Of a stretch of 64,000 bases of DNA, positions 1-64,000 are shown in pieces. The position numbers were made by a program, and so were the translations under genes. Numbering within the stretch: the first letter of the stretch is position 1; the number at the start of each line of letters is the position of its first letter. Under the pieces are notes generated by a model that worked only from the letters and a program-made list of their open reading frames with translations, was not told where the DNA came from and made no database searches. Source of the stretch: Erysipelotrichaceae bacterium (lineage in GTDB: Bacteria > Bacillota_I > Bacilli_A > RFN20 > CAG-826); assembly GCA_963588055.1 (NCBI GenBank), contig CAVAGB010000009.1, forward strand, positions 1,803-65,802, in the 5' to 3' direction.

Positions 1-1050
1 TCCCCTTACGCAGGCGCCAAACTCTCCGAAGACGAAGAAGGATATGGCTATTGCACGCAATTCATCGTGCGCTTAGGCAAGAAAGAAGACGGCAAGAAGC
101 CCTTTAAAGAAAGCATCTTCAAGAAATACCTGCTCGATCACGGGAAATCCGTCGTTTTGGTGCAGGACGATGACATCGTCAAAGTCCATGTGCACACCCT
201 CACCCCAGGCAACATGCTCAATTACGCTCAGCAATTCGGCGAATTCGTGACGATCGTCATCGAGAACATGTCCGAGGAGCATAAGAACATCGAGCATGGC
301 ATGATTGCTTACGATGCGAACAATTCCTTGAAGCGCGAAGGAAACGTTAGCGAAGAGGAAGAAGAGGACGATACTCCTTTGCAGGAATTCGGCCTCGTCG
401 CGGTAAGCTCAGGCGATGGCTTGGATGAGCTTTTCAAAGAGCTCGGCGTGAACGTCCTCGTCTCAGGTGGGCAAACGATGAATCCGAGCACCGAAGACTT
501 CGTGAAAGCCATCAAAAAAGCCCACGCGAAGAACGTTTTCCTGCTGCCGAATAACTCCAACATCGTCCTTGCCGCCACCCAGGCGTGCGATGTTTATGAA
601 GACGGGGAAGTGAAGGCGAAAGTCATCCCCAGCAAAACCATTCCTCAAGGGCTTACCGCGGCCATGCGCATCAATCCAGACGGCACGCCCGAAGAGATCT
701 TCGAGGACATGAAGGGGGCGCTGAAAGACGTGCGTTCAGGCTCTGTGACCTACGCAATCAAAGACACCGACATTGAAGGCGTCCATGTCACCAAAGACTT
801 CTATATGGCGATGGAAGACAAGAAGATCGTCTCTTGCGTCAAAGACAAGATCGCGGCTCTCTTCGATCTGCTTGAGCACCTCATCAAAGAAGACACCTCT
901 TCCTTGATGCTCCTTCTAGGCAAGGACGTGACCGAAGAGGAAGAAGCCAAGATCAACGAAGCCGTCTCGGAGAAATACGGCGACCGTCTCGAAACGACTA
1001 TCTATCGCGGCGACCAGCCCGTGTATTCATTCCTCGTCGGAGTCGAATAA
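1..1050 (+). CDS. yloV: YloV-type DAK2-domain protein, C-terminal part (5' end outside the window)
   Basis: Frame 1 is open from base 1 into the listed ORF 67..1050. It contains the blocks VKVHVHTLTPG and SGGQTMNPSTEDF. It lies directly upstream of recG, as in Bacillus. Confidence 0.7.
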   Translation, partial: SPYAGAKLSEDEEGYGYCTQFIVRLGKKEDGKKPFKESIFKKYLLDHGKSVVLVQDDDIVKVHVHTLTPGNMLNYAQQFGEFVTIVIENMSEEHKNIEHGMIAYDANNSLKREGNVSEEEEEDDTPLQEFGLVAVSSGDGLDELFKELGVNVLVSGGQTMNPSTEDFVKAIKKAHAKNVFLLPNNSNIVLAATQACDVYEDGEVKAKVIPSKTIPQGLTAAMRINPDGTPEEIFEDMKGALKDVRSGSVTYAIKDTDIEGVHVTKDFYMAMEDKKIVSCVKDKIAALFDLLEHLIKEDTSSLMLLLGKDVTEEEEAKINEAVSEKYGDRLETTIYRGDQPVYSFLVGVE

Positions 1051-1058
1051 GACAAATT

Positions 1059-1079
1059 AACGGCCTTGAGCCGTTTTTT
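1059..1079 (+). terminator. Rho-independent terminator after yloV
   Basis: Stem AACGGC / GCCGTT with loop CTTGA, followed by TTTTTT. Confidence 0.6.
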
Positions 1080-1108
1080 CTTCGCCCTCCTTGCCTTAAA
1101 ATTCCTTC

Positions 1109-3106
1109 ATGAGCTTCCTCACCGGTTCAAAACGGATCGCCGCCTATCTCGAAGAGATGGGAATCTCTTCTCCGGAAGACGTTTTGTATCACCTTCCTAG
1201 GCGTTACGAGACCTTCCTTTATACCCCTCCTGAGAAACTGATACGTTTGCAGGATAAAGAGAAGGCCGTGATCTATGGCAAAATGATCGGCGGAGCGAGG
1301 ACGCTGCGCTTCCCTAAAGTCACTTCCACCCAATTCATCTTCGAAGGGGAAAGCGGGCAGCAGTTCAAGGTGGTCGCCTGGAATAGGCCCTACCTTCAGA
1401 AATGGCTCTCTGAGAACGAATTCTTCACCATCAAAGCGAGCTACGACGCCTCTAGGCATGAGATGAATCTCCTCTCCTTTAAAAAGGGGAGAATCAAAGA
1501 AGAGGACGCTTTCGTGCCTTGCTATTCCTTGCCTGAAGGTTATCCAGAACATCTTTTCCGGGAACTTGTTTTGAAGTGCTTTGAAAAGAAAAGAGGGGGG
1601 ATTTGCGAGGTTTTACCAACTTTTTACCGTCAAAAGTACCGTCTTTTGAGCAAAGAGGAAGCTTTGTATCGCTGCCACTTCCCCCATTCGGAAGAAGACA
1701 TCCGCCAAGGCAGAAGGACCCTTAAATACGAGGAGGCGCTGCTCTTCTGCTTGAAGAACGCTTTGATAAGAAAGGCAAACCAAGCTTGCTTTATCTCCTC
1801 TAAAGAGAAAGTGGACCGCCCCGCTTTGCGAAGCTTCGTTCATGCTCTCCCTTATTCCCTTACCTCCGCTCAAAAGAAGGCGGTGGCGGAATGCCTAGAC
1901 GACATGGAGAAGCCAAATCTGATGTACCGTTTGCTGCAAGGGGACGTGGGCTCAGGGAAGACGATGGTGGCTTCTCTCCTTCTTTTCGCCAACGCCACGC
2001 GAGGTTGCCAAGGCGCTTTGATGGCGCCGACCGAGACCCTCGCCAAGCAGCATTGCGAGAACCTGAAGGAATTCTTCTCCTCCACCCCGTATGAAGTCGT
2101 GTTGCTTTCTGGCGAGATCAAAGGGGCGGACAGGAAAGAAACTTTGAAGAAGATAAACTCAGGGGAAGCCTCGATTGTCGTAGGCACCCATTCCCTGTTC
2201 TCCAGCGACGTGCATTACAAAGCGCTTGGCTTGGCCGTGATCGACGAGCAACACAAGTTCGGCGTGAACCAAAGGGCGCTATTGCAGGAAAAGGGCGATT
2301 CTTGCGACCTCTTGTTGATGTCCGCCACCCCGATTCCTAGGACGTTGTCTCTATCTCTATACGGGGATTTGGACGTCTCGATTTTGGATGAGTTCCCCTG
2401 TGGGGAGAAGCATATCGTCACCAAAGCTTTGCCTCTTGCCTCAAGAGCCCCTTTCCGGATGGTCAAAAGGGCGCTTCAAGCAAATAGGGAAGTCTATGTC
2501 GTCGCTCCGCAGATAGAAGGCGATGACCTTTCTTCGGTGAAGAAGGTATTCGCCATGTATGAGGAAAGATTCCCCGGGAAAGCGGTCATGCTCCATGGGG
2601 CGATGAGCGATGAAGAGAAGGAGGCCGCCATACTTTCCTTCAAGATGGGGCTTTGCCCGATCCTCGTCGCGACGAGCGTGGTGGAAGTAGGAATCGACGT
2701 CAAAAACGCTTCTTTGATGATCATATATAGTGCCTCCCACTTTGCTCTTTCCTCCTTGCATCAGCTGCGCGGACGAGTAGGGAGAGATGGAAAAGGGGCC
2801 ATGTGCTTGTTGCTCGATGACCAGAAAGAAGAGAATGCCATTACCAAAATCGAGGCGATGACGAGCACCTTAGATGGCTTCAAAATCGCGGAAGAGGATT
2901 TAAAGATGAGAGGACCAGGCACTTGGGCTGGCATCAAACAAAGCGGCCTTCCTGACTTCCTTTTTCTGAATTTGATTGACGATTCCTCCATCCTCTCCTG
3001 CGCTAGGGAGGACGCGAAGGAGATCCTCGCAAACCCCGATGGAGAAGGCAATTCTTCCCTTATTAGGGAAGCCCGCGCGGCGATGGAGGGAATTTCTTTG
3101 GCTTAA
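1109..3106 (+). CDS. recG: ATP-dependent DNA helicase RecG
   Basis: 665 aa with Walker A GDVGSGKTMVA, DEQH box VIDEQHKFGV and motif VI HQLRGRVGRDG. Confidence 0.9.
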   Translation: MSFLTGSKRIAAYLEEMGISSPEDVLYHLPRRYETFLYTPPEKLIRLQDKEKAVIYGKMIGGARTLRFPKVTSTQFIFEGESGQQFKVVAWNRPYLQKWLSENEFFTIKASYDASRHEMNLLSFKKGRIKEEDAFVPCYSLPEGYPEHLFRELVLKCFEKKRGGICEVLPTFYRQKYRLLSKEEALYRCHFPHSEEDIRQGRRTLKYEEALLFCLKNALIRKANQACFISSKEKVDRPALRSFVHALPYSLTSAQKKAVAECLDDMEKPNLMYRLLQGDVGSGKTMVASLLLFANATRGCQGALMAPTETLAKQHCENLKEFFSSTPYEVVLLSGEIKGADRKETLKKINSGEASIVVGTHSLFSSDVHYKALGLAVIDEQHKFGVNQRALLQEKGDSCDLLLMSATPIPRTLSLSLYGDLDVSILDEFPCGEKHIVTKALPLASRAPFRMVKRALQANREVYVVAPQIEGDDLSSVKKVFAMYEERFPGKAVMLHGAMSDEEKEAAILSFKMGLCPILVATSVVEVGIDVKNASLMIIYSASHFALSSLHQLRGRVGRDGKGAMCLLLDDQKEENAITKIEAMTSTLDGFKIAEEDLKMRGPGTWAGIKQSGLPDFLFLNLIDDSSILSCAREDAKEILANPDGEGNSSLIREARAAMEGISLA

Positions 3107-3145
3107 ATCAACTAGCCTATAGCGTTTTAGTCTATACTTAGCCAC

Positions 3146-3841
3146 GTGAGCAGCGAGTACAACGATCTCTATCGCTCCTTCAAGATCTTGCCGCACAACG
3201 AGGAGCTCTATCGCCTTGCCTTCACCCATTCTTCCTACAACGGAATGGCGGGCACCAGGCACCAGGATTACGAACGCCTGGAGTTTTTGGGCGACTCGAT
3301 CGTCGGCTTCGTCACCAGCGAGCTTTGCTATCGCTACCATCCTGACATGGAGCAAGGCAACCTCTCGATCCTCCGCGCCCAGTTCATCCGGACTGAGTCC
3401 GAAGCGAGGTATTGCGTGAAGCTTGGCTTGGACAAATACATCAAAGTCGGCGCGAGCTTCGCAAAAGCCGCCAAAGACAGCACCTCTTTGCTTGAAGACG
3501 TCTTCGAATCCTTCATCGGCGCCGTCTACCTCGACCAAGGGTTGGATTTCACTTATGCGATGGTGAGAAGCATATTCGAAGATGACATCAAAGGGGCGGT
3601 GATCAATAACCGCATCAATCCCAAGAGCGCTTTGCAGGAAGCGATGCAGGCCGAAAGCAAAGTCAGCGTCACTTACCGCATCCTGGGCGAAATTGGCTCA
3701 GGCGAAGAGAAGCGTTTCATCGCCGCGGTCTATTTCGAAGGGACGGAAATCGGGCGAGGCGAGGGCAGGAATAAGAAAGCCGCGGAGACGCAGGCGGCCG
3801 CCAGCGCATTGGAGAAGATGTCCCTTCCGAAGGAGTTATGA
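3146..3841 (+). CDS. rnc: Ribonuclease III
   Basis: RNase III signature ERLEFLGDSIVG plus a C-terminal dsRBD-like region. GTG start. Confidence 0.9.
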   Translation: MSSEYNDLYRSFKILPHNEELYRLAFTHSSYNGMAGTRHQDYERLEFLGDSIVGFVTSELCYRYHPDMEQGNLSILRAQFIRTESEARYCVKLGLDKYIKVGASFAKAAKDSTSLLEDVFESFIGAVYLDQGLDFTYAMVRSIFEDDIKGAVINNRINPKSALQEAMQAESKVSVTYRILGEIGSGEEKRFIAAVYFEGTEIGRGEGRNKKAAETQAAASALEKMSLPKEL

Positions 3842-4863
3842 GCATGGGTCTATTTTCGTTTTTGAAGAACAAATTCACCAAGAAGGACGAAGGGAGCAAA
3901 TCCGAGAAAGCCAAGCAGGAAGAGAAGTCCTTGGACTCCTATTCCAAAGGCATGGAGAAAAGCCGCAAGAACTTCGCTTCGCGCCTTGATGAGCTTTCTA
4001 AGCGCTATGCGAAGGTCAATGAGGAATATTTCGAAGAACTTGAGCAAATCCTCATCGAAAGCGATGTGGGCGTTGAGCTTTCTTTGCGTCTCATCGAAGA
4101 GCTTCTAAGCGAAACCGCCAAATCCAAGATCAGCGAGCCCAAAGAGATCAACGAGCTCCTGGCCGACAAGATGTTCGTCGGCTATGCGACGAGTGGGGAA
4201 TCCATCCAAAACGAGCTGCATTTCCAAAAGGAAGGCGCGACCGTTTTGCTTGTCTGCGGCGTGAATGGCGTAGGCAAAACCACGACGATCGCCAAGCTCG
4301 CCTACCGTTACATCCATCAAGGGAAGAAAGTCCTTTTGGTGGCGGGCGATACTTTTAGGGCAGGAGCGGTGGAACAACTAAAAACCTGGGCCAGCCGCCT
4401 TGACTGCCCCATCATCACAGGCAAACCGGACAGCGATCCTGCCTCGGTGGCGTATGAAGGCGCGGTGTACGCCAAAAACAACGGAACCGACCTCATGATC
4501 GTCGATACGGCAGGGCGCCAGCAAACCAAAACCAACCTCATGCAGGAGCTTTCTAAGATCTCCCGCGTCCTTTCCAAAGAGATTCCGGGAGCCCCGCACG
4601 AGGCTTTCTTGATCCTCGATGCGACGACTGGGCAAAACGGAGTTCTGCAGGCTGCCTCCTTCAAAGACGCCTGCCCCCTCAGCGGCATCGTCGTCACCAA
4701 GATGGATGGCACCTCGAAGGGAGGCATCATCCTCTCGATCCGCGACACCTTTGGACTCCCCGTGCGTTTCATCGGCTTGGGCGAGAAGATGGAGGACCTT
4801 CAGGAGTTCGACCTCGATAAGTATCTCTATGGGTTGCTTTTAGGAGAGAAAGCAGATGAATGA
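3838..4863 (+). CDS. ftsY: Signal recognition particle receptor FtsY
   Basis: SRP GTPase motifs GVNGVGKTTT, DTAGRQQ and TKMDGTSKGG. The start overlaps the rnc stop. Confidence 0.9.
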   Translation: MSMGLFSFLKNKFTKKDEGSKSEKAKQEEKSLDSYSKGMEKSRKNFASRLDELSKRYAKVNEEYFEELEQILIESDVGVELSLRLIEELLSETAKSKISEPKEINELLADKMFVGYATSGESIQNELHFQKEGATVLLVCGVNGVGKTTTIAKLAYRYIHQGKKVLLVAGDTFRAGAVEQLKTWASRLDCPIITGKPDSDPASVAYEGAVYAKNNGTDLMIVDTAGRQQTKTNLMQELSKISRVLSKEIPGAPHEAFLILDATTGQNGVLQAASFKDACPLSGIVVTKMDGTSKGGIILSIRDTFGLPVRFIGLGEKMEDLQEFDLDKYLYGLLLGEKADE

Positions 4864-5197
4864 GGACGCTCTTTCTTCACGCGACCGCGTCGTCTCCCTT
4901 CTGGAGGTCTACGAAACTCTTTTGACCGAGAAGCAGCGCGAGATCATGGACGACTATTACCGTTACGACCTCTCCCTCAGCGAGATCGCGGATGCGCGGA
5001 ACATCTCCAGGGCAGGGGCCTACGACGCGATTAAGAAATCCATCGACAAGCTTGAGGAATTCGAAGGGAATCTCCTTCTAATTCAGAAAAAAAGGGACCT
5101 TTGCGGCGAAATTAAGAAAATCGAAGAGCTGAAAGACGAGAAAAAGATTCTCGAAGGATATCGGAATCTTGGAAAGGAACTGACCCATGGCATTTGA
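4856..5197 (+). CDS. ylxM: YlxM/UPF0122 helix-turn-helix protein of the ffh operon
   Basis: 113 aa with the HTH LSLSEIADARNISRAGAYDAIKK. It occupies the conserved position between ftsY and ffh. Confidence 0.75.
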   Translation: MNEDALSSRDRVVSLLEVYETLLTEKQREIMDDYYRYDLSLSEIADARNISRAGAYDAIKKSIDKLEEFEGNLLLIQKKRDLCGEIKKIEELKDEKKILEGYRNLGKELTHGI

Positions 5198-6521
5198 ATC
5201 GTTAAGCGATCGCTTCTCCTCCATCTTCAAGAAGATGAGGGGACAAGCCACTCTGACTGAGAAAAACATGGACGACATGCTCAAGGAGATCCGCGTCGCC
5301 TTGCTTGAGGCGGACGTGAATTTCAAAGTCGTCAAGAACTTCATCAATGACGTCAAAGAGAAAGCCATCGGCGCGGAGGTCTTCAAGAAAGTCGATCCTT
5401 CGCAGATGGTCGTCAAGATCGTCCATGATGAGATCCAGGAGCTTCTAGGCGCCGATCAGACTGAACTCCATCTTAGCTCCACCCTCACGACCATCATGCT
5501 CGTCGGATTGCAGGGCACTGGCAAAACCACGACCGCCGGCAAATTGGCGAATCTCTTCAAGAACAAGCAAAACAAGAAAGTGATGCTTGGGGCGCTAGAC
5601 GTCTATCGTCCCGCGGCCATCGACCAGCTTCATCAGCTCGCCGACCAACTTGGCATCGAATTCTTCTCCATGGGCACCGAAGACCCCGTGAAAATTGCCA
5701 AAGCCGCTCAGCAGAAAGCCAGAGAGACCGGAATCGACATTTTGATTTTGGATACCGCGGGCCGTCTCCAAATTGACGAAGCCCTGATGGAGGAACTCAA
5801 GAGCATCAACCACGAAGTCCATCCAGACGAAGTCCTTCTTTTGGTGGATGCCGCCTCAGGCCAAGACGCGGTGAATGTCGCCAATGCTTTCAACAAAGAC
5901 CTCCGCCTCACCGGCGTCATCATGTCCAAACTCGATGGCGACGCTAGAGGCGGCGCAGCCCTCTCAATTAAGTATCTGACTGGTCTTCCGATCAAATTCG
6001 CCGGCGTCGGCGAGAAGATGGACGACTTGGAGGTTTTCCATCCCGACCGCATGGCCGATCGCATCCTCGGGATGGGCGACATCGTCACCCTCGTTGAGAA
6101 AGCGAAAGAGAGCATCGACGAGAAAGAAGCCGAGAAAGCGGCGAAGAAGATGATGGACGGAGACTTCACGCTTGAGGATATGCTTAAGCAAATGAAGCAG
6201 GTCCAGAAGATCGGCTCATTGGGCGCCATCGCCAAGCTCATTCCCGGCATGCCGAAGCTCAGCGATGAGCAGAAAGCTGCCGCCGAGAAGGAAATGAAGG
6301 TCTTCGAGGCGGTCGTCAATTCCATGACCCCGTATGAGAGAAGGCATCCTGAGACCCTGCGTTATTCCCATAAGAACCGCATCGCCAAGGGATCGGGCCT
6401 CACCAACGCCGACATCAATCGCGTCATCCGCAAATACGATCAATCCAAAGAGATGATGAAGCAGGTCAAGCAATATCAGAAATCCGGGAAGATGCCCAAG
6501 AACTTTGGGGGCTATCGCTGA
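5187..6521 (+). CDS. ffh: Signal recognition particle protein Ffh
   Basis: Motifs GLQGTGKTTT, DTAGRLQ and SKLDGDARGG, followed by a Met-rich M domain. Confidence 0.95.
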   Translation: MAFESLSDRFSSIFKKMRGQATLTEKNMDDMLKEIRVALLEADVNFKVVKNFINDVKEKAIGAEVFKKVDPSQMVVKIVHDEIQELLGADQTELHLSSTLTTIMLVGLQGTGKTTTAGKLANLFKNKQNKKVMLGALDVYRPAAIDQLHQLADQLGIEFFSMGTEDPVKIAKAAQQKARETGIDILILDTAGRLQIDEALMEELKSINHEVHPDEVLLLVDAASGQDAVNVANAFNKDLRLTGVIMSKLDGDARGGAALSIKYLTGLPIKFAGVGEKMDDLEVFHPDRMADRILGMGDIVTLVEKAKESIDEKEAEKAAKKMMDGDFTLEDMLKQMKQVQKIGSLGAIAKLIPGMPKLSDEQKAAAEKEMKVFEAVVNSMTPYERRHPETLRYSHKNRIAKGSGLTNADINRVIRKYDQSKEMMKQVKQYQKSGKMPKNFGGYR

Positions 6522-6541
6522 TTTAGCAAGGGAGGTCTCAT

Positions 6542-8404
6542 ATGGCAGATGAAATTCTCTATCGTCCGCGCGAACTGTTCCAGACACAGTTGAAAGGCGC
6601 TTATCACAAGTGCGCGGAGGAATATTTCGACAAACTGACCAAAGAATCGAAGGTCAATACGGAAGCCAACGCGCTGCACGTTAAGGAATACAACAAACGG
6701 AAAGCCGAGGAAGAGGAACTCCAAAAGAGCGCTTCTTCCGCGCGCGGTCTGAAGGCTTTCGTGATCGTGATGATGATCATTCTCTTCGTCGTCGGCTCGA
6801 TCGTCGGTCTCGTCGGGATCTTCAACGCTTCGTCCATGTGGTACCTCATTCTGATTGGGGTGCTTGCCATTGGCGGAGGCATCGCGCTTGCCGTGGTGTT
6901 GGCGAAGAAAATCGCAAAGGTAGTGGAAGAGAGGGAAAAAGCGCTGCAAAAAGCCCAGGAAGAAACCAAAAAGGCATTGCAGGTTTGTTATGCCGACATG
7001 GCTCCGCTGAACGCTTCCTTTGATTGGAATGCCCCCTGCGCCATCATGGAGAAGGCGACTCCCATCATCGATTTGGATCCGGTTTTCACCCCTGAGCGCT
7101 TTTGCTACCTTCGCGACAAATTCGGCTTCAAGGAAGAGAAAGATCCTCACGTCACCGTTTTAGGAGCCATCTCGGGAAACATCCAAGGCAATCCCTTCAT
7201 CATGGAAAAGATCCTGACCGAGCATACCGGCAATAAGACCTACACCGGCTCCATCACCATCACCTGGACGACGACCTATCGCGATAAGAACGGCACGCAT
7301 ACCCAAACTCATTCGCAGGTTCTGAGCGCGAGCATCCAGCGCCCCGCCCCTTTCTACCGCACCGACGTCCGTTTGATCTACGGCAACGAAGCGGCTCCTA
7401 GGCTCCACTTTTCTCGCACCCCATTTGGCGCGGACAAAATGAGCGAGAAGGAAAGGGACAAAGCCGCCACTAAAGGAATGAAAGAGCTGCGCAAACTGTC
7501 GGAAGAGCAGCTCTCCAAAGGGGCGAAGCACGTCATCACCCCGATGGGCAACGACCATTTCGATGTCTTCTTCGGAGCGAGTGATCGCGATGATGAAGCG
7601 CAGTTCCGCTTGCTCTACACGCCCCTTGCCCAGAAGAACATCCTCGACCTTATTGAGAATTCCTCTCCCTATGGGGATGATTTCGTCATGGTTAAGGATG
7701 GCATGGTCAATTCCATCGCCTCAGCTCATTCCCAACGCTTCGACTATTCGGCGAACCCAGAGATTTTCATGGGATATGATTGGGTGGATATGAAAGCCAC
7801 TTTCGTGACCTATTGCGACACCTACATTCGTTCTCTCTTCTTTGATTTGGCGCCTCTCCTTTCCGTGCCTCTATATCAAATGCATAAGCCTCATGAATAC
7901 ATTTACGGGGGTTTTGCGTCGAATTTGACCTCGTTCGAACATGAAATCATGGCCAACGGCATGCCTCCTTCTTGCTTCCGCCCGGAGGAAGCCGCCGATG
8001 ATCTGCCTCTTATCATCAAAGATCTCGGTAGCCGCAAAGTCGGAGGGAGCGACGAAGTTCTCCTCTCGGCCTATTCCTTCAAGGAGACCCCTATGGTGGA
8101 GTATGTGACTAAGCTTGGAGGGGATGGCCGCATGCATGACATCCCCATCCATTGGATCCAATACGACCTTGTCAGCAAGAAGTCTTCCATCGGCGTCAAA
8201 AACGTCAAGGGAAGCCGTAAGGACTTCCTGGAGAAGGAGGCGGATAAGTCGCTTGGACTATCCCATGCTTATTTTGAGCGTGGCTTGCTTGCTTTCCTGC
8301 TCGCGGGCTCATTGTCCGAAAGCGTTGATTCTAGGATAGGCAATCTTTTCACAAAGGCCAAAACGGATGATAATAAAGACGCCCAAAATCCCAAGGAGGA
8401 ATAA
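6542..8404 (+). CDS. Hypothetical membrane protein with an N-terminal coiled region, two TM helices and a large C-terminal domain of about 470 aa
   Basis: 620-aa ORF with a strong SD (AGGGAGG) 20 nt after the ffh stop. Hydrophobic segments are FVIVMMIILFVVGSIVGLVGIF and WYLILIGVLAIGGGIALAVVLA. I recognise no catalytic motif. Confidence 0.6.
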   Translation: MADEILYRPRELFQTQLKGAYHKCAEEYFDKLTKESKVNTEANALHVKEYNKRKAEEEELQKSASSARGLKAFVIVMMIILFVVGSIVGLVGIFNASSMWYLILIGVLAIGGGIALAVVLAKKIAKVVEEREKALQKAQEETKKALQVCYADMAPLNASFDWNAPCAIMEKATPIIDLDPVFTPERFCYLRDKFGFKEEKDPHVTVLGAISGNIQGNPFIMEKILTEHTGNKTYTGSITITWTTTYRDKNGTHTQTHSQVLSASIQRPAPFYRTDVRLIYGNEAAPRLHFSRTPFGADKMSEKERDKAATKGMKELRKLSEEQLSKGAKHVITPMGNDHFDVFFGASDRDDEAQFRLLYTPLAQKNILDLIENSSPYGDDFVMVKDGMVNSIASAHSQRFDYSANPEIFMGYDWVDMKATFVTYCDTYIRSLFFDLAPLLSVPLYQMHKPHEYIYGGFASNLTSFEHEIMANGMPPSCFRPEEAADDLPLIIKDLGSRKVGGSDEVLLSAYSFKETPMVEYVTKLGGDGRMHDIPIHWIQYDLVSKKSSIGVKNVKGSRKDFLEKEADKSLGLSHAYFERGLLAFLLAGSLSESVDSRIGNLFTKAKTDDNKDAQNPKEE

Positions 8405-8406
8405 CT

Positions 8407-9069
8407 ATGGCAAATGAATTAGACGAAATGACCGGCCCGGTCAATGAAGCAGGGCGCGACATCCACGTCATCGAGAAGCAAATCCCCGTCAAGACGGACT
8501 GGAAGAGCACGCTTTTCCAGATCGTCCTTTGGTGCCTCGCCATCATCCCCGGCATCGTCTTCGCGGTGATGAAGATCAAAGCGAGGAGCTATCTCCAGCA
8601 GCTTCAGCAGAAGATCCAGCATGACGCATCCACGATTGACAACTATCAGACTCAGAGGGTCGTCATTCTTCAGAACGCTGCCAAACTGCTTGATAAGTCC
8701 ATCGATCTCGACAAGTCGACCTTCACTGAGCTCGCCAAGTATCGTTCTGGCAATTTGAGCGACACCGATCGCAACGAGCTCCAAAGCAAACTCGAGAACA
8801 TCAGCAACAAGATCAACATCGCCTTCGAGAACTACCCTGATCTTAAGGCTCATCAGACCTTGGCTGACTGCATGCAGCAGAACTCCTACCTCCAGCAGGA
8901 GATCACCGCTGCCCGCGAAGCCTATAACGACACGGTTATGCAATGGAACACCGTGATCTTCGAATGGCCGACCAAGATGATCGTCGCTGCCAAAGCCGGC
9001 TACACCACCCGCATCCCCTTCACCGCTTCCAAAGAGATGAAGGAAAAGAGTGAGTCCGTCCTCTTCTAA
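8407..9069 (+). CDS. lemA: LemA family membrane protein
   Basis: One N-terminal TM helix and LemA-like C-terminal blocks ENYPDLKAHQ and AREAYNDTVMQWN. It starts 3 nt after the preceding gene. Confidence 0.7.
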   Translation: MANELDEMTGPVNEAGRDIHVIEKQIPVKTDWKSTLFQIVLWCLAIIPGIVFAVMKIKARSYLQQLQQKIQHDASTIDNYQTQRVVILQNAAKLLDKSIDLDKSTFTELAKYRSGNLSDTDRNELQSKLENISNKINIAFENYPDLKAHQTLADCMQQNSYLQQEITAAREAYNDTVMQWNTVIFEWPTKMIVAAKAGYTTRIPFTASKEMKEKSESVLF

Positions 9070-9091
9070 CGGCCCTCTAGAAACGAATAAA

Positions 9092-9114
9092 GGCCACCGC
9101 GCGGTGGCCTTTTA
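9092..9114. terminator. Bidirectional terminator between convergent lemA and trmD
   Basis: 18-bp perfect palindrome GGCCACCGCGCGGTGGCC, flanked by AATAAA on one side and TTTTA on the other. Confidence 0.6.
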
Positions 9115-9885
9115 ATGTTTGATGAACTTCTTCCCTTTCTCCAAGGCTTGGCTTTCCCATTTGGGGGTTTCGCCCGAATCGTATTCCGCTAGAAGTTTCT
9201 TGTCTTGCTTCGTCAAAGCGAGTTTGTCGAAGAGGTCTGGGCGGTGCTCCCTAGTTAGGACAAGGGACTGCTTCCTCCGCCACTTGGTGATCGCCTCGTG
9301 GTTGCCGCAATAGAGAATGTCCGGCACAGTCATGCCCTCGTAATCATAGGGCTCTGTGTATTGGGGGTATTCCAAGAGATCGTTGTTGAATGATTCATCC
9401 GTCAAAGACTCTTTCGTGATCGCCCCATCCAGCAAGCGAATGACGGAATCGGCTATCGCCATGGCGGGGATCTCTCCGCCGGTCAGAACGTAATCGCCGA
9501 TGGAAATCAGTTCATCGCAATAGGAATTCACGCGCTCGTCTATTCCCTCATAATGGCCGCAAATAATGACCAAATCATCCAAAAGAGCGAACTTTTGCGC
9601 CGTTTTTTGATCGTATGTATGCCCCCTGGGTGACATGAGGATCACATGCGAATTCTCTTTTCTATTCGCCTTCAAGGCGTCGACGATCGGCTGGCATTTC
9701 TCAATGAGCCCAGCGCCTCCGCCAATCGGCGGGGTGTCCGTCCTTCCGTATTTGTCCTTCGTGTAGTCGCGGATATTGACTACTTTGATGGTCGCGACCC
9801 CTTTGCCCAAAGCGCGCTTCATGATCGAGTTCGTCGTGAAGCCCGCGAACATTTCGGGGAAGAGAGTGAGGATGGTGATGTTCAT
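9112..9885 (-). CDS. trmD: tRNA (guanine37-N1)-methyltransferase TrmD
   Basis: N-terminus MNITILTLFPEMF and motif PPIGGGAGLI. It follows rimM with a 4-nt overlap. Confidence 0.9.
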   Translation of the reverse strand: MNITILTLFPEMFAGFTTNSIMKRALGKGVATIKVVNIRDYTKDKYGRTDTPPIGGGAGLIEKCQPIVDALKANRKENSHVILMSPRGHTYDQKTAQKFALLDDLVIICGHYEGIDERVNSYCDELISIGDYVLTGGEIPAMAIADSVIRLLDGAITKESLTDESFNNDLLEYPQYTEPYDYEGMTVPDILYCGNHEAITKWRRKQSLVLTREHRPDLFDKLALTKQDKKLLAEYDSGETPKWESQALEKGKKFIKH

Positions 9886-10391
9886 AGCAGACCCGGGATC
9901 ACGTGGATGACGACTTTCTTAGCGTCGGTGTCGACCTCTTGGATGAATTCGTCTACGAATGGAACGAAGAAGTCTTTTTGATCCTCTCTTTTGACGCGGA
10001 GAGTCCAAGTGGGGGAGTAAGAGAAAACGTCCTTGATCTCGCCTAAGGTTTTCCCCTCTTCGTCGTATACCTTGCATCCGACGAGGTCTGCGATTCGATA
10101 ATGGTTGTCTGGGATGGGCGCCTCATCCTTGTTGATGTCGAGCTCCCATTTTACGAATCTCTCCGCCTCTTCGATGGAAGAGATCTCCTCAAATCCGAGG
10201 ATGAGGATATCTCCTTTCATCCTGACGTAATTGAGGGTGGCCTCAACCCTTTCGTCGGTTTTGGTGTTATGCAGAGTCAGTTTCCTTCTAAGTTGGAATC
10301 GCTCCTTGGGAAAGGAAGTCAGGCAGAAACAACGAAACTGGCCTTTGAGGCCGTGGGTGCTCAATAATTTAGCGATAGTTACGTATTCCAT
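9882..10391 (-). CDS. rimM: 16S rRNA processing protein RimM
   Basis: 169 aa with HGLKGQFR near the N-terminus. It lies between khpA and trmD. Confidence 0.85.
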   Translation of the reverse strand: MEYVTIAKLLSTHGLKGQFRCFCLTSFPKERFQLRRKLTLHNTKTDERVEATLNYVRMKGDILILGFEEISSIEEAERFVKWELDINKDEAPIPDNHYRIADLVGCKVYDEEGKTLGEIKDVFSYSPTWTLRVKREDQKDFFVPFVDEFIQEVDTDAKKVVIHVIPGLL

Positions 10392-10412
10392 TTTAGAAAG
10401 AAACGGCGGGAA

Positions 10413-10709
10413 TTACTTCCCGTCGTCCTCCTTGTTGTCTTCTTTTTCTTCGTCGAAGCTTTCGAATTTGAGATGAATCCTGGTATTGGTGTCATCCGCT
10501 TTCGTGGCGATGCCGATAACTTCGCGAAGGGCATTGGCAACGGCGCCGTGCTTGCCGATGAGGCGAGCGGTGTCCGCGTCTTCCGCGATGACTAAGACGG
10601 TGACATCGCGGTCATTTCCGCCGGGGAGCTCCCGAATCATGATGGCGTCGGGACGCTCAACGAGGGGATCGATGATGGGGTGGAGCAGAGCTGCGTAATC
10701 CCTTTCCAT
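10413..10709 (-). CDS. khpA: KH-domain RNA-binding protein (YlqC/KhpA type) with an acidic C-terminal tail
   Basis: GxxG KH motif IGKHGAVANALREV. It lies directly downstream of rpsP. Confidence 0.8.
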   Translation of the reverse strand: MERDYAALLHPIIDPLVERPDAIMIRELPGGNDRDVTVLVIAEDADTARLIGKHGAVANALREVIGIATKADDTNTRIHLKFESFDEEKEDNKEDDGK

Positions 10710-10711
10710 CC

Positions 10712-10993
10712 TTATTTGCCTTCCTTCTTGATTTTGCTGTCGGCGAATTTGGTCATGATGCCTTTGCGGCTAAGCATGGCGCGGACGGAATCGGAAGGGA
10801 TAGCGCCGTTTTTGAGCCACTTCAAAGCGAGCTCTTCGTTGATGTCGGCGTTGTCGACGCCATTGGCGGGATCGTAGGTGCCGATCTGCTCGATGTAGCG
10901 CCCATCGCGAGCGAAACGAGAGTCAGCGGCGACGATGCGATAGAAGGGGTCTTTGTGGCGGCCGATGCGGGTCAACCTGATTTTAACAGACAT
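10712..10993 (-). CDS. rpsP: 30S ribosomal protein S16
   Basis: N-terminus [30 protein letters not shown] lies upstream on the minus strand. Confidence 0.95.
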
Positions 10994-11019
10994 GTTTGTT
11001 TTTCTCCTTTACGGGCAGT

Positions 11020-11048
11020 AGTTTATGAGGCTCTATAGAGACTGTCAA
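11020..11048 (-). promoter_or_regulatory. Candidate sigma-A promoter of the rpsP operon
   Basis: The minus strand reads TTGACA-17 nt-TAAACT, followed by the SD and the rpsP ATG. Confidence 0.5.
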
Positions 11049-11078
11049 GCAAAAAAACTTAACATGTTTCATAAACGC

Positions 11079-11107
11079 TTGCTTCCCCTTTGGGGCGAGA
11101 GTATATT
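11079..11107 (+). promoter_or_regulatory. Candidate promoter of rplS, followed by a leader of about 95 nt
   Basis: TTGCTT-17 nt-TATATT. The leader has the hairpin TCTTGC-GTC-GCAAGA at 11112-11126. A known L19-leader motif is possible but not verified. Confidence 0.4.
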
Positions 11108-11206
11108 TCTTCTTGCGTCGCAAGACGATACGCAGGCTCCGCTGTCCCCGTCACGGATTATGAACCTGAAGAGAAACCGAAAAAGCTGAGAAAAGGAGGT
11201 AGCCTC

Positions 11207-11554
11207 ATGAACAATCAACTCGTGAAAGAAATTACCGCCCGTCAGCTGCGCCATGACATTCCCGACTTCAGCTCCGGCGACACCGTCCGCGTGTACGTCC
11301 GCATCGTTGAAGGCAAGAAGGAACGTCTCCAGATCTTCGAAGGTGTTGTGATGCAACGCCGCGGTGGTGGAATCGCTGAGACCTTCACCGTCAGGAAGAT
11401 CTCGTCTGGGATCGGTGTGGAACGCACCTGGGCCGTCAATGCCCCCTCGATCGCCAAGATCGAAGTCGTCCGCAAGGGCAAGGTTCGCCGCAACAAGATC
11501 ACCTACATGCGCAAGCTCTCTGGCAAAGCCGCTCGTATCAAAGAAGAGCAGTGA
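11207..11554 (+). CDS. rplS: 50S ribosomal protein L19
   Basis: ATG at 11207 is preceded by AAAGGAGG. Contains [25 protein letters not shown]. The listed ORF start at 11090 is an upstream extension. Confidence 0.9.
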
Positions 11555-11583
11555 TTCCGCTGGATTTGCATTATCAAGTGACG

Positions 11584-11607
11584 AGGCCTCCGAAAGGGGG
11601 CCTTTTT
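11584..11607 (+). terminator. Rho-independent terminator after rplS
   Basis: 8-bp stem AGGCCTCC / GGGGGCCT with a GAAA loop, then TTTTT. Confidence 0.6.
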
Positions 11608-11671
11608 ATTGCTGCTTGGCAGCATGATTTCGAAGGCCCGTTCTTCAGAACGCCGCTCTTCGTAAGTGGGA

Positions 11672-11700
11672 TTGTTTCCAAAAAGGTCCAACCCTATAAT
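11672..11700 (+). promoter_or_regulatory. Candidate promoter of lepB
   Basis: TTGTTT-17 nt-TATAAT. The ATG at 11713 lies 12 nt downstream with no SD. Confidence 0.4.
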
Positions 11701-11712
11701 TTGCCTTGTTTT

Positions 11713-12639
11713 ATGCCCGACGAATATTTGGAGACAAAAGGTGAGCTTCTGCCGGATGCGCATCCGAGAAAGAAGAAAAAGAAGCATCGTTTTTTGGAGA
11801 CCCTTGTTTCGATTCTCTGCGTCGTCATCATCACCGGAACCGTTGTCATCACCGCCAACATCGCCTATCTCAAACTCGCCTATGGCTCTCCTTTCGCTGT
11901 CGATGGCACTTCAATGTATCCAACTTTGAACAAGGATGCGCTTTCTAAACAAAGCGATGGCAGCTACACCAAAGTCACCTGGAGAAGCGGTTCGCAGAAA
12001 CCGGGGGATATAGTGGATTATGGATGGTCGAAGCTCAATATCGACCTTAAGACCGAACTCAACCGCTTCGACGTCGTGGTCACTTATTTCGCCGACGACA
12101 TGGAAAAACAATCCGATGGGACTTATAAAGAAAAAAAGGACGCCTTGAGCAAGATCAAGCGACTCGTTGCGTTTCCTGGGGAAACCATCCAAATCACTCC
12201 CGACAAAGACGAGAATGGGGAATTCTTGACGCCGTGGGGCACCATGACGATCACCAGCGCCGCCGGGGAAGTTTCCGTCTACCCTTCCTATTACACCTTC
12301 GATGATTATGAGGACGTCAACGGAGTGAGCTACAAAAGCATGCTGACGGATGCGAATCAGACTTTTGGGCCGTACACGCTCGCCGAAAATGAGTATTTCG
12401 TTCTAGGGGACAACCGCGCATCGCGCTTCTCCAACGATTCCCGCCTCAGCGAGAACAAGGTCTACGACTACTGCATCGAAGGGAAGGCGTGTCTCATCAC
12501 CGCCAAGCGTGAGATCACGGAGGCGACCAACGGCTACGACGCCAAATTCCTTCTGAACCAGCTGCGGCCGTTTTGGAACTATCAGAATCTAGACGGCTCC
12601 GCCATTGAGAAGACCAAGAAGGTGGTTTCCAATGCCTAA
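11713..12639 (+). CDS. lepB: Signal peptidase I (S26 family)
   Basis: Catalytic Ser block VDGTSMYPTL, Lys block IKRLVAFPGETI and VLGDNRASRFSNDSR. I place the start at M55 of the listed ORF because the terminator at 11584-11607 lies inside the longer ORF. Confidence 0.8.
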   Translation: MPDEYLETKGELLPDAHPRKKKKKHRFLETLVSILCVVIITGTVVITANIAYLKLAYGSPFAVDGTSMYPTLNKDALSKQSDGSYTKVTWRSGSQKPGDIVDYGWSKLNIDLKTELNRFDVVVTYFADDMEKQSDGTYKEKKDALSKIKRLVAFPGETIQITPDKDENGEFLTPWGTMTITSAAGEVSVYPSYYTFDDYEDVNGVSYKSMLTDANQTFGPYTLAENEYFVLGDNRASRFSNDSRLSENKVYDYCIEGKACLITAKREITEATNGYDAKFLLNQLRPFWNYQNLDGSAIEKTKKVVSNA

Positions 12640-13498
12640 AGAAAAGGAAGTCCATTTCTTCCCTGGCCATATGGCGAGGGCCCTCCGCGAAATGGAAGGT
12701 TATTTGAAGGTCATCGACCTCGTCGTCGAACTTTTGGACAGCCGCGCCCCACTTTCCAGCGAAAACCCTTTGCTGCAGGGAAAGATGAAGAACAAAGCCA
12801 CGATCCATCTGCTTTCCAAAGAGGATTATTCGGATCCTTCCATCACCAAGCAGTGGCTTGATTATTACAAAGGCAAAGGCGAGATCGCGATCGCCGGTAA
12901 CCTCAAAAAAGCAAATTTCCTCTCCTTACTGAAGAATGCGAGCGCTTCTTTGCTTGAGAAAAAAAGAGAGAAAGAGAAGCGCGTAGGCATGAAGCCTCAA
13001 CCGGTTCGCGTGATGGTCGTAGGCATTCCTAATGTGGGCAAATCCACCTTAATCAATAATCTTAGGGGGAAGAAAATCGCCGCGGTCGGGAACAAAGCGG
13101 GCATCACCAGGGCTGAGCAATGGATCAAACTCTCCGAGGACTTTTTGCTCTTAGACACTCCTGGCGTCTTGCCGATGAATTACCCTGACCCTCAACAGGC
13201 GATTCGCCTCGCCTTGCTTGGCTCGATGAGAGAAGACGTATTGCCCACGCTTGAGCTTGCTGAGCATTTGATTGCTTTTTTGCAGGCGAATTATCCTGCT
13301 TCGCTCAGTACGCGTTTTGGCATCGAAAACCTTGCAGATCTTGATTCCAATGGGGTTTTGCGGGCTATTTCATTGAAACGTGGGCTTTTCGAGAAAGGCG
13401 AGCCGTCCCTGGAGAAAGCCGCCTACCTCATTATCAAAGAATTCAAAGATGGCCTGCTTGGGCGCATCTCTTTAGAAAAGCCGGGGCAATCATGCTAG
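12632..13498 (+). CDS. rbgA: Ribosome biogenesis GTPase A (YlqF/RbgA)
   Basis: Circularly permuted GTPase with FPGHMARA near the N-terminus, GIPNVGKSTLINNL and LLDTPGVL. Confidence 0.85.
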   Translation: MPKEKEVHFFPGHMARALREMEGYLKVIDLVVELLDSRAPLSSENPLLQGKMKNKATIHLLSKEDYSDPSITKQWLDYYKGKGEIAIAGNLKKANFLSLLKNASASLLEKKREKEKRVGMKPQPVRVMVVGIPNVGKSTLINNLRGKKIAAVGNKAGITRAEQWIKLSEDFLLLDTPGVLPMNYPDPQQAIRLALLGSMREDVLPTLELAEHLIAFLQANYPASLSTRFGIENLADLDSNGVLRAISLKRGLFEKGEPSLEKAAYLIIKEFKDGLLGRISLEKPGQSC

Positions 13499-14112
13499 AC
13501 AAAGAAAGAGAATATTATAGCGACGAGGTGAGCTTCATCGTCGGCGTGGACGAGGCTGGGCGAGGCCCTTTGGCGGGTCCGGTCTGCGCGGCCGCCGTGC
13601 TTTTCCCGAAGGACTTCGTCTGCGAAGAGATCAACGACTCCAAACAGCTAAGCGGCAAAAAAAGAGAATCCCTTTACCGTTTCGTCGAGGACAACGCCTT
13701 GGGTTTTGGCATCGCGATGGTCAGCGCAGATGAGATCGACCAATTGAATATCTACGAAGCGACGAAAGTGGCCATGAAACATGCGATTTCCGAGATCAGG
13801 CATCATTATGACCTGATCCTCACCGACGCGATGCCTTTGAAGGGTTTGCCCGCCCCGGTGGTCCCCATCATCAAAGGGGACGCCAAGTGCCTCAACATCG
13901 CCGCCGCTTCGATCCTAGCCAAAGTTACCAGGGATCGTTACATGGTTCAGCTTGAGCAGACCTATCCGATGTTCTCTTTCTCTAAGCATAAAGGCTATGG
14001 GACGAAAGCCCATCTCGATGAGCTTGCTGAGCATGGTCCCATCGAAGGCGTTCACCGGAAGAGTTTTGCCCCCGTTGCCCATTGGAAAGAAAAACAATTG
14101 AAACTTTTTTGA
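13492..14112 (+). CDS. rnhB: Ribonuclease HII
   Basis: Motifs GVDEAGRGPLAGPV and DSKQLS. Confidence 0.9.
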   Translation: MLDKEREYYSDEVSFIVGVDEAGRGPLAGPVCAAAVLFPKDFVCEEINDSKQLSGKKRESLYRFVEDNALGFGIAMVSADEIDQLNIYEATKVAMKHAISEIRHHYDLILTDAMPLKGLPAPVVPIIKGDAKCLNIAAASILAKVTRDRYMVQLEQTYPMFSFSKHKGYGTKAHLDELAEHGPIEGVHRKSFAPVAHWKEKQLKLF

Positions 14113-14166
14113 TCAATTTTTAGGAATTTCTGCTCTTTCCTCTTTATTAAGTGGTGGAGGTAAGAC

Positions 14167-14946
14167 ATGAAAGCAAGGGAATTGATACTCTATCTAAGCT
14201 GCAAGTACGATGGCGACTGGCAGAAACTTTACTCCGCCATCAAATACCGCGAGCAAGTGGATCCGGATGAGGTGCAGGCATTCGCGGAGAAGTTCGCCTA
14301 TCCTTACGTCACCATCATCGACGACGATTACCCTCCCTGCTTGAAGGACTGCTACCAGCCGCCTTTTATCTTGTTCTATAAAGGCAATCTCAAACTCATC
14401 AAGAACTGGCGGAAATGCATCACCATCGTGGGGTCAAGGGACGCTAAGCCATACGGCATGCAGAAATGCCAGGAAATCGCCGCCGACGTCGCCAAAGAAG
14501 GCTACACCGTCGTTTCGGGCCTCGCGCGGGGGATTGATGCCGCCGCGATGAAAGGGGCGGTCGACTTTGGGAAGGCGGTCGGGGTGCTTGGGACGGGGAT
14601 AGGCACGTCTTATCCAAGCGAGAATGCCGCGCTGCAGGAAGCGGTGGGTCAAAAAGGCCTGCTGATCACCGAATATCCGAACTGGGTCGGGGTGAAAAGG
14701 GAGCATTTCCCTTGCCGCAACCGCATATTGGCCTGCCTTAGCGCTTTGACCCTGCTTGGGGGCTCGGCCAAATCAAGCGGGACGCTCATCACCGCTGGCT
14801 ATGCCGTCGACCAAGGAAGGGAGGTCGCCTGTCTGCCTTATCGGGCCGATGAAGGAAGCTCCAACAATCTCCTTATCCAGACGGGCGCCGCGCTCGTGCA
14901 AAACGCCAACGATGTGCTGGATCTCATCCGCCCGATCAAAGCATGA
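14167..14946 (+). CDS. dprA: DNA processing protein DprA (short form)
   Basis: Rossmann-fold blocks IVGSRDAKPYG and GLARGIDAAA. SD GGAGG lies upstream. Confidence 0.8.
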   Translation: MKARELILYLSCKYDGDWQKLYSAIKYREQVDPDEVQAFAEKFAYPYVTIIDDDYPPCLKDCYQPPFILFYKGNLKLIKNWRKCITIVGSRDAKPYGMQKCQEIAADVAKEGYTVVSGLARGIDAAAMKGAVDFGKAVGVLGTGIGTSYPSENAALQEAVGQKGLLITEYPNWVGVKREHFPCRNRILACLSALTLLGGSAKSSGTLITAGYAVDQGREVACLPYRADEGSSNNLLIQTGAALVQNANDVLDLIRPIKA

Positions 14947-15012
14947 AAATTATTTTCGGAGGCTTATAAATAATTACTTTATTTATATAAGGAAAAAGGG
15001 ATTTATTAGCCT

Positions 15013-15040
15013 TTGACAAGGTCCCAAAAACGCTTATATT
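15013..15040 (+). promoter_or_regulatory. Candidate promoter of topA
   Basis: TTGACA-16 nt-TATATT. The TTG start of the listed ORF is the first part of the -35 hexamer. Confidence 0.5.
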
Positions 15041-15051
15041 CTTTGCCAACC

Positions 15052-17175
15052 ATGAAACTAGTCATCGTTGAATCCCCCAAAAAATGTGAAACCATCGGCC
15101 GTTATTTAGGCTCCGATTTCAAGGTAATGGCCAGCGAAGGCCATATCCGCGATTTGTCTACCCATGGCAAAGGCGGCTTGGGGATCAACATCGAAAAGGG
15201 TTTCGCCCCGGATTGGGAGATTCCCTTGAAGAAGAAGGGTTTGGTCAGCAAGCTCGCCGCGGCCGCTAAAAACGCAGACGAGGTTTACCTAGCGACCGAC
15301 CCTGACCGCGAAGGAGAGGCCATTTCCTGGCATCTTGCCAACGTCCTTCACTTGCCCGTAGAAACCACCAAGCGTCTGCAGTTCCATGAAATCACGAAAC
15401 CCGCTATTTTGGCAGCCCTTAAGGACCCGAAGACCATCGACCTCAATCTCGTCGGCGCCCAAGAGACCCGCCGTTTGGAGGACCGCATCATCGGCTTCCA
15501 AGTCAGTTCTTTGTTGCAAAGGCGCATCGGCGTGCAGAGCGCGGGTAGGGTTCAAAGCGCAACCCTTAGGATGATCGTCGATCGCCAAAACGAGATCGAC
15601 GCTTTCGTCCCTTCTGAATATTGGGTGATCGATCTCAATGTCGAGATCAACGGCAAACCCTATAAGGCGACTTTGACGAAAATCGATGGCAAAACCGCGA
15701 AAATCTCCTCGAAGGAAGAAGCCGAATCCATCGTTTCGCGCATTCCCGAGAAGCTGCTCGTCTCCAGCGTGAAGAAAGAAGAGAAGAAGATCTTTCCGAA
15801 AGCCGCTTTCACGACTTCCTCCATGCAGCAGGAGGCTTTCTCAAAATTCCATTTCTCCAACGCCAAAACCCAGTCAATCGCCCAGAAACTTTACGAAGGC
15901 GAGGAAATCAATGGCGAGCACGTCGGCTTGATCACCTATATGCGTACCGATTCGACCCGCATCTCCCCGGAGTTCTACAACCGCCATGCCGTTCCTTTCA
16001 TCAAAGAGACCTGGGGCGAGGAATACCTTGGCTTCCTTAGGCAAGCTAAGTCTGGCAAAAACATCCAAGATGCCCACGAGGCCATCCGCCCGACCGGCAC
16101 CCATAGGACTCCCGAGATCGCCGCGAAGTTCCTTCCTGCCGATGAAGCCAAGCTTTATCGCCTCATCTATTGCCGTGCCATGGCCTCGCTTATGGCCGCG
16201 AAGAAAATCGAGAGCACCAGCGTCTTTTTGACGGGTAACGGACTCGAGTTCTCCCTCAAAGGCGTGCGCACCTTGTTCCAAGGCTTCGAAGCGGTCTACA
16301 AAGAATTCGATGAGGACGACACCGCTTTACTCCCCGAGATCAAAGAGAACGACCTCTTCGCCGTCTCTAACATCAATCCGCAGCAGAAATTCACCAAGCC
16401 TGAGCCTCCTTATAACGAAGCCTCCATCGTCAAAGCGATGGAAGAGAAGGGCATCGGCCGTCCTTCCACCTACGCAACGACGATCGAAACGATCATCAAA
16501 AGGAAGTACGTCACCGCGACTCGCGGGGTTTTGACTCCGACTGAAGAAGGCAAGAAAGCCGTCTCCGCCCTTCAGCAATATTTCCCCGACATCGTTTCCA
16601 CCGACTACACCGCAGAGATGGAACGCAAGCTCGATAAAGTCGAGGAGGGAAGCGTTACTTTCCTTCAAGCGATGACCGATTTCTATGGTCCCTTCGAGAA
16701 GAATTTCCTCGCTGCCAAAGAAAAGATGCAGAAAGCCCCTGATGAAGAGACGGGGGAGCTATGCCCCGAATGCGGCCATCCTTTGGTGATAAAGCACTCG
16801 CGCTCTGGTCAGACCTTCATCGGCTGCTCCAACTACCCTTCTTGCCGCTATATCAAAAAAGACCCCAAGAAACCCGCTGAGCCGGTCGGAGAGAACTGCC
16901 CCGAATGCGGCAGGCCGCTCCTTTATAAGACGAATAAGAAAGGCGAGAAATTCGTTGCCTGCTCTGGCTTCCCTTCTTGCCGCTACACCCGTTCCCTCGA
17001 TGACAAACCCGTCAAAGCTAAGAAGGTCTATACGGAAGCGGATTATGTGAAACCCTGCCCTCACTGCAAGAGCGGCCACCTCGTGATCCGCCAAGGCAAG
17101 AGGAAGCAGTTCTTAGCCTGCACCAATTTCCCGAAGTGCCGTTACGTGGAGTGGATCGATAAGAAGGAAAAGTGA
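15052..17175 (+). CDS. topA: DNA topoisomerase I
   Basis: The ATG at 15052 gives the canonical N-terminus MKLVIVESPKKCETI. Toprim block DPDREGEAISWH and active-site block YMRTDSTR are present. There are three C-terminal CxxC...CxxxxC zinc ribbons. Confidence 0.9.
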   Translation: MKLVIVESPKKCETIGRYLGSDFKVMASEGHIRDLSTHGKGGLGINIEKGFAPDWEIPLKKKGLVSKLAAAAKNADEVYLATDPDREGEAISWHLANVLHLPVETTKRLQFHEITKPAILAALKDPKTIDLNLVGAQETRRLEDRIIGFQVSSLLQRRIGVQSAGRVQSATLRMIVDRQNEIDAFVPSEYWVIDLNVEINGKPYKATLTKIDGKTAKISSKEEAESIVSRIPEKLLVSSVKKEEKKIFPKAAFTTSSMQQEAFSKFHFSNAKTQSIAQKLYEGEEINGEHVGLITYMRTDSTRISPEFYNRHAVPFIKETWGEEYLGFLRQAKSGKNIQDAHEAIRPTGTHRTPEIAAKFLPADEAKLYRLIYCRAMASLMAAKKIESTSVFLTGNGLEFSLKGVRTLFQGFEAVYKEFDEDDTALLPEIKENDLFAVSNINPQQKFTKPEPPYNEASIVKAMEEKGIGRPSTYATTIETIIKRKYVTATRGVLTPTEEGKKAVSALQQYFPDIVSTDYTAEMERKLDKVEEGSVTFLQAMTDFYGPFEKNFLAAKEKMQKAPDEETGELCPECGHPLVIKHSRSGQTFIGCSNYPSCRYIKKDPKKPAEPVGENCPECGRPLLYKTNKKGEKFVACSGFPSCRYTRSLDDKPVKAKKVYTEADYVKPCPHCKSGHLVIRQGKRKQFLACTNFPKCRYVEWIDKKEK

Positions 17176-17177
17176 GG

Positions 17178-18464
17178 ATGGAGAAGAAAGCCACCATCAT
17201 CGGAGGAGGCCTTGCCGGAAGCGAGGCCGCCTTTTATTTGCTTAAGAAGGGCTATGAGGTCACTTTGTATGAACGCCGCCCAGACGTTTCCGACGGCGCC
17301 CATGAGACCTCTCTTTTCGGCGAGCTCGTCTGCTCCAATTCCTTGAAATCCTCCAAACTCGACAACGCCTGCGGATTGCTTAAGGAAGAGATGAGGAAAA
17401 TGGGGTCTATCATGATGGAGGCTTCCTCTGTTTCCTCTGTGCCTGCCGGTGCCGCTTTAAGCGTCGATAGAACCCTTTTTGCGGAGAAAATCACCGCAAT
17501 TCTCAACTCTTTTCCCTCTTTACACGTGGTGCGCGAGGAAATTAAGTCGATTCCAGAAGGGGATGTCATCTTGGCTACGGGCCCTTTGACGAGCGCTGCC
17601 TTGTTGGATGAACTCGCTGGTTTGGCGGGGGAGAAGAATCTCTCCTTCTTCGATGCCAGCGCCCCGATCGTGAAGAAGGAGAGCATCGATTTTTCCAAGG
17701 CCTACTACAAATCGCGCTATGAGCAAGACGACTCCTCTTACATCAACTGCGCTTTCAGCAAAGAGGAATATCTCCGCTTTGTTTACGAGCTCACCCACGC
17801 CGAGAAAGCCCTTCTTCATGAATTCGACACGAAATATTTCGAAGCCTGCCTCCCTGTGGAGGTGATCGCCTCGCGCGGCGAGCAGACGCTGAGGCATGGG
17901 CCTCTTAAGCCGTTTGGCTTGTGGGATGAGAACCACCCGCACCCTTACGCCGTTTGCCAGCTTCGTCAGGATACCCAATTGGGCGATTGCTACAACCTCG
18001 TCGGTTTTCAAACGAATCTGACCTATCCTGAGCAGCGACGCGTCTTCCGCATGATCCCAGGTCTAGAGAACGCCGAGTTCATCCGCTATGGCTTGATGCA
18101 TAGGAATTCCTACATCAATGCCCCTCTCGCCCTCAATCAAGACCTGTCTTTGAAGAACAAGCCCTCTTGCTACGTCGCCGGGCAGCTTTCCGGGGTCGAA
18201 GGATACGTCGAAAGCGCGGTGACGGGCTTGATTGCCGCCATCAACCTCGACCGCAAATTAAACGGCAAGGAATTCCTTCCCGTCCCTCCTTCCTCCATCA
18301 CCGGCGCCTTGCTTTCTTATCTCAATCAAGCAAACCCGAAATACTTCTCGCCGATGAACGCCAATTGGGCTTTGATCCCCACTAGCGACAAACATCACCG
18401 CGAGGAAGCCATCCAAAACGCACTTTTTGCGATAGACTTCTATTGGAAGAAAGCCAATGAATAA
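17178..18464 (+). CDS. trmFO: Methylenetetrahydrofolate--tRNA-(uracil54-C5)-methyltransferase TrmFO
   Basis: FAD motif IIGGGLAGSEAA. It sits in the conserved topA-trmFO-xerC context. Confidence 0.9.
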   Translation: MEKKATIIGGGLAGSEAAFYLLKKGYEVTLYERRPDVSDGAHETSLFGELVCSNSLKSSKLDNACGLLKEEMRKMGSIMMEASSVSSVPAGAALSVDRTLFAEKITAILNSFPSLHVVREEIKSIPEGDVILATGPLTSAALLDELAGLAGEKNLSFFDASAPIVKKESIDFSKAYYKSRYEQDDSSYINCAFSKEEYLRFVYELTHAEKALLHEFDTKYFEACLPVEVIASRGEQTLRHGPLKPFGLWDENHPHPYAVCQLRQDTQLGDCYNLVGFQTNLTYPEQRRVFRMIPGLENAEFIRYGLMHRNSYINAPLALNQDLSLKNKPSCYVAGQLSGVEGYVESAVTGLIAAINLDRKLNGKEFLPVPPSSITGALLSYLNQANPKYFSPMNANWALIPTSDKHHREEAIQNALFAIDFYWKKANE

Positions 18465-19386
18465 GCCCGAAAAAGAGTTTCTCGACCATCTCCGCTATCA
18501 AAGAAACTACACTGACCGCACCTTGGACAGCTATCAAAGGGACATCGACAAATTCCAAAGTTTTTTGGACCGGGAGATGATTCTATTCGATCAGGTGAGT
18601 GAGAAAGACATCGACAACTTCCTTTACGATGAGATTTATCACCAAGGCATCTCGCATCGTTCCTGCAAAAGGAGGATGTCGTGCTTAAGGGGATATTACA
18701 CATTCTTAAAAAAGCACGGATACGTCGACAAAAACCCATTTCTTGGCGCCACTTCTCCAAAAGCGGAGATCAAGTACCCAGAGACGCTGTATCTAGAGCA
18801 AGTGAACGCCCTTTTCGCGGCCAACGCCAAACGGAATGATGAATTAAGCAGCCGTGACCAAGCGATCCTCGAATTGCTTTATTCTTCCGGAATGCGCGCC
18901 TCTGAGTTAGTAGGCCTTACCTACCGCCAGATCGATTTCCGCGTTCGCTCAATTAGGGTCAAGGGCAAAGGCAACAAGACCCGCATCGTCCCCTTCTCCA
19001 AATCCGCAGAAGCCGCGATGAAAAAGTACCATGAGACTTTACGGCCCGCTTTGCTTGCGAAAGCAAAGGGAGAAATCAAAAGCGATAAGTTTTTTCTCAA
19101 CAACCAAGGCAAAGGATTGACGGTTCGCGGACTGGAGTACATCCTCCGCGCCGTCGAGGAGAAAACAGGCATCTATTTGGGTCTTCATCCCCACGAACTG
19201 AGGCATACCTTCGCGACCCATTTGCTGGAAAACGGGGCGGATTTGCGGCTTATTCAAGAACTATTGGGTCATGAGACCATAGACACCACCCAGGTCTACA
19301 CCCATGTCAGCAAAGAGAAAATGAAGGAGCAATACGATCAATACTTCCCTCAAAGGGATGGCAAACTTCCAGGCCAAGGCAAGTAG
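18457..19386 (+). CDS. xerC: Tyrosine recombinase XerC/CodV type
   Basis: Catalytic blocks HELRHTFATHLL and LLGHETIDTTQVYTHV. Confidence 0.85.
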   Translation: MNKPEKEFLDHLRYQRNYTDRTLDSYQRDIDKFQSFLDREMILFDQVSEKDIDNFLYDEIYHQGISHRSCKRRMSCLRGYYTFLKKHGYVDKNPFLGATSPKAEIKYPETLYLEQVNALFAANAKRNDELSSRDQAILELLYSSGMRASELVGLTYRQIDFRVRSIRVKGKGNKTRIVPFSKSAEAAMKKYHETLRPALLAKAKGEIKSDKFFLNNQGKGLTVRGLEYILRAVEEKTGIYLGLHPHELRHTFATHLLENGADLRLIQELLGHETIDTTQVYTHVSKEKMKEQYDQYFPQRDGKLPGQGK

Positions 19387-19583
19387 CCTAGCAAAATTGG
19401 TGCTTCTTTCTTCACACGCATAAGAGTACAATCCTTTTCGGCTCTCTCCCAAAGGGAGAAGAGCTAATACGCACCCCGTGGATTCAGCGCCGTGTTCCTA
19501 CCGGGCCGAAGCAGGCTCAAAAATCGGTTAGGTGGTCAGCTGTTCGAAGCGAGGGAGGCATAAACAAATGGAGGTCACCAAGA

Positions 19584-20615
19584 ATGAGTGACGAAACGAA
19601 AGTTGAGGCTGTCGTTGACGCAGCCCCCGCGGCGGAAGCCGCACCGGTCGAACCGACCATGGCGGAGATCATCCGTGATCCCAACGCCCCCATCATCACG
19701 ATGAAGAAGGCCCTCGAAGCAGGCGCCCACTTCGGACATCAGACCCGTCGCTGGAACCCCAAGATGAACAAATTCATCTATGGTGCTCGTAACGGCATCT
19801 ACATCATCGACCTCGCCAAGACCGTCTCCAAGACCGAGGTTGCCTACAACGCTCTTAAGTCCATCGTCGAAGCGGGCGGAAAAGTCCTCTTCGTCGGCAC
19901 CAAGACCCAGGCCCAGCAAATCGTCATCGACGAAGCCGTTCGCTCTGGCTCCTTCTACATCACCAACCGCTGGCTCGGCGGGACCCTCACGAACTTCCGC
20001 ACCATCCAAGGCCGCATCAAGAGGCTTCGCGATTTAGAAGCCGCCGCCGATGATGGCTCTTGGGAGAAACTCCCCAAGAAGGAAGTCGCCCTCCTCCGCA
20101 AAGAACTCGCCAAACTTCAGAAGAACCTCGAAGGCATCAAAGAGATGCGTCGCGTTCCTAACGCGATCGTCCTCGCAGATCCGACCGTCGAGCACAACGC
20201 CGTCCTCGAAGCCCATAAGCTCAACATCCCCGTCTTCGCGATCTGCGACACCTCGGATGATCCGGATGCCGTTGACTTCCCCATCCCGTCCAATAACGAT
20301 GCCACCTCCGCCATCAAACTCCTGATCGGTGCTCTCGCTGACGCCGTCGTCGAAGCCCGTGGCGGTCTCACCACCGTCGCCCACGTCAAGGACGAAGGCG
20401 AAGAAGCCACCATGGCCGACGCCATCAAGGTCGCTGACATCGCCGCCGAGCAGCATCGTGCCGCCGTCCGCGCCGCTCGCAAAGCCCGCGAAGAACGCTA
20501 TGCCAAGATGCAGGCTGAGCGCAACGCCCGCTTCGCCGCTCGCAAAGCCGAAGCCGCCAAAGCCGCCGCTAACAAAGACGCCCCCGTTTCCGCTCCCGTG
20601 GAGGAAAAGAAGTAA
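19584..20615 (+). CDS. rpsB: 30S ribosomal protein S2 with N- and C-terminal extensions
   Basis: Core block GAHFGHQTRRWNPKM. SD GGAGG lies 10 nt upstream. It is 343 aa long, against about 250 aa typically. Confidence 0.9.
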   Translation: MSDETKVEAVVDAAPAAEAAPVEPTMAEIIRDPNAPIITMKKALEAGAHFGHQTRRWNPKMNKFIYGARNGIYIIDLAKTVSKTEVAYNALKSIVEAGGKVLFVGTKTQAQQIVIDEAVRSGSFYITNRWLGGTLTNFRTIQGRIKRLRDLEAAADDGSWEKLPKKEVALLRKELAKLQKNLEGIKEMRRVPNAIVLADPTVEHNAVLEAHKLNIPVFAICDTSDDPDAVDFPIPSNNDATSAIKLLIGALADAVVEARGGLTTVAHVKDEGEEATMADAIKVADIAAEQHRAAVRAARKAREERYAKMQAERNARFAARKAEAAKAAANKDAPVSAPVEEKK

Positions 20616-21451
20616 TGGCCGTCACGATTCAAGCTATCAAAGCCCTCCAGGATCGCACTGGCGCGGGCATCATGGATTGCAAGAAGGCTCTCGTCGAAGC
20701 TAATGGCGACGAAGAGAAAGCCATCGACATCCTCCGCGAAAAAGGCATCGCCAAAGCCGCCGCCAAAGCCGGCAGGACAGCCGCCGAAGGCGTCGCCTCC
20801 ATCGGCTTGAGTGATGACAAGAAGACCGCCGTCGTGGTTGAGATCAACTGCGAGACCGACTTCGTCTCCGGCTCCCCGAAATTCCATGAGATCGTCGACA
20901 AGATCGTCGCTCGCCTCCTTGAGAAGCAGCCCGCCGACCTTGAAGGCGCGCAGAAAGCGACCGAGGACATCTTCACCGACGCCGTCGTCGCGATGAGGGA
21001 GAACTTCGTCTTCCGCCGTTACCTCATCCTCCATGCCAATGGCGATGAGGCCTTCGGCAAATACATCCACGCCGGCGGAAAGATCGCCGCCCTCGTCGAA
21101 ATCAGCAAAGACATGGGCGATGAGATGAACAAAGGCCTCGCGATGACCGTCGCCTCTTCCTCTCCTGAGTATCTCACTCTCGCCGATGTTCCCGCCGAAG
21201 CGAAAGCCAGGGAACTCGCGATCGCCGAGAAGGAAGTCGCCGAAGATCCTAAGCTCGCCTCCAAGCCCGACCAGGTCAAAGCGACCATCGCTCAGCGCAA
21301 AGTCGATTCGCGCCTCGGCGATGCTTGCCTTGGCAGCAAAGCCTATGCGCTTGATATGTCTGGTAAGCTAAGCGTCGATCAGCTCGCGAAGGAAAAAGGC
21401 TTCAAAGTCATCACCTTCGTCCGCTATGAAGTCGGACAGCTCTCCAAGTAA
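20615..21451 (+). CDS. tsf: Elongation factor Ts
   Basis: N-terminal UBA-like block LQDRTGAGIMDCKKAL. The start is coupled to the rpsB stop. Confidence 0.9.
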   Translation: MAVTIQAIKALQDRTGAGIMDCKKALVEANGDEEKAIDILREKGIAKAAAKAGRTAAEGVASIGLSDDKKTAVVVEINCETDFVSGSPKFHEIVDKIVARLLEKQPADLEGAQKATEDIFTDAVVAMRENFVFRRYLILHANGDEAFGKYIHAGGKIAALVEISKDMGDEMNKGLAMTVASSSPEYLTLADVPAEAKARELAIAEKEVAEDPKLASKPDQVKATIAQRKVDSRLGDACLGSKAYALDMSGKLSVDQLAKEKGFKVITFVRYEVGQLSK

Positions 21452-21462
21452 GCTGCTCTTCT

Positions 21463-21496
21463 AGGGCCCCTGGGCATACCGGGGGCCCTTTCTTTT
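21463..21496 (+). terminator. Rho-independent terminator after tsf
   Basis: Stem AGGGCCCC / GGGGCCCT followed by TTCTTTT. Confidence 0.55.
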
Positions 21497-21522
21497 ACCC
21501 TTTAATCGCGTGGGCGTTCCGT

Positions 21523-21537
21523 TATAATTACCCCCGG
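21523..21537 (+). promoter_or_regulatory. -10 box (TATAAT) plus conserved TACCCCCGG element upstream of pyrH
   Basis: TATAAT at 21523-21528. The ATG at 21539 lies 10 nt downstream with no SD. The motif is shared with sites at 33125 and 53551. Confidence 0.4.
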
Positions 21538-21538
21538 T

Positions 21539-22261
21539 ATGAAATCCATTTACAGAAGAATCATTATCAAACTCTCAGGCGAGGCTTTGGCTGATGCCTC
21601 TGACGGTTCTATCTTCGATAAGAAGAAACTCGAGAACATCGCCAACGTCGTGAAAGATATCCACGATGCTGGCGTGCAAATCGGCATAGTCGTGGGTGCG
21701 GGCAACATCTGGCGCGGACGCATGGCCGACAAAATCGGGATCGAGCAGGCCCAAGCCGATTACATGGGCATGCTTGGGACGATCATGAACGGCATGGCCA
21801 TCCAGAATGCCCTTGAGCAAAAAGGGCTTATCACGCGAGTGATGTCCGCGATCAACGTGCCTCAATGCTGCGAGCCCTATATCCGCAGAAAAGCCATCGC
21901 CCATATGGAAAATGACAAGATTGTCATCTTCGCCGGCGGCACAGGCAACCCTTATTTCACAACCGATTCCTGTGCGACACTCCGCGCCCTCGAAGTGAAA
22001 GCCGACGCGATCCTCATGGCCAAAAACGGCGTGGACGGCGTTTACGATTCCGATCCAAGGAAGAACAAAGACGCGAAGCTCCTTCCTGAGCTCACCTACC
22101 ATGAGGTGGTGGAAAAGCAGCTCTCAGTAATGGATTTGACCGCGGTAGCAATGCTCGATGGGAAAGATGTCGTCGTGCGTGTGTTCAACATGGATAAGCC
22201 CTCTTCCTTCTTGGAAGTGCTAGAAGGCAAGAAAATCGGTACAATCATCCATAAGGAATAA
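21539..22261 (+). CDS. pyrH: UMP kinase
   Basis: Motifs IIKLSGEAL and VVGAGNIWRG. Confidence 0.9.
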   Translation: MKSIYRRIIIKLSGEALADASDGSIFDKKKLENIANVVKDIHDAGVQIGIVVGAGNIWRGRMADKIGIEQAQADYMGMLGTIMNGMAIQNALEQKGLITRVMSAINVPQCCEPYIRRKAIAHMENDKIVIFAGGTGNPYFTTDSCATLRALEVKADAILMAKNGVDGVYDSDPRKNKDAKLLPELTYHEVVEKQLSVMDLTAVAMLDGKDVVVRVFNMDKPSSFLEVLEGKKIGTIIHKE

Positions 22262-22281
22262 AGATTGATAAGGAGAAAGAT

Positions 22282-22827
22282 ATGGATCCCTATGTTAAAG
22301 AGGTAACTGACAAGATCGCGAAGAGCCTGGATAGCTTCCGCACCGGGCTTACCAAGCTTCGTTCCGGCAGAGCGAACCCCGCCATGCTCAACGGCATCAC
22401 CTGCGATTACTATGGCGAGAGGATGGAGATCTCTTCCCTCTCTTCCATCTCAATGCCTGAGCCTCGCCAGCTTCTGGTGAAGCCCTATTCAAGAGAAGAC
22501 CTCAAAGCCATCGCGGCCGGCATCGCCGCCGCCAACATCGGGGTCAATCCTCAGATCGAGGCTGACGCCATTCGCATCGTCGTTCCCCCGATGACGGAGG
22601 AAATAAGAAAGGATACCGCGAAGAAGTGCAAAGCGCTTGGCGATGATGCCAAAGTAAGCATTCGCAACATCCGCCGCGATACCCTCTCGCTCTTAAAAGA
22701 CGACGATACTTATTCCGATGACCTTCGCGACCGCTTGGAAGAGGAAATCCAAAAAGAAGTCGATAAGGGCAATAAGGAGATTGATTCCATTGTCGCTGAG
22801 AAGACAAAGGAAATCATGACCATCTGA
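22282..22827 (+). CDS. frr: Ribosome recycling factor
   Basis: Block RSGRANPAMLNGI. 181 aa. Confidence 0.9.
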   Translation: MDPYVKEVTDKIAKSLDSFRTGLTKLRSGRANPAMLNGITCDYYGERMEISSLSSISMPEPRQLLVKPYSREDLKAIAAGIAAANIGVNPQIEADAIRIVVPPMTEEIRKDTAKKCKALGDDAKVSIRNIRRDTLSLLKDDDTYSDDLRDRLEEEIQKEVDKGNKEIDSIVAEKTKEIMTI

Positions 22828-22840
22828 TCTTGATGTTTCA

Positions 22841-22868
22841 AAGCAGGGCAAAACCTGCTTTTTATTTT
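22841..22868 (+). terminator. Rho-independent terminator after frr
   Basis: Stem AAGCAGG / CCTGCTT with loop GCAAAA, followed by TTTTATTTT. Confidence 0.6.
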
Positions 22869-22994
22869 GGTTTGTTGGGGTTTTGCGGGGGTTTTCGCAT
22901 GGAGTTGCATTGGTTCGACCCGCATTCAGCTTTTTTGCCGCAACCGTATCAGGATTCTTTTTAAATAGCCCTTTGGGCTATATAATTCCCCTAA

Positions 22995-23738
22995 ATGAAA
23001 TCCAAGGCCCCCTCCAGCTTCAAACTCACTAAGAAATGCGATCACGTCGCTTTCATCATGGATGGGAATGGGAGATGGGCCAAGCTACGCGGCTTGCCTC
23101 GCTATTTTGGACATCATGAAGCCTGCAACCGCATTATCGAGATATTTGAAACCTGCCGCGAGTTCAACATCAAGTGCATGTCCTTCTATGCTTTCTCGAC
23201 CGAGAATTGGAACCGCCCTCAGGATGAGATTGACCATCTGATGGATTATCTTGAGGAATTCTTCCACAAAGAAATCGATTACCTTGATTCAATCGGCACC
23301 CAGATTCGGGTTTCCGGTGATCTCTCAAGGATTCGTGAGAGGACCAGGCTCGTTTGCCAAAACGCCATCGATCGCACGAAGGACAATAAGAATTGGGTCA
23401 TCAATGTTTGCCTCAATTACGGTGGGCGCGACGACATCGTGAGAGCCGCGAAGAAAATTGCCGAAGACTACAAGGGCGGTATTATAAAAGACCTCTCCGA
23501 AATCGATGAAGCGTCTTTCTCTTCTTATCTTTACACCTCTGGTTTGCCCGATGTCGATCTGATGATCCGCACCTCAGGGGAAGAGAGGCTTTCCAATTAT
23601 CTGCTCTATCAAAACGCCTACGCCGAATTCGTTTTTACCCCGACGAAATGGCCCGACTTCAAAAGGAATGAGCTTATCAAATGCCTGCAGGAGTTCCAAG
23701 AAAGGAATAGACGCTACGGAGGGCTGAAGAATGAATGA
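22995..23738 (+). CDS. uppS: Undecaprenyl diphosphate synthase
   Basis: Motifs HVAFIMDGNGRWA and FSTENWNRP. Confidence 0.9.
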   Translation: MKSKAPSSFKLTKKCDHVAFIMDGNGRWAKLRGLPRYFGHHEACNRIIEIFETCREFNIKCMSFYAFSTENWNRPQDEIDHLMDYLEEFFHKEIDYLDSIGTQIRVSGDLSRIRERTRLVCQNAIDRTKDNKNWVINVCLNYGGRDDIVRAAKKIAEDYKGGIIKDLSEIDEASFSSYLYTSGLPDVDLMIRTSGEERLSNYLLYQNAYAEFVFTPTKWPDFKRNELIKCLQEFQERNRRYGGLKNE

Positions 23739-24885
23739 CGAGAATGAAGATCTAGAGACCATTACGCCCGCCCAAGAAGCCGAGTTGCCTGAACGCGTCC
23801 GCGTGGGTGTGATTGAGGTCAACAAAATCTCCGAGAAAGGCAAAAAGTCCACCCGCAGCCGTCTTTTGGTCGCGCTTATCATGATTGCCATCGCTTTGCC
23901 TTGCTTGATTTTTGGAGGCTGGTTCTGGTTCACTTTGGTTACCGTCGCCGGCGCGATGGCGGGTTATGAAATCATCAAAGCCCCCCAGAAAAAGGCCCAA
24001 TGGTACGTCTACGTAATCGTCTATATTTTCTTATTCCTCATCACGAACTGGGCTTTCTTCAAGAACTATGGCGACAGCCTCGTCGCCCAATATGAGGAAT
24101 ACGGATACATCAAGGATTTCTCTTTTTCGCTCGAAGATGATTACTTCTCTAGCGGATATGGAGTCAATGGAAACTCCGTGTGCATCTCGCCTATCGTCCT
24201 TGGCGCCATGATTCTCGTCTTCTTCTGGCTTTCCATCGCCCAAGAGACCTTCTCCTTCACCGATATTTGTTATTACTTCACGATGGTGGTACTCGTCGGA
24301 TTGGGCTTGCAGGCTGCCCTCTATCTCCGTTATGTGCCTTTCGTCTCCAACCCAGCCAAACTCATTTGGCAAACAAGCGAACCTGGCTTCCGTTTCCTAC
24401 AAAGCCTAGAGCTCGTGACTTTCGCTGCCCTTGGAGCCCTGCTTAACGACACTTTCGCCTATTTCGGAGGCATGCTTTTCGGACGCCACCACATGAACCC
24501 AAGGGTCTCGCCTAAGAAAACTTGGGAAGGCTTCTTCATAGGTTGGGGGATGACCACGGCCGTGCTTTGCGCTTATGCATTCACCTTCTCCTATTTCAAG
24601 TTGGATATGCTTCCAGGCGTCTTCGACATGGATCATTGGTACATGATCGTGATCGCCTCTTTGCTGATGCCTGGGCTCGGCGATCTCGGGGATCTTTCTT
24701 TTTCCCTAATCAAACGCCATTTCGGCTTTAAGGATTACAGCCATGTTCTTGGCCCCCACGGCGGGGTCCTCGATAGGATCGATAGCTGCCTCTTCGCTGT
24801 ATTGGGTCTTTCGGTCTTGGCGATGATCGGCATCTATTGGATGGAGCCGGAGCCTAAGCTCCTGCTCTCCTTGCTTACCTGGTGA
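23731..24885 (+). CDS. cdsA: Phosphatidate cytidylyltransferase with a long N-terminal extension
   Basis: CTP-transferase signature SLIKRHFGFKDYSHVLGPHGGVLDRIDS. It is 384 aa long, against about 265 aa typically. Confidence 0.8.
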   Translation: MNDENEDLETITPAQEAELPERVRVGVIEVNKISEKGKKSTRSRLLVALIMIAIALPCLIFGGWFWFTLVTVAGAMAGYEIIKAPQKKAQWYVYVIVYIFLFLITNWAFFKNYGDSLVAQYEEYGYIKDFSFSLEDDYFSSGYGVNGNSVCISPIVLGAMILVFFWLSIAQETFSFTDICYYFTMVVLVGLGLQAALYLRYVPFVSNPAKLIWQTSEPGFRFLQSLELVTFAALGALLNDTFAYFGGMLFGRHHMNPRVSPKKTWEGFFIGWGMTTAVLCAYAFTFSYFKLDMLPGVFDMDHWYMIVIASLLMPGLGDLGDLSFSLIKRHFGFKDYSHVLGPHGGVLDRIDSCLFAVLGLSVLAMIGIYWMEPEPKLLLSLLTW

Positions 24886-24887
24886 TT

Positions 24888-26054
24888 ATGGAAGAGGTCT
24901 TGCTATTGGGGGCGAGCGGTTCGATTGGGACGCAAAGCCTCGATGTTTTGGAAAAATATCCCTCTCGGTTCTGCCTCAAAGGAATTTCGATTGGCCACCA
25001 AATCGACAAAATCCCTGCAATTCTCAAACGTTTTCCTAGCATCAGCCATGTTTGCGTGCAGGAAGAGAAAGATTACGCTGCCCTGAAAGAACAATATCCT
25101 TCCTTGACTTGGCACTTCGGGGATGATGGGCTAGTCTCCATCATCGAGGAATGCCCTTGCCAGAAGGTCGTGAATTCTTTGGTGGGGTTCGCAGGGCTCA
25201 TTCCTTCCTTAACGGCCTTAAATCAAGACAAGATTCTTTGCCTCGCGAACAAAGAGTCCCTCGTCGTCGGCGGGGAGCTTATCCAAAAGGCCCTGGATAG
25301 CGGCAAAGGGAAGCTTTACCCCATCGATTCGGAGCATGTCGCGATTGCCAAGCTCCTTTCCTGCATTGAGCCTGATCAACTTAGCAAGGTTTTGATCACC
25401 GCCTCGGGCGGATCGCTTCGCGGCAAATGCAGATGCGAGCTTCGCAACGTCACCCCCGAGAGGGCTTTGTCCCATCCCACTTGGAGCATGGGCGCGAAGA
25501 TAACCATCGACTCGGCTACGATGATGAACAAAGGCTTTGAGGTCATCGAAGCCATCCGCCTCTTCCATCTTCCTTTGGAGCAAATCGAGATCTTAATGCA
25601 CGATGAATCTTGGGTGCATTCTTTGGTATTGCTCAAAGACGGCTCTTATCTAGCCGACGTTTCAAAGCCTGATATGCGCGGCCCCATCGAATACGCGCTT
25701 CTGAACGGCGAAGTGGATTTCACCCCCGTCAAAGTGATGAGGCTAGGCGAACTCGAACCATACCATTTCCACAAATTCGACCCCAAGCGTTACTTGGCTC
25801 CGGGCATCGCACTTGATGCTTATCGGAAAGGCGGGACCTGCACGGCGACGCTCAACGCTGCCAACGAAGAGGCCGTATATGCATTCTTGGCGGGAAAAAT
25901 CGCTTTCTTGGACATCGATACGATCGTCCGCAGCGCGATCAACTCGATGCCGATCACGCAGAATCCATCTTTGAGGCAGATCCGCTCCGCGGATGCCTAC
26001 GCTAGGCTGTTCGTGCAAAAGAAAATCGAAAGGAGAGGGGCATGGAGATACTGA
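24888..26054 (+). CDS. dxr: 1-deoxy-D-xylulose 5-phosphate reductoisomerase
   Basis: Motifs LLGASGSIGTQSLDV, LANKESLV and PIDSEH. Confidence 0.9.
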   Translation: MEEVLLLGASGSIGTQSLDVLEKYPSRFCLKGISIGHQIDKIPAILKRFPSISHVCVQEEKDYAALKEQYPSLTWHFGDDGLVSIIEECPCQKVVNSLVGFAGLIPSLTALNQDKILCLANKESLVVGGELIQKALDSGKGKLYPIDSEHVAIAKLLSCIEPDQLSKVLITASGGSLRGKCRCELRNVTPERALSHPTWSMGAKITIDSATMMNKGFEVIEAIRLFHLPLEQIEILMHDESWVHSLVLLKDGSYLADVSKPDMRGPIEYALLNGEVDFTPVKVMRLGELEPYHFHKFDPKRYLAPGIALDAYRKGGTCTATLNAANEEAVYAFLAGKIAFLDIDTIVRSAINSMPITQNPSLRQIRSADAYARLFVQKKIERRGAWRY

Positions 26055-27412
26055 CTACAATCGGGAACATCGTCTTGATGCTCGTCATCCTCGGTGTTTT
26101 GATTTCGATCCACGAGGCAGGGCATCTCGCCGCGGCGAAAGCGTTCCACGTCTATTGCTTCGAATACTCAATCGGCTTTGGGCCCGCCATCATCAGGAAG
26201 AAGCGCGAAAAAGGGGAGACCTACTTTAAACTTTGTGTGCTTCCTTTCGGCGGCTATGTGTCGATGTATGGCGAGCCGGGAGTCGTTCCAGATGGCGTAG
26301 AGGTTCCTGAGGAATCGCGTTCCTTGGAGCGCATCCCAAAATGGAAGAAATCCATCGTTTTGCTCGCGGGGGTGACGATGAACTTCGCTCTTGGGCTCGT
26401 TTTGATTTACGTCTCTGCCTGCTGCCCCCATTACTATTCGGCTTATAAGTCGGATGCGGAGATCTCCCTCACCTCTGAGGTCAAAACCGCTTGCTATTAC
26501 CTGACCCCGACCTACAGTGAGGAAATCAAAAGCTTCCTTGAAACCCCTGAGGAAGGCAAAGAGACGTACAAAGCCGAGGATTACGTCCTCTTCCTTTCCC
26601 ATCAAGAGACTTCTGGGGGAACCCTGTACGGCTTCGGGCTCAGTTCAGGCGTCACCGTCACGGGGATGAGCGAGAAGTACGTCATGACCTTCGTCCCTCA
26701 GAACCTCGTGAGCGGCAAAGATCTTTCCGAGTCCGTTTATTATTATCTTGAAGGAGATGATGTCAGTGGTTATGAGACCCTTGGAATCACCAAAGGCGCG
26801 AAACTCACTTCCGAATACCTCAGTTTCAGCAACTTGGGGAATGGGGCTAAGATCACCATCCCTCAATTGACTTTCCTACCCATCAAATCTGAGAAGATCA
26901 ACAAAGATTGGCAAAGCGCATATGCTAATCGCAAAACCATCACGAATTTGGAGATCAGCATCGATAACGGCAAAGCCACTTCGACCGGCATCTATCTTCC
27001 TCCGATTGAGCAGACCTTAAGCTTCCAGGAGACCTGGGGCGAATGGGCGAGGCTAGTGCCTTATTCTTGCGGAGCGGTCGTTCAAGGAATTGGCTCCCTC
27101 TTCACAGGGGGGTTTGAGAATCTCTCTGGCATCGTGGGCATGACCGCCGCATTGCCTTCGGTCGAGGCGATGGGAGGAGTGGGCTATGTCTTCCTTTATG
27201 CTGGGCTTATCTCCATCAACCTCGCTTTCTTCAATTTGCTTCCCTTCCCTGGCTTGGACGGCTGGGCGCTTCTAGTGACCGTGATAGAAGGGGTCAGCAA
27301 GAAGAAAGTGCCTGAGAAAGTGAAATCGATCGTCTCTTACGTCGGGCTTGGCCTGCTGCTGATTCTGATGGTGGCCATCATGGTCAAAGACATCGTTCAG
27401 CTTATCGTGTGA
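26042..27412 (+). CDS. rseP: RIP zinc metalloprotease RseP/RasP (M50 family)
   Basis: HExxH motif HEAGHLAAAK and C-terminal NLLPFPGLDG. Confidence 0.85.
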   Translation: MEILTTIGNIVLMLVILGVLISIHEAGHLAAAKAFHVYCFEYSIGFGPAIIRKKREKGETYFKLCVLPFGGYVSMYGEPGVVPDGVEVPEESRSLERIPKWKKSIVLLAGVTMNFALGLVLIYVSACCPHYYSAYKSDAEISLTSEVKTACYYLTPTYSEEIKSFLETPEEGKETYKAEDYVLFLSHQETSGGTLYGFGLSSGVTVTGMSEKYVMTFVPQNLVSGKDLSESVYYYLEGDDVSGYETLGITKGAKLTSEYLSFSNLGNGAKITIPQLTFLPIKSEKINKDWQSAYANRKTITNLEISIDNGKATSTGIYLPPIEQTLSFQETWGEWARLVPYSCGAVVQGIGSLFTGGFENLSGIVGMTAALPSVEAMGGVGYVFLYAGLISINLAFFNLLPFPGLDGWALLVTVIEGVSKKKVPEKVKSIVSYVGLGLLLILMVAIMVKDIVQLIV

Positions 27413-27425
27413 GGAGTGTGCGTCT

Positions 27426-30400
27426 ATGGACAATGTGATGATCCGTTTTCTCTCTTCCATCGGTCTTCAAGAGAAGATCGATTCCTTTGACCTCGCTTTC
27501 ACCAAAATCCGTCGAAGCCCGAGTAACCGCAACCAAGTCCTCATGGAGATGAGGAAGTCCTCCCCTTGGGATTACCGTCAACTCATCGATTTTCAAACCG
27601 GGCTTCTCAACATCAATTACCCTTATGAGCTTTCCTTTTGCTATGAAAGCAAACCCTCTCCCGAGGATGCTCTTGCCTTATTCGCGGATTGGTATTTGGA
27701 TAGAGTGGCTTCGCAATGCGATTTCAAAACCGCAAAAAGCGGTGACTCCTCGATTCTTTTCACCTTCTCTAGCCCTGAGCAGCAAGAAAAGGAGGCAGAA
27801 AACGTCCATGAGTTCCAAAGCCTCCTCTCTTGGCTGGGATATCAAATCTCGGTCTCTTCCGAAGCGGTTTCTGCTGAGCCTAAGGCGGAAGAAACGAAAA
27901 GCGAAGCGGAAGAGCTCCCCGAATCCGTTTCGGAGGAAATCGCCGAAGAAGTCAACGAAGAACCTTTAGAGGAAGCTTCTTTCGATGATTCCTTGGCTTC
28001 GCTCAGCAATGATGAAATCCAGGCACAAATCCAAAGGGAATTCGAGCAAAACCAGGAGAAGGGCGAAGAGATTCTGATGGAGCAGCTCCTCGCCAATCAA
28101 AAGGCGATGGAAGAGGAAAGGAACAAGAAACGCCTTTTCTCCGTCGGGGATTATCAGATCATCGAGAAACTGGAGGATATCGAAAGTGCCGGGTTAGTTA
28201 ACGTGGATTTCTCCGGCGAAGTCTTCCAAGTCGAGTCAAGAACCACGAAAACCGGCAGGAAGATGGTCACGTTTGGAGTGGGCGATAGCACTGACGCGAT
28301 CTCCGTGCGCGCTTTGGAAAGCAAACGGCTTGCCTTAGACAAACTAAGCGGAGTGAAAAACGGGATGAACATCCGCGTCAGAGGGGCAATCGACGTCGAT
28401 TACCGAGGCCAAAAGGAAGTGATGGCCCATTTCATAGACCCTCTTCCTCCCAAGCCTTTGCGCGATGACCCCGAAGATGAAAAGCGCGTCGAGCTTCATC
28501 TCCACACGAAAATGTCCACCATGGACGGCGTGGCGGAGATGGGGGATTACTACAACCTCGCGAAGCACATGGGCATGAAAGCCATCGCCGTGACTGATCA
28601 TGGCGTCGTGCAGGGTTTCCCCGCCGCGCAGGCCGCCCATGATGCCGACGCTAAGCGGATCAAAAAGAACAACCTCGATGAGAAGCCTCTCAAGATCATC
28701 TATGGCGCAGAGCTATATGCCTTCGACTTGAAGCAAAACTACATCTTCAATCCCTGTGACAAGGCTTTGCGTGAGGCTCGCTACTGCGTCTTCGATACCG
28801 AGACCACCGGCCTCTCCGCCCGCTATGAGCGAATCATCGAATTCGGCGGGGTCATCGTCGAAAAGGGAAGGGTTTTGCGGCGTTTTGATACTTTCGTTCG
28901 CCCAGATATCCCTTTGGAGCACGCCCAAGAAGCCATGGCGATCAACCACATCACCAACGATGATTTGGCTAACGCCCCTACCATGGAAGAGGTGCTTCCT
29001 CAGATTTTGGAATTCCTCGGCGACAACATCCTCGTCGCCCATAACGCGACCTTCGATATCGGCATGCTCAACGCCGCGCTTGAACGTAATAAAGAAGCCC
29101 ATCCCGATACCTCTTACCCAGACCACATAGCAAATCCTATCGTCGATACCTTGCCTCTCTCCCATTATCTTTTCCCTCTTGCCGGCAGGCACAACGAGCA
29201 GGCGATGCTAAAGAATTTGGGCCTAAATGTCTACGATGCAAACAAAGCCCACCGCGCGGATTACGACTCCGAGTGCTTAAACGATGGATGGCAGGAGATC
29301 ATCCTCCGTTTGGAGAAAGATCATCCTGGGATCCGCCACTGCGATTTGGCGGAGTTGAAGATCGAAAACGGGAACGAAAACGATCCCGAACTCGAATCCG
29401 AAGACCCAACGATCAAAGAAGCGGCGGAGAAGAGATACGAAGAGCAATGTGACGTCTTCAATAATTTCTGCAAGCACATCAAGAGTTTTCACTGCGTCGT
29501 CTTGGTGAAAAACACCCAAGGCCTGCAGAATCTTTATCGCATTATCACCCAAGGCGAAACTACTTACCTCGAACGTGCCTCTTTGCCCAAGACCCCGCGT
29601 GAGCTCATCAATAAGTATCGCGAGAATTTCATGGTCGGCAGCGCTTGCTTCAACGGCGAGATCTTCGAAATCGCGACCACGCGCAACCGCGACATCCTCG
29701 TGGATGCGATCCGCTGGTACGACTACGTCGAAATCCAGCCTTTGGAAAACTACTCCTATCTCCTCAATATGGGTAGGCTGCACTCGGAAGAGCAACTCAT
29801 CCAGACCCTCAAAGACATCATCGAGGCCGCTAAAATCGCCGGCGTCCCCGTCGTCGCCACGGGCGATTGCCATTATGTGAACCCTGAAGACAAAATCTGC
29901 CGCGACGTTTATGTCTATGCCAAAGGCGTGGGCAACGGCTCGCATCCTCTGAACCCTCCTGCAAGAGAGAAAAAGCCATTCTTCCCGAACCCCGATCAGC
30001 ATTTCCGCTCGACCAGGGAGATGCTCGACTCTTTCCAAACTTGGCTGCCGGAAGAAGAGGCGAGGGAATACGTCATCAAGAATTCAAATTGGGTCGCCGA
30101 TCAGATAAGGGACGACATCGTCCCGATGCTTTCCGGCACCTATACGCCGAACGAGAACCTGCCTCATTCTGATTTGATCCTCCGCGATCTCTGCGAGAGT
30201 AATTTCCATGCGCGCTACGACTACCTTGGGAATGACGATGATCCCAAAGTGAAAGAGGCGATCAACTTCGCCTGGGAGCGTCTGCAAAGGGAGCTCACCG
30301 GAATCATCGGCAATGGCTACGCGGTCACTTATTACATCGCCCATCTTCTCATCAAAGACGTCGAAGACGCGCCGAAGCACTTCATCGTGGGCTCCCGTGG

Positions 30401-32093
30401 CTCGGTCGGCTCTTCTTTCGCGGCGACTACCGCCGACATCACCGAGGTCAACCCCTTGCCGCCTCATTGGCATTGCCCGCATTGCCATTATCTTGAATTC
30501 AGCGACGATCCTGAGGTGAAATCTGGCTTTGACTTGCCTGATAAGGTCTGCCCGAAATGCGGCACGAAACTGAAAATAGACGGCCAGAACATCCCCTTTG
30601 AGACCTTCCTTGGCTTCAACGCGGATAAGGTCCCAGACATTGATTTGAATTTCGAGGAAGAGGCGCAGCATCTGGCCCATCAGATGACGAAAGTCCACTT
30701 GGGCGCGAAACAAGTCTACCGCGCCGGCACGATCGAAACCGTCGCCGACAAGACGGCTTATGGCTATGTCCGCGGATACTTCGAGAAAATAGGGAAAGAC
30801 CTCAATAAGGTGAACAGCAATTTCATTGGTTTCTTGGCTGCAAAATGCACCGGGGTCAAGCGCACCACCGGCCAGCATCCAGGCGGCATCGTGGTCGTTC
30901 CGAAAGAGAGAAGCATCTACGAATTCACCGCCGTCCAGCATCCTGCTGACGATCTAAAATCCGAATGGCTCACCACCCATTACGATTACCATTCCATGCA
31001 CGATGAGCTTTTGAAATTCGATATTTTAGGCCACGTTGACCCGATGGCGATGCGCTATTACCGCGACCTCACCGGCGTGAAGGTGAGGGATATCCCAATG
31101 AACGACAAGCGCGTCTTGTCTTTGTTCACCTCCCCACAGGAGCTCAATCTTCACCGGAACTACATGAAGCAGAAAACCGGAGCCTTGGCGCTCCCTGAGT
31201 TCGGGACAGGGCTGGCTCAGCGCATGCTTGAAGAAGCACAACCGAAAACCTTCAATGACCTCCTCATCATGTCTGGCTTGGCCCACGGTACCGATGTTTG
31301 GGCGGGTAACGCGGAAGATCTCATCCTTTCCGGCACCACCGACCTCCACGGCGTCATCGGATGCCGCGACGATATCATGACCTACATGATTTCCTGCGGC
31401 ATCGAGAAGGGGAAGGCCTTCAAGATTATGGAGGACGTGCGCCATGGCAAAGGGCTCACGCCGGATTTCGAAAGCGACATGAGAGCGCATTACGTCCCCG
31501 AGTTCTACATCGAATCCGCGAAGAAGATCAAATACCTCTTCCCACGCGGGCACGCGACGGCTTACGTCATGATGGCGGTTCGCGTCGCTTACTTCAAGCT
31601 CTATCACCCTCTTGAGTTCTACAGCGTTTTCTTCTCCATCCGTAGCGACGATTGGGATCTGAAGGTGATGCTTGCGGGCGAAGACGCCTTGATCGAGCAA
31701 ATAAAAACCTTCACCGAACGTCAAAATGACCGCAATAACCCATTATCTCCGAAGGAGAAGAACATACTTAAGACCGATTTAGTCGCTCTTGAGATGTATG
31801 AACGCGGCTATAAAGTCTCCAACATCGATCTTTATAAATCCGACGCGAAACTTTGGGTGGCCGACCACGAAAACAACGCGCTCATCCCCGCCTTTAACGT
31901 CGTTGGTGGCTTAGGCGAAAGCGCAGCCTTGAGCATCGTCGAAGCAAGAAAGGATGGAAAGAAGTTCCTTTCCAAAGAAGACTTGCTCGCTCGGACTAAA
32001 CTCAACGGCACCAATCTAAAGGATTTGGACGAGCTTGGCGTGCTGAAAGGCATGGGTGAAACCAACCAGATGTCCTTGTTTGAATTCTTCTAA
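27426..32093 (+). CDS. polC: DNA polymerase III alpha subunit, PolC type
   Basis: 1555 aa. PHP block HLHTKMSTMDG, exonuclease blocks VFDTETTGLS and LVAHNATFDIGML, and zinc module HWHCPHCHY...CPKCG are present. Confidence 0.95.
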   Translation: MDNVMIRFLSSIGLQEKIDSFDLAFTKIRRSPSNRNQVLMEMRKSSPWDYRQLIDFQTGLLNINYPYELSFCYESKPSPEDALALFADWYLDRVASQCDFKTAKSGDSSILFTFSSPEQQEKEAENVHEFQSLLSWLGYQISVSSEAVSAEPKAEETKSEAEELPESVSEEIAEEVNEEPLEEASFDDSLASLSNDEIQAQIQREFEQNQEKGEEILMEQLLANQKAMEEERNKKRLFSVGDYQIIEKLEDIESAGLVNVDFSGEVFQVESRTTKTGRKMVTFGVGDSTDAISVRALESKRLALDKLSGVKNGMNIRVRGAIDVDYRGQKEVMAHFIDPLPPKPLRDDPEDEKRVELHLHTKMSTMDGVAEMGDYYNLAKHMGMKAIAVTDHGVVQGFPAAQAAHDADAKRIKKNNLDEKPLKIIYGAELYAFDLKQNYIFNPCDKALREARYCVFDTETTGLSARYERIIEFGGVIVEKGRVLRRFDTFVRPDIPLEHAQEAMAINHITNDDLANAPTMEEVLPQILEFLGDNILVAHNATFDIGMLNAALERNKEAHPDTSYPDHIANPIVDTLPLSHYLFPLAGRHNEQAMLKNLGLNVYDANKAHRADYDSECLNDGWQEIILRLEKDHPGIRHCDLAELKIENGNENDPELESEDPTIKEAAEKRYEEQCDVFNNFCKHIKSFHCVVLVKNTQGLQNLYRIITQGETTYLERASLPKTPRELINKYRENFMVGSACFNGEIFEIATTRNRDILVDAIRWYDYVEIQPLENYSYLLNMGRLHSEEQLIQTLKDIIEAAKIAGVPVVATGDCHYVNPEDKICRDVYVYAKGVGNGSHPLNPPAREKKPFFPNPDQHFRSTREMLDSFQTWLPEEEAREYVIKNSNWVADQIRDDIVPMLSGTYTPNENLPHSDLILRDLCESNFHARYDYLGNDDDPKVKEAINFAWERLQRELTGIIGNGYAVTYYIAHLLIKDVEDAPKHFIVGSRGSVGSSFAATTADITEVNPLPPHWHCPHCHYLEFSDDPEVKSGFDLPDKVCPKCGTKLKIDGQNIPFETFLGFNADKVPDIDLNFEEEAQHLAHQMTKVHLGAKQVYRAGTIETVADKTAYGYVRGYFEKIGKDLNKVNSNFIGFLAAKCTGVKRTTGQHPGGIVVVPKERSIYEFTAVQHPADDLKSEWLTTHYDYHSMHDELLKFDILGHVDPMAMRYYRDLTGVKVRDIPMNDKRVLSLFTSPQELNLHRNYMKQKTGALALPEFGTGLAQRMLEEAQPKTFNDLLIMSGLAHGTDVWAGNAEDLILSGTTDLHGVIGCRDDIMTYMISCGIEKGKAFKIMEDVRHGKGLTPDFESDMRAHYVPEFYIESAKKIKYLFPRGHATAYVMMAVRVAYFKLYHPLEFYSVFFSIRSDDWDLKVMLAGEDALIEQIKTFTERQNDRNNPLSPKEKNILKTDLVALEMYERGYKVSNIDLYKSDAKLWVADHENNALIPAFNVVGGLGESAALSIVEARKDGKKFLSKEDLLARTKLNGTNLKDLDELGVLKGMGETNQMSLFEFF

Positions 32094-32108
32094 TCCGGGG
32101 TTTATACT
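32080..32108 (+). promoter_or_regulatory. Candidate promoter of tRNA-Pro, overlapping the 3' end of polC
   Basis: TTGAAT-17 nt-TATACT. The leader carries an 8-bp hairpin GCTCGCGC/GCGCGAGC (32112-32133) ending 4 nt before the tRNA. Confidence 0.45.
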
Positions 32109-32137
32109 ATCGCTCGCGCGGTTAGGCGCGAGCATAT

Positions 32138-32214
32138 CGGGACGTAGCACAGTTTGGTAGTGCGCCTGGTTCGGGACCAGGAGGTCACGGGTTCGAATCC
32201 CGTCGTTCCGACCA
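32138..32214 (+). tRNA. tRNA-Pro (anticodon CGG)
   Basis: Cloverleaf folded by hand. Acceptor CGGGACG/CGTTCCG, anticodon arm CCTGG-TTCGGGA-CCAGG, T loop TTCGAAT, encoded CCA. Confidence 0.85.
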
Positions 32215-32227
32215 TCAAAAATCCAAG

Positions 32228-32254
32228 ACGGGCGAGCAAAATCGCCCGTTTTTT
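32228..32254 (+). terminator. Rho-independent terminator after tRNA-Pro
   Basis: Stem ACGGGCGA / TCGCCCGT followed by TTTTTT. Confidence 0.65.
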
Positions 32255-32308
32255 ACATTTAGTTCTGGATGAAAACAGGATTCTGATAAAAAAAGTGTAA
32301 CAAAACCC

Positions 32309-32337
32309 TTGCAGGAAGAAACAAAGCCATTTAATAT
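32309..32337 (+). promoter_or_regulatory. Candidate promoter of the small-ORF unit
   Basis: TTGCAG-17 nt-TAATAT within an AT-rich intergenic island. Confidence 0.45.
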
Positions 32338-32387
32338 GTATGCATAAAGAAACAAAAACGATTAAAATGTTTCTAGGAGATTACACC

Positions 32388-32465
32388 ATGCAATGTAAAA
32401 AACCGATTCCAAATAAGCCATCCCATAAGATATGGGCTGGCAAAAACGGGGAGAAGCCGCCGTAG
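32388..32465 (+). CDS. Candidate 25-aa Lys/Pro-rich peptide (MQCKKPIPNKPSHKIWAGKNGEKPP)
   Basis: SD AGGAG lies 8 nt upstream of the ATG. The unit has its own promoter and its own terminator. It is absent from the ORF track because it is shorter than 60 aa. No homology is known to me. Confidence 0.25.
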   Translation: MQCKKPIPNKPSHKIWAGKNGEKPP

Positions 32466-32530
32466 CAGGTTGCTTTCTTCCAAACATCTATAAAACCACC
32501 TTTCAAGAATACCTATTTATATTAAGGAAG

Positions 32531-32556
32531 AGGCCTGGCGAAAGCTGGGCCTTTTT
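32531..32556 (+). terminator. Rho-independent terminator of the small-ORF unit
   Basis: 9-bp stem AGGCCTGGC / GCTGGGCCT (two G-U pairs) with a GAAA tetraloop, then TTTT. Confidence 0.55.
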
Positions 32557-32606
32557 CTCGGCTTTCTTTCCGCAGAGGTTGCGCATATAATTTGCCTTGC
32601 CCATAA

Positions 32607-32683
32607 GGGCCCGTAGCTCAGCTGGACAGAGCGTCCCCCTCCTAAGGGGAAGGTCAGGCGTTCGAATCGCCTCGGGCCCGCCA
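32607..32683 (+). tRNA. tRNA-Arg (anticodon CCT)
   Basis: Acceptor GGGCCCG/CGGGCCC, anticodon arm TCCCC-CTCCTAA-GGGGA, T loop TTCGAAT, encoded CCA. Confidence 0.85.
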
Positions 32684-32688
32684 GTAAG

Positions 32689-32718
32689 AAAAAAATCCGC
32701 CTCGTCGGCGGTTTTTTA
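32689..32718. terminator. Bidirectional terminator (tRNA-Arg on plus, PII-like gene on minus)
   Basis: Stem CCGCC / GGCGG with an A run on one side and a T run on the other. Confidence 0.6.
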
Positions 32719-33051
32719 TTAGAAGAAGCCTTCAACTGAAGTTAAGGGGAGCACGAACATCCCTCCTTTGACTTTCGTGAAGGAGGAAGTGGCTTCTCTG
32801 ATTTCTTTTTGGACGGTTTCTAATTTATCCTTGTCGATGACGATGAAGAGAGTGAAATTGCCGCTAGGGAGGTCTTCGGTTAGAGCGGCCAAGGAAATTG
32901 CTTTCGAAGTGCCGTCGTGGAACTCGGGGAAAACATGGTGCATGCCTTCTGTAGGGATGACCGTCCCGTTATAACCTTCTTTGGATAAGGAACGAATAAG
33001 CTGTTCTGAAGCTGGGACGTGATCGAGGATGGCGAAGAGCAATACTTTCAT
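32719..33051 (-). CDS. Small PII-like protein, possibly of the cyclic-di-AMP receptor (DarA/PstA, DUF970) type
   Basis: 110 aa counted from the ATG at 33051, which has SD AGGAAG. The length, the N-terminus MKVLLFAILD and the C-terminus GGMFVLPLTSVEGFF resemble PII-like signalling proteins. The assignment rests on memory of the family only. Confidence 0.4.
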   Translation of the reverse strand: MKVLLFAILDHVPASEQLIRSLSKEGYNGTVIPTEGMHHVFPEFHDGTSKAISLAALTEDLPSGNFTLFIVIDKDKLETVQKEIREATSSFTKVKGGMFVLPLTSVEGFF

Positions 33052-33154
33052 AAAATCTTCCTGAAGCGACGTGTAATATAGCATCTCTCTTCAATATTGC
33101 TAGTTTTGTTTTGGCAACTCTTCCATAATTACCCCCGAAAGAAGGAAACGCAAA

Positions 33155-33658
33155 ATGATTCGCATCACAGTGAAAGATTACGGCGTGATGGAGGCGGAGC
33201 TTGATTGGAACGCCGCCCCGAATACCTGCGCCAATTTCGTGGAACTCGTGAACTCGGGTTTCTACAGCGGCCTCATTTTCCACCGCATCATCAAGGGATT
33301 CATGATCCAAGGCGGCTGGGGTGAACTCAAAGGGAAGAAAATCAACTACTCAATCAAAGGGGAATTCGCTTCCAATGGCGTGAAGAACGACCTTCTCCAC
33401 ACGAGGGGCGTGCTTTCGATGGCGAGGACAATGTATCCCGATTCGGCCTCCAGCCAGTTCTTTATCATGCATAAGGACGCGCCTCATCTAGACGGGGAAT
33501 ACGCCGCTTTCGGGAAGCTCACCAGCGGGTTTGATGTCCTGGACAAAATCGCATCCGTCCGCACCGATCGATCTGACCGCCCCATCACCCCGGTGGTCAT
33601 CGAAAAGATTGAAGCTATCGACGAGCCGGTCAAACCCGTCGAGAAGATTTTCAGATGA
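33155..33658 (+). CDS. ppiB: Peptidyl-prolyl cis-trans isomerase, cyclophilin type
   Basis: Motifs FHRIIKGFMIQGG and GVLSMAR. Confidence 0.9.
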   Translation: MIRITVKDYGVMEAELDWNAAPNTCANFVELVNSGFYSGLIFHRIIKGFMIQGGWGELKGKKINYSIKGEFASNGVKNDLLHTRGVLSMARTMYPDSASSQFFIMHKDAPHLDGEYAAFGKLTSGFDVLDKIASVRTDRSDRPITPVVIEKIEAIDEPVKPVEKIFR

Positions 33659-34035
33659 GCCGCGTAGAGAAAGCGGTCGCCCTGAAGAACTCAGGCAGCA
33701 ACTGCACCCAATCAATTTTGCTTGCCTATCAAGACCTACTTGATTTGCCCAAAGAGAAGCTGGAAGCGCTTGGCTCTTACTTCCAATTCGGCATGGGCAA
33801 CGCCACCAGCACCTGCGGCGCCCTTTTGGGCGCGGCCCTCGTTCTTGGCTGCCTTGAAGAAGAGGGCAGCAAGATGTCGAAAGCCCGGGAATTGAACGAG
33901 GAATTCAAGGCCAAAGCGGGCGCTCTTATCTGCAAAGATCTAAAGGGCCTCGATACCGGGGTTTGCCTTTGCCCTTGCTCGAAATGCGTCGAGATAGCCG
34001 CGAGTTTGATTGAGGATCGCCTTAATAGAAACTAG
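33655..34035 (+). CDS. C_GCAxxG_C_C family protein
   Basis: Signature STCGALLGAALVLGC plus C-terminal cysteines CLCPCSKC. Confidence 0.7.
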   Translation: MSRVEKAVALKNSGSNCTQSILLAYQDLLDLPKEKLEALGSYFQFGMGNATSTCGALLGAALVLGCLEEEGSKMSKARELNEEFKAKAGALICKDLKGLDTGVCLCPCSKCVEIAASLIEDRLNRN

Positions 34036-34070
34036 CTGCCAAAGCAAGCTGAACGGCGAAATGTTTTTTG

Positions 34071-34099
34071 TTGACACCCACTATTTGAACGCGTATTGT
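34071..34099 (+). promoter_or_regulatory. Candidate promoter of tRNA-Ala
   Basis: TTGACA-17 nt-TATTGT, about 30 nt upstream of the tRNA. Confidence 0.5.
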
Positions 34100-34128
34100 A
34101 ATGAACGCGCGAAGAGCGCGGTGCAATT

Positions 34129-34204
34129 GGGCCTTTAGCTCAGCTGGGAGAGCGCCTCCATGGCATGGAGGAGGTCGTCGGTTCGATCCCGATAAGGTCC
34201 ACCA
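34129..34204 (+). tRNA. tRNA-Ala (anticodon GGC)
   Basis: Acceptor GGGCCTT/AAGGTCC including the G3:U70 identity pair, anticodon arm CCTCC-ATGGCAT-GGAGG, encoded CCA. Confidence 0.85.
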
Positions 34205-34215
34205 AACGAAAGCAA

Positions 34216-34242
34216 GACGAATCGAAAGGTTCGCCTTTTTTT
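34216..34242. terminator. Terminator shared by tRNA-Ala and convergent msrA
   Basis: Stem CGAATC / GGTTCG with a GAAA loop, then TTTTTTT. Confidence 0.5.
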
Positions 34243-34732
34243 ATTTCTTTTCCCGGTCTTTCAGAAGCGAGAGATTAACGGGGTTATGCCAAAAAGGATG
34301 GGCTTTTGCAAAGTTTTGGTGCTTCGCTTCGGCCGGATAGAAGTTCTCAAAGCGCCTGATGTCGATGTAATGCCCTTTCCTTATATGGGTGTCAACGTAG
34401 CGAATGATTGCTACTCCATCCAAGACGTCTACGTAATAGATGCCTAAGCCATAACAGTGGCCTTTGTAGTCGCCTTGTTTGAATGCGGAGTATGGATCGA
34501 TGATCCTTAGGTAATGGTCAATCAACTCCTGAATGGAGATTAGATTTTCTTCATAGTCCACTTTGATTGCTTCTAGTGCATCGGCTTTTCCACTCAAGAT
34601 ATCCTCGTGCTTCGGGAAAGGGGTTGTTCCGTTGATGTATCCGCAGGTTGCTGAGATGACGCCTTTCACTTCGTTGAAGTAAGACTGAAGGCCATAGAAG
34701 CACCCTCCGGCAAGATAGACTGTTTTCCGCAT
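34241..34732 (-). CDS. msrA: Peptide methionine sulfoxide reductase MsrA (divergent)
   Basis: GGCFYG stands at the catalytic Cys position, and FYPAEAKHQNF is present. I place the start at M47 of the listed ORF, because the longer form would overlap the bglX start. Confidence 0.7.
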   Translation of the reverse strand: MRKTVYLAGGCFYGLQSYFNEVKGVISATCGYINGTTPFPKHEDILSGKADALEAIKVDYEENLISIQELIDHYLRIIDPYSAFKQGDYKGHCYGLGIYYVDVLDGVAIIRYVDTHIRKGHYIDIRRFENFYPAEAKHQNFAKAHPFWHNPVNLSLLKDREKK

Positions 34733-34751
34733 AGGAATATGATAAATAAGG

Positions 34752-34767
34752 TTTCTCTTAAGAGAAA
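34752..34767. promoter_or_regulatory. 16-bp perfect palindrome TTTCTCTTAAGAGAAA in the msrA/bglX divergent region
   Basis: Read directly from the sequence. Each arm lies 17 nt from a -10-like hexamer: GATAAT at 34775-34780 on plus, and TATCAT on minus at 34739-34744. Confidence 0.5.
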
Positions 34768-34787
34768 GAAAAGAGATAATTTGAGCC

Positions 34788-37199
34788 ATGAGCAAGAATA
34801 AAAGCAAAATCAAAGAGCCCACTAACCTTGAGAAAGCGACTCTTCTCTCCGGGGATGGCTCTTGGCTCACTTATGGCATAGAACGGCTCGACATTAAGCC
34901 CGTTGAGATGCACGATGGCCCCCTTGGGCTTAGGAAAGTGGGCAACGATCCGGATTTCAATTTGAAAATTAGCGAGCCTGCGGTTTGCTTCCCTGCCCCT
35001 TGCCTCACCGCTTGCAGCTGGGATAGGGATTTGGAACAGAAACTCGGCCAGACTCTTGGGAGAGAGGCGCGCTTGAAAGGGACGCAGATCCTTTTGGCCC
35101 CAGGAGCGAACATCAAGAGGAATCCTCTCTGCGGAAGGAACTTCGAATACCTTTCTGAGGATCCTGTCCTATCAGGGAAAATGGCCGCTTCTTACATCAA
35201 TGGGTTGCAGGACGTGAATGTCGGAGGATGCCTAAAACATTTCGCCTGCAATAGCCAGGAATATTATCGTATGGTGAATGATTCGATCGTTGATGAAAGA
35301 GCCTTTCGAGAGCTTTATCTAAGACCTTTTGAAATCGCTGTGAAAGAGTCCTCGCCTTGGGCTGTTATGGCGAGTTACAACAAGATTAACGGAGTTTATG
35401 CGTGCGAAAATAGTTTGCTTTTGCAGGATATTCTAAAAAAAGAGTGGGGTTTTGAAGGCGTCGTGATGTCTGACTGGGGAGGGGTTAATGACCCTGTTCT
35501 TTCTCATGAGAATGGCCTTGATCTCGAAATGCCCTGCATGGTTAAAAAGAGAAATAAGCAGTTGGCAAGAGCGGTCAAAAAGGGAAAGCTGTCGCAGAAG
35601 TCTTTGGATGATTGTTTCTCCAGGCTATCCGCTTTGTCAAAGAAAGCGAATGCCCCGTTCACCGACAAAAAAGAATATTCAATGGATATTGGGCATCAAG
35701 TCGCCGTGGAAGTCGCTGAACAAAGCGCTGTCTTGTTGAAGAACGACGGCGTCCTCCCTTTGAAGAATTATCGTGATTGCTGCTTCATTGGGGAACTCGC
35801 CAAAACGCCGCGTTACCAAGGAGGGGGGTCGAGCCACGTCGTTCCTCATAAACTTGTTTCTTTCCTCGATGCGATTGAAGGATCTGATGCCTTGAAAGGA
35901 GGAGAAATCCCCTTCGCCAGCGGCTATGATTTAGATTCGATTTGGACGGACGGAGACGTGGAGGCTTTCGTTTCAGCTATCGACCTCGCATCCAAATCCA
36001 AGACCGTCGTTTTGTTCATGGGGCTTCCCCCTAAGGCGGAGGCCGAAGGGCTAGACCGCGCAAGCATCCATCTTCCAGAAGAGCAGATCCGCCTCTTTGA
36101 TGAAATATATGAGGTCAATCAGAATATCGTCGTCGTGCTTAGCTGCGGCGCGCCGGTTGAGCTTCCTTTCAAGGACAAAGCAAAAGCGATTCTGCTTATG
36201 TATTTGCCGGGCGAAGGCGGAGGTGAGGCAATTGACCACTTGCTTCTAGGCAAAGCGTGTCCAAGCGGGAAGCTTGCTGAGAGCTGGCCCAAGCACATAT
36301 CAGACGTTCCTTCCTTTGGCTTCTACCCCGGGGAGGAGAGGACTTCGCTTTACCGCGAATCGATCTATGTGGGGTACCGCTATTATTTGACCGTCGGCAA
36401 AGAGGTGAATTACCCCTTCGGGCATGGCTTGAGCTACGCGAAGACCGCCATCAAGAAAATCGTGCTTAATAAAGAAAGCATCAGCAAGGGCGAGATAGCG
36501 AAGGCGGAAGTGACTGTTTCGAACGCTTCTTCTTATCCCATGAAGAAAGTTATTGAGCTTTATTACGAGTTAGAAGGGGAGAGGAATTCCTTTCATCCAA
36601 AGCGCGTCCTGCTGGATTTTAAAAAAGAAGAAATCCCTGCAAAAAGCACAATAACCCTGCAATTCTCAATCAATTTTGATGACTTCCGTGTTTTTGATAT
36701 TTCCTCTTCCTCTTGGAAAGTCGAGCCCGGCAATGTCTTGATAGAGGTCGGAGAATCCTGCGAAGATATCAAAGCCACAGTGGCTCTGCGCCTTGATTCC
36801 AATGATGTTATTGAGTCCTCTCGCTTGAAGATGCCGACTTATTACGCTCCAACGACGGATGGGTTCCTGCAATTCGATAACGATTTCGAAGCGCTCTATG
36901 GCCAGCACATCCGCATGGAACGGGATCCCAAATCGCGGCCTTTCAATCTGAATTCGACTTTTTCCGACATCTCGCGGACCTGGATTGGCAAGAAGGCTCT
37001 CTCCATTGGAGGAAAGATGATGCATTTCGATGAGCCGGAGCATGAAACGGATAAGACCTTTTTCATGCAACTGCCTCTGCGAAACATCATCATGGGCGGA
37101 GTCGAAGAGAAGTACGCTTACGCATTGAGGGATTGCGCGAATGGGCACTATCTTTCTGCCTTAATCGACATTGCCTTTAATCGGCGCAAAGGCGAATGA
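34788..37199 (+). CDS. bglX: Glycoside hydrolase family 3 beta-glucosidase
   Basis: 803 aa with nucleophile block VMSDWGG and KHFACNSQE. Confidence 0.85.
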   Translation: MSKNKSKIKEPTNLEKATLLSGDGSWLTYGIERLDIKPVEMHDGPLGLRKVGNDPDFNLKISEPAVCFPAPCLTACSWDRDLEQKLGQTLGREARLKGTQILLAPGANIKRNPLCGRNFEYLSEDPVLSGKMAASYINGLQDVNVGGCLKHFACNSQEYYRMVNDSIVDERAFRELYLRPFEIAVKESSPWAVMASYNKINGVYACENSLLLQDILKKEWGFEGVVMSDWGGVNDPVLSHENGLDLEMPCMVKKRNKQLARAVKKGKLSQKSLDDCFSRLSALSKKANAPFTDKKEYSMDIGHQVAVEVAEQSAVLLKNDGVLPLKNYRDCCFIGELAKTPRYQGGGSSHVVPHKLVSFLDAIEGSDALKGGEIPFASGYDLDSIWTDGDVEAFVSAIDLASKSKTVVLFMGLPPKAEAEGLDRASIHLPEEQIRLFDEIYEVNQNIVVVLSCGAPVELPFKDKAKAILLMYLPGEGGGEAIDHLLLGKACPSGKLAESWPKHISDVPSFGFYPGEERTSLYRESIYVGYRYYLTVGKEVNYPFGHGLSYAKTAIKKIVLNKESISKGEIAKAEVTVSNASSYPMKKVIELYYELEGERNSFHPKRVLLDFKKEEIPAKSTITLQFSINFDDFRVFDISSSSWKVEPGNVLIEVGESCEDIKATVALRLDSNDVIESSRLKMPTYYAPTTDGFLQFDNDFEALYGQHIRMERDPKSRPFNLNSTFSDISRTWIGKKALSIGGKMMHFDEPEHETDKTFFMQLPLRNIIMGGVEEKYAYALRDCANGHYLSALIDIAFNRRKGE

Positions 37200-37213
37200 G
37201 AGATTCTTGTAGG

Positions 37214-38188
37214 ATGAAAAGCACGAAATACGCATTAGGAATCGACATTGGCGGTACGAGTATCAAGTTCGCTTTCGTTTCGGAAAATGGCGACATGCTC
37301 GAGAAGATTTCCATGCCTGTGGAGAAAGGCGCTCCGCAGGAGAAAACATTGAAGGACCTCATCGCTTTGATCCATGAGAATTGGATCCTTGACGATGAAG
37401 ACGTAATTGGAATCGGCGTCGGCTGCCCAGGAGGCATCAACCCTCAAAAGGGCACCTGCGATTATGCGACGAACTTGGGATGGAAGGATTTTGACGTCGT
37501 CGTACCCCTCAAGAACGCTTTCCATAAGCAGGCTTATATCGAGAATGACGCGAATGCGGCTTTGCTTGGCGAGGTCTATTTCGGCATCGCGAGAGAATAT
37601 CAAAACGTTGTTTTCCTCACTTTGGGGACTGGCGTGGGCTCTGGGCTTTACCTGAATGGCCGCATCTATTCCGGAAACGAAGGGAAAGGCGCCGAGCTTG
37701 GGCATATCTCGATCGATGCGGATGGCAGGCCATGTGCCTGCGGTAGAAAAGGATGTCTTGAAGCTTATGCTTCGGCTTCAGCTCTATGCCATGACGCTGC
37801 CATGGCGATGGTCGAGCACCCCGAATCGAAGATGTGGGACATCTGCAAATCCCCTCAGCGGATGACGGGAGCTGTTGTCTTCGAAGCAGAGAAGTTAGGG
37901 GATTTGGCGGCGAAGCAAGTCGTCGATAATTACATATCTTATTTAGGACAGGGCTGTTTGAATATCTGCAATGCTCTGCGCCCTGAGGCCATCATCCTTG
38001 GCGGAGGGGTCTCTAGACAAGGGGAGAACCTGAGCTCTCGCGTTCAAAAGTACTTGGCGATGAACGGCTATGGGCTTATCAAAGAAAGAGCGCCCAAAAC
38101 CAGCGTTTTGATATCTTCCTTGGGGAGCGAAGCAGGGATTTACGGCGCTGCAGCGCTTTGCTTTGAGCGACTTAAAACCAAAGCTTAA
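37214..38188 (+). CDS. glk: ROK family sugar kinase (glucokinase-like)
   Basis: Motifs GIDIGGTSIKF and zinc motif CACGRKGCLEAY. The start could instead be 37196. Confidence 0.8.
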   Translation: MKSTKYALGIDIGGTSIKFAFVSENGDMLEKISMPVEKGAPQEKTLKDLIALIHENWILDDEDVIGIGVGCPGGINPQKGTCDYATNLGWKDFDVVVPLKNAFHKQAYIENDANAALLGEVYFGIAREYQNVVFLTLGTGVGSGLYLNGRIYSGNEGKGAELGHISIDADGRPCACGRKGCLEAYASASALCHDAAMAMVEHPESKMWDICKSPQRMTGAVVFEAEKLGDLAAKQVVDNYISYLGQGCLNICNALRPEAIILGGGVSRQGENLSSRVQKYLAMNGYGLIKERAPKTSVLISSLGSEAGIYGAAALCFERLKTKA

Positions 38189-39075
38189 GGAATTATCGTC
38201 AGCACGTATTCGCCTTTGCCTTCTAGATTGCCTTCTTTTCCCGCGGGGATGAAAAAAGTATCGCCTTGTTTGAAAGGTTCGTTGTTGAAGGTTCCTTCCC
38301 CTGAAAGGAAGGTGATTGAGGCGAAACTATCTTTTGGGGCGGCTATCTTCCCGTTGTTTACTTTTCCTAAGATAGAACGGAAATAGGCACATTCTCCCAT
38401 GATCGGGGCTTTGAAATAGATGGGCTCATAAGGCTTGAAGGAAACCACCTTCATGGCTTTGTCGATGTGCAGTTCCCTAGGCTTCCCGTCTTTGCCTAGA
38501 CGGCCATAATCATATAAGCGATAGGTCAGGTTGCTGTTTTGCTGAATCTCGGCCAGAGTGACTCCCGCCCCGATTGCGTGCACCGTCCCTGAGGGAATGA
38601 AGTAATTTTCGCCGGGTTTCACGGGGATGAATTGGAGGAGGTCGGTTAAAGTGTTGTCTTTAATTTTGGCTCGCACTTCCTCTTCGTTGGTTTCGCGTTT
38701 GAAGCCTAGATAGAGCCCTGCGCCAGGCTTGGCGGCGATGATGTGCCACATCTCCGTTTTGCCGAAGGAGTTCTCGTTTTTGAGGGCGTATTCATCGCTT
38801 GGATGGACCTGAATCGAGAGGTTTGATTCAGAATCGATGAGTTTGATCAGGACTGGAAAATAAGGAAAATGTTGGACTTTTGCGCCCAAATCCTCTTTCG
38901 TAGCCACGTCTTTTAAAGCTCTTCCGTCTGAAAGGAGCGTGGGTCCGTCATCACGGAAAGAAAGCTCCCAGGCTTCCGCTATATTCGCCTCGTTGCTTTG
39001 CTTACCCCATTTTTTGAGGGTCGTCCCTCCCCAAATGAGATTCTTTGTCGCGGGTATTGTTTTGCTGATTTCCAT
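38185..39075 (-). CDS. manA: Mannose-6-phosphate isomerase, class I
   Basis: Motifs LSIQVHPSDEYA and GTVHAIGAG. Confidence 0.85.
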   Translation of the reverse strand: MEISKTIPATKNLIWGGTTLKKWGKQSNEANIAEAWELSFRDDGPTLLSDGRALKDVATKEDLGAKVQHFPYFPVLIKLIDSESNLSIQVHPSDEYALKNENSFGKTEMWHIIAAKPGAGLYLGFKRETNEEEVRAKIKDNTLTDLLQFIPVKPGENYFIPSGTVHAIGAGVTLAEIQQNSNLTYRLYDYGRLGKDGKPRELHIDKAMKVVSFKPYEPIYFKAPIMGECAYFRSILGKVNNGKIAAPKDSFASITFLSGEGTFNNEPFKQGDTFFIPAGKEGNLEGKGEYVLTIIP

Positions 39076-39107
39076 AACGCGCTAGATTCTAGCACATGAG
39101 GGAGCTC

Positions 39108-40307
39108 TCACTCATCATAAGGGCGGTCGAAGTGCACGATGAATGAATATTTGGGCTCGTCCTTGAAAGCCTCTTTTAAATAGGAGAGGATTCCCGCCTC
39201 GGTCAATTTCTTTTTGTCAAAAGGAATCACGCAGTCGAAGAGGACGTTCGTATGGGTGTCGCCTTTCACGATGCGAAGGTCGTGGATGCTGAGGCTCTCG
39301 TCCAACGAGGAAAGGACGTTCGCTATCCTCTGCTTTAATTCATCGGTCTCTTTGTCCCCAACTTGAATGGGATCGAGGTGGATGGTGATCTCGCAGCCGA
39401 ATTTCTCCCTTATGTCTTCCTCGATGTTGTCGATGACGTCATGGATTTTCGCCAGCTCATTCTTCGCATCCACCTCAGCGTGGAGGGAAACGAAATACTT
39501 GGTCGGCCCGTAGGCGTGGCAAAGCACGTCATGCACCCCGAGGATCTCTGGGTAAGTCCGGACTTCTTTGACGATTTTCGATTCGAATTCCTTGCTCGCC
39601 GGCTGACCGATCAAAGGATCGCTGGATTCCTTTATCATCTTGATCCCTGAATAGATGATGAACAAAGCGATCGCGATGCCTGCGTAAGGATCTAGGAAAC
39701 TCCATTTGAGGAAATAGGAGAGTAGGGCGCAGATAAGGATGATGGTGGTGGCGATGGCGTCGGTCAACGAATCTAGAGCGGTGGCTTTCAACGCGACGGA
39801 AGAGATTGCCTTTCCCAAAGAACGGTTCACATAGGATTGGAAAAGCTTAAGCAGAATCGCAACCCCGAGGATGATTAAGGAATAGACGTCGTAATCCGCG
39901 GAAGAGCCGTTGAAGATCTCCTTAAGCGAGGAAAGGCCAAGCTCCAACGCCGCCGCGATGATGAGCATGGAGACGATGAGCGCGGCGATGTATTCCACCC
40001 TCTCATGTCCATAAGGATGTTCTTTGTCGGCGGGCTTCGAAGCCAAAGAAAAGCCGATCAGCGTGACGGCGCTTGAAGCGATGTCGCCCGCGTTGTTGAT
40101 TACGTCTCCAATCAAAGCCATGGAGAAGACCCAATTCGATTTGGCGGCGAGCAGCAACGCCGCCGAAAGTTTGAGACCTACTAGAATGGCGTTGGTGATG
40201 ATTCCGAAAACGGCGGCCAGTTTGCCGTGTTTTATGCGCACGTCTTCTTTGTCGACCTGCTCGTAATCCTTGATGAATAGCTTCCGCAAGAGTTTCACCA
40301 TGCCCAT
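39108..40307 (-). CDS. Cation diffusion facilitator family transporter
   Basis: Six TM helices, blocks HPYGHERVEY and LDSLTDAIATT, and a C-terminal cytoplasmic domain. The start is ambiguous: ATG at 40307 or 40301. The listed start at 40343 is a TTG. Confidence 0.8.
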   Translation of the reverse strand: MGMVKLLRKLFIKDYEQVDKEDVRIKHGKLAAVFGIITNAILVGLKLSAALLLAAKSNWVFSMALIGDVINNAGDIASSAVTLIGFSLASKPADKEHPYGHERVEYIAALIVSMLIIAAALELGLSSLKEIFNGSSADYDVYSLIILGVAILLKLFQSYVNRSLGKAISSVALKATALDSLTDAIATTIILICALLSYFLKWSFLDPYAGIAIALFIIYSGIKMIKESSDPLIGQPASKEFESKIVKEVRTYPEILGVHDVLCHAYGPTKYFVSLHAEVDAKNELAKIHDVIDNIEEDIREKFGCEITIHLDPIQVGDKETDELKQRIANVLSSLDESLSIHDLRIVKGDTHTNVLFDCVIPFDKKKLTEAGILSYLKEAFKDEPKYSFIVHFDRPYDE

Positions 40308-40377
40308 TACTATAGGATTGGAGAAACGAGTTAGGAAAGGCAAACAAAATATAATCTAGTTTTTAAAACGAGTTCCC

Positions 40378-40405
40378 TTGACAATGAAAACTAGTACATT
40401 AAACT
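40378..40405 (+). promoter_or_regulatory. Candidate promoter of the hemolysin III gene
   Basis: TTGACA-16 nt-TAAACT. The -10 box ends 2 nt before the ATG at 40408, which argues for the ATG at 40426 as the true start. Confidence 0.45.
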
Positions 40406-40425
40406 AGATGCCGTTGGGAATCGTT

Positions 40426-41097
40426 ATGTCAGTTGATCGCATTGCATTGCCAGAATACACGAGGAAACAGGAGTGGTGGAACTCCATCTCGCATCTTTGT
40501 GGCGTCGTGTTTGCTTTGATCGCCGGGCCTTTTCTAGTCGTCAAAGCAGTCAATACGAACAACGCTTTGTTCATTTCTGCCTGCGTGATATATCTAGTCT
40601 CCTTGATTGTCCTATATTCAGGAAGCGCCTTATACCATGGCTTGCTCCCCTGCCCTTTCAAAAGAGTGATGCGGGTGCTTGACCACGATAACGTCTTCCT
40701 TCTCATCATGGGTTCCTACACCCCATATACATGGATCGGCCTCTATGAAACCAAAGACGGTTTCCCTTGGTGTTGGGTCATCTTCGGCCTCGTTTGGTCT
40801 TTATGCATCCTAGGCATCGTCTTCAATTCCATTGACCTCAAGAAATACTCGAAGGTCTGCATGGTTATCTACGTCGGCATGGGGTCGGCGATCCTCGCGG
40901 CTTTCTACCCTCTCTATTTTTCCATCGGCCTAGCCGGCATTTTGACCCTCCTTGGATCAGGCGTTTTCTACTGGGTCGGCGCGACTTTGTATGTGCTTGG
41001 AGGGAAAAAGAGCTTCTGGTATCACACGGTCTTCCATTTCTTCGTTTTGGCCGCGACGACGTTGATGTTCTTTTCCATCTACTTCTTTGTCCTTTGA
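40426..41097 (+). CDS. Hemolysin III / PAQR family membrane protein
   Basis: Seven TM helices with blocks NSISHLCG and LDHDNVFLLIMGSYTPY. Confidence 0.8.
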   Translation: MSVDRIALPEYTRKQEWWNSISHLCGVVFALIAGPFLVVKAVNTNNALFISACVIYLVSLIVLYSGSALYHGLLPCPFKRVMRVLDHDNVFLLIMGSYTPYTWIGLYETKDGFPWCWVIFGLVWSLCILGIVFNSIDLKKYSKVCMVIYVGMGSAILAAFYPLYFSIGLAGILTLLGSGVFYWVGATLYVLGGKKSFWYHTVFHFFVLAATTLMFFSIYFFVL

Positions 41098-41122
41098 GGA
41101 GGAAATGGGATAAACTTCCCTT

Positions 41123-42730
41123 ATGGGAAAAAGCAAGAAACCGACGCTTCTAATAATTGCCGCCATGTCGGTGCTTTCTTTGTCTTCCTGTACCATTTAT
41201 TCCTTCTTCCCTGGTTCTTCTTCCTCCTCTTCTTCAACCATTACGTCCGAATCGACTTCCGATTTCGCGAAAGAGATCGTTTCCGAGGGCGTTTATAAGT
41301 CCACGGATTTCCTGAAGACGAGCGCGAGGCAAGTCTCCGCCCAACGCGGGATGGACCTCGTCCCTTCGACGGGGAACGTGAAAATCCTCGTTTTGCCGAT
41401 CGAATTCACGGATAGCCCTTTCTCAGAAAGCACTTTGGGCAATATTGAAAAGGCCTTGAACGGAACGGACAACGACTATTGGGAATCCACGGCCTCGTTC
41501 TACGAAAAATCCTCTTACGGGAAGCTGCATTTGAATTTTCATGTGGCGGATACCTATAAGACCGGAATTACCTCGAGCGAAGCCGCGAAGCGAAATTATG
41601 AATACAGCCAGAACGGGAACGACGAGAAAACAAGCGGCCAGGCTTTCGTGAATGAGGCGGTGTCTGCCTATAAAGACGCAGACTTTCCTTTGGCGGATTT
41701 CGATTCAGACGATAACGGCATCATCGACGGGATCGTCGCTATTTACTCATGCCCGAATTACAGGAAAAAAACTTGTTCCTTCGATTATGGCGGCAAAACG
41801 CGCAAGGACGACAGCCTTTTCTGGGCGTACACCTATTGGTGCGTGAATGACCCCGATCTCTCTTCTCCCGAGGCCAACACCTATATTTGGATCTCTTACG
41901 ATTTCTTTGTCGAAGGCGGGGACGCCGACGCCCATACCTTGATTCATGAGTTCGGCCACACGATGGGGCTTGATGATTATTACAGCGGCGAAGTAGATTT
42001 CCAGCCCGCCGGGGGCATCGATATGATGGATTTGAACATCGCTGATCACGACGCCTATTCCAAATGCGTCCTTGGGTGGACTTCCCCTTATATCGTTGAT
42101 GGGGACGAGGTGAGCCTGACGATCCGCCCGTCGCAATCTTCCGGCGACTGCGTCCTCATTCCTACTTCCGCTTTCAATGGAACCGTATGGGACGAGTACA
42201 TCTTACTTGAGTTTTATACCCCGGATGGTTTGAACGAGCTTGATGCCAAAACGGCCTACTGCAACGAATATCCTCGCGGGTATTCCGAGCCTGGCATCAA
42301 AATCTATCACATAGACTCCCGCCTCATCTCCTGCTACAGTTTCGGGAGCAGATATACGTCGACCCCCTATGTAAGCGACCCCAATTCGATCGACTTGGAT
42401 TCCGGCAACGTCTTCTATTTCGTCGGGGCCACTAACTGCAGCAAGGAATTCAATTCCTCCCTCGTCCTTTCCTCGAACCGCTCCTATTCCGAGGACTTCT
42501 CCCTTTTGCATCTGATTGAAGCAACCGGCAAAAACACCTTCAAATACGGCGATGTGGGGACGAATGCGACTTTGTTCAAAGAGGGCTCCTCCTTCTCTTT
42601 GGGCAAGTTCGGTTCCTCTTTCTTCCCTTACAAGACCATGATGAACAACGGCCGCTCTTTTCCCTATACTATTGAAGTCACCTCGCTTTCCAGTGAAAGC
42701 GCGACCCTCAGTTTCACCAAAAACGCCTAA
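41123..42730 (+). CDS. Lipoprotein zinc metalloprotease (M6/InhA-like domain)
   Basis: Signal peptide with lipobox LSLSSC, a Ser-rich linker, and HExxH block LIHEFGHTMGLDDYY. Confidence 0.65.
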   Translation: MGKSKKPTLLIIAAMSVLSLSSCTIYSFFPGSSSSSSSTITSESTSDFAKEIVSEGVYKSTDFLKTSARQVSAQRGMDLVPSTGNVKILVLPIEFTDSPFSESTLGNIEKALNGTDNDYWESTASFYEKSSYGKLHLNFHVADTYKTGITSSEAAKRNYEYSQNGNDEKTSGQAFVNEAVSAYKDADFPLADFDSDDNGIIDGIVAIYSCPNYRKKTCSFDYGGKTRKDDSLFWAYTYWCVNDPDLSSPEANTYIWISYDFFVEGGDADAHTLIHEFGHTMGLDDYYSGEVDFQPAGGIDMMDLNIADHDAYSKCVLGWTSPYIVDGDEVSLTIRPSQSSGDCVLIPTSAFNGTVWDEYILLEFYTPDGLNELDAKTAYCNEYPRGYSEPGIKIYHIDSRLISCYSFGSRYTSTPYVSDPNSIDLDSGNVFYFVGATNCSKEFNSSLVLSSNRSYSEDFSLLHLIEATGKNTFKYGDVGTNATLFKEGSSFSLGKFGSSFFPYKTMMNNGRSFPYTIEVTSLSSESATLSFTKNA

Positions 42731-42741
42731 GCGATACGATT

Positions 42742-43221
42742 ATGTCTAAGAAAAGCGATTCATCCGTACTTCTTGAGAATAGAAAAGCCCATTTCCTCTA
42801 TTTCCTCTCCAATTTTCTGACTGCCGGAATCGTCCTCACCGGGACGGAGATCAAATCCCTTCGCGCGAGGAACGCTTCTTTAGCCGACAGCTATGTCTTC
42901 ATCCGTGGGGACGAGGTCTTCTTAGCCAATATGCACATCGCCCCTTATAAAGACGGAACCTACAACAACGTCGATCATCTGAGGGACCGCAAATTGCTGC
43001 TGACGAAACACGAGATCAAGAAACTCAAAAGCCATCTGACGGGGAAGTCGATGACCTGCGTTCCTACGAAGGTCTTTTTGTCGCATGGCTATGCGAAGGT
43101 CGAGATTGCTCTCGCCGTCGGTAAGCAAGCCCACGATAAGCGCGATGCGATTAAGGAAAGAGACGTCAAACGCAGCATTGGGAAAGCGATGAGGGAGGGG
43201 GCGAAAGCCCAAGGTGACTGA
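42742..43221 (+). CDS. smpB: SsrA-binding protein SmpB
   Basis: Blocks GTEIKSLR and LLLTKHEI. Confidence 0.9.
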   Translation: MSKKSDSSVLLENRKAHFLYFLSNFLTAGIVLTGTEIKSLRARNASLADSYVFIRGDEVFLANMHIAPYKDGTYNNVDHLRDRKLLLTKHEIKKLKSHLTGKSMTCVPTKVFLSHGYAKVEIALAVGKQAHDKRDAIKERDVKRSIGKAMREGAKAQGD

Positions 43222-44434
43222 AATGGATAAGGATATCGAGCGGTTCTTCGCTGAGGCCCCTTTCCGTTTCGACAATTCGGATTGGCTCTCTTTCTGCGGG
43301 AAAACGAAGATCAAAGTTTCTTCTCCTCTGATACACATTGCAGGAAGCAACGGCAAGAGCTCAGTTTGCCGTATATTGGAGAGCATCTATTTAGCAGCCG
43401 GATATAAAGTCGCTGCGCTTTACGACTTGAATCTTTTGTCTCTTGGTGAAGGCATTAGATGGAATGGCAAATCCATCGAAATAAGTGACTTTTGCAGGCT
43501 TTTCAAAGAAAATCAGAAGCTTTTTGCAAAGTTTTCGCTCTCAGATTATGAGATGCGAGTCGCCATCGCTTATCGCTATTTTGAGGAGGTAAAGCCTGAT
43601 ATTGTTATCGTCGAATCCGCCTTCGGCGGGGCCTACGACGCCACGAACATCGACGAGTTGAAAACCGTTCTTTGTGTTGTCACTTCAAGTGGCCTCACCC
43701 ATACGAATCTTTTGGGGACGACCACTTCTGAAATCGCCTTGAATCACGTGGGCATCCTCAAGGAAGAATGCCCTTTGCTTATAGGCAAATTGGATGAGAA
43801 TTCCACGGATGCTTTAAGGGACTTCGCCAAGAAGTTTGGTTCGAAACTTTCCGTTGTCGATGATTTTCATCGCGCCCATCTCGTCGGTTCTAATTACCAT
43901 TTTGATTTCGCCCCTTTCTCAGATCTTGCGCTTTCCACCTGCGCGCTGACCTACATCAATGACGCCGCGATCGCTCTTGATGGCATCCGTCTTCTTGAAC
44001 CTTCTTTCCCCGTTGAAGAAAAGGCCATTCGCGAAGGCCTTTTGGATTTCTCTTTGCCTGCGCGGAGCGAGGCTATCGGCAACATCATCTTGGATTGCGC
44101 GAACAACCCAGAGGCCATCAAAGCCTTCCTGCAAGGAGCGAGCGCCCTTTGCAAAGGGAAGCCCCTCCATGTTCTTTTCGCCTCAAAACGGAACACGAAC
44201 ATCGCCTCGATGCTTGCGATATTGGGCAATGTCTCCGCTTCTATCAATCTGACGACTTTCCCTTCGCCTTATGCGCGTAATGAGGAGGATTATTTTCTCT
44301 ACATCTCTGACTATCCTTATGTGGACGATCCTCTTCTGGGCTTGAAGGGCCTTAAGGAGAAATTTCCAGGTGACGCTATCCTTTTGATTGGCGACGGCGA
44401 ATTCGCGATGAAGATGCGCGAGGAGCTTTTATGA
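43214..44434 (+). CDS. folC: Mur-ligase family protein, folylpolyglutamate synthase-like (divergent)
   Basis: P-loop variant IAGSNGKSSV and block ESAFGGAYDATNI. The usual SPHL block is absent. Confidence 0.65.
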   Translation: MTEMDKDIERFFAEAPFRFDNSDWLSFCGKTKIKVSSPLIHIAGSNGKSSVCRILESIYLAAGYKVAALYDLNLLSLGEGIRWNGKSIEISDFCRLFKENQKLFAKFSLSDYEMRVAIAYRYFEEVKPDIVIVESAFGGAYDATNIDELKTVLCVVTSSGLTHTNLLGTTTSEIALNHVGILKEECPLLIGKLDENSTDALRDFAKKFGSKLSVVDDFHRAHLVGSNYHFDFAPFSDLALSTCALTYINDAAIALDGIRLLEPSFPVEEKAIREGLLDFSLPARSEAIGNIILDCANNPEAIKAFLQGASALCKGKPLHVLFASKRNTNIASMLAILGNVSASINLTTFPSPYARNEEDYFLYISDYPYVDDPLLGLKGLKEKFPGDAILLIGDGEFAMKMREELL

Positions 44435-44601
44435 AGAAGAAAGAAGTTGAGCCCGAAATCGATGAATCCCTTTTGACCGCAGAGCAACGCGAAGAGCTGC
44501 ATCGGAAAAGGAACTACAAACCTTGGATTATCTTTTTCTCCGTTTTGGTCGGTCTGATGGCCATCTGTCTAACGGTGATTCTGATATGTCGAAACGCCTG
44601 A
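44431..44601 (+). CDS. Candidate 56-aa single-TM membrane protein
   Basis: The ATG overlaps the folC-like stop, with SD AGGAG 5 nt upstream. Hydrophobic segment WIIFFSVLVGLMAICLTVILIC. Not in the ORF track because it is shorter than 60 aa. Confidence 0.45.
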   Translation: MKKKEVEPEIDESLLTAEQREELHRKRNYKPWIIFFSVLVGLMAICLTVILICRNA

Positions 44602-44620
44602 AGGAGGGTAAACTTGAATT

Positions 44621-46264
44621 ATGGAATCCAAATATTGGCGTAATCACGTCGTCTATCAAATCTATTGCCGCTCTTTCTGCGACAGCAACGGCGACGGCAT
44701 CGGGGACATCCCCGGCATCATTTCGAAACTCGATTACTTAGCTTCATTGGGAGTGGGCATTTTGTGGCTCAACCCGATTTATCCTTCGCCTCAATTCGAC
44801 ATGGGCTACGACGTGGCGGATTATTACGCCATCAATCCCGAGTATGGGACGATGGAGGATTTCGATCTCCTATTGGCTGAGGCGAAGAAGAGAGGGATGC
44901 GCATCGTGATGGACCTCGTGGTCAATCACACTTCCAATGAGCACGAATGGTTCAAGCAAAGCAGAGACCCCTCTTCCCCATATCACGACTTTTATATATG
45001 GCGTGATGGCAAGAAAAAAGACCGCAAAACCCCGCCGAATAACTGGACAAGCCAGTTTTCCGGGCCTGCTTGGACATACGATGAAAAGGCTGGCCAATGG
45101 TATCTTCACCTCTATGCGAAAGAGCAGCCTGACCTCAATTGGCACAACCCCAGAGTCCTTGAAGAAGTTGAAAAGATCCTCAAGTTCTGGCTCGACAAGG
45201 GGGTCTATGGCTTCCGCTGCGACGTGATCAACCAGATCTGGAAAGATTCTTTGAAGGACGGCAAAGGATTCGCTTTCAATGGCAGGGGGATGGAACACTA
45301 CCTCATGAAGGAAGGGAACCACAAAATCCTCAAAGCTTTCTATAACGATGTTTTCTCCCATTATGACGCCGTCGTGATTGGGGAGACGTTCAAGGTCGAT
45401 AAGGCGAACGGCGTGAAGTTCCTCACGAACCATGAACTTGATATGTTCTTCGAGTTCGATCGGACGAACGTTGATAGGCGCGCCGTGCCCGTCTTCACCA
45501 AGAAGTTCAAAGCGAAGAACCTCAGGAAAATCCTCTACTCTTGGCAAGAGAGCGTCGAATGGAACGCGAATTACTTCGAGAACCACGATCAGCTTCGATC
45601 CTTGCCTCGCTTCGGCGACCCCAAGAACCACTTCTATGAATCCGGTTCCGCGCTTGCCTGTTTGAATTTCTGCCTCCGCGGCACCCCGTTTGTCTATCAG
45701 GGGCAGGAAATTGGCATGCTCAATCTCCCTAAGCGCGATCCTTCTTTGAGCCAAGACGTGACCGTGAGGACGGTCGAAGGGGTCATGAGAAAACTTTGCA
45801 TCCCATCCTGGCTGAGGAAAAAGCTTCTATTCAACATCGACCGCGACAATGCGCGCTCGCCGATGCAGTGGGATTCCTCTGTATCTGCGGGCTTCTCCAG
45901 CAACGAGAAGACCTGGGTTCCCGTGAATCCGAACTACAAAGAGATCAACGTCGAGAAGGAGTCCAAAGACAAAGCCTCGCTTCTTTCTTACTACAAGAAA
46001 CTGATCGCCCTGCACAATCAAAGCGACATCCTTTGCTTCGGCAATTTCCATCCTTATCCGACTAAAGGGGATCTCTTCGTCTTCACGAGGACTTTGAAAG
46101 CCAGATCGATCCTTGTTTTGATCAATCTTGGCAAGAAAAAAGCCGCAGTTCCCGCTCCTTTCCGCCAAGTGAACGGCTCCGTTGCCCTTGGGAACTATCT
46201 TGATGCCAAAGCGTCGAACACTTCGCTCAGGCCCTATGAAGCCCTCATTATCGAACTCGATTGA
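44621..46264 (+). CDS. GH13 alpha-glucosidase / oligo-1,6-glucosidase
   Basis: Conserved regions VVNHTSNEH, GFRCDVINQI, VIGETF and YFENHDQLR. SD AAGGAGGG lies upstream. Confidence 0.85.
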   Translation: MESKYWRNHVVYQIYCRSFCDSNGDGIGDIPGIISKLDYLASLGVGILWLNPIYPSPQFDMGYDVADYYAINPEYGTMEDFDLLLAEAKKRGMRIVMDLVVNHTSNEHEWFKQSRDPSSPYHDFYIWRDGKKKDRKTPPNNWTSQFSGPAWTYDEKAGQWYLHLYAKEQPDLNWHNPRVLEEVEKILKFWLDKGVYGFRCDVINQIWKDSLKDGKGFAFNGRGMEHYLMKEGNHKILKAFYNDVFSHYDAVVIGETFKVDKANGVKFLTNHELDMFFEFDRTNVDRRAVPVFTKKFKAKNLRKILYSWQESVEWNANYFENHDQLRSLPRFGDPKNHFYESGSALACLNFCLRGTPFVYQGQEIGMLNLPKRDPSLSQDVTVRTVEGVMRKLCIPSWLRKKLLFNIDRDNARSPMQWDSSVSAGFSSNEKTWVPVNPNYKEINVEKESKDKASLLSYYKKLIALHNQSDILCFGNFHPYPTKGDLFVFTRTLKARSILVLINLGKKKAAVPAPFRQVNGSVALGNYLDAKASNTSLRPYEALIIELD

Positions 46265-46321
46265 TTAGGAAATAAACTCGCGCGCGTGTACAATGGAAGC
46301 CGCCTTTTAGGGGGTGCTTTT

Positions 46322-46810
46322 ATGGATAAAGAGAAACATCGCGAAGATTACCTGAACTGGGACGAATTTTTCATGGGCATCGCCATGATGGCGGCCAAAC
46401 GTTCCAAAGACCCATCCTCGCAAGTTGGCGCTTGCTTGGTGGACGACAACCATAAAGTCATCTCCATTGGCTATAACGGTATGCCCGTCGGCGTCGACGA
46501 CGAGACGATTCCTTGGGGGCATGGAGAAGGGCTCGATTCGAAATATCTTTATGTTTGCCACGCTGAATTCAATGCGGTTTTGAACGCGAAGGACGGCTCG
46601 GCTTTGAGAGGCTGCACTCTCTACGTGACCTTGTTCCCTTGCAACGAATGCGCGAAAGCCTTGATTCAGGTCGGTGTGAAGAAAGTCATCTACGCGGATG
46701 ATAAATATCACGATCATCTTGAGGAAATCGCATCAAGACGCCTCCTCGATATGGCTGGCATCCCGTATGAGAGATATACGGGTAGGAAAGTTGAGATCGA
46801 TGTTAAATAA
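46322..46810 (+). CDS. comEB: dCMP deaminase (ComEB type)
   Basis: Zinc motifs VCHAEFNAV and FPCNECAKAL. Confidence 0.85.
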   Translation: MDKEKHREDYLNWDEFFMGIAMMAAKRSKDPSSQVGACLVDDNHKVISIGYNGMPVGVDDETIPWGHGEGLDSKYLYVCHAEFNAVLNAKDGSALRGCTLYVTLFPCNECAKALIQVGVKKVIYADDKYHDHLEEIASRRLLDMAGIPYERYTGRKVEIDVK

Positions 46811-47030
46811 GCACAAAGCCGTTTACCGCATCGTTGTGATCCTGCTTGCTTTTGCACTTATCGGTGCGGCGGTTTTCGTGCCGATCAGCTACAGCAAACC
46901 CATAAATTACGTTCTGCTTTGGGTCGCCCTCGGCGTTTACTGCGCCGCTTTGATCGCGACCATCGTCGTGACGGAAGTCATCTATGCCAAACGGAGAAAG
47001 AAAAAGGATGGAACCGATTCTCAGCGTTGA
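46800..47030 (+). CDS. Candidate 76-aa two-TM membrane protein with a basic tail
   Basis: The ATG at 46800 overlaps the comEB stop. TM segments are VVILLAFALIGAAVFV and VLLWVALGVYCAALIATIVV. The listed ORF start at 46698 lies inside comEB. Confidence 0.45.
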   Translation: MLNKHKAVYRIVVILLAFALIGAAVFVPISYSKPINYVLLWVALGVYCAALIATIVVTEVIYAKRRKKKDGTDSQR

Positions 47031-47826
47031 GCACCTTTGTTTTTCATACGACAAAAAGAACAACGTTCTCGATGAGGTTTCTTTTTCTATAGGCAAAGGG
47101 GAATATGCTTGCCTAGTCGGCCATAACGGATCAGGAAAATCAACCCTGGCCAAAATCCTCATGGGCCTTTTGCCTAATTTCGAGGGGAGCGTGCATCTGT
47201 TCTCACTTGAATTGAATCGGGAGAACCTCTATCAAATCAGAGCGAGGGAAGGAATCGTTTTCCAGAATCCCGACAACCAATTCGTCGGTTCCACCGTCGA
47301 AGACGACATCGCTTTCGGGCTTGAAAATAAGAACGTGAATCCCGCGGAGATAAAAGTAGCGGTTGAAACATTCGCCAAGGAAGTTGGCATGCTCGATTTC
47401 CTTACCCACGAGCCAGAGAAACTCTCCGGCGGGCAGAAGCAAAGGGTCGCGATCGCCGGCGTTTTGGCGATGGGGCCCGATCTTGTCATTCTTGACGAAG
47501 CGACCGCGATGCTCGACCCAAAAGGAAAGAAAGAAGTCGGGAGCATCATCAAGAGACTGCGGGAGGAAAGGCCCGACCTCACGGTTCTTTCTATCACCCA
47601 TGACGTCGAAGAAGCTTATCTGAGCGACCATGTCCTCGTCCTTTCGGATGGAAAACTCGTCGCGGATGGCCTGCCCAAAGACGTCTTCTGCGATAAGGAA
47701 TTGCTGCTTCGCGCAAAGCTGAAACAGCCCTTCTTGCTTGAAGCCAAGGAGGCCTTTGCTAAAAATGGGATTTCCGTTCCCGACTCGGTCACGAGCGTCG
47801 ATGAACTGGGGGATTACCTATGGTGA
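47008..47826 (+). CDS. ecfA1: ECF transporter ATPase EcfA1
   Basis: Motifs GHNGSGKSTLAK, LSGGQKQRVAIAG and ILDEATAMLD. The start may be 46984. Confidence 0.85.
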   Translation: MEPILSVEHLCFSYDKKNNVLDEVSFSIGKGEYACLVGHNGSGKSTLAKILMGLLPNFEGSVHLFSLELNRENLYQIRAREGIVFQNPDNQFVGSTVEDDIAFGLENKNVNPAEIKVAVETFAKEVGMLDFLTHEPEKLSGGQKQRVAIAGVLAMGPDLVILDEATAMLDPKGKKEVGSIIKRLREERPDLTVLSITHDVEEAYLSDHVLVLSDGKLVADGLPKDVFCDKELLLRAKLKQPFLLEAKEAFAKNGISVPDSVTSVDELGDYLW

Positions 47827-48680
47827 CCTTCCAGAACGTTTTCTACATTTACAATAAGAAATCCCCCCTTGAGCAGGAAGCCCTCCACGACGTGAGCTTG
47901 CAAATCAAAGACGGGTCTTTCACTGCATTGGTCGGGCGAACCGGCTCGGGGAAATCGACCCTCGTTCAGCATATCAACGCCTTGTTTCAGCCAAGCAGCG
48001 GATCGGTCAACGTCAACGGCTACGAGAACAAAGCCAAGGTGAAGCACAAAGGTAAAGAAATCCTCGAGCTACGCAAAAACGTTGGGCTCGTTTTCCAATT
48101 CCCCGAGAACCAATTATTTGAGGAAACCGTGGAAAAAGACGTGGCTTTTGCGCCAAAAAACTTCGGAATTGCGGAGAAAACAGCTTTGGAGCAAGCGCAT
48201 GAAGCCTTGGAGATGGTGGGATTAGGAAGCGAGTTCTACACCCGTTCCCCATTCGATTTATCTGGCGGTGAAAAGCGGCGTGTCGCAATCGCCGGGGTTC
48301 TCGCCTTCAAGCCTTCGATTCTTGTCGTCGATGAACCTACGGCGGGACTTGATCCGCTTGGCAGCGCGGAGATGATGAACCTCTTCGAGAAGGTCCATGA
48401 GAGCGGGACCACGGTCATCTTGGTCACCCACGACATGAGCTTGGTGCTTTCCTATTGTGACAGCGTCATCGTGATGGAAGATGGGAGAGTCGCCGAAATC
48501 AGCACACCTCACGAACTTTTCTCCCAAGACTTAGACAAATATTCCTTGGAGGTACCGCCTTTCTATCGTTTGATCAGGCGCCTCAACGAAAAAGGCGCGG
48601 GAATTGACCCAAACGCTGTTCACACCTTGGATGAGCTTGCCGCCACTCTAGCCAAGAAGAAAGGGCTTCAAGGAAAATGA
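47820..48680 (+). CDS. ecfA2: ECF transporter ATPase EcfA2
   Basis: Motifs GRTGSGKSTLVQ, LSGGEKRRVAIAG and VVDEPTAGLD. Confidence 0.85.
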   Translation: MVTFQNVFYIYNKKSPLEQEALHDVSLQIKDGSFTALVGRTGSGKSTLVQHINALFQPSSGSVNVNGYENKAKVKHKGKEILELRKNVGLVFQFPENQLFEETVEKDVAFAPKNFGIAEKTALEQAHEALEMVGLGSEFYTRSPFDLSGGEKRRVAIAGVLAFKPSILVVDEPTAGLDPLGSAEMMNLFEKVHESGTTVILVTHDMSLVLSYCDSVIVMEDGRVAEISTPHELFSQDLDKYSLEVPPFYRLIRRLNEKGAGIDPNAVHTLDELAATLAKKKGLQGK

Positions 48681-49540
48681 AGAGCCTCACATTAGGCAAG
48701 TACGTCCCTTATGATTCCTGGCTTCACCGTCTGGATCCGAGACTGAAGATTCTACTGACCATTCTTTTCATGGTCTTGGTCTTTTTGCCTTTGCCGACAT
48801 GGTCAATGACTTTCTTGATGGGCGGGGTTCTTTTCTTAATTAATCTTTTTCTGCTTTTCGCCGCTCACACGAGCCTCGCCTCGATGTTCTCCTCCCTTAA
48901 GTCCATGTGGTTCATGGTGGTCTTCTTGCTCATCGTCTATGTTCTTGTCCCCCAGAACATCACCCCGACTTTGGGCATCGCCTGGAACGTGAATGGATGG
49001 GTGGTTTACTGGGATTCCTTCGCTCAGGCTGGGAAAATCATCCTCAGGCTCCTTCTTATGCTGGAACTTACAATGGTGCTCACGACTTCCACGAAACCCT
49101 TGGATCTCACCTTCGCCCTCGAATGGTACATGACCCCTTTGAAGATCATCCATTTCCCAGCGGCTGAAATCGCGATGATCATCTCGATCGCTTTGCGTTT
49201 CATCCCGACGCTTCTTGAGGATACGACCCGCGTCATGCGCGCTCAGGAAAGCCGCGGAGTTGATTTCTCCCATGGACGTCTATGGAAAAGGGTGAGGAGC
49301 CTCACCTCTCTCATCGTCCCCTTGTTCGCTTCCTCTTTCATGCGCAGCGAAGAGCTTGCTTACGCGATGGAGGCGAGGGGATATGACCCTCGCGCCAAAC
49401 GCTCAAGATACCGCAAAACCAAGTGGCGGTGGAGCGATACGATTTGCCTAATTTTGGGGCTTCTTTTCGCCGCTGGATTCATCTATGTCGTCGCTGCCAA
49501 AATAGACTTCTTCGCCTTGCTGGGGGCCAAAGCGCTATGA
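48677..49540 (+). CDS. ecfT: ECF transporter transmembrane component EcfT
   Basis: Multi-TM protein with block AMEARGYDP, following ecfA1 and ecfA2. Confidence 0.85.
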   Translation: MKSLTLGKYVPYDSWLHRLDPRLKILLTILFMVLVFLPLPTWSMTFLMGGVLFLINLFLLFAAHTSLASMFSSLKSMWFMVVFLLIVYVLVPQNITPTLGIAWNVNGWVVYWDSFAQAGKIILRLLLMLELTMVLTTSTKPLDLTFALEWYMTPLKIIHFPAAEIAMIISIALRFIPTLLEDTTRVMRAQESRGVDFSHGRLWKRVRSLTSLIVPLFASSFMRSEELAYAMEARGYDPRAKRSRYRKTKWRWSDTICLILGLLFAAGFIYVVAAKIDFFALLGAKAL

Positions 49541-50286
49541 GATATTTAGGCTATCTTCAGTACCGCGGGACTTCCTTCTATGGCTTTGAACGTCAGAAGG
49601 AAAAACGCTCCATACAAGGGACTTTGGAAGAGGTTTTAAGCCAGATTTGCGGGGAAATCATCAAAATCCATGGCGCGGGAAGGACGGACGCTGGAGTCCA
49701 TGCTTTGTCTCAGTCATTCAGCTTCGACACCGTTTCGACTCTCCCCGCCGATAAGATAATCTATGCCGCCAATCGCCTCTTGCCCGAAGACATTTTGCTT
49801 CTTTCGCTGCGAGGCGTAGGCAAGCATTTCGACGCCCGCCATTCCCTCTCGGGCAAGACTTATGAATATCGTTTCTCCTATGGTCAAAAAGACCCTTTCC
49901 AGGTTGGGCTGCTAACCCAACTTCAAAGAGCTGATTTCGACGTCGACGCATTCAAGAAGTGCCTTTCTTGTTTCGAGGGCAAACACGATTTCTCAAATCT
50001 GACGACGAAGAAAGAAGACAAAGACTATTTCATTCGCACGATTGACTCTGTTTCTGTTAGCGTCGACGAGACGAGGAAAATCGGAAAGGTGGTCTTCGTG
50101 GGCGTCCATTTCATGACTTATCAAGTGCGTTTGATGATGGGGCTCGCCTTCCAATGCGCCTATCACAAGAAAGACCCTTCAGACGTTCCTTCCTTGATGG
50201 AGAAAAAGCCGAGGAAGATATTGTCTTACAAAGCACCCGCGGATGGGCTTTATCTTACGGAGGTAAGGTATGAAAACTTTGATTGA
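49537..50286 (+). CDS. truA: tRNA pseudouridine(38-40) synthase TruA
   Basis: The ATG at 49537 overlaps the ecfT stop. Catalytic block GAGRTDAGVHA is present. The listed start at 49423 lies inside ecfT. Confidence 0.85.
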   Translation: MRYLGYLQYRGTSFYGFERQKEKRSIQGTLEEVLSQICGEIIKIHGAGRTDAGVHALSQSFSFDTVSTLPADKIIYAANRLLPEDILLLSLRGVGKHFDARHSLSGKTYEYRFSYGQKDPFQVGLLTQLQRADFDVDAFKKCLSCFEGKHDFSNLTTKKEDKDYFIRTIDSVSVSVDETRKIGKVVFVGVHFMTYQVRLMMGLAFQCAYHKKDPSDVPSLMEKKPRKILSYKAPADGLYLTEVRYENFD

Positions 50287-51082
50287 CGCGAATTACCATT
50301 CCCATACCTTCCGCTGCGGCCACGCTTACGGAAGCGATGAAAACTATGTCTTGGAAGCGATGAGGCATGGCTTCAAGGCCATTGGCTTCTCCGACCACGT
50401 AATTCTCCCTGGCGCCACTCAACCCGGCATGAGAGGTGATCCATCCTTGCTTGAGGAGTACATCTCCTCCGTTTGCAGCTTAAAGAAAAAATACGCAGGA
50501 CAAATAGAGGTCTATTTGGCTTTCGAATGCGAGTGGTACCACGAGGAGTATGCCTCTTATTACCGTGACTTGCTTTTAAAACGCGGCTTTGATTATCTGA
50601 TCCTTGGTCAGCATTGCTTCCGCACGGGCGACCGCTTTGTCTATTACAGCCAAGTGGCGGACGACAAACAGGCGATCGACCTTTACGTTCGTGACGTCCT
50701 TTCCGCGATCGACAGCGGTCTTTTTGCCTATATCGCGCATCCCGATCATTTCTTGATTTGGTATGGGAAGTGGGACGAAACGGCTGAAAAGGCATCCTGG
50801 AAGATTTGCAGAGCCGCTAAGGAGAAGGGACTTCCTTTGGAGCTCAATATGGGCCCATCACGTTGGAAGGCAAAGACCTCGCTCGATGACCTTTCCATCG
50901 TTTGCTATCCCTATCCGAAGTTTTTCGAAATCGCCAAACAGGTTGGGAACGACATCGTCATTGGAGTCGATGCCCATGACCCTTCCGACTATGTGAAATC
51001 CGATTTCGAATGGATCATCGATTTCGCCCAAAGGCTCGGCCTTAAACCCCTTAAAAGAATCAAATTCCCGTCCATCAAATAA
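50270..51082 (+). CDS. PHP-family phosphoesterase (histidinol-phosphatase HisJ-like)
   Basis: Metal-binding blocks NYHSHTFRCGHA and FSDHV. Confidence 0.65.
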   Translation: MKTLIDANYHSHTFRCGHAYGSDENYVLEAMRHGFKAIGFSDHVILPGATQPGMRGDPSLLEEYISSVCSLKKKYAGQIEVYLAFECEWYHEEYASYYRDLLLKRGFDYLILGQHCFRTGDRFVYYSQVADDKQAIDLYVRDVLSAIDSGLFAYIAHPDHFLIWYGKWDETAEKASWKICRAAKEKGLPLELNMGPSRWKAKTSLDDLSIVCYPYPKFFEIAKQVGNDIVIGVDAHDPSDYVKSDFEWIIDFAQRLGLKPLKRIKFPSIK

Positions 51083-51147
51083 TATTTGGTGTTTTTCGAC
51101 GTTTAGGCGAGTGGTATATTTAACGCGCTCAACACAGGAGTCATTTT

Positions 51148-51855
51148 ATGGGAAGACACTTTGAAGTACGCGCAGCTGCCATGGCTGCCACCGCCAAGGC
51201 GAAGTCCGCCGCTTACATGCGGGCTAGCAAAGAGATTTATGCCGCCGCCAAATCTGGCGACCCCAACCCCGAATCCAACCTTGCTTTGCGTTCCGCGATC
51301 GCCAAATATCGCCGCGACGTTCCTAAAGACGTCATCGAGCGCGCAATCGAGCGCGCCAAAGGCAGTGATGCCACCGCCTATATCCAAGGCCGTTACGAGT
51401 TCATGGGACCGGGCGGCAGCAACATCATCGTCGATACGCTCACCGACAACGTTAACCGCGCCCTCGTCACCGTGCGCACCATCGTCACTCGCAAGGGCGG
51501 CAAGATGGCTTCCGTTGCTTATAACTTCGAACTCCTCGGCGTCCTCAACTTCAAAGGGAAGACCGAAGAGGAAGTCGAAGAGAACCTCATCCTCAGCGAC
51601 GTCGACGTCCGCAGCGTCAGCGTCGACGAAGACGGGGAAGTCGAAGCCCTCGTCGCTCCTAACGATCTGGAGAAAGCCCAGAACGCCCTCAAGGAGATCG
51701 GCGTCACCGATTATGATCGCGCCGAGACCACGATGTATCCGAACGAATGGGTCACCGTCGGGAACGACGAACTCGCCAAGCTCAAGGTTATGATGGATGA
51801 GCTCAACGAAGCCGAAGACGTCCAGAACGTCTATACCAACGTTGAGAATCTCTAA
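51148..51855 (+). CDS. YebC/PmpR family regulator (YeeN-like subtype)
   Basis: 235 aa with N-terminus MGRHFEVRAAAMA and C-terminus VQNVYTNVENL. SD AGGAG lies upstream. Confidence 0.85.
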   Translation: MGRHFEVRAAAMAATAKAKSAAYMRASKEIYAAAKSGDPNPESNLALRSAIAKYRRDVPKDVIERAIERAKGSDATAYIQGRYEFMGPGGSNIIVDTLTDNVNRALVTVRTIVTRKGGKMASVAYNFELLGVLNFKGKTEEEVEENLILSDVDVRSVSVDEDGEVEALVAPNDLEKAQNALKEIGVTDYDRAETTMYPNEWVTVGNDELAKLKVMMDELNEAEDVQNVYTNVENL

Positions 51856-51870
51856 TCATCATCGACAATC

Positions 51871-51900
51871 AAAAACGCCGCAAAAGCGGCGTTTTCTTTT
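51871..51900. terminator. Bidirectional terminator between yebC and the DUF362 gene
   Basis: Stem CGCCGC / GCGGCG with an AAAA loop, flanked by an A run and a T run. Confidence 0.6.
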
Positions 51901-51916
51901 GCAAAACCCCGATATT

Positions 51917-52906
51917 TCAGTATTCGAATGGTTTGAGGTCGACAACGCAATCCTGAGGATAGATATGCTTCTCCTGGTTGTCTAAATCAATCAATACATA
52001 GCGGTCGTTGCCCATGCCCATCTTCTTCATATAGGTGAGCTGGCGGAAGCCGTGGCGGCTAGTCATACGCTCAACTAGCGCGTGATTCTCTTCGTTCTTC
52101 ATCGCGAAGACGATGTCGACGCAGGCTTGGTCAATCGCCAAGATGTCCAAGGACGCGAGAATGCCCACGTTGGGTGTGACGACCTTCTCCGCCTCAAGCC
52201 CAGCGCAATCGCAGTCGACCGACATATTGCGCATCACGTTGACGTAGGCGATGCTCTTTCCGAAATGCGCCAAGGTGGCGGCGCTGCTTTCGGTCATCCT
52301 CTCCATAAACTCTTCTTGGGCGATGCCCCATTGATTGGAGTCCCCTGGCCTCGTATGGATCATGGCCTTACCGATTTTGCCGTCTGCGCAGCCGATGCCG
52401 ATGTTCTTGTTGCTGCCCCCAAAGCCTCCCATCGTATGGCCTTTGAAGTGGGTGAGGACGAGCATCGAGTCGTAGTTCATGATGTGCGAACCCATCGACA
52501 TCGTGGAGAACCATTTTCCTTCGGGAACGGGAAGGTTGATCGTCCCTTCTTCGTCCATGATGTCCACCGGGCAGAAATCCCAGCCATTGACCTTCAAGGT
52601 CTCGCGGTGCTTCTCCGTGGTGTCACGGTCCCCTTCGTAATAGGTGTTCGTTTCCACGATGGTTGGGTTGCTTATCTCCGCCTTGAAGAATTCCTTCACC
52701 CATTCGTGGGGGATGATGTTCGGCCCGTTTTTCTCTCCGGTGTGGAGTTTGACGGCGATTTTGCCGTTTAGGGAGGCTTTGATCTTCTCGTAGACTTTTT
52801 TCAGCCCGTTCGTGGAGAGGTCGCGAGTGAAGTAGACGATGGATTCGTTTCCTTTCCTCTCATCATAAGGGACGTTGATGTCGCCAGGAGTCAGTATGTC
52901 GTTCAT
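51917..52906 (-). CDS. DUF362-like protein (uncharacterised putative Fe-S/metal protein)
   Basis: Blocks LTHFKGHTMGGFGGSNKNIGIGC, SVDCDC and ILASLDILAIDQACVD resemble the DUF362 family as I remember it. Confidence 0.55.
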   Translation of the reverse strand: MNDILTPGDINVPYDERKGNESIVYFTRDLSTNGLKKVYEKIKASLNGKIAVKLHTGEKNGPNIIPHEWVKEFFKAEISNPTIVETNTYYEGDRDTTEKHRETLKVNGWDFCPVDIMDEEGTINLPVPEGKWFSTMSMGSHIMNYDSMLVLTHFKGHTMGGFGGSNKNIGIGCADGKIGKAMIHTRPGDSNQWGIAQEEFMERMTESSAATLAHFGKSIAYVNVMRNMSVDCDCAGLEAEKVVTPNVGILASLDILAIDQACVDIVFAMKNEENHALVERMTSRHGFRQLTYMKKMGMGNDRYVLIDLDNQEKHIYPQDCVVDLKPFEY

Positions 52907-52928
52907 GGATATTTACCTCGAGGGTATT

Positions 52929-53384
52929 CTAATTGTCTTTTCCTTTTGGATAAAGGCGCGTTCCAAAGGAAAGGACGGTTTTCAGCTCATTCTCCGTCGC
53001 CTTTCTGAAATCGAGGAGTTTGACCGCCTTCCCTAGGCGTATTTCTATCTCGTTCTCCAAGGCTACTTGGTCGAAGCTGGACAAGGAGAATTCTCCTAGC
53101 AAGGTAATGGTCTCGCCGTTCAATAGATACAGGAAGGAGATTCCGATCGATCGGAAATAAGGGATGACGATATGCTCGATCTCGCGGGAAGAGAGCCTTT
53201 TGCTGCTTGGGGAAAGCGCGGAGTATTCCTCAAGTCTGGCGATGCAATAAAGAAGGGTGCTCGATGTCTTTTTCTTGTTCTTCCCTTCTTCGAGATTCTG
53301 ATAGCCTTTCCGGGAGAGGCCGCATAGTTCCGCCGCCTGGATTTGAGTTAGTTTCCTGCTCTTTCTCAACTGCTTGAGATTCAT
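52929..53384 (-). CDS. XRE-family HTH protein fused to a C-terminal domain resembling a degenerate minimal nucleotidyltransferase
   Basis: HTH LTQIQAAELCGLSRKGYQNLEEG. The C-terminal segment is FLYLLNGETITLLGEFSLSSFDQVALENEIEIRLGKAVKLLDF. Start taken at the ATG at 53384 (MNLKQLRK). Confidence 0.65.
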   Translation of the reverse strand: MNLKQLRKSRKLTQIQAAELCGLSRKGYQNLEEGKNKKKTSSTLLYCIARLEEYSALSPSSKRLSSREIEHIVIPYFRSIGISFLYLLNGETITLLGEFSLSSFDQVALENEIEIRLGKAVKLLDFRKATENELKTVLSFGTRLYPKGKDN

Positions 53385-53526
53385 AGAACAAATTGTACGC
53401 ATTCAAAAAGGAAAAAATCCATAGAAAAGCGCATTTTATCAAATAAAAAAGCGTAGTTTTCTATCTGAAAAAACAAAAATAAAAATCGATGCTGCGCATT
53501 GTTTTCCGTTTTTTGCAATTTTCTTG

Positions 53527-53563
53527 TTGTTCTTAATTTATCCAACTAGGATAATACCCCCGG
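53527..53563 (+). promoter_or_regulatory. Candidate promoter of rplM-rpsI with a conserved ACCCCCGG element
   Basis: TTGTTC-17 nt-GATAAT, followed by ACCCCCGG and the hairpin CCCC...GGGG. A known L13-leader motif is possible but not verified. Confidence 0.4.
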
Positions 53564-53602
53564 CTCCGAAAGGGGCAAAAGTTACATTAGGAGAGAAAAG
53601 CA

Positions 53603-54055
53603 ATGCAACGTCAAACCACGTTGGCCACGACCGCTTCTGCCAATGCTGCCAAGAATTGGTACATCGTCGACGCCACGGACATCCCTCTTGGTCGCTTGGC
53701 TTCCAAGATCGCTGTCATCTTGATGGGCAAGAACAAGCCCACCTACACCCCCAACATCGATACCGGTGATTACGTCATCGTTATCAACGCCTCCAAGGTC
53801 AAAATGACCGGCAAAAACGGTGGCGAGCACAAGAAGAACTACTACAACGTCTCCGAGTACAACGGCGGCCTTCGCACCCGCAGCGCCGGCGTCATGCTCC
53901 GCGAATTCCCCGTCGAACTCATCGAACGCGCCGTCTGGGGCATGCTTCCGAAAGGACGCCTCGGCCGTCAGATCGCCAAGAAGCTCTTCGTTTACGAAGG
54001 CGCCGAACACAAACAGCAAGGTCAGCAACCCAAGGTGCTCGACCTTAGCAAGTAA
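53603..54055 (+). CDS. rplM: 50S ribosomal protein L13
   Basis: Block [17 protein letters not shown]. Confidence 0.95.
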
Positions 54056-54066
54056 GGAGAAAGAAC

Positions 54067-54459
54067 ATGGCTGAAAAAACCAAATACTACGGAACTGGCC
54101 GTCGTAAAAGCTCTGTCGCCCGCGTCTATCTGACCGCCGGCAAAGGCAACATCACCATCAATGGCAAGGACGTCAAGGATTATCTTCCTTTCCCGACTTT
54201 GATCCTCGACCTCAAGCAGCCCTTGGCTTTGCTTGGCGCCGAAGACAAGTACGACGTCATCGCCTTCGCCAAAGGCGGCGGATTCACCGGCCAAGCCGAG
54301 GCGATCCGCTTGGGCCTCGCCCGCGCGCTTCTTGAAGCCGGCGAAGACCGCAAGACCCTCAAGGTCGCTGGCATGCTCACCCGCAACGCCCGCTGCAAAG
54401 AGCGTAAGAAATACGGTCTCAAAGCCGCTCGCCGCGCTCCGCAGTTCTCCAAACGTTAA
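54067..54459 (+). CDS. rpsI: 30S ribosomal protein S9
   Basis: Blocks [14 protein letters not shown] and [17 protein letters not shown]. Confidence 0.95.
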
Positions 54460-54477
54460 TCGTTTGTCAAGACGCCA

Positions 54478-54505
54478 AAGCCCGGGGAAACCTGGGCTTT
54501 TTTTG
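54478..54505 (+). terminator. Rho-independent terminator after rpsI
   Basis: Stem GCCCGGG / CCTGGGC with a GAAA loop, then TTTTTTT. Confidence 0.65.
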
Positions 54506-54564
54506 TTGGGAAAGCGCGCAAAACACCCGTCATCATCGTTGTTTTTCACTTTTATAAATTGTGC

Positions 54565-54593
54565 TTGCTTAGCCTCTTGAAGAGGTTTATATT
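54565..54593 (+). promoter_or_regulatory. Candidate promoter of tRNA-Ile
   Basis: TTGCTT-17 nt-TATATT. The spacer contains the palindrome CCTCTTGAAGAGG. Confidence 0.45.
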
Positions 54594-54614
54594 ATTCAAG
54601 CGCGAAAGCGTGAT

Positions 54615-54692
54615 TGGGCCTTTAGCTCAGCTGGTTAGAGCGTGCGCTTGATAAGCGCAAGGTCGATGGTTCAAACCCATTAAGGCCCACCA
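54615..54692 (+). tRNA. tRNA-Ile (anticodon GAT)
   Basis: Acceptor GGGCCTT/AAGGCCC, anticodon arm TGCGC-TTGATAA-GCGCA, encoded CCA. It is 78 nt long, one nt more than usual in the variable region. Confidence 0.85.
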
Positions 54693-54703
54693 AGCGAAAC
54701 TTG

Positions 54704-54726
54704 CCTCCTGAAAAGGAGGTTTTTTC
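54704..54726 (+). terminator. Rho-independent terminator after tRNA-Ile
   Basis: Stem CCTCC / GGAGG with loop TGAAAA, then TTTTTT. Confidence 0.6.
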
Positions 54727-54762
54727 TTTCCTAAAAGCCACTCGGATTTCATAATAGGCGCG

Positions 54763-55194
54763 ATGGAAAAGGACATTCTGGCGTTGGATTTAGGTAAAGG
54801 ATCCTTGGGTATGGCCATCTCGCACAGCGGGATGTTCATCACCCCTTTGAAGAACCTCCGCTTCAGGGCAGGAGAGTATCAAGAGGCGATCAAGCTTATG
54901 AAACAGGAGCTTGAAGGAGAAAAGGTTGAACATATAGCGATCGGCTGGCCCACCTTCCCATCCGGAGACCCTTGCGAGATGACCCCCATCGTCGAGGACT
55001 TCATCCACCTGATCGAACCAATGTTCCCCGGTGTGAGCATCGTTCGGGTCGATGAGCGGAATTCGACGGTGGAAGCCGCTGCCATCCTCCATCAAAACGG
55101 CGAGAAGTCGAAGAAGCAGAAAAGCCATATCGACTCGACCGCCGCAGTCGTCATCTTGAATCGTTATCTAAGGAGCATCGGCCAAGCCGATTGA
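54763..55194 (+). CDS. ruvX: Holliday junction resolvase-like protein RuvX/YqgF
   Basis: N-terminal block ILALDLGKGSLGMA. 143 aa. Confidence 0.85.
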   Translation: MEKDILALDLGKGSLGMAISHSGMFITPLKNLRFRAGEYQEAIKLMKQELEGEKVEHIAIGWPTFPSGDPCEMTPIVEDFIHLIEPMFPGVSIVRVDERNSTVEAAAILHQNGEKSKKQKSHIDSTAAVVILNRYLRSIGQAD

Positions 55195-56495
55195 TGCATA
55201 TGGAATATTTACCGAAAGTAGTCGCCTCCCTCGCCAATTCGCACTCGCAGTTCCACGTTGTCGCGAATCTGGAAAAGGAGCTGAAAGAGAAAGGCTTCAC
55301 TGAACTTAAAGAGTGCGAGAGCTGGAAGCTGAAGGGCGGATCATCCTACTATGTGAAAAGGAACGATTCCTCGATCATCGCCTTTCGCTTGAGCGAGAAG
55401 ACGGATTGCCTTTCTTTCCACATCAGCGCCTGCCATAGCGATTCGCCCACTTTCAAAGTGAAGCCTAACCCCATCACCCTCTCGGGCGATTTGATGATGC
55501 TTCAGACTGAGCCCTATGGAGGGGCGATATACCGCTCCTGGATGGACCGTCCTCTATCCATCGCGGGCAGGATTTTGTTCGCGGACGAGACGGGCATCCA
55601 TAGCAAGCTTCTGGATATTGACGAGAATCTCCTCGACATACCTTCTCTTTGCATCCATCTTGGGCACGAGGTCAACAGCGATGGCGCGCTCAATCCGGCG
55701 AAAGATCTCATCCCTATTTTCGGAACCGCGGAAGAGGGCTTCGACTTTGAACGTTACCTTTCCGAGAAAGCCGGGCTTAAGGAGAACGAGAGCCTCGTCT
55801 CTTATGACTTGTTCCTCTATGTGAGGGAAGAGCCGAAGTTCGTCGGCTGCCATCATGAGTTCCTCCTCGCCCCCAGGGAAGACGATCTCTCCAGTGTCTA
55901 CGCTTCCTTCTATGGTTTCCTAGACAGCAAAGGTAGCCCCTCCTCTCCTATGTTCTGCTGCTTCGACAACGAGGAAGTCGGCTCCTTGACAAGGCAAGGG
56001 GCGCGTTCTACTTTCCTGAAAGACGTCCTTTCGCGCCTCGCCTCCGCTTTTGACCAAAGCAAAGAGGAGATCGCCTCGCGTTCCTTCATGCTTTCCATCG
56101 ATAACGGCCATGCGATCCATCCTAATTACAAAGACAAGATGGGCGAGGGGGTCAAGGTCAACCTGAACGATGGGATCGTCGTCAAATACAATGCGAACCA
56201 ATCCTACACGACCGATGGGCTTTCTTCCTCCCTGATTCACGCCTTGGCAGTGGGCGCAAAGGTCAAGGTACAGGAATACACGAACCGCGCCGATCTTAGG
56301 GGAGGGAGCACTTTAGGCAATCTCTCCAACGGCGAGATTTCTTTCCTTTCCGCCGACATCGGCTTGCCCCAGCTCGCCATGCATTCTAGCAATGAGCTAT
56401 TGGGGGCACTCGACGTCGAGGATATGGGCCTATTCTGCAAAGCTTACTTTTTTTCAGGATTTGTTGTGATGGGCTCTGATATCTGCTTTAAGTAA
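55194..56495 (+). CDS. M18 family aminopeptidase
   Basis: Block ACHSDSPTFKVKP and overall length. The start is 55194 or 55200. Confidence 0.8.
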   Translation: MHMEYLPKVVASLANSHSQFHVVANLEKELKEKGFTELKECESWKLKGGSSYYVKRNDSSIIAFRLSEKTDCLSFHISACHSDSPTFKVKPNPITLSGDLMMLQTEPYGGAIYRSWMDRPLSIAGRILFADETGIHSKLLDIDENLLDIPSLCIHLGHEVNSDGALNPAKDLIPIFGTAEEGFDFERYLSEKAGLKENESLVSYDLFLYVREEPKFVGCHHEFLLAPREDDLSSVYASFYGFLDSKGSPSSPMFCCFDNEEVGSLTRQGARSTFLKDVLSRLASAFDQSKEEIASRSFMLSIDNGHAIHPNYKDKMGEGVKVNLNDGIVVKYNANQSYTTDGLSSSLIHALAVGAKVKVQEYTNRADLRGGSTLGNLSNGEISFLSADIGLPQLAMHSSNELLGALDVEDMGLFCKAYFFSGFVVMGSDICFK

Positions 56496-56601
56496 AAAAA
56501 GGCTGTTTTGCGGGGATTTTCCTGCAAAAGCCCGCTATTTTCTTGGCTTGCACCTTTTTCAATGTATAAGGGAAACCATAGAAAAACTCGTTTCTCCGTT
56601 C

Positions 56602-56630
56602 TTGAAGTAGGAGGGAGAAACGATGATAAT
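56602..56630 (+). promoter_or_regulatory. Candidate promoter of tRNA-Val
   Basis: TTGAAG-17 nt-GATAAT, 21 nt upstream of the tRNA. Confidence 0.5.
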
Positions 56631-56651
56631 AGCAAAGCCTTCAAGGCAAGC

Positions 56652-56726
56652 GGGTGTTTGGCTCAGCGGGAGAGCGCTTCCTTCACACGGAAGAGGTCAC
56701 TGGTTCGATCCCAGTAACACCCACCA
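56652..56726 (+). tRNA. tRNA-Val (anticodon CAC)
   Basis: Acceptor GGGTGTT/AACACCC, anticodon arm CTTCC-TTCACAC-GGAAG, T loop TTCGATC, encoded CCA. Confidence 0.85.
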
Positions 56727-56737
56727 AAAGAATCCAT

Positions 56738-56760
56738 GGCGCCTTCGGGCGCCTTTCTTG
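56738..56760 (+). terminator. Hairpin/terminator after tRNA-Val
   Basis: Stem GGCGCC / GGCGCC with a TTCG loop, then TTTCTT. Confidence 0.5.
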
Positions 56761-56810
56761 TTGCCGCCCTTCTTTCTCTCGTCAGTTTAACGTAGTAAAA
56801 TCACCGCGTT

Positions 56811-56885
56811 GCCGCCTTGGCTCAATGGTAGAGCAACTGATTTGTAATCAGTAGGTTGCTGGTTCGATCCCGGCAGGCGGCACCA
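56811..56885 (+). tRNA. tRNA-Thr (anticodon TGT)
   Basis: Acceptor GCCGCCT/AGGCGGC, anticodon arm ACTGA-TTTGTAA-TCAGT, T loop TTCGATC, encoded CCA. Confidence 0.85.
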
Positions 56886-56913
56886 AACTAGTTCTATATC
56901 CTTTATATATAAG

Positions 56914-56934
56914 ACGTCCTCAATGGGCGTTTTT
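56914..56934 (+). terminator. Rho-independent terminator after tRNA-Thr
   Basis: Stem ACGTCC / GGGCGT (one G-U pair) followed by TTTT. Confidence 0.45.
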
Positions 56935-57054
56935 CAATGAGCGGTTTGGAACCGCTTTCATCTGCCCAATCATTTGACGGTCCCCAAAAACGGCATATAT
57001 TACGCCTCCCCCTGAGATAGGGGGCAAAAAGCACGAAAGGAGGCAGGCAGTAGT

Positions 57055-57204
57055 ATGAAAGAGTTTTTGAGAAAAGCCTTCCCGAACAGCAGACGCACGC
57101 ACGCCAAGAAGAAAGCTTCTTGGCAAAGAGGTTTCTTCGATTCGCTGGCAGAGGGCTATGAGCTCAATCTGCTTGATCTGGTCACTTCAGGCGATCAGTT
57201 CTAA
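57055..57204 (+). CDS. Candidate 49-aa basic protein (MKEFLRKAFPNSRRTHAKKKASWQRGFFDSLAEGYELNLLDLVTSGDQF)
   Basis: SD AAAGGAGG lies 11 nt upstream, and a terminator follows directly. Not in the ORF track because it is shorter than 60 aa. Confidence 0.4.
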   Translation: MKEFLRKAFPNSRRTHAKKKASWQRGFFDSLAEGYELNLLDLVTSGDQF

Positions 57205-57210
57205 GGGAAT

Positions 57211-57238
57211 GAGGGGTGTTTCGCCCCTCTTTTTCTTT
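57211..57238 (+). terminator. Rho-independent terminator after the 49-aa ORF
   Basis: Stem GAGGGG / CCCCTC followed by TTTTTCTTT. It lies inside the listed ORF 57216..59213, so the potA start must be further downstream. Confidence 0.6.
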
Positions 57239-57347
57239 AGGGGAAGCCCTCTGCTTAAACTCATGTATTTCCCCTCTACCAACCTTGGAAAATAGTCCTA
57301 TAGTTAGCCGTGCCAAATACGAGTCTTTGGAGAATGGAGAAGCACCC

Positions 57348-59213
57348 GTGGCAAGAAAAATCCTCGAACTCAAAAACGTCTCTAAGTCCTATGGAGACAA
57401 AGTGATCCTCGATCACTTCAACCTCTCGATCAACGAAGACGAATTCGTCACCTTCTTAGGCCCAAGCGGCTGCGGGAAGACGACGACCTTGCGCATCATT
57501 GGAGGCTTTGAGACGATGCAGGAGGGGACTTTGCTTCTCGATGGGCAAGCCATTGAGAATCTGCCCTCTCACAAGCGCCCCATTAACACGGTTTTCCAGA
57601 AGTACGCGCTTTTCCCCCATTTGAACGTCTACGACAACATCGCTTTCGGCCTCAGGAACAACATCTATTCCAACGTCTATGACATCGGCATGATGAACAT
57701 GATGGAGGAAAACGGCTTCGACGAAGAGGAGATCGACCTTCTTGCTAAGAAGACCTCCATGATCGAAAAGCCAAAGGACGTGAAGGCGTTTTTGATCGAT
57801 TACTGCGACAAGCGTTCCCCTTCTTTCTTGCTGGAGAAAGCCCTCAAAGCGAAGGGGAAGCGTTTCTCCAGCCCTCAGGATTTTTCGCGCGAGATTGAAG
57901 ATTTGTTGGCTTCCTTCAAATTGGATATCCCGTTTTCTTTTGACCCGTCTCTTTCCTATAGGAAGAACATCGACGAATTGCTGAAGCTAGCCAAAGAGAA
58001 AGACGTCTATGCGAAGATGAAGGAAAGGCTATCCTCCCATAAATTCAAGGAAGAGGTCATTCGCGGCGAAGTCCTCAAAGCCTTGAAGCTCGTGAATCTG
58101 GAAGGGTATGAGGAAAGGGATGTCTCTTCCCTCTCTGGCGGGCAGATGCAGCGCATCGCCATCGCGCGCGCCATCGTTAACAAGCCCCGCATCCTTTTGC
58201 TTGATGAGCCTTTGTCCGCTTTGGACCAAAAACTCCGCAAATCCATGAGATTAGAGCTCAAAGAACTACAGCAGAAGCTTGGTATTACCTTCATTTTCGT
58301 CACCCATGACCAAGAGGAGGCGATGGTCATGAGCGACACGATCGTCGTCATGAACGATGGGGAAATACAGCAGATGGGCCGTCCAGAAGACATCTACAAC
58401 GCCCCCGTGAATCGCTTCGTCGCTTCCTTTATAGGCGAGGCCAACATCCTGCGCGGGGTCTATAGCGCCCCCGGACGCTTCTCGGCCTTTGGGAAGACGT
58501 TCAAAGTCACTTCTAAGGACTTCAAACCCCAAGAGAAGATCTACGTCATCGTCGAGAAGGACGCCTTCGATATCGGCTCCCCGGATTTGTCCCGCATCAA
58601 AGGCAAGGTAACGAATGTGAAATTTGCCTCCAACAAATACTTCCTCACCGTTGACGTGAATGGGACGAAGATCTCCGTTGAAAGCGAGGATCGCTTCGCC
58701 GTTGGGGATGAAATCGGCTTAAGCATCGCTCCCGCCAACATTTATTGCGAGCCCCATTCCTCCAATAAAAGCGAACTGCTCGCTAACTATGAGGGCGCCA
58801 ATATCGTCGAAGGGGAATACCTTGGCAATCAGAAGGTGCTTTTCCTCGGCGCCACCTTCAAAACCTATCTTACGACCTTCGTCCCTGGCGAAGTCGTCGA
58901 CGCGGTCATCCGCCCCGAGGACTTCGATCTTGAATTCGACCATCCCGAGAGCGCTTTGCTCCAAGGCGAAGTCATCAAGACCGCCTTCTCCGGCGTCCAT
59001 TTCTCCTTATGGATCAACGTAAACGGCACCACCCTCCTCGTGCAGGATTACCAAAACTGCGAGATCGGCGACACGGTTGGATTAAAAGTCGACTTCTATG
59101 AGATTCATCTGATGAAAGTGGAGGATGAGGCTCAGCCTTTGGAAATCCGCCAGATCAGGGACAATGCCAGGCGCCTCGCGGAAGAGGCGAAGAAAGAGCA
59201 TGCGGCGCTTTAG
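57348..59213 (+). CDS. potA: Spermidine/putrescine ABC transporter ATPase PotA, enlarged form
   Basis: Motifs FLGPSGCGKTTTLR, LSGGQMQRIAIARA and LLLDEPLSALD. I propose a GTG start at 57348 (VARKILELKNV), downstream of the terminator. The start is uncertain, and TTG at 57327 is also possible. Confidence 0.85.
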   Translation: MARKILELKNVSKSYGDKVILDHFNLSINEDEFVTFLGPSGCGKTTTLRIIGGFETMQEGTLLLDGQAIENLPSHKRPINTVFQKYALFPHLNVYDNIAFGLRNNIYSNVYDIGMMNMMEENGFDEEEIDLLAKKTSMIEKPKDVKAFLIDYCDKRSPSFLLEKALKAKGKRFSSPQDFSREIEDLLASFKLDIPFSFDPSLSYRKNIDELLKLAKEKDVYAKMKERLSSHKFKEEVIRGEVLKALKLVNLEGYEERDVSSLSGGQMQRIAIARAIVNKPRILLLDEPLSALDQKLRKSMRLELKELQQKLGITFIFVTHDQEEAMVMSDTIVVMNDGEIQQMGRPEDIYNAPVNRFVASFIGEANILRGVYSAPGRFSAFGKTFKVTSKDFKPQEKIYVIVEKDAFDIGSPDLSRIKGKVTNVKFASNKYFLTVDVNGTKISVESEDRFAVGDEIGLSIAPANIYCEPHSSNKSELLANYEGANIVEGEYLGNQKVLFLGATFKTYLTTFVPGEVVDAVIRPEDFDLEFDHPESALLQGEVIKTAFSGVHFSLWINVNGTTLLVQDYQNCEIGDTVGLKVDFYEIHLMKVEDEAQPLEIRQIRDNARRLAEEAKKEHAAL

Positions 59214-60009
59214 TTCCTTTTCCATCCCTTATTTCCTTTGGCTTGGGCTATTTGCCGTTTTGCCTCTTTTCCTGATGGTGGTTCTTTCATTCCTGAACAC
59301 GAACGGGATGAACCTTGCCGGGGCCACGTTTTCCCTTGATTCCTTTGCCCGTTTGGCAGATCCAGCCATCTTGAAGGCGCTGGTGAATTCTCTTTACGTC
59401 GCCATGATGACCGTGCTTCTATGCATCCTCATCGGCTATCCAACGGCCTATTTCCTTTCTTTCGGCCCGTTTAAGCAGAAGAAGCTCCTTTTGCTGCTGC
59501 TCATCTTGCCTATGTGGTCGAATTCGATGCTGCGCATCGTCTCCTGGCTGCGCCTTTTCTCCGTGCCTTGGCTCGTTCCTTTGCACGCTTTGGGAAGCTA
59601 TTGGGCGGTCATCCTCGTTTCGGTGGCCACTTACCTTCCCTTCATGGTCTTTCCGATCTACACGGTTCTGGAGAAGATGGATCGCTCGCTCATCGAAGCG
59701 AGCAGGGACCTTGGCCTGCCGGCGCCTAAAACCTTCTTCAAAATCACTTTGCCTTTGTCTATGAAAGGGGTCTATTCAGGGATCATCATGGTCTTCTTGC
59801 CGGCGGCGACGGGGTTCGCGATCAGCGAGGCCATTGGCGAAGGCAAGATACGCATGTTCGGCAACCTGCTCGAAGGGGTATTCAAGCAGAACAACTACAA
59901 CTTCGGCTCGTTGCTCTCTTTGCTCGTTTCAATCCTCCTGATTGCCCTCATGGCTTTTTTCGACAGGCTGCAGGATGGGAAGAAAAAAGGGGAGAAGAAG
60001 CATGCTTGA
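59200..60009 (+). CDS. potB: Spermidine/putrescine ABC transporter permease PotB
   Basis: The ATG at 59200 overlaps the potA end. EAA-loop block IEASRDLGLPAPKTFFKITLPL. Confidence 0.85.
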   Translation: MRRFSSFSIPYFLWLGLFAVLPLFLMVVLSFLNTNGMNLAGATFSLDSFARLADPAILKALVNSLYVAMMTVLLCILIGYPTAYFLSFGPFKQKKLLLLLLILPMWSNSMLRIVSWLRLFSVPWLVPLHALGSYWAVILVSVATYLPFMVFPIYTVLEKMDRSLIEASRDLGLPAPKTFFKITLPLSMKGVYSGIIMVFLPAATGFAISEAIGEGKIRMFGNLLEGVFKQNNYNFGSLLSLLVSILLIALMAFFDRLQDGKKKGEKKHA

Positions 60010-60835
60010 GAAAGCGACTTGGAAACAGAAACTCTTCAATGCCTTCCAATGGGTTTTCGTCTTGCTCGTCTATTCTTTCACCTACATCCCTTTGGCCATC
60101 ATCGTCTACCAATCCTTCAACTCCGCGGCCAATTCGATCGTGCCGTTGCAGTGGGGCGGTTTCACATTGGACAATTTCGCCGCTTTGTTCACAAACAAGT
60201 CCTTGTACACCTCGATCCTCGATTCCTTACTCGTCTCCTTCTGGGCCACGGCCATCTCGACCGTCTTTGGGGTGTTCACTTGCTTTGGGATCATCTCACT
60301 GAAGAAAAAACTCCGCAAAACCATGGATTTTCTCAACGAGATCCCGATGCTTTCCTCCGAGATCGTCACTGGCATCTCCTTGATGGTCGTCTTCTCTTTG
60401 GTGAAGCCCCTCTTCCCACGGATCTTCGGCTTCCCCACGATGCTCATCGCCCACGTCTTCTTCACCTTGCCTTACGTCATCATGATGGTCTTGCCTAAGC
60501 TTGAGCAGACCGATGATTCTTTGTATGAAGCCGCCCGCGACCTTGGCTGCCCTCCCATGAAGGCCCTACTCAAAGTCGTCGTTCCATCCTTGTCCACCGC
60601 CATATTGATGGGGGCTCTCGTTGCCTTCACCCTTTCGGTGGACGATTTCGTCATCTCCTTCTACACCCAAGGCAACGGCTTCTCCAATTTCTCCAACTAC
60701 GTCTATTCCTCCTATACGAAGAAGAACTTCTCCGCGGGGGCTTACGCTTTTGACGCCTTGCTCACCTTCCTCACCTTGGCGCTTGTCTTGCTGGCCTCGA
60801 GGAAATGGGGCAAGAAAAAGGAGGCCAAGCAATGA
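60002..60835 (+). CDS. potC: Spermidine/putrescine ABC transporter permease PotC
   Basis: The ATG at 60002 overlaps the potB end. EAA-loop block YEAARDLGCPPMKALLKVVVPS. Confidence 0.85.
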   Translation: MLEKATWKQKLFNAFQWVFVLLVYSFTYIPLAIIVYQSFNSAANSIVPLQWGGFTLDNFAALFTNKSLYTSILDSLLVSFWATAISTVFGVFTCFGIISLKKKLRKTMDFLNEIPMLSSEIVTGISLMVVFSLVKPLFPRIFGFPTMLIAHVFFTLPYVIMMVLPKLEQTDDSLYEAARDLGCPPMKALLKVVVPSLSTAILMGALVAFTLSVDDFVISFYTQGNGFSNFSNYVYSSYTKKNFSAGAYAFDALLTFLTLALVLLASRKWGKKKEAKQ

Positions 60836-62025
60836 GGAAAGCATTGATTGGCTCATCGGTCTTCCTTTTGGCCTTCACCGTCTTCGCCTGCATGGTGCTC
60901 AACACCCCTTCCAGCGTCCTTTATCTGCTCAACTGGGGCGAATACATCGATTCCTCTTTGGTGAAGGGGTTCGAGAAGAAGTTCAATTGCCAGGTGATTG
61001 AGGAGACGGTCACTTCCAGCGAGACCATGTATCAGAAGATCGCTAGCGGCACGACAAGTTATGACGTCGCTATCCCCGGTGACTACGCGGTTACTAGGCT
61101 CTACCAGGAAGGGCTGCTTTTGGAACTCGACGTGAATAACGCCTCCTACCCTAACCTCGCCTCTTATCGCACCGCCTTTCACCCCGCGCTGAAGGCGTTG
61201 ATGGACCAGTATATGGTGGATGAGAAAACCAACGAGTCCTTCGCCTCCTATTTCATGCCTTACTTCTGGGGCACTTACTCTTTGATCTATTCCACCCAAA
61301 CTCCAGGCGTAGAAGAGTCGGTCTTAAGCAATGGCTTTGCTTCTCTTTATGACAATTCGCTCACCCCCGAGGGAACGAAGAAGGGGATGTACGATACGGC
61401 GAGATGGATCGTCGCGAGTTACCTTCTCTCCCAGGGCAAGGACCCCAACATCGTCGACGAGTCCGGATCGAAGGATGGCGACATCTCCGAATCCCTGCAG
61501 AAAGAGATCATCCAAGCGGTGAAAGAGGCGGGTTTTGCGGAGTTAGGCAACGATTCGTTGAAAAGGAACGTCGCCAATGGGAAGCTCGACATGTGCTTCA
61601 CTCAGCTGGGCGATTATTTCGACGGGCTTTATCTTCTCTACGAAAGTGGTGGAAGCGCAGACGGCTACAAAGTCTCCGTCCCGAAGGTGACCGCGGCCTT
61701 CTTCGATTCGATGGTCATCCCCTCGACGAGCCAGAACATTACCCTCGCCAACGCCTTCGTGGATTACATGCTCGACCCTGAGGTTGCTTATCAGAACGCG
61801 AAGTCGATCGGCTATAGCCCGACCCTTCAAAAGGTAGACGCCTTATTCGAGGAGAGGGCGGACCAAGAGGAGTTCTATCCCTCCCTGTCCCAAAGGGATT
61901 TCTTGAACTCCTATCCTAACTTCCTCAACCCCCTTTACGGCGTCAGCAAATCCTATCTGCTCGAAGCCAAATCCAACGAGTACCTGACCACCTGCGAGAC
62001 GATCCTCAACAACCTTTCCTTATAA
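60832..62025 (+). CDS. potD: Spermidine/putrescine-binding protein PotD (membrane-anchored, possibly a lipoprotein)
   Basis: The ATG at 60832 overlaps the potC stop. N-terminal signal LLAFTVFAC and block YLLNWGEYID. Confidence 0.85.
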   Translation: MRKALIGSSVFLLAFTVFACMVLNTPSSVLYLLNWGEYIDSSLVKGFEKKFNCQVIEETVTSSETMYQKIASGTTSYDVAIPGDYAVTRLYQEGLLLELDVNNASYPNLASYRTAFHPALKALMDQYMVDEKTNESFASYFMPYFWGTYSLIYSTQTPGVEESVLSNGFASLYDNSLTPEGTKKGMYDTARWIVASYLLSQGKDPNIVDESGSKDGDISESLQKEIIQAVKEAGFAELGNDSLKRNVANGKLDMCFTQLGDYFDGLYLLYESGGSADGYKVSVPKVTAAFFDSMVIPSTSQNITLANAFVDYMLDPEVAYQNAKSIGYSPTLQKVDALFEERADQEEFYPSLSQRDFLNSYPNFLNPLYGVSKSYLLEAKSNEYLTTCETILNNLSL

Positions 62026-62136
62026 TGGCCAAAAAAGAAGTGGGCAAGGAGGACTTTCGGAGTAGAATAAGCGAGCCTTCCGAAAGGAAAGCGCTTGGCT
62101 TGAAACCCGGTGTCCGGGGTCAAGGCCAATCCACAG

Positions 62137-62213
62137 GCGGGCATGGCGTAATGGTAGCCGCGATAGACTTAGGAAATAAAGTTTTAGCGGAATTCGGGTC
62201 CCGAAAATGCTAG
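62137..62213 (+). pseudogene. tRNA-Leu-like relic (canonical 5' half, decayed 3' half)
   Basis: GCGGGCA-TG-GCG-TAATGGTAGC-CGC-G-ATAGA-CTTAGGA aligns with the 5' half of the intact tRNA-Leu, including a 16-nt identity CGCGATAGACTTAGGA (62159-62174 versus 62474-62489). The anticodon 3' stem and acceptor 3' strand are missing. A T-arm-like remnant GCGGAATTCGGGTCCCG remains. Confidence 0.35.
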
Positions 62214-62238
62214 ATGGCATCGAAGGAATTCGGAAATG

Positions 62239-62438
62239 TGCGGACGAAAGTACGTGCGGACAAACCCCAAAAACGCGAAAAAAGCCCCGAAATCCGTCCG
62301 CATGGGGTGAAAACGGTGCGGACGAAGCCCTGTAATTTGTCCCGTTTCAGTGGGAAAATACCAGGGCGAAGCAAGCTGTCGGCGAATGCGGACGAACGCG
62401 CGGACAGCATTATCCCCAAACTCTTCTATCCGTCCGCA
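62239..62438. repeat. Array of seven TGCGGAC heptamers (five direct, two inverted)
   Basis: Direct copies lie at 62239, 62255, 62317, 62387 and 62399 (the last reads CGCGGAC). Inverted copies GTCCGCA lie at 62296 and 62432. Three direct copies share TGCGGACGAA, and both inverted copies share ATCCGTCCGCA. Confidence 0.7.
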
Positions 62439-62450
62439 AACCCTACATAA

Positions 62451-62535
62451 GCACTAGTGGCGAAACTGGTATACGCGATAGACTTAGGATCTATTGGGAC
62501 ACCCCGTGCAGGTTCAAGTCCTGTCTAGTGCACCA
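62451..62535 (+). tRNA. tRNA-Leu (anticodon TAG), class II with a long variable arm
   Basis: Acceptor GCACTAG/CTAGTGC, anticodon arm ATAGA-CTTAGGA-TCTAT, variable arm TGGGACACCCCGT, T arm GCAGG-TTCAAGT-CCTGT, encoded CCA. Confidence 0.85.
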
Positions 62536-62548
62536 TCGAAAAGATAGT

Positions 62549-62583
62549 CTCCAAGTCCCTGAAAAGACGCTTGGAGGCTTTTT
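62549..62583 (+). terminator. Rho-independent terminator after tRNA-Leu
   Basis: Stem CTCCAAG / CTTGGAG followed by GCTTTTT. Confidence 0.55.
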
Positions 62584-62658
62584 ATACCTGCGTAATTTTA
62601 AGGATACGGCGCGGATTCCGACGATGTTAAACGGAATAGTTCTAATGCCGAACCGAAC

Positions 62659-62691
62659 TTGACTCTCTCTCTCTCTCTCTCTCTCTACAAT
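62659..62691 (+). promoter_or_regulatory. Candidate promoter of the LRR lipoprotein gene, with a dinucleotide-repeat spacer
   Basis: TTGACT (62659-62664) and TACAAT (62686-62691) are separated by a 21-nt spacer made entirely of CT repeats. Confidence 0.55.
62663..62686. repeat. (CT)12 perfect dinucleotide microsatellite
   Basis: Counted directly: 24 nt of uninterrupted CT. Confidence 0.95.
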
Positions 62692-62716
62692 AAAAGAAAT
62701 TTTGGAGGCAGGGAGA

Positions 62717-64000
62717 ATGAAGAAATATATTTCCATAGCTTTATGCGCCTTTTCACTAACTTTGGCGGGGTGCGCGTCGGCCCCGAATAGCCCAACCGAA
62801 GGTGGCTCCTCGTCTGAGGGCACCGGAAGTTCAATCCCATCTCATGAGCATACCTATAGCGACTCATGGAGCAATGACGATACCTACCATTGGCATTCGG
62901 CGACGTGCGAACACAAGGATTTGGTGAAAGACAAGACGACACATACCTTTGGCAGCTGGACGATTGATAAGCAAGCCACCGAATACGAGACCGGATCACG
63001 CCACAGGATTTGCACGGTTTGCGAGTATCGCGTCGACGACACAATCGCCAAATTGGATCACACCCACAAAGCAGGCGATCCCGTGAAGGAGAATGAAGTG
63101 GCCCCGACTTGCGAGGGATACGGCTCCTACGACACGGTCGTCTATTGCACCGAATGCAACGCGGAGATCTCCCGCGTAAACGAGACGATTTCGCCTCTCG
63201 GGCATGATTATGGGGAATGGGCGGTGAAGACGCCGGCCAAATGCCAGGAGGATGGGACGGAAGAAAGAGTGTGTTCTAGGGACCCATCCCATAAAGAGAC
63301 CCGCAAGATCGAGGCTATTGGGCATAAGTGGGGCGAAGTAACCTACGAATGGAGCGATGATTATTCGAATTGCACGGCCAAGCGCGTGTGCGAGAACGAT
63401 CCTTCCCACATCGACTCGGAGAAGGTGGCCTCGACTTCAGCCGTGACAAAACAGCCTACTTATTCGGAAGAAGGGCTCATAAAATACTCCGCCGTCTTCA
63501 AAAATGAGGCTTTTGCCAAGCAGGAATATAATCTCGTCACTGAAAAGAGGAGCATGCTTTCCTATAAGCTCAGCACCGATGGGACTTATTACACCGTCAA
63601 GATGGATTCTTCCTCGATATTCGGGGACATCGTCGTCCCTTCGACCTACAACAACCTTCCGGTCAAGGAAGTCGATTACCTCGGCTTCTACGGCTGCACA
63701 AAGATAACCTCAGTCGCCTTGCCTTCCAGCATTGTCAAGATTGGCTACTCGGCTTTCGAGACCTGCTCTTCCTTGACGAGCGTAACCTTGAACGAGGGTC
63801 TCACTGAAATAGGGTACGAGGCCTTCATGTCGTGTGACAAACTCGAGGCAATTGAAATCCCTTCGACTGTCGCTAAGATCGGGTATAACGCCTTCTATCG
63901 CTGCACCGGACTCAAGGAAGCCACCCTGAAAGATGGCTTGGTTGAAATCGGGAGCTGCGCTTTCTACAACTGTTCATCTCTGGCTTCCATTCACATCCCG
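62717..64000 (+). CDS. Surface lipoprotein with Cys/His-rich repeat modules and BspA-type leucine-rich repeats (3' end outside the window)
   Basis: The frame is open from the ATG at 62717 to the window end (428 codons), so it is absent from the ORF track. SD GGAGG lies 8 nt upstream. Lipobox LTLAGC. Repeated modules of the form GH..GEW..K.PA.C...G.E.RVC are followed by LRR units such as VALPSSIVKIGYSAFETCSSLTSVTL. Confidence 0.75.
   Translation, partial: MKKYISIALCAFSLTLAGCASAPNSPTEGGSSSEGTGSSIPSHEHTYSDSWSNDDTYHWHSATCEHKDLVKDKTTHTFGSWTIDKQATEYETGSRHRICTVCEYRVDDTIAKLDHTHKAGDPVKENEVAPTCEGYGSYDTVVYCTECNAEISRVNETISPLGHDYGEWAVKTPAKCQEDGTEERVCSRDPSHKETRKIEAIGHKWGEVTYEWSDDYSNCTAKRVCENDPSHIDSEKVASTSAVTKQPTYSEEGLIKYSAVFKNEAFAKQEYNLVTEKRSMLSYKLSTDGTYYTVKMDSSSIFGDIVVPSTYNNLPVKEVDYLGFYGCTKITSVALPSSIVKIGYSAFETCSSLTSVTLNEGLTEIGYEAFMSCDKLEAIEIPSTVAKIGYNAFYRCTGLKEATLKDGLVEIGSCAFYNCSSLASIHIP

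Follow-up and report, generated by a model that had tools for sequence, protein, structure and literature searches.

The window, that is the whole 64-kb stretch of DNA that was analysed, contains close to its right end the 5′ half of a tRNA-Leu(UAG) gene, a cluster of short repeats and a second, complete tRNA-Leu(UAG) gene. The features of this locus are as follows, with plus-signed distances counted from the end of the core:

62041..62068, plus strand: sigma-70-like promoter (TGGGCA-16-TAGAAT) of the original host tRNA-Leu gene, from a promoter scan
62137..62174, plus strand: orphan 5′ half of the host tRNA-Leu(UAG), with 100% identity to the flank in L001
62166..62174, plus strand: common core or crossover region GACTTAGGA, end of the anticodon stem and loop
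62175..62238, plus strand: 64-nt stub, taken as the first element-derived DNA after the crossover, of equal length in all six lineages
62239..62248, plus strand: site 1, TGCGGACGAA, +66 from the core end, position invariant in six lineages
62255..62264, plus strand: site 2, TGCGGACAAA, +82, invariant (+82/83) in six lineages
62293..62302, minus strand: inverted site, TGCGGACGGA on the minus strand, +122
62317..62326, plus strand: site 3, TGCGGACGAA, +144
62387..62396, plus strand: site 4, TGCGGACGAA, +214, with counterparts at +215 (L189) and +208 (L180)
62400..62409, plus strand: site 5, CGCGGACAGC, a near copy, +226, invariant (+226/227) in six lineages
62429..62438, minus strand: inverted site, TGCGGACGGA on the minus strand, +258; the tRNA starts 12 nt later
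62451..62535, plus strand: complete element-borne tRNA-Leu(UAG), called by ARAGORN and as Rfam tRNA with 57.7 bits
62546..62587, plus strand: hairpin followed by a T-run (AGTCTCCAAG...CTTGGAGGCTTTTT), an inverted-repeat pair resembling a terminator
62717..64000, plus strand: 5′ portion of a gene for a lipoprotein that has leucine-rich repeats of the BspA type (PF13306/PF13855 relatives)

The orphan half comprises the acceptor strand GCGGGCA, the D arm, the 5′ strand of the anticodon stem and the anticodon loop CTTAGGA, and is broken exactly after the loop. Positions 62026-62174 are 100% identical to the sister genome L001, and the window diverges directly after CTTAGGA, where L001 continues into a complete tRNA-Leu. 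An uninterrupted tRNA-Leu gene is also present in L003-L005, and the locus is a variable hot spot among the relatives. The sequence 62137-62174 runs on into non-tRNA sequence without any ARAGORN or Rfam tRNA call, so that no functional tRNA is rebuilt at the near junction; the same is found in five other lineages. The corresponding 3′ half (TCTATTGGGTAACTCCGTGCAGGTTCGAGTCCTGTTGCCCGCACCA) was sought in the 64-kb window and not found. The promoter at 62041..62068 is the sole promoter-like site on the plus strand of 61900-62800, and its region is kept in the relatives L001-L006. A PotD look-up for relatives of the locus yielded only the 5.6-kb sister contig. The original prediction, whose region began just downstream of the truncated tRNA-Leu 5′ half at 62137-62174, missed this half. 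Its description of the region as a plain non-coding spacer has to be replaced, since this is where the disrupted tRNA of the host meets the inserted element.

The core GACTTAGGA is present again at 62481-62489, within the second tRNA. Junctions directly 3′ of ACTTAGGA were located in L173, L169, L174, L176, L180, L181, L189 and L190, and the host tRNAs of these contigs differ. The DNA from 62175 on is inserted DNA, consisting of the stub, the array, the second complete tRNA-Leu(UAG) and the terminator. The stub holds two copies of GGAATTCGG (62189-62197 and 62224-62232). Degenerate core-like pieces are present in it as well.

Three other origins of the arrangement were rejected. A group I intron within a tRNA does not apply, as no 3′ exon fits GCGGGCA and the gene is uninterrupted in the sister genome. 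A simple tandem duplication is contradicted by the two copies, which have different acceptor stems, D loops and variable loops, and by a junction that coincides with the att core of integrative conjugative elements (ICEs). The perfect pairing between the two halves of the second tRNA conflicts with a chimera made by a crossover within it.

The tRNA-Leu(tag) at 62451-62535, which had been named in the original prediction, has the acceptor stem GCACTAG/CTAGTGC. An equivalent element-borne tRNA occupies the same place in L173, L176, L180, L181 and L189, and the copy in the window is most likely the replacement for the disrupted host gene. Positions 62458-62582 have 80% identity to L004 in blastn. 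The hairpin at 62546..62587 has a homologue in L004, downstream of the tRNA 3′ half that the element supplied there, and a similar counterpart in L173; the terminator scan listed no site around these positions. No terminator-like sites were found between the promoter at 62041-62068 and the tRNA at 62451-62535, which makes read-through transcription possible, and the element tRNA may thus be transcribed from the host promoter. The lipoprotein gene further downstream is preceded by a (CT)12 run (62663-62686). It has no close homologue (closest relatives 44-50% identity over part of the query) and is either cargo of the element or host flank.

Exact TGCGGAC occurs six times in the cluster, at 62239(+), 62255(+), 62296(-), 62317(+), 62387(+) and 62432(-). 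Seven heptamers had originally been reported; the cluster is real, but its seventh member (62400-62406) reads CGCGGAC, which matches the GCGGAC hexamer in full and the heptamer in 6/7 bases. Thus, six exact copies and one CGCGGAC lie within 200 nt, and only five TGCGGAC are present in the other 63.8 kb. This excludes a general oligomer bias. The hexamer GCGGAC/GTCCGC occurs 34 times in the 64-kb window, seven of the 34 being inside the cluster. The expectation from the window count is about 0.085 copies per 200 nt, indeed far below one as had been proposed, and by our own arithmetic the Poisson probability of at least seven hexamers is about 6e-12 per 200-nt stretch.

Three direct copies have the extended form TGCGGACGAA (62239, 62317 and 62387) and both inverted copies the extended form ATCCGTCCGCA (62292-62302 and 62428-62438), exactly as first described. 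The start-to-start spacings of the seven sites are irregular (16, 41, 21, 70, 13 and 32 nt). The repeats follow the consensus (T)GCGGAC(G/A)(A/G)A of 9-10 bp, occur in both orientations at 66-258 nt from the core end and have no resemblance to the core. In the L173-type element, the tRNA that it carries begins with this motif (GCGGACA, seven bases). The two open reading frames named for the region (62214..62450 plus, 62210..62419 minus) do exist.

The order of host 5′ half, core, 64-nt stub, array and complete tRNA-Leu was found in five other metagenome lineages, on contigs L173, L169, L174, L176-178, L180, L181 and L189-191. The productive metagenome scan used a degenerate pattern of anticodon loop plus 3′ half; a scan with the exact tRNA 5′ half had no match. 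In four of these five lineages the module is linked to an excisionase-integrase pair and conjugation genes, which lie on the contig 2-4 kb past the element tRNA. L173, L176, L180, L181 and L189 encode a tyrosine integrase (PF00589) with an adjoining HTH_17 excisionase-like gene, and the same contigs carry VirB4-like, TraG/VirD4, MobL, ArdC and primase-like genes. The HTH_17 gene is located directly upstream of int in every ICE examined, and the integrases of these ICEs have 62-98% mutual identity. The L169-type contig has the module and the element tRNA with no ICE alongside. One and the same ICE, with an identical junction, is present in two different host tRNA-Leu genes (L189 vs L190), which indicates site-specific integration.

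A temperate phage as carrier is contradicted by the conjugation genes of the related carriers and by four scans of viral contigs that revealed no relative. Three of the scan patterns (tRNA plus upstream motif, tRNA 5′ half, anticodon loop plus 3′ half) had no match in viral contigs, and the loose pattern TGCGGACGAA-N-TGCGGAC gave 120 matches, all of which are unrelated tandem or coding repeats. Virion families are absent from the Pfam matches listed for the related carriers. In a blastn search of 62175-62720 against phage and plasmid collections the tRNA part alone matched. No att site was reached in the DNA around the integrases P0143, P0145, P0151 and P0135.

The positions of the sites relative to the core are fixed in six lineages (+66, +82/83, about +143 and +226/227), whereas the start of the tRNA moves from +276 to +316. 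Site 3 aligns with copies at +143 (L173/L176) and +139 (L180), and its counterparts in L181 and L189 have one mismatch. The inverted site at 62293..62302 has its counterpart in an inverted copy at +120 in L189/L190 and is degenerate in L173, and the one at 62429..62438 is also found in L002 ahead of the same tRNA type. In the alignments the TGCGGAC sites form invariant islands, whereas the sequence between them has diverged. Indeed, an unbiased 8-mer scan across five lineages found that the only position-conserved words were those overlapping the TGCGGAC sites.

Further arrangements were observed. In L183 the element is reversed relative to the tRNA and the motif cluster, consisting of two direct and three inverted copies (two of them 11 bp apart), is still located between int and core. 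L183 and L171 both have the cluster beside a core without a tRNA 5′ half or a downstream tRNA start. In L175 the module is absent and the tRNA is chimeric. At the far end, a candidate arm in L171 holds GTCCGCA three times in tandem; its homologue in L174 has no copy. None of the elements was recovered in full.

The domains of the integrase were analysed in the related ICEs. The related integrases show PF00589 and a SAM-like domain. In the structural model the core-binding and catalytic domains are preceded by an N-terminal three-stranded sheet and a helix (residues 2-51, pLDDT about 90), and the best Foldseek matches of the model are Tn1549 Int (6emz/6emy) and full-length lambda Int. The N-terminal domain had no match in Pfam. 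Modelled in isolation it reached a pLDDT of 56, with meaningless Foldseek matches.

Taken together, several copies of a motif of about 9-11 bp, unlike the core, lie within a few hundred base pairs of a crossover; the array adjoins a genuine recombination junction, and motif and geometry are kept among elements with homologous integrases although the surrounding DNA has diverged. Sites locked to a site-specific crossover inside a split tRNA gene are a signature of integrase arm-type sites. The array therefore probably represents arm-type sites for a heterobivalent tyrosine integrase and belongs to the integrase-proximal arm of an ICE or of its remnant. Of the two readings first proposed for the repeats, an array for a DNA-binding protein is supported in kind, but the iteron-like form given to it was wrong.

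We propose that the element recombined with the host tRNA-Leu(UAG) through the core GACTTAGGA of about 9 bp at the anticodon loop. It would have entered in the orientation that leaves the tRNA unrebuilt, with the host 5′ half 62137-62174 orphaned and element DNA following it, and would compensate for the loss by the complete tRNA-Leu(UAG) that it carries about 280 nt inward from its end. The N-terminal domain of the integrase would bind the seven sites, while its core-binding and catalytic domains would act at the anticodon-loop core. The arm would thereby fold into the recombination complex for integration or, together with the HTH_17 excisionase, for excision. The binder is probably the integrase and not another protein of the element. 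No integrase gene is visible in the 64-kb window. Since the window stops 1.5 kb after the element tRNA, the element could be a scar, like the module of L169 that has no ICE beside it; nevertheless, its integrase gene may still be present past position 64000.

As an unlikely alternative, the sites could be bound by the HTH_17 excisionase (recombination directionality factor) or by another architectural protein with the same place and role in the complex. An HTH_17 gene directly upstream of int in every ICE examined would supply such a binder, and a fixed distance to the core fits any component of a recombination complex. In lambda, L5 and P22, an excisionase usually binds two or three direct repeats that lie next to each other on a single arm. 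Here five to seven copies are spread over 190 nt, and in some lineages both orientations occur, which fits arrays of the arm type better.

It is clearly less probable that the array is the transcriptional control region (promoter or operator) of the downstream element tRNA-Leu. It is located directly upstream of the tRNA in every lineage; a promoter is required for this tRNA, and the scan revealed no sigma-70-like site within the module. However, the repeats keep their positions relative to the core, whereas their distance from the tRNA start varies by about 38 nt (+276/277 vs +313-316), and the clusters of L183 and L171 lie beside a core with neither a tRNA 5′ half nor a tRNA start downstream.

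Functionless debris, such as decayed tRNA 5′ ends or att remnants from repeated integrations into a hot spot, is slightly more improbable again. The motif does equal the 5′ end of a GCGGACA-type tRNA-Leu, the stub contains degenerate core-like pieces and the relatives vary at this hot spot. Against this, sequence and positions of the sites are identical although the intervening DNA, the acceptor stems and the integrases have diverged, the latter to 62-70% identity.

The structured non-coding RNA or tRNA leader of the original prediction, in which the heptamers form alternative helices, is very improbable and largely refuted. The proposed complementarities are present (62386-62394 with 62295-62303, and GCCCTG at 62327-62332 with CAGGGC at 62361-62366), the window sequence folds better than shuffled sequences (z = -2.7), and the region is probably part of the tRNA precursor transcript because no terminator lies between host promoter and tRNA. 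Nevertheless, Rfam scans of the whole window at the gathering threshold and of 61900-62750 at E<=10 matched tRNAs only. Across the lineages the z-scores range from -0.3 to -2.7. The heptamers themselves are conserved and their pairing partners are not: inverted copies are absent in three of the five other lineages, and with direct copies only (L173/L176, L180 and L181) the proposed helices are impossible.

Iterons of a replication origin, or partition sites, of the excised circular element are hardly credible. Like plasmid and phage iterons, the array consists of multiple copies of a short motif in non-coding mobile-element DNA, and some ICEs replicate after excision. Iterons, however, are tandem direct repeats of 17-22 bp with regular spacing, located by a rep gene and an AT-rich region, and the array differs from them in length (9-10 bp), irregular spacing, mixed orientation and gene neighbourhood, with no adjoining rep or par gene, no AT-rich unwinding region, primase-like genes many kb away in the related ICEs and an anchoring to the att core.

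With the repeats read as arm-type sites, the arrangement is familiar biology in an unusual layout, and it marks a previously undescribed family of conjugative elements from uncultured gut Bacilli (relatives of Candidatus Enteromonas and Enterosoma). A more speculative reading, which we consider possible but rather doubtful, is that the ICE family destroys the only tRNA-Leu(UAG) and supplies the replacement ("addiction"), and that the segment of about 315 bp between the two cores (62166-62174 and 62481-62489) can be excised by the integrase, with tRNA alleles left behind or swapped. An excisable segment and allele swapping would explain L175, L169 and L002, the last of which has an element-type tRNA allele at the native locus of a related species. 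If this holds, an essential tRNA gene of small-genome gut Bacilli is being turned over by conjugative elements. Should the host really rely on the copy of the element, this would stabilise the mobile DNA and open a route for horizontal tRNA gene replacement.

The combination of array, orphan tRNA half and second tRNA can serve as a landmark for the end of this family of conjugative elements. Loci for tRNA-Leu(UAG) are assembly breaks in these metagenome-assembled genomes (L001, L002 and L006 end there), and duplicated tRNA pieces can mislead annotation. The fixed sites at +66, +83, +143 and +226 offer a compact test system for the assembly of the recombination complex.

The closest parallels in site geometry are the arm sites P1, P2 and P'1-3 of lambda attP and P1-P7 of mycobacteriophage L5. 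Like the array, these are five to seven repeats of about 10 bp that are unlike the core, lie about 60-260 bp from the crossover, occur in both orientations and are partly arranged in close pairs (here +66/+82 and +214/+226). As in the related ICEs, they go together with an excisionase and a tyrosine integrase that has an extra N-terminal domain, which in our case is predicted from the model. In contrast to lambda and L5, the element described here is conjugative, all of its clearly conserved sites lie on a single arm, which also has a complete tRNA gene embedded in it, and the sites are predicted.

In the structural models, Tn1549 Int is the best match to the catalytic and core-binding domains of the related integrases. 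The related ICEs share with the Tn916/Tn1549 family a xis-int pair at the element end, and Tn916 likewise has arm repeats near its ends. Tn916 and Tn1549 have low target specificity and use AT-rich sites, whereas the family described here is specific for the anticodon loop of tRNA-Leu. ICEBs1 of Bacillus subtilis (trnS-leu2) is an ICE with tyrosine integrase and excisionase that also targets a tRNA-Leu gene. It integrates at the 3′ end of the gene and a functional tRNA is kept, whereas the element described here enters at the anticodon loop, splits the host gene and brings a replacement. The segment 62175-62489 of about 315 bp is bracketed by two identical cores and in this resembles cis-mobilizable elements and accretion of the streptococcal ICESt3 type; L175 and L169 resemble products of recombination between alternative cores. 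The right-hand core is, unlike in those systems, the anticodon loop of the element's own tRNA and not an att site left by another element, and mobility of the segment is conjectural.

In the tRNA-dependent lysogeny of actinobacteriophages a core of about 10 bp lies inside a tRNA gene, so that integration leaves the tRNA unrebuilt; paired putative arm-type sites flank this core and the integrase is lambda-like (PMC10865867; Guerrero-Bustamante and Hatfull 2024). The element described here likewise destroys the host tRNA and carries a replacement. It differs in that the carrier is an ICE of uncultured gut Bacilli and not an actinobacteriophage, that the tRNA is tRNA-Leu(UAG) and not tRNA-Lys, and that the replacement tRNA is located 280-320 nt from the junction, with host dependence being conjectural. 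The phage strategy of tRNA-dependent lysogeny would thereby be extended to conjugative elements.

A motif count in the window gave six exact TGCGGAC heptamers at 62239-62438, including extended forms of the repeat, TGCGGACGAA (three copies) and ATCCGTCCGCA (two copies). The dense array described in the original prediction was thereby confirmed, with its count of seven heptamers corrected to six exact copies, the seventh being CGCGGAC.

Features at the split tRNA-Leu gene and in the array
62137-62174, orphan 5′ half of tRNA-Leu(UAG), GCGGGCATGGCGTAATGGTAGCCGCGATAGACTTAGGA, ending at the last base of the anticodon loop
62239, 62255, 62317 and 62387, plus strand, exact TGCGGAC, direct copies
62296 and 62432, minus strand, exact TGCGGAC, inverted copies
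62400, near copy CGCGGAC

Outside the array TGCGGAC occurs just five times in the 64-kb window, and the overall total lies inside the shuffle expectation, so that a general oligomer bias, which would have spoken against the array, is absent. The hexamer GCGGAC/GTCCGC occurs 34 times in the window, with 7 of the 34 copies inside the cluster. From the window-wide count about 0.085 copies are expected per 200 nt, and by our calculation the Poisson probability of at least seven is about 6e-12 per 200-nt stretch.

Over their corresponding parts, the orphan 5′ half and the complete tRNA-Leu(UAG) at 62451-62535 agree at 21 of 23 bases (repeat family D3). In locus L001 of a sister genome (GCA_963620315.1) PotD is identical and 62026-62174 of the window is matched at 100%, but past the equivalent of 62174 the sequence runs on into a complete tRNA-Leu, whose 3′ acceptor strand, TGCCCGC, matches. 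Relatives L003-L005 (PotD 88–89% identity) also carry an intact tRNA-Leu at this locus. Since all these loci hold the intact gene at the same place, sequence comparison puts the start of the insertion in the window at 62175, directly after the anticodon loop. Two contigs, L002 and L006, end within one base of the anticodon-loop end, and L001 just past the tRNA; such assembly breaks are the expected effect of a variable or repeated junction. That the feature is an element–chromosome junction within a split tRNA gene is, in our judgement, very likely. The window sequence ends 1.5 kb past the element tRNA, within a gene for a BspA-type leucine-rich-repeat lipoprotein; the body of an integrative conjugative element (ICE) may lie beyond 64000, or only a scar may be present as in locus L169. 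A perfect (CT)12 run at 62663-62686, about 30 nt 5′ of the lipoprotein ATG (62717), has a position that would suit phase variation of a surface protein via slipped-strand mispairing.

Metagenomes were scanned with a degenerate pattern covering the anticodon loop and the 3′ half of tRNA-Leu, and seven loci matched. In L169, L173 and L174 the parts follow the same order as in the window: first the 5′ half of a tRNA-Leu (or another arm) with ACTTAGGA at its end, then about 64 nt of stub, five TGCGGAC copies, all direct, and a complete tRNA-Leu with a hairpin terminator. Beyond the tRNA, L173 encodes a tyrosine integrase of 443 residues (PF00589) with an adjoining HTH_17 excisionase-like gene. A homologue search yielded a family of integrases of about 445 residues, 55–98% identical, and gene order was compared on the contigs that encode four of these integrases (P0122, P0128, P0134 and P0131). 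They show conjugation genes (VirB4-like AAA_10/DUF87, TraG/VirD4, MobL relaxase, ArdC, primase-like) followed by xis, int and cargo, 2–4 kb. Next, the opposite strand carries a complete tRNA-Leu(tag), and after it come the TGCGGAC array, the stub and the core (common crossover sequence) with the orphan host 5′ half. Judged by this gene content, these elements are ICEs. The same element occupies one host tRNA-Leu gene in L189 and a different one in L190, and both junctions fall identically after GACTTAGGA; integration is therefore site-specific. In L183 (integrase P0139) the element is reversed relative to the tRNA, and the motif cluster still lies between int and core. In L169 the module, element-type tRNA and terminator (reverse-complemented, about 4080-4640) are followed by nrdD/nrdG-like (anaerobic ribonucleotide reductase-like) genes and no ICE, an arrangement which may represent a scar, a mini-element or an error of metagenome assembly. 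The cargo adjoining a related ICE's integrase (L188, 5447-12478; among its genes are those for a DNA methylase, MZB-domain protein, large helicase, NERD/UvrD-like protein) looks like an anti-phage defence island. A tyrosine recombinase gene within the window (18467-19305), not linked to the array, probably encodes a Xer-type chromosomal recombinase; across the catalytic domain its identity with the ICE integrase is about 26%.

Positions of the sites, as distance from the last core base to the G of GCGGAC; (−), inverted
Window: +66, +82, (−)+122, +144, +214, +226, (−)+258
L173/L176: +66, +83, +143, +198, +226/227
L180: +66, +83, +139, +173, +208, +227
L181: +66, +83, +194, +226; one-mismatch copy near +143
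L189/L190: +66, +82, (−)+120, (−)+133, +198, +215, +227; one-mismatch copy near +143

The start of the element tRNA shifts, from about +276 to +316; the array is therefore anchored to the crossover and not to the tRNA. In alignments the heptamer blocks form invariant islands amid diverged sequence, and an unbiased scan of all words of the window module found only 8-mers overlapping TGCGGAC sites to be position-conserved in three or more of four other lineages. The repeat motif TGCGGACA is identical to the first seven bases, with the one before them, of the tRNA-Leu of GCGGACA type (elements of L173, L176, L169 and L174), whose 3′ end is closed by the motif's complement; the motif is unchanged in the other lineages while element acceptor stems differ (GCACTAG, GCGGACA, GTCCTGG, GCGGGCG, GCCGGGT). 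A candidate far-end arm in L171 carries three tandem GTCCGCAATTC copies 136–158 bp from a core; this 100-nt segment is missing from the homologous arm of L174. Another small repeat, GGAATTCGG, stands twice in the 64-nt stub (62189-62197 and 62224-62232) and once, inverted, in the array (62286-62296), and may be a site for a second protein (excisionase or host factor). AAAGTCGGGAAT-like words stand just past the core and again ahead of the tRNA in related ICE arms.

The iteron-like array of binding sites considered in the original prediction holds in kind as a binding-site array, while an iteron model is rejected for the length of the repeats, their irregular spacing and mixed orientation, and because a rep gene is absent. 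The other option, a structured non-coding RNA or leader, drew on complementary segments that are indeed present (pairs I8 and I4), and in the window the segment's fold is somewhat better than that of shuffled sequence (z = −2.7), a trivial consequence of one motif present in direct and inverted copies; this option is rejected, as the Rfam scan matched no family for the array, and inverted copies are absent in three of five other lineages, whose z-scores range from −0.3 to −2.7.

Arm-type sites of lambda, L5, HP1 and Tn916 are short non-core repeats at fixed distance from the core in the integrase-proximal arm. The array resembles them in its repeats distinct from the core, its fixed distances, its place on the integrase-proximal arm and its conservation with a family of tyrosine integrases. 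The structure model of the integrase (mean pLDDT 84) starts with a three-stranded sheet and a helix (residues 2–51, pLDDT about 90); a helical core-binding domain comes next, and then the catalytic domain. The structures that the model matches best are Tn1549 Int and full-length lambda Int. The putative N-domain has no Pfam match and is modelled poorly in isolation. The integrase is the predicted binder of the array; it would bind the repeats as an arm-site set, folding this arm onto the anticodon-loop core, and the excisionase would join it on the arm for excision. We consider it likely that the array is the arm-site set of an ICE junction in a split tRNA-Leu(UAG) gene.

The window cores at 62166-62174 and 62481-62489 are identical direct repeats. 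In L175 the host 5′ half is joined to an element 3′ half. The native locus of a related species (L002, 5240-5351; PotD 90% identity) holds a GCACTAG-type tRNA-Leu, the type of the window element; of the module, no more than the final ~60 nt (GGTGGACGG ... CCGTCCGCAAAC) stand ahead of it. Both resemble what recombination or deletion between the two cores would leave, and L002 suggests replacement of the host gene by an element-derived tRNA. The ICE's own tRNA-Leu in L189/L190 (11185-11269) has an altered anticodon stem and loop (CTTAGAA, stem CGGTG/CGCCG) and lacks the GACTTAGGA core, which the window element tRNA retains; this loss would shield it from the element's own integrase. In L004 (5396-8720) an intact tRNA-Leu, with four TTCAAAAYRCCGAAT-like repeats in a separate run just downstream, precedes a ~3.2-kb island without integrase (AAA ATPase and small ORFs) and a decayed tRNA-Leu 3′ fragment, which begins in the anticodon loop and has GTCCGCA/CGCGGAC copies 90–180 nt ahead. 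A distant relative's locus (L032, 12449-12855) holds five tandem tRNA-Gly(acc) genes; two occur in L039 and one at the edge of L036.

The host 5′ half runs into non-tRNA DNA, and because of the element's entry orientation no tRNA is rebuilt at the junction; the element brings a full tRNA-Leu(UAG), located some hundreds of bases inside its end. Since no sigma-70-like promoter or terminator-like site was found inside the module, the old host promoter (62041-62068) may drive transcription of this tRNA. In the tRNA-dependent lysogeny described in 2024 for actinobacteriophages, the common core is short, the tRNA is not reconstructed, and the phages carry a tRNA of matching isotype and paired putative arm-type sites (PMC10865867). 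A limited search found no conjugative element in the titles and abstracts of the 15 best-ranked of 23 papers using this term, and the word "conjugative" is absent from PMC10865867. The window junction corresponds to these phages in its unrebuilt tRNA and element-borne tRNA-Leu(UAG); the kind of system is known, and what is new in this variant is that a conjugative element integrates disruptively and has the replacement tRNA built in.

Follow-up and report, generated by a model that had tools for sequence, protein, structure and literature searches.

A (CT)12 microsatellite between the promoter hexamers of a BspA-type LRR lipoprotein gene, a probable slipped-strand phase switch in an uncultured lineage of gut Bacilli

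Does a run of twelve CT units that fills the space between the two promoter hexamers of a surface lipoprotein gene turn that gene on and off, or is it a microsatellite of no regulatory consequence? Repeat-driven phase variation of promoter spacers is textbook knowledge for a handful of cultured pathogens, and phase variation in the gut microbiome has mostly been studied as DNA inversion in Bacteroides. The locus lies near the end of the 64,000-nucleotide stretch of DNA analysed here (the window), and an initial annotation had claimed that the gene behind the tract is phase-variable. We conclude that the (CT)12 locus is probably a slipped-strand promoter-spacer phase switch, a reading to which the comparisons of sequence below lead us to give a probability of about three in four.

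The organism behind the window has PolC, which identifies it as a member of the Bacillota, and carries Mollicutes-type markers, namely a MAG1210-family protein (6542-8401) and a PotD with a weak match to the MG045 lipoprotein. Its TopA is 66-70% identical to proteins from MAGs that bear the labels Bacilli bacterium and Candidatus Enteromonas; the closest named relatives are Candidatus Enteromonas (66-67% TopA identity), a taxon of the GTDB order RFN20 and family CAG-826 (PMC8035907). The PotA ATPase of potABCD (57216-59213) is unusually long, with an ORF of 665 aa in the window and 621 aa in the related contigs L019 and L154, and has two ABC_tran matches with an insertion between them. Such insertions are familiar from Mollicutes transporters.

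The promoter elements all lie on the + strand and read as a compact unit. A -35 hexamer, TTGACT (62659-62664), and a -10 hexamer, TACAAT (62686-62691), each match their consensus (TTGACA and TATAAT) at five of six positions and flank an uninterrupted (CT)12 microsatellite (62663-62686; Tandem Repeats Finder score 48, 100% matches), the proposed hypermutable spacer. The window thus has an uninterrupted short repeat between recognisable -35 and -10 hexamers, and the repeat overlaps both of them: its first CT is the last 2 nt of TTGACT, and its last T is the first nucleotide of TACAAT. The spacer proper (62665-62685) measures 21 nt, and 10 CT units instead of 12 would give 17 nt, as the initial annotation had correctly calculated. 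From sigma-70 promoter geometry, transcription is predicted to start at 62697-62700, 6-9 nt past TACAAT; a Shine-Dalgarno sequence, GGAGG (62704-62708), lies 8 nt 5' of the ATG at 62717. Direct reading confirmed to the base the positions previously assigned to the hexamers, tract, Shine-Dalgarno sequence, and start codon. TTGACT is invariant across all orthologous and paralogous loci that we compared.

Upstream of these hexamers is a conserved element, TAGTTC...CCGAAC-cgaac (62637-62658, + strand), in which CGAAC-N5 abuts the -35 hexamer; its role is possibly UP-like or operator-like. The same CGAAC-N5-TTGACT context recurs at 12 other loci among the matches listed, and several of these have a GTTCG...CGAAC dyad 5' of the -35 hexamer. 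The (CT)12 tract is the only period-2 array that Tandem Repeats Finder detects in the 64-kb window, and when one mismatch is allowed, (CT)6 matches no place in the window other than this tract and one unrelated site (0.73 expected from shuffles). An assembly artefact is ruled out, as the arrangement recurs in independent SPAdes and MEGAHIT assemblies.

The gene behind this promoter starts at 62717 on the + strand and runs past the window end at 64000, so that its 5' part is covered. It encodes a BspA-type LRR lipoprotein with a signal peptide, MKKYISIALCAFSLTLAGC (62717-62773, from the translation), that ends in the lipobox LAGC with Cys19, and the 427 aa inside the window match Pfam LRR_5 with E=8e-31. 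The earlier description of a lipoprotein with a lipobox and BspA-like LRRs is borne out by both features, which also make this a contingency-type gene (surface, adhesin, or defence). The full-length ortholog in L001 (CAVKPZ010000042.1) has 966 aa and is 97% identical to the window protein; it matches LRR_5 with E=9e-155, and its Pfam matches are LRR_5 and LRR_8 alone. The nearest protein relatives are LRR proteins of uncultured Bacillota.

Immediately upstream, tRNA-Leu(UAG) (62451-62535, + strand; found by ARAGORN; Rfam tRNA, 57.7 bits) bounds the promoter region. It is followed on the same strand by a terminator-like hairpin (62546-62584) with an 11-bp stem and then UUUUU, whose fold has a predicted energy of -18.6 kcal/mol and a z-score of -3.1 against shuffles. 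A simple terminator scan missed this hairpin because its apical part (12 nt) exceeds the limit of 8. Judging from its structure, the hairpin is a predicted insulator of the lipoprotein gene from tRNA-Leu transcription. With a tRNA gene and a terminator hairpin just 5' of it, the lipoprotein gene needs a promoter of its own in the gap of about 130 nt, and a consensus scanner that accepts spacers of 16-18 nt found no other + strand promoter-like site between terminator and ATG. Rfam matched only the tRNA across 61950-62760.

The neighbourhood of this tRNA is itself unusual. A second tRNA-Leu(UAG) allele is represented at 62137-62174 by its 5' half alone, 38 nt (gcgggcatggcgtaatggtagccgcgatagacttagga) that break off in the anticodon loop; a stretch of 15 nt, gcgatagacttagga, is common to this fragment and the intact tRNA-Leu (62451-62535). 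L154 has the fragment too, together with an intact tRNA-Leu (6649-6732) whose 5' half differs from it at one base. In L001, just the final 24 nt of the tRNA are present, and the sequence before them is unrelated. From these arrangements the tRNA-Leu looks like an integration hotspot behind which the gene differs between strains. Between fragment and intact tRNA, a 200-nt stretch (62239-62438) that is conserved in L021 and L154 and has no Rfam match contains six of the eleven TGCGGAC heptamers found in all 64 kb, in both orientations. These heptamers may be protein-binding sites of the arm type or operators.

For a spacer switch of this kind, the RNA polymerase of the organism should have a fixed optimal spacer, of about 17 nt, so that changes in the repeat move the promoter into and out of its working range; the tRNA promoters of the window give a guide. 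Four of them, a small sample, share a spacer of 17 nt: tRNA-Pro (TTGAAT-17-TATACT), tRNA-Ala (TTGACA-17-TATTGT), tRNA-Ile (TTGCTT-17-TATATT), and tRNA-Val (TTGAAG-17-GATAAT). We base the 17-nt rule on these four promoters because a window-wide count of consensus promoter pairs showed no enrichment of any spacer length. Sigma-70 promoters lose most of their activity when the spacer falls outside 16-18 nt. Measured against the 17-nt tRNA spacers, 21 nt falls beyond the range in which the promoter would work, and an off or low state is predicted for the sequenced clone. The consensus scanner, with its limits of 16-18 nt, makes no call for the window promoter at 21 nt; it does call a promoter at the sister loci in L025 (17 nt) and L021 (18 nt), each with 10 of 12 matches. 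We therefore lean towards an off or low promoter in the sequenced clone, with somewhat less assurance than for the switch as such.

Evidence that the tract changes in length comes from relatives of the lipoprotein gene. The 427-aa window fragment, used as query, led only to LRR-rich proteins below about 750 aa in length and to none of the orthologs; with the full-length L001 protein, relatives 62-68% identical to it were found, and their contigs were then compared. Two of these relatives, at the P0122 and P0124 loci, share the promoter layout of the window. At the P0122 locus the gene again sits behind tRNA-Leu, its protein shares 68% identity with the L001 ortholog, and the promoter reads TTGACT-(CT)n-AT-TACAAT. 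In four samples the tract has 7 units in L020 (ERZ27279228) and L151 (ERZ27279232), 8 in L152 (ERZ27279220), and 9 in L021 (ERZ27279213), which correspond to spacers of 14, 14, 16, and 18 nt; the left flank of these four has 0 mismatches in 129 nt and the gene side 3-10 in 3200. The P0124 locus lies in a genomic context different from that of the window, encodes a protein 64% identical to the L001 ortholog, and has the layout TTGACT-(CT)n-[T]AAAAT, with 10 units and a 17-nt spacer in L025 (ERZ15610578) and 8 units and a 13-nt spacer in L153 (ERZ15610561); these two samples differ at 1 of 3200 positions.

Within each sister locus, the tract differences between samples are multiples of 2 nt, that is, whole CT units, at an overall divergence of 0.03-0.3% across about 3.3 kb. 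A tract that shifts by whole units while almost nothing else changes carries the signature of slipped-strand mutation. Across all related loci the tracts range from 7 to 13 units and the spacers from 13 to 23 nt. Genes whose proteins are about 65% identical still share TTGACT, the TAnAAT hexamer, and the Shine-Dalgarno sequence, and the repeat has stayed uninterrupted in these diverged genes, so the arrangement appears to be under selection. The window's own allele was found in two genomes, the window and L001, which differ by 2.8% at the nucleotide level; both have n=12 and a 21-nt spacer. The comparison with related genomes that the initial annotation had proposed thus revealed unit-wise heterogeneity at the two sister loci, and a single length (n=12 in 2 of 2) for the allele of the window. 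Exact-flank DNA scans gave no match in the JGI metagenome collection and, in the GTDB representative genomes, none but the L001 contig; the window lineage is barely sampled in these two collections. Taken together, the length shifts at sister loci, the insulated gene, and the 17-nt tRNA promoters support the claim of a phase-variable promoter spacer.

A third paralog, P0123, shares 62% identity with the L001 ortholog and adjoins a CRISPR-Cas locus with cas1, cas2, and csn2. It has a T tract 5' of its start codon instead of CT (L022 2936-2950, L023 239-254), which is T13 in one and T14 in the other of two samples that encode an identical protein.

We propose that (CT)12 serves as the hypermutable spacer of a sigma-70-type promoter, TTGACT-N21-TACAAT, which would drive the surface-exposed BspA-type LRR lipoprotein gene. 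Strand slippage in replication would gain or lose whole CT units, and each event would alter the spacing of the hexamers and their rotational register by 2 bp. Ten units would give the canonical 17 nt and an on state, 9 or 11 units (15 or 19 nt) weak expression, and 8 or 12 units (13 or 21 nt) an off state. The sequenced 21-nt clone would most likely be silent or very low, two contractions away from full on. In short, we infer control of transcription by spacer length, a start just past TACAAT, and an off state at 21 nt.

The same design is not confined to the lipoprotein family. A scan of the GTDB representative genomes for TTGA(CT)8 or longer yielded at least 119 loci, and two recurrent modules stand out among the matches listed. 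The CGAAC family has the layout CGAAC-N5-TTGACT-(CT)n-TAnAAT, which in the window reads gccgaaccgaacTTGACT. Its members come from bins of one project (L048, L053, L067, L075, L108, L120, and, twice, L122), with L150 added by a second scan. Its cargo includes DUF6273 lipoproteins (L122), and several cargo proteins have no signal peptide and no Pfam or PADLOC match. The AGTGC family (AGTGC-TTGACT-(CT)n-TA(A/G/C)AAT) comprises at least 20 loci in MAGs labelled Bacilli or Erysipelotrichaceae (records L040, L057, L058, L064, L069, L071, L082, L090, L104, L109, L113, L117, L128, L134, L135, L140, L141, and L148), and several copies precede large lipoproteins of 950 to 1250 aa. Among the matches listed, the tract runs into a TAnnnT hexamer at all 12 CGAAC-family loci and at 19 of 20 AGTGC-family loci. 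Neither cassette was found in the viral contigs scanned.

Individual members illustrate how the module varies. L150 (122-147) has an interrupted tract, (CT)8-AT-CT, with a spacer of exactly 17 nt, and at the orthologous locus in L108 the (CT)8 is uninterrupted and the spacer 13 nt long; from its sequence, L150 may be a locked-on allele. L154, whose PotD falls into the same 90%-identity cluster as that of the window, has an unrelated 289-aa gene behind its tRNA-Leu, and this gene is preceded by TTGATT-(CT)8-ACAAT (6866-6892) with a 15-nt spacer. The 289-aa protein has no Pfam or PADLOC match. This arrangement implies that different genes at one chromosomal site have come under the CT-promoter design.

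Similar sequences also appear under other names. The Spirochaetia MAG RGIG3334 from goat rumen has five TTGA(CT)9-10 loci (L031, L043, L094, L102, L110), of which at least two continue with TATGAT and lipoprotein genes, and L073 (titled Helicobacter vulpis) and the related sequences L123 and L132 have TTGA(CT)8-10 followed by TATAAT or TAAAAT. The CGAAC-family contigs from isolates H076xx-L1_cleanbin are titled, for example, Bacteroides uniformis, Roseburia hominis, or Sodaliphilus; they have 33-47% GC, Shine-Dalgarno-led genes, and the promoter cassette of the window. The organism titles of these contigs, of L001 ('Lachnospiraceae bacterium'), and of the sister bins look unreliable.

The two families differ in the spacers that they favour. 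Among the AGTGC-family matches listed, 19 loci have 8 (two loci), 9 (five), 10 (eight), or 11 units (four) and none has more than 11; the mode is n=10 (8/19), and a 17-nt spacer occurs in 7/19. The commonest state of the CGAAC family among the matches listed is 21 nt, at five independent loci (window/L001, L048, L122b, L075, and L120), and it is attained in two ways, by (CT)12 and by (CT)11+T. The remaining CGAAC loci mostly have spacers of 13-16 nt or of 23 nt; few of those listed have 17-18 nt. If lengths simply drifted around an optimum of 17 nt, such an excess of 21 nt would not be expected, and 21 nt could have a function of its own. It is possible that 21 nt is selected as a tight off state two steps from on, as promoters with 15 and 19 nt may be leaky; it is also possible that 21 nt is a second functional register, in which the upstream dyad perhaps takes part.

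These observations allow a broader view, in which the window switch is one copy of a modular, lineage-wide phase-variable cassette (dyad TAGTTCG...CGAAC, TTGACT, (CT)n, TAnAAT) placed before many unrelated genes. The preference of the CGAAC cassette for 21 and 13 nt (17 plus or minus 4) would then represent a selected two-step deep-off state or a second register. We hold this view tentatively, as possible rather than probable. Under it, the cargo in reduced-genome gut Bacilli would consist of LRR and DUF6273 lipoproteins and of cytoplasmic proteins without a known domain.

Several other explanations compete with a spacer switch. The tract might be a length-unstable microsatellite without regulatory effect, with another signal, or read-through from the tRNA, giving rise to the transcript and the hexamers in place by coincidence. 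In favour of this, the two diverged strains (window and L001) have n=12 in common, and the window-wide scan shows no excess of consensus promoters. We nevertheless consider this unlikely: the hexamers flank the tract at 31 of 32 family loci among the matches listed, before unrelated genes and in varied contexts; the tract is kept uninterrupted in paralogs 62-68% identical, which argues for selection on the repeat; and a terminator hairpin divides the gene from the tRNA, with no alternative promoter in the gap. Alternatively, the tract might act by means other than spacing, as a triplex (H-DNA), as a protein-binding site, or as (CU)n RNA that hides the ribosome-binding site, with 21 nt a working length. 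The CU run of a read-through transcript could pair with the purine-rich GGAGGCAGGGAGA, and a fold of 62655-62735 with an energy of -17.9 kcal/mol joins it to the region of the Shine-Dalgarno sequence and start codon, but this fold is no better than those of shuffled sequences (z = -1.2; 20 of 200 shuffles fold equally well). The over-representation of 21 nt would suit such a role, as would a regulator bound to the GTTCG...CGAAC dyad, whose position relative to the -10 hexamer shifts with n. However, neither RNA pairing nor a triplex demands the exact abutment of TTGACT and TAnAAT on the tract, the AGTGC family peaks at 17 nt among the matches listed, and the interrupted tract of L150 is fixed at 17 nt, all of which make a role other than spacing improbable.

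A third alternative is a graded rheostat rather than a binary switch, with some expression at any length and a tuned low level at 21 nt, like the T-tract of Helicobacter pylori sabA. Steps of 2 bp yield several states, spacers from 13 to 23 nt are all observed, and a rheostat-like repeat has been described for sabA (PMC4081817). Still, the spacer dependence of sigma-70 promoters leads one to expect expression close to off at both 13 and 21 nt, and we regard a rheostat as very improbable. The reading that we prefer remains a phase switch that acts through the length of the spacer.

Other candidate mechanisms were rejected. A coding frameshift is ruled out: the tract ends 30 nt 5' of the ATG with the Shine-Dalgarno sequence in between, the frame of the ATG has a TGA at 62660-62662, and a start at TTG 62659 would have no Shine-Dalgarno sequence and would be in another frame. 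A promoter on the opposite strand was dismissed, since inspection of the reverse complement by eye revealed no TAnnnT at a usable distance. An invertible promoter was rejected at the window locus, which has neither a recombinase gene nor an inverted repeat. Two further paralogs, P0125 and P0126, which are 46-49% identical to the L001 ortholog, have about 35% GC, and lack a repeat tract, do have a divergent serine recombinase gene (PF00239) directly 5' of them (712-1317 in L026 and L027, 696-1478 in L029). There too an invertible promoter is not supported, as no inverted repeats were found to flank the intergenic promoter region.

If the locus is a switch, the presence of the gene in a MAG would not mean that the gene is expressed. 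Tract length would be a marker of the on or off state in vivo that can be read straight from metagenomic reads, and the signature TTGACT-(CT)n-TAnAAT would offer a simple route to listing the contingency genes of unculturable lineages. BspA-type LRR lipoproteins are likely adhesins that bind the host or a partner. The locus and its relatives would extend slipped-strand promoter switches to uncultured Mollicutes-like gut Bacilli and to a CT unit. In the openly searchable literature we found no published description of a (CT)n promoter-spacer switch, and none of promoter-spacer switches in RFN20 or RF39-like gut Bacilli.

Known systems provide close parallels for each part of the proposal. In Haemophilus hifA/B, a (TA)n repeat lies in the -35/-10 spacer, and changes in the number of units alter the critical spacing and hence transcription; porA has a poly-G promoter repeat (PMC3899988). 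As at hifA/hifB, a dinucleotide fills the spacer of the window promoter, and 2-bp steps would give on, weak, and off states. Unlike the hif promoter, which is bidirectional and belongs to a Gram-negative pathogen, the window promoter is unidirectional, has a CT unit, and precedes a gene for an adhesin-like lipoprotein.

Nearer in lineage is Vmm, which is switched on and off at the level of transcription by insertion or deletion of a dinucleotide (PMC2628566), and in the Mycoplasma mycoides cluster several lipoprotein genes per genome have (TA)n tracts of 10 to 16 units (PMC3053259). Like the genes of Vmm and Vmc, the window gene encodes a surface lipoprotein and has a dinucleotide repeat in its promoter, and the Mycoplasma host of Vmm and Vmc, with its reduced genome, is a relative within the Bacilli/Mollicutes radiation. 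The window locus differs from Vmm in its organism, an uncultured gut Bacilli MAG and not a Mycoplasma, in its CT rather than TA unit, in its product, a BspA-type LRR lipoprotein of about 1000 aa as opposed to the 16-kDa Vmm, and in the conserved CGAAC element 5' of the -35 hexamer. As protein families, Vmm and Vlp did not prove to be related to the window lipoprotein; the likeness lies in the switch, not in the protein.

Nearer in protein are the BspA-like genes of Candidatus Mycoplasma girerdii, which have dinucleotide repeats of 5-12 units that vary between strains and within a population (PMC5476646). The two systems share BspA-type LRR surface proteins, an uncultured host, and a metagenomic setting; the repeats of Ca. 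M. girerdii are intragenic and act by frameshift and truncation, whereas the window tract lies 5' of the Shine-Dalgarno sequence and between hexamers. CT repeats subject to slipped-strand mispairing also occur in the surface adhesin genes sabA, oipA, hopZ, and babB of Helicobacter pylori (PMC2715451). In contrast to the window tract, they lie within the coding sequence, at its 5' end, where they cause translational frameshifts; the promoter repeat of sabA is a T-tract. By comparison with these systems, the proposed mechanism is one already known, of the type of hifA/B, Vmm, porA, and vlp, and what appears to be new is the lineage, the CT unit, and the recurrent cassette.
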